Origin: Amoebophrya sp. A120
Taxonomy: Eukaryota > Protista > Dinoflagellata
DNA length: 7,741 nucleotides
Reading direction: 5' to 3'
Assembly: GCA_905178155.1 (NCBI GenBank)
Contig: CAJINV010000026.1
Coordinates: 158,935-166,675, forward strand
Shown here: positions 1 to 7,741 of the stretch, piece by piece
Layout: each line of letters opens with the position of its first letter
Numbering within the stretch: position 1 is the stretch's first letter
Translations under genes and position numbers: made by a program
The notes under the pieces: generated by a model
What the model saw: only the letters and a program-made list of their open reading frames with translations
What the model was told of the DNA's origin: nothing
Database searches by the model: none

Positions 1-1079
1 GGGCGAAATGCCTCGGCTTTCGCTGCTCTCTCGGGTCGTGTCCAGCGGAGACTGGACAAGCCCAAGCCCGGGACCCCTCGCGCGCGTCTCAACGGGGCGA
101 ACTGCCTCGGCTTTCCTTCGCTGCTTTCTTGGGTCGTGTCCAGTGGAGACTGGACAACCCCAAACCCGGGCGCCGGTCCCTGTGTGCGTCTCAACGGGGC
201 GAACTTCCTCGGCTTCCGCTGCTCTCTTGGGTCGTGTCCAGCGGAGACTGGACAACCCCAAGCCCGGGCGTCCTTGTGCGCGTCTCAACGGGGCGAACTG
301 CCTCGGCTTCCGCTGCTTTCTTGGGTCGTGTCCAGCGGAGACTGGACAACCCCAAGCCCGGGCATCCTTGTGCGCGTCTCAACGGGGTGAGCTGCCTCGG
401 CTTTCGCTGCTTTCTTGGATCGTGTCCAGTGGAGACTGGACAGCCCCAAACCCGGGCGCCCGCGCGCGCGTCTCAGCGGGGCGAACTGCCTCGGCTTTCG
501 CTGCTCTCTTGGGTCGCGTCCAGCGGAGACTGGACAACCCCAAGCCCGGGCATCCTTGTGCGCGCCTCAACGGGCGGGGCGAACTGCCTCTGCTTTCGCT
601 GCTTTCTTGGGTCATGTCCGGCGGAGACTGGACAACCCCAAACCCGGGCGCCCGTGTGCGCGTCTCAACGGGGCGAACTTCGTCGGCCCTCGCTGCTCTC
701 TTGGGTCGTGTCCAGCGGAGACTGGGCAACCCCAAGCCCGGGCAACCTTGTGCGCGCCTCAACGGGGCGAGCTGCCTCGGCTTTCGCTGCTTTCTTGGGT
801 CGTGTCCAGTGGAGACTGGACAGCCCCAAACCCGGGCGCCCGTGCGCGCGTCTCAACGGGGCGAGCTGCCTCGGCTTTCGCTGCTCTCTTGGGTCGTGTC
901 CCGCGGAGACTGGACAACCCCACGCCCGGAAGCTCTCGCGCGCGTCCCAGCGGGGCGAACTGCCTCGGCTTTCGCTGTTTTCTTGGGTCGTGTCCAGTGG
1001 GGACTGGACAACCCCAAAGCCGGGCGCCCATGCGCGCTTCTCAACGGGGCGAATTGCCTCAGCCTCGCTGCTCTTCTTG
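1..1079. repeat. Tandem satellite with a 94-bp unit: 11 complete copies plus a partial 12th, probably continuing left of the window
   Basis: The GGG(C/T)GA anchor recurs at 1, 95, 197, 291, 385, 479, 577, 671, 765, 859, 953 and 1047. The period is 94, except two units of 102 and 98 bp that carry small insertions. Approximate consensus: GGGCGAACTGCCTCGGCTTTCGCTGCTYTCTTGGGTCGTGTCCAGYGGAGACTGGACAACCCCAARCCCGGGC...GTGCGCGTCTCAACG. Confidence 0.97.
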
Positions 1080-3005
1080 TGGCTCGTGGCTGGTCGAGAC
1101 GGGGCAGCAAACGCAGTCACGCGAGAGCAACACACTATTGGCTCTTCGCGAGAGGAGAAGACGACCCCGGCCAAGGAATCAACCAGCCGTGTATGACATC
1201 TTGCCCACAACAAAGTGTCCACCGGGAACGTCAACAAGGTAAAACAAAAATTGTCCACGGCCCGCATACAATAGGCACCATGAGCAATCAATAGACATCG
1301 TTTCGCTTCATGCGAGTAAGAACAGCAAGCAATAATACTTTTATAGGCGAAATCACTTTCGCTGTGCACCTTAATACGCTGATAAAACTAGTTTCGTCTG
1401 CAGCTACACAACCCCATCGCTATCTCTTCCACCCTTCCCAATCCTCCCGTCGCCGCTCCGCCTACTCCGTACTGCAGGAACCCGGGCGCGTTCCTCCTCT
1501 CCGGATGACATCACGATCTGATGCCCTTTCCTCCCATCTCCGCTTTGTGGGAGTTGTAACTGCTGCCCACGTTGCTCATTTCCGCAACATCTATACTACT
1601 CCCACGGCGTTCTTCGCGATATTTCGTTGAAAATATGCTTCAATCAGAGAGGGTGCCTCGGCTTGCAGCGGTGCCATCTGCCTCCGCCGTTCCAATATCC
1701 TCTGCAGGTTCTACTTCATCTGCTGCGCCATAACAACGAACGCAGCTGCTCTAGTTAGTGGGCCCGGGGACGTCCCGAACAATTCCCACGCGGCTCGGCC
1801 CAGGAATAAACGGAGCTGGTGTGGGGAGATTGCCAAAGAACCCCAAAAGCGAGACACATCGTCACGCCCCGGGGTGGAAAAAACCCGGCCGGCAGATAGA
1901 ATGCCACCCCCGCTAGCCGCTATCCTCGGTCGCCATGATCATGATGGCTGACAATCATGACATGATCGCCATGCCATGCGGTTACGCTAGGTAGTTGTAA
2001 AGGAGATTTGGCACCTTGAGGAAAACATGTCGAAGGACTTCTCTCCAGAAATACTCAATCATCAGCACTTCCTGCTCGTGATATCACTTCTAGTAACCCC
2101 CTCTCCCTGCAACCAAAACATCGTCGTACCCTCAGAAAGTGGTCCGCTCTACTTTCCTGAGCTCCACAACACTTCACTAGCAAAGACTTGCAGGCAAGCA
2201 ACCTAATCAGGTGGCACAATATTCTTGGCGGGGATATGCGGGCCTGCCCGTGTGGGCGGGAGCATCAGTAACAGAGCAAAACAACACCTGCACGCGGCTG
2301 GGCGGTGAAGCCGCAGCGCGCCGCGCAAAACAATGCCGCACCCTGGCCCGTGCGGGCGCCTGCCAATGCATGCGATGGCTGGCCGTGGCAGGAGAGGTGG
2401 TTTTCGTCCAATGCGTGAGCTGTCGGGACCCCGCGTGCGCGGCGGGCGCGCGCCCTCCGTCCCTGGTAAATCAATAACCAACGCGGAGGACCGCGCACGC
2501 GCGAGAGAAATCTCGCGCCCCCTCTTTGTCATCTTAGCCCACGAGCGAGCTGCTGCGGCAGGGGCCCGCCGGCGTTTGGGCTCGACGCCTTTGGCCTTTG
2601 GCGCTCTTTTCAGAGGACAGGGGCAGGGCCATGCCGTTTACTCTTGTTGTTCTTCCACCATGAGAGTCCCGCGCGCCCGCCGTCGGGCCGCGCCACGGCC
2701 GCAGTGGCTTCGCGGCGCGATTCCGTCAACCCAGCAAGGCCATAAGTTTGACATATCGTTTTGCCTTCCAAGACAACTAGGAGGAACAACAGTGACAGAA
2801 ATATCGCTCTACAGAAGTGCTGAGTACAACAACTTCATCCTCCGCTCTCACACAACACCGTGCTCCATCTTACTTTCTCTCACCCTCTCTGATCCTCATC
2901 TTTCTGAAGGGTTGGCTGTCTATTTCTGCGCTCCTAGAACTTGGACTTCCACCACCTCGCTCCAGAGCTTGGTTGTGAAGTAGAGCAACGGCGAGGATAC
3001 GCGCA

Positions 3006-3059
3006 TCCTGCAAATTCCCGAGAACAGCACACTCCTGCAAATTCCCGAGAGCAGCAGAC
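3006..3059. repeat. 27-bp tandem duplication
   Basis: TCCTGCAAATTCCCGAGAACAGCACAC (3006-3032) is followed by TCCTGCAAATTCCCGAGAGCAGCAGAC (3033-3059); 25/27 identical. Confidence 0.93.
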
Positions 3060-3352
3060 TCTCACTCTTCTGCCGGCGCCAGCCAAATTACTTATCAGCC
3101 TGGTGCCTTGTATGAATTCCGGTTCACGCCAGTATTTTACGTATGAGGAAACAAAACGCGTCCTGTCCACCTGGGACGTCTAAGTTGTACAACTAAAGCA
3201 AAAATTGTACACGCCCTACATTTAGGCTTCGTAGAAAGCAGTGGAGAGGCATCGTCCTAGAGTTGTGCTTAAGCTGAGTAACAGAAACAGCATCAATATC
3301 ACACAGAAAAAAACTGGCAGGTCATTACTATCTATTATATTCATGCGAAAAA

Positions 3353-3880
3353 AGAGGTCTACAGAGGGTCGAAGGGAGGTGGCCGAGAGGTCAAAAAGAG
3401 GTCAAGAGAGGTCAAAAAGAGGTCGACAGAGGTGGAGAGGTGGCGCGGGAGGTCATTCGAGGGGGTGGCCGAGAGGTGGCGCGGGTATAGCCAGCCGAAC
3501 CGTTCACCCTAAAGCCGCGCCTATGGGGGACGGAGGTGGCCGAGAGGGTCCCGAGAGGGTGCGTGAGAGGGGAACAGAGGTGCCGAGAGGTTGCGCGAAT
3601 AAGGGCGAACCTCTCGCGCACCCTCTGGGCCACCTCTCGGCCACCTCTGCAGACCTCTAACGGCGAGTATAGCCGGACTATTAGCAACACCTCTCGGGAG
3701 AGGTCAAAAAGAGGGTCTGCGAGAGGGTCAAAAAAATCCGAATCCCCCCGGCACGCGGCCGATTTTGTTGGGGCTCTTTCATGACGCAGGCCCACACCCT
3801 TTCGCGCTCCCCTCTTTCGCCACCCTCTCGCGCATCCTCTCGCGCACCCTCTCGCGCCACCCTCTCGCGCACCCTCCCGC
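3353..3880. repeat. Degenerate ~11-12-bp GAGAGG(G)T minisatellite in alternating orientations; foldback or MITE-like
   Basis: GAGAGG-type units occur at ~3353-3480, 3533-3592 and 3698-3730. Complementary CCTCTC units occur at 3608-3658, ~3689-3696 and ~3795-3880. There is a perfect 15-bp inverted repeat at 3533-3547/3633-3647 and a 14/15 inverted repeat at 3353-3367/3644-3658. Confidence 0.85.
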
Positions 3881-4104
3881 GCCCCAGTTCTGCTTCGGCA
3901 CCTACGTCGAGGCGGCTTCTCTTCGCCCCCGAGCTTCGCTGTAGCTGCCCCCTGCGCATAGCGCCTGAAGGCGCGGGAAGCGCGCAGGAGGCGGCGCGGG
4001 TTGACATGGCGCAAACCGGCGCCAGTACTTCCTTCGACCTGTCACCCTGTGCGCAAAGCCCTGGCGTTGCGGCCCGATCCGCAAATAGTCCTGCCCCGCC
4101 AAAA

Positions 4105-4140
4105 CAGCCGCGCGCCCCGGCGTCAGCCGGGGCATGGCTG
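4105..4140. other. Strong GC-rich stem-loop at a sharp GC-to-AT compositional boundary
   Basis: GCCCCGGC (4114-4121) - GTCA loop - GCCGGGGC (4126-4133), extended by CAGCC (4105-4109) and GGCTG (4136-4140). It is followed by TTTT on the minus strand. AT-rich sequence begins at 4141. Confidence 0.7.
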
Positions 4141-4706
4141 GTATTTGTAATGCAAAAATAAATAGACAGAAAAAATTGTCATGGGTGGCCCCATAGCATG
4201 CTGTTTCGGATATGCAAAGCAGATTTTTTTGTGTATTTTATGAACCTTGACCAAGCAACAGATAGATCATCTTTGGATGATCGTCTTTGGGTGATCTCTT
4301 CTACCGAATCGGAGGTGTGGAAGAGCCCTAACCAAGCGTGGTGGACTCACCCCATCCGGAGTCGCAACGCAACGACGCACCCAAAGAACCCTACATAAGC
4401 TCCGCGCAATGGAGATGAATTTGGGAACCCTAGCCCACCCCACGCACAGGGCGAGGCGACGACACCTACCGACTTGCGCCTCGAACACCCGGCAAAGAAC
4501 ATCTTGAAAAAACAGCGCGCGCCTATGGGTGGAGGTAGAAGAAGCGGCAATATTCCAGTCTACTCAAACGGAAAAAGTTGAGCTAGCATCATCTACAGGC
4601 GAATACAGCGACCATAGCAAAGAACGAAGCCCCCGGGACGTCCGGAGAAGAAAACATAGGACGTCAGTCACCCATTGCGAACCGCACCCCCTGGCAATCC
4701 GGCTCG

Positions 4707-5483
4707 CTACTTCTTATTGGCGCTGTGGACCTTCCAAGTGGCAGCGACATTAATACCGGCCCACGGCATCTTTTCGCTGAGCTTGCGAACTTCTTCCTCG
4801 GATTCGGGCGGCGAATGGGCATACTTGCAAGAGTTCCCAAACTGACAGGACCCCGACTTGAGATAATTGATGCACATCCCTCCCCCCGAAGCCTTCGGGC
4901 GCTTTGGAGGGGGGCCCCCGCCGTGCACCTTCTCCTTGCTCGCTCGCGCGAGCTGCAGTGCGTCCATCTTGTTGAAGAAAACGGAGGTCAAAAACACCCA
5001 CACCCGCAGGGCGTAGTCTTTTGGCGTGTCAGCCACCGCAGCCGCATCTTCCTCCTCGTATTCGTTCTCCACCACCAAGGATGCCAACTCCTTGAGGCAC
5101 TTGTTAGCGTCAGCGACGACAAAAGGAGACCCGGAAAAGCGTACATAAAGTCCCAGACCCCAGCTATTCGCGAAAGTTACGCGCTTCTCCGCAACAACCA
5201 AAACGGCGGCAGCCATCGACACTAGCTGCTTCAAGTCTGTGATCACCAAGGTGGCACAGCCCCGGCGGCGAACAAGCTTGATCATCGCAAAAAAGACATT
5301 GGCACCCGTGACGACATCAGAGCAGAGGCCCTTTTGCAGGACCACCATCTCGCTATCTTTCTGCTCATCGTTGTGACCCTTGACACACTTGTCAATGAGA
5401 GAGGAAAAACTCGCCAGCAGCTGCTGGTTATCTTGGTCGGCCGCTTGCGCGACCACTGCGCCCTGCCCATCGTCTCCGGCCAT
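4707..5483 (-). CDS. CCCH zinc-finger protein, 258 aa; putative Gag-like or RNA-binding protein of the element
   Basis: Contains C-x8-C-x5-C-x3-H (CINYLKSGSCQFGNSCKYAH, nt 4815-4874), preceded by a Gly/Pro/basic linker with an NLS-like PPPKRPK, and a helical-looking N-terminal region. The first ATG is at 5483 in the context ACAAAATGG; the ORF track starts 3 codons earlier at a TTG. Stop is TAG at 4707-4709. Confidence 0.88.
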   Translation of the reverse strand: MAGDDGQGAVVAQAADQDNQQLLASFSSLIDKCVKGHNDEQKDSEMVVLQKGLCSDVVTGANVFFAMIKLVRRRGCATLVITDLKQLVSMAAAVLVVAEKRVTFANSWGLGLYVRFSGSPFVVADANKCLKELASLVVENEYEEEDAAAVADTPKDYALRVWVFLTSVFFNKMDALQLARASKEKVHGGGPPPKRPKASGGGMCINYLKSGSCQFGNSCKYAHSPPESEEEVRKLSEKMPWAGINVAATWKVHSANKK

Positions 5484-5548
5484 TTTGTTCAAAAAGAGTA
5501 GAAATCCTATCGGGGCGAAAGCCTAGATGATGCAACACGACTGCAAAA

Positions 5549-5572
5549 GTGAGAATCACGGAAGATTCTCAC
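5549..5572. other. Perfect 9+6+9 inverted repeat in the spacer between the two genes
   Basis: GTGAGAATC (5549-5557) - ACGGAA - GATTCTCAC (5564-5572). Confidence 0.8.
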
Positions 5573-5838
5573 ATAAAAATCCCTGGAATTTGGAATGGGG
5601 AAAGACGCATGGACGGCATGGTGAAGAATTCGGCAGAACCCCAAACGCAAGAACGGAATATAAAATATCCAATAGAGCCCTTTCATTTTTTCAAAGACAG
5701 AAAAGATCCCACCCCCTATTTCGAGGCGACTAAAGAACAAAAGCGTGCGGATGGTTCAAATTTTCGACCATAACCCCAGTCGCAGCACTTAATATTTGCA
5801 TTTGACAGAGAGAAAGACCTATGGCAAATCATCAGCAT

Positions 5839-6858
5839 TTATAAAATAGCATGAGAGAGATCAACATCCTGGACCTCCCACAAGCTTTTCACTCTCCCAT
5901 AATAGAGGATCATGACTGGACTGGACCACCTCATGTGGCCCGTAATGTCCAGACTCGGAATTTTTTGCGCTAACAGAGTCAGCAAGAGCCCTATTCTAAG
6001 ACTATGGGTCGTCGTCTCAAATTGGTGCCGTTTCAGAATGGCCTCGACGTCGATGCCTTCACAAAGATCGATGAGACCCCGGTAAGCATGCAGGCAAGAA
6101 AGCTTGCCTTTGTCGCAAGAACAGCGGACCCGCATGGCCTGCACGGCGTTGCTTTTTAATACCGCCCCGCGCAAATCTAACCCGATCGACTTCGTCCCCC
6201 AAAGCACCTTGATCCCCTTGTTAATTTGCTGCGCCTCAGACTTCCGGAGCCCGAACAAAAACACCAGCAGCAACTTCGCGCGGTCTGTCGCGTTAACAAT
6301 TTTCATGATGTCCGAGCGGAAAAGCGGGCTTTTTTGGGTGTGGTTGAAGACGCCCTTGCGTCGCAGGCTCGCCAACAGCGACCAAATAAAACTTTGCTCC
6401 ACTTCGTTCATGGAGAGCTCGCCCTTCTTCCGCGCAGTCTTGAGGATCAGGCTAACATCGTCATCAAAAGTCTTGTATGACGTCACCAAGCAGACCGCCA
6501 CAAAATTCTCCAGGTGGTGGAAAGTGACCGGCCAAGGTTCACCCCCGCTCGCCCTAATAATCCTCTCATACTTCGACACCTGCGAAGCTACAGTGGACCC
6601 CGAAGCCATCGATGTCATCGAGCTCAAAAACTGCACGCACTGTGCTAACGACGCTGGGTCGGAGGCCAAACGGCACGCCGCCGAGAGTTTGGCCGACGTG
6701 CGTGTTTTTCTTCCTGTCGCTGGGTAAGAAATCGGAACCCCAGCCGACTCCTGCAGGATTTTCTCCAGCCTATCTACCGGCTGCTCGCGCGCATTTTCTT
6801 GTTTACTCTTTTGCGCCAACTCTAGTTTTTTGCGATAGCGATTCATGATAGACATCAT
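5839..6858 (-). CDS. Tyrosine recombinase (integrase family, Cre/DIRS-like Trp type), 339 aa
   Basis: Motifs are FLFGLR205KSE, LK235SN, H285SLR288IG and GHMRW311SSPVMILYY320. The H-x2-R, R-to-W (+23) and W-to-Y (+9) spacings equal those of Cre (H289/R292/W315/Y324). The ORF is uninterrupted from ATG 6858 to TAA 5839-5841. Confidence 0.93.
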   Translation of the reverse strand: MMSIMNRYRKKLELAQKSKQENAREQPVDRLEKILQESAGVPISYPATGRKTRTSAKLSAACRLASDPASLAQCVQFLSSMTSMASGSTVASQVSKYERIIRASGGEPWPVTFHHLENFVAVCLVTSYKTFDDDVSLILKTARKKGELSMNEVEQSFIWSLLASLRRKGVFNHTQKSPLFRSDIMKIVNATDRAKLLLVFLFGLRKSEAQQINKGIKVLWGTKSIGLDLRGAVLKSNAVQAMRVRCSCDKGKLSCLHAYRGLIDLCEGIDVEAILKRHQFETTTHSLRIGLLLTLLAQKIPSLDITGHMRWSSPVMILYYGRVKSLWEVQDVDLSHAIL

Positions 6859-6964
6859 CTTGTGGTAAACACCCCGGAGGCACAGAGAGCACCCTAGGAA
6901 AAGACCAGAAAAAGGCGTATATGCAGTCCCTCCGAATAAACAAAATCAAAAACTCTATGTCCCT

Positions 6965-7734
6965 CTAGCAGCTAGTCTCGAACTAGCACAGACCTGTGGG
7001 AAAAGGAGAAAATGGCACTGACTCGATCAAGCTCAGGATCGAGAAAACACTAACTGGAACTGCCCGGCAGAGGCAAAATTTTTCGATCACTGACCCTACA
7101 CTAGTCTTCGTTTTCCATCTTGCTTAGGTTCAGCACATTGATCTCACCCAAAAAACAAAAATATGGCAAAACATAAATCAACCCCCCCAGCGCTCGCCTC
7201 CCTGCGCTCGTCCTCTCTTAGGTTTAACGGGTTGGTTACCGCCAGTGCCACAGAGCCGAACCAGAGCAAGATGGAAAACAACCAGGGTCAGTGATCGGAC
7301 AACCCAAATCACTAATGATTGGCACACCCAATCATCTCTCACCACATTCTCGTCGGAGCAGCTAGCGCCGCTGCTCCGAAGTGGTACAACATCAAAAACA
7401 ACCAGCCAGGGAAGCGCCAGCGTTCCTCTGCCAACTGGCCCAACACACAGTCCCGCATGGACAAATCAGAAAGCCCCTGCATCCCCCAGACGACAACACG
7501 TCTCCTGAGTAAAAAGATGCAGATATCAACATGCTACCATCGGCAGGGGCGCGACTCCCTGAAAACACGAAGAGACTTCCACGACAGCAAAACCACAAAA
7601 CAGTAGTCGTTTGCTGCGCAAGTTTCTCTACGGTTTTGGTTACCGTAACGGGTGGGGATCTTCGTACATAAAATATTGACCGACCATCCTCGGCCTTGAC
7701 TCACAGGCTCGCAAGACCTGCTGGTGCTCGGTCA
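6965..7734. ncRNA. Putative large structured RNA or structured leader upstream of the recombinase; strand and limits unknown
   Basis: A dense series of perfect stems plus the long-range inverted repeat, with no credible ORF. Stems include 6971-6987, 7022-7043, 7315-7335, 7353-7379, 7473-7480/7543-7550, 7585-7616 and 7677-7734. It matches no RNA family I recognise. Confidence 0.5.
7084..7297. repeat. Bipartite long-range inverted repeat
   Basis: CGATCACTGACCCT (7084-7097) is the exact reverse complement of 7284-7297 (14 bp). GTTTTCCATCTTGCT (7110-7124) is the exact reverse complement of 7265-7279 (15 bp). There is an imperfect extension at 7125-7134/7255-7264. Confidence 0.92.
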
Positions 7735-7741
7735 TACATTT

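What the first reader, a model, noticed from the sequence alone, without database searches (positions are those of the whole stretch)
4141..7741. Candidate new element: tyrosine recombinase, CCCH zinc-finger protein and long structured non-coding flanks, with no reverse transcriptase in view
Seen: two intact co-oriented ORFs in the order YR then CCCH protein, with ~880 nt of hairpin-dense non-coding DNA upstream, ~560 nt downstream, and no RT/RNase H ORF or remnant that I could detect. Established: eukaryotic YR elements include retrotransposons (DIRS, Ngaro, PAT, VIPER), where a Gag-like ORF normally comes first and RT-RH is present, and DNA transposons (Cryptons), which lack Gag and RT. CCCH fingers typically bind RNA. 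Inference: this layout fits neither class cleanly. It could be an RT-less element mobilised in trans, a circularly permuted or rearranged DIRS/Ngaro-like element, or a YR system that uses a structured RNA bound by the CCCH protein.
Basis: partly seen in the sequence, partly recalled or inferred. Interest (0 to 1): 0.82.

Follow-up and report, generated by a model that had tools for sequence, protein, structure and literature searches.

The report
Recombinase-only transposon with zinc-finger partner
A 3.5-kb mobile element, likely from the marine parasite Amoebophrya, carries a tyrosine recombinase gene and a zinc-finger gene but no reverse transcriptase, has the same four bases at each end, and shows its two ends joined in sequencing data, so it likely moves as a DNA circle like Crypton transposons, helped by a predicted RNA-binding partner.

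Summary
The two genes are real (tyrosine recombinase, then CCCH protein, minus strand) and no RT was found. The element is 4235-7741: ATTT stands at both ends but once in other copies of the host repeat, a 12/14 inverted repeat lies just inside the ends, and contigs of two runs of one sample join 7737 to 4235 across ATTT. About 25 related right ends end at the same core. No LTR or split repeat exists inside. The YR-then-CCCH pair recurs in Amoebophrya gene models and a transcript. Best reading: a Crypton-like DNA transposon with its own recombinase clade and a conserved second gene (0.65). The join may be a free circle or a chromosomal tandem; contigs cannot tell. The upstream flank is folded beyond chance (z -3.7), the downstream one is not (z +0.35), and nothing shows the folds act as RNA. 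An RT-less element moved through RNA remains possible (0.15). The scan had not noted this element on other DNA; no paper found describes it.

The parts
4235..7741 (-). Whole YR-CCCH element, 3503 bp plus the duplicated 4-bp core
   Evidence: Joint 7737 to 4235 with 4 shared letters in runs X1 and X2; host repeat resumes after 4238 in other copies (table 7)
4235..4238 (+). Left ATTT core (terminal direct repeat, predicted crossover site)
7738..7741 (+). Right ATTT core; the window ends on its last base
   Evidence: 8 of 8 shown loose-end rows behind 7712-7718 carry ATTT in register
4248..4261 (+). Left arm of a 12/14 subterminal inverted repeat (predicted recombinase binding site)
   Evidence: 30 of 5000 random pairs and 26 of 5000 shuffles score as high
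7721..7734 (-). Right arm of the subterminal inverted repeat
5839..6855 (-). Tyrosine recombinase ORF, 338 aa; R204, K234, H284, R287, H307, W310, Y319 and a C245/C247/C254 cluster invariant in 14 of 14 close relatives
   Evidence: the reading of these residues as the catalytic set is recalled YR knowledge
4707..5483 (-). Second ORF, 258 aa: predicted helical N-terminal region of no known family, one CCCH finger near residues 204-225
5484..5838 (-). Intergenic spacer, 355 nt, unstructured; spacing similar to that in an Amoebophrya read-through transcript (393 versus 454 nt from the YR HxRW motif to the second ATG)
7079..7302 (.). Long imperfect inverted repeat (stem) in the upstream flank
7210..7314 (.). 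Non-coding block kept at about 90% in diverged family members and in another sample
   Evidence: table 8 (records 5, 11, 23)
7667..7741 (.). Conserved right-terminal block; summed depth about 25 times single copy
4142..4238 (.). Inner part of the host repeat (introner/MITE-like, depth about 1100-1400 times single copy) into which the element is inserted; not part of the element
3297..3330 (.). Outer left arm of the host repeat, starting TAT-N7-AAA as worded for A120 introners
   Evidence: (diverse flanks before 3297 in 27 and 26 contigs), PMC7789003

Best explanation
This is a 3.5-kb reverse-transcriptase-free element with ATTT at both ends and a head-to-tail join in sequencing contigs, likely a Crypton-like DNA transposon whose own tyrosine recombinase would cut it out as a circle and insert it at AT-rich ATTT sites. 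Shown: the two genes, the ends, the insertion into a host repeat, the join, and diverged relatives in the same sample. Inferred: the recombinase binds the short inverted motifs inside the ends and exchanges strands in or beside the 4-bp core; a circle can also insert next to a resident copy, giving tandems; many of the roughly 25 related right ends are shorter non-autonomous copies. Inferred, weakest step: the CCCH protein is a dedicated accessory that binds the element's own two-gene transcript, likely in the folded upstream region, and controls recombinase output.
For: Ends: ATTT twice in the window, once in other copies of the host repeat, where 14 (X1) and 19 (X2) contigs run straight on into the repeat's right arm. 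Join 7737 to 4235 in 2 of 4 runs laid (X1, X2, one sample); X1 holds a 3533-nt closed loop. Family ends: 8 of 8 shown loose-end rows behind 7712-7718 reach ATTT, 7 of 8 through CATAC, then diverge; 5 of 8 go on with TA like the element's own left end (43 loose-end rows not shown). No LTR, split repeat or internal copy of the join. Cre-like fold and intact motifs. No RT family in 39 plus 21 YR relatives and partner proteins. Relatives in the same runs are collinear between the YR gene and the right end (records of 2637 and 2967 nt). Pair conserved: consecutive gene models g7586 and g7585, a model fusing both, and a read-through transcript in Amoebophrya. 10 of 16 listed YR differences fall at third codon positions (p 0.016). 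Crypton ends and circle model: PMC3212892; clean excision and 5-bp core in an active Crypton: PMC9977147.
Against: No free circle is shown: body depth equals single-copy depth (ratio 0.96 and 0.97), and a relative with a near-identical left 240 bp is in the same sample, so the join may be a chromosomal tandem. Neither the window's own left junction nor a right junction appears in the listed contigs (0 records run over the ends); I infer graph pruning next to the high-copy repeat, untested. All join evidence for this copy comes from one sample, possibly the window's source. No tree with named Crypton or DIRS recombinases was possible, and no relative hit the Crypton-linked DUF3504 or GCR1_C families. 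Gene pairing is shown only in Amoebophrya; the two metagenome loci fetched (L001, L002) show no CCCH partner, L001 ending about 240 nt after the YR gene and L002 about 550 nt. The CCCH role is untested.
Confidence: 0.65

Rival explanations
1. An RT-less derivative of a DIRS-order retroelement that still moves through RNA: the CCCH protein acts like Gag on the folded transcript, an RT from another element copies it, and the element's own recombinase inserts the circle.
For: CCCH fingers bind RNA (established knowledge); upstream flank folded beyond chance; both ORFs lack introns; a transcript spans both genes in another strain; the YR is Cre-like and PF00589-like as for DIRS-order YRs (PMC6681497; PMC8547959); unchecked scan notes place YR retrotransposons in this genome.
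Against: No terminal redundancy inside the unit, which Ngaro, PAT and VIPER have; second gene lies after the YR, not first; finger is CCCH, not the CX2CX4HX4C box given for Gag; folds score alike on both strands and the long stem has 2 G-U-type mismatches on each strand; downstream flank unstructured.
Confidence: 0.15
2. The window holds only part of a larger element, with split repeats or an RT gene beyond 7741; the join is the internal B-A junction of such an element.
For: The window stops at the core and the right flank is unseen; the 268-nt join record has depth 79.4, which fits two copies of both terminal blocks.
Against: The repeat order would be the mirror image of A1-ORFs-B1A2B2 relative to transcription; the second left end runs on into a diverged CCCH gene, not into a right end (records 2 and 9); related right ends diverge after ATTT.
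Confidence: 0.08
3. A plasmid-like circle that replicates on its own at about one copy per genome and integrates only at times; the long stem would be its origin.
For: X1 assembles the element as one closed loop and no integrated junction is listed; two assemblies of one relative are 3123 and 3155 nt long.
Against: No replication gene; depth matches single-copy chromosomal DNA in both runs; the window shows it integrated; four scans of viral contigs gave nothing.
Confidence: 0.07
4. A domesticated or immobile host gene pair.
For: The pair is kept across Amoebophrya strains at about 50% (YR) and 25% (CCCH) identity and is transcribed in one.
Against: It interrupts a high-copy repeat at a precise core, has many related ends and several diverged copies.
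Confidence: 0.05

Closest known systems
Crypton DNA transposons (CryptonF, S, A, I; PMC3212892; active CryptonF-1_cRei, PMC9977147)
   Same: YR as the only enzyme; no RT; no long terminal repeats; 4-6-bp terminal direct repeat used as target; proposed circular intermediate; more numerous short derivatives; some CryptonS carry a second ORF.
   Different: Second gene is a CCCH-finger protein, not a C48 peptidase; no GCR1_C or DUF3504 hit; Cre-like YR with a cysteine cluster; short subterminal inverted repeat and a long folded upstream flank; host is likely a syndinian dinoflagellate.
DIRS-order YR retrotransposons (Ngaro, PAT, VIPER/TATE, SymbioDIRS; PMC6681497, PMC8547959, PMC5890265, PMC3783388)
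   Same: Cre-like, PF00589-type YR with HxxR and RW...Y motifs; a second ORF with a zinc finger.
   Different: No RT-RH; no split direct repeats or inverted LTRs with internal copy; zinc-finger ORF lies after the YR and is CCCH, not CCHC.
Bacterial conjugative-transposon integrases (Tn1549) and Cre
   Same: Fold of the recombinase; excision to a circle and AT-rich targets (recalled for Tn916/Tn1549).
   Different: About 13% identity; no 13-8-13 lox-type site; no relative confirmed in prokaryotic genome contigs, best plasmid matches only E 0.02.
Amoebophrya introner elements (PMC7789003, PMC12130899)
   Same: Inverted repeats with a 3-5-nt direct repeat at the ends; the element sits inside a repeat with the A120 TAT-N7-AAA start.
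   Different: The element shares only the TAT triplet, not the A-run; no evidence that this YR moves introners.

Membership tests
Crypton | Tyrosine recombinase with intact catalytic residues as sole transposition enzyme | tested here: met
   no other enzyme family
Crypton | No RT | tested here: met
   collinear relatives
Crypton | 4-6-bp terminal direct repeat, single copy at the empty site; no long direct repeats or TIRs | tested here: met
   empty site seen in paralogous copies of the host repeat, not at this locus; a 14-bp imperfect subterminal inverted repeat is present
Crypton | Extrachromosomal circular intermediate | tested here: inconclusive
   Join seen; circle versus tandem unresolved
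Crypton | YR groups with a described Crypton lineage | not testable with these tools
Ngaro/PAT/VIPER retrotransposons | RT-RH ORF | tested here: not met
Ngaro/PAT/VIPER retrotransposons | Split direct repeats A1-ORFs-B1A2B2 | tested here: not met
   sequence beyond 7741 not seen
Ngaro/PAT/VIPER retrotransposons | Gag-like ORF first, at times with a CX2CX4HX4C box | tested here: not met
   Second ORF follows the YR and has a CCCH finger; no fold match, model unreliable
DIRS1-like retrotransposons | Inverted terminal repeats with an internal complementary region (recalled feature) | tested here: not met
   which included the join
TIR/DDE transposon carrying a YR (Tec-like, or the hAT-YR elements noted in this genome) | Long TIRs and a DDE transposase | tested here: not met

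The most novel reading that the evidence does not exclude
A half-autonomous element between Cryptons and YR retrotransposons: it keeps its own recombinase and a CCCH RNA-binding protein, packages its folded transcript, borrows a reverse transcriptase from other elements and integrates the resulting circle, preferring introner copies as targets.
Probability: 0.15. Interest if true: 0.82.

Novelty: new variant of a known kind. Interest (0 to 1): 0.52.

Why it matters
The Crypton circle was proposed by analogy (PMC3212892), and copy gain in the one active case described is unexplained (PMC9977147). Here is a compact, intact element with exact ends and a visible head-to-tail join, so one PCR or long-read run can test the circle, and a two-gene construct can test the recombinase. 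A conserved RNA-binding-type partner beside an RT-free YR also bears on the proposal that YR retrotransposons arose from a Crypton plus RT-RH (cited in PMC6681497). It adds a recombinase-based mobile element to a genome whose intron invasion lacks a known mobiliser, though no link to introner movement was shown.

Tried and rejected
No whole genome was available, so copies, the right flank and this locus's empty site could not be read. No RNA holder was listed; raw RNA runs X4 (0 reads) and X5 (632 reads, host repeat only) did not cover the element, which is no evidence on expression. X3 and X7 covered 11 and 10 of 30 bins and showed no 7737-4235 join. CCCH protein: single-sequence search 0 hits; profile search returned only P0006; Atlas hits for the N-terminal part at 0.93 without a shared family; model pLDDT 49 and no fold match. 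YR profile against PDB sequences: nothing below E 0.3. Viral contigs: four scans, nothing; prokaryotic contigs: 0 of 55 candidates; metagenome contigs: 2 of 96, neither showing a CCCH partner. Rfam: 3 matches, all far below gathering score, none in the flanks. 120-nt folding windows: 2 of 57 below z -2.5, neither in the flanks. Tree of 39 rows (quick tree only, fragments and the longer fusion P0008 left out): the window's YR groups with P0004 and the Amoebophrya proteins, but there is no named outgroup. Literature: Amoebophrya + tyrosine recombinase, YR + CCCH + transposon, DIRS/Ngaro + CCCH, Crypton + dinoflagellate, DIRS lacking RT gave no description of this element; PMC7789003 has 0 occurrences of 'recombinase' or 'Crypton' in its main text. 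My recollection that a DIRS-order Gag carries CCCH was not borne out in the passages read. I rejected 'YR mobilises the introners' for want of shared end motifs beyond TAT.
Full report
Observation. The minus strand holds a 338-aa ORF (5839-6855) followed, after 355 nt, by a 258-aa ORF (4707-5483). The first has no Pfam hit, but an AlphaFold model from a 39-row alignment (mean pLDDT 87) has Cre recombinase chains as its top Foldseek matches, E 2e-4 at about 13% identity. In 14 close relatives R204, K234, H284, R287, H307, W310 and Y319 and three cysteines are invariant, and 8 of 39 relatives hit Phage_integrase at E<=0.1. The second ORF has one CCCH finger (PF00642, E 5e-8) behind a predicted helical region of no known family. 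No RT family appeared in 15 other ORFs of the 73 listed and no [YF][LVIAMG]DD motif in six frames of the element. The upstream flank folds better than shuffles (z -3.74), owing to a stem at 7079-7302 and to 7311-7741; both strands score alike and the stem's mismatches show no G-U bias. The downstream flank is not structured (z +0.35).

Host. The named relatives are all from Amoebophrya: P0003, P0005-P0008 and P0044 from strains AT5.2 and Ameob2, and P0016, a 67%-identical fragment from A120. The rest of the 54 hits that I looked up are unnamed metagenome or run-assembly proteins (20 looked up). The host repeat starts TAT-N7-AAA at 3297, the wording given for A120 introner repeats (PMC7789003). 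So the organism is likely an Amoebophrya; this is inference.

Ends. Laying public contigs gave the boundaries. In runs X1 and X2 (one sample) 7737 joins 4235 with four shared letters, ATTT, which stand at 4235-4238 and 7738-7741; X1 holds a closed 3533-nt loop. The stretch 4142-4238 is a repeat at about 1100-1400 times single-copy depth, and in 14 and 19 contigs it runs on after 4238 straight into its own right arm, so the core is single without the element. A 12/14 inverted repeat lies at 4248-4261 and 7721-7734 (30 of 5000 random pairs score as high). The last 100 nt have about 25 times single-copy depth; all 8 shown loose-end rows there reach ATTT in register and then differ, 5 continuing with TA like the element's left end and 3 with A like the host repeat (43 loose-end rows not shown; only 2-8 letters are visible past the core). 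No LTR, split repeat or internal copy of the join exists inside the element.

Family. The same runs hold diverged relatives on records of 412, 1915, 2637 and 2967 nt; spacing between YR gene and right end matches the window to within about 100 nt, leaving no room for an RT there. Ten of 16 listed YR differences are at third codon positions (p 0.016); 6 of 11 for the CCCH gene (p 0.12); these come from 40 of 63 rows. In AT5.2 the YR (g7586) and the CCCH homologue (g7585, 25% identical, E 2e-20) have consecutive numbers, a second model (g18990) fuses them in the order YR-CCCH, and one transcript-derived protein reads through both. Outside Amoebophrya the pairing is not shown: L001 and L002 have no CCCH match and end soon after the gene.

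Circle or tandem. The body has single-copy depth (0.96 and 0.97 of a unique neighbour), and the 268-nt join record at depth 79.4 fits several models with join depth anywhere from 0.1 to 1 (assuming 31-letter words). A relative shares the left 240 nt almost unchanged, so a chromosomal head-to-tail pair explains the contigs without free circles. For a mixture of forms: the window stops exactly on the core, where reads would fork if both an integrated right end and a join exist; this assumes the window's end is an assembly break. Neither integrated junction is among the listed contigs, which I attribute, untested, to pruning beside the high-copy repeat. I put free circles at about even odds. Either form is what a recombinase acting at the ATTT core would make.

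Mechanism. Best reading (0.65): a Crypton-like DNA transposon. Shown: genes, ends, insertion, join, family. Inferred: YR binds the inverted motifs, exchanges strands at the core, releases a circle and inserts it at ATTT sites; shorter copies borrow the enzyme. Least supported: the CCCH protein binds the element's own transcript and controls recombinase output. Rivals: RNA route with a borrowed RT (0.15), part of a larger element (0.08), self-replicating episome (0.07), immobile host genes (0.05).

Comparison with print. PMC3212892 (passages): Cryptons have no TIRs or long repeats, 4- or 6-bp terminal direct repeats, a proposed circle, and in some CryptonS a second, peptidase ORF. PMC9977147 (passages): an active Crypton ends in CACCG, targets CAYCG, excises cleanly and gains copies. 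PMC6681497 (passages), PMC8547959, PMC5890265, PMC3783388: DIRS-order elements have RT-RH and split or inverted repeats; none of the passages read gives a CCCH Gag. PMC7789003 (passages) does not mention recombinases or Cryptons in its main text; its supplement was not searched. PMC12130899 (passages; 12 of 14 supplementary files searched): two A120 introner families had automatic Crypton labels but were finally classed as TIR DNA; files 13 and 14 were not searched and may bear on this. PMC10799480 (passages) was irrelevant. Goodwin 2003 and Poulter and Butler 2015 were seen only as cited. Searches found no description of a YR-CCCH element; the library lacks most subscription papers and Repbase.

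Verdict. It works like a Crypton and meets the structural criteria tested, but descent from a described Crypton lineage could not be tested, so I file it as a new variant of a known kind: a distinct YR clade with a conserved CCCH partner. Interest 0.52.

Noticed in passing
window 3331-4141: 811-bp high-copy insert inside the same host repeat; begins TC after an A, ends with a G+C hairpin and CTGG before a T, which I recall as Helitron-type ends. Contigs skip it (joints near 3324 to 4142). It holds internal GAGAGG/CCTCTC repeats.
   Followed up: partly
window 3297-4238: An introner/MITE-like repeat hosts two different insertions, one in each arm region; its right arm is missing from the window.
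   Followed up: partly
window 1-1088: Tandem array of a 94-bp unit, 11.4 copies, 84% matches, several-fold above single-copy depth in contigs.
   Followed up: no
window 1215-1325 and 3163-3290: Diverged direct repeat of about 110-130 nt, about 1950 nt apart, ending just before the host repeat; may be the ends of an older element.
   Followed up: partly
window 4355-4428: Five places where contigs of X2 (three in X1, four in X7) differ from the window; likely a second copy of the left end, or errors in the window.
   Followed up: partly
L002 276-1430: A second, distant lone tyrosine-recombinase-like ORF with no RT-sized ORF beside it; a motif of about 29 nt occurs three times in the contig (near 132, 1825 and 3080), the first two flanking this ORF.
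   Followed up: no
P0034: A distant relative of the YR carries a weak C-terminal zf-CW match (E 0.003), so this clade may pick up other reader domains.
   Followed up: no
P0061, P0062, P0011, P0021: YR relatives on contigs of 3123, 3155, 3238 and 3475 nt, near the element's unit length; 4 of the 12 members listed, the rest on shorter contigs.
   Followed up: no
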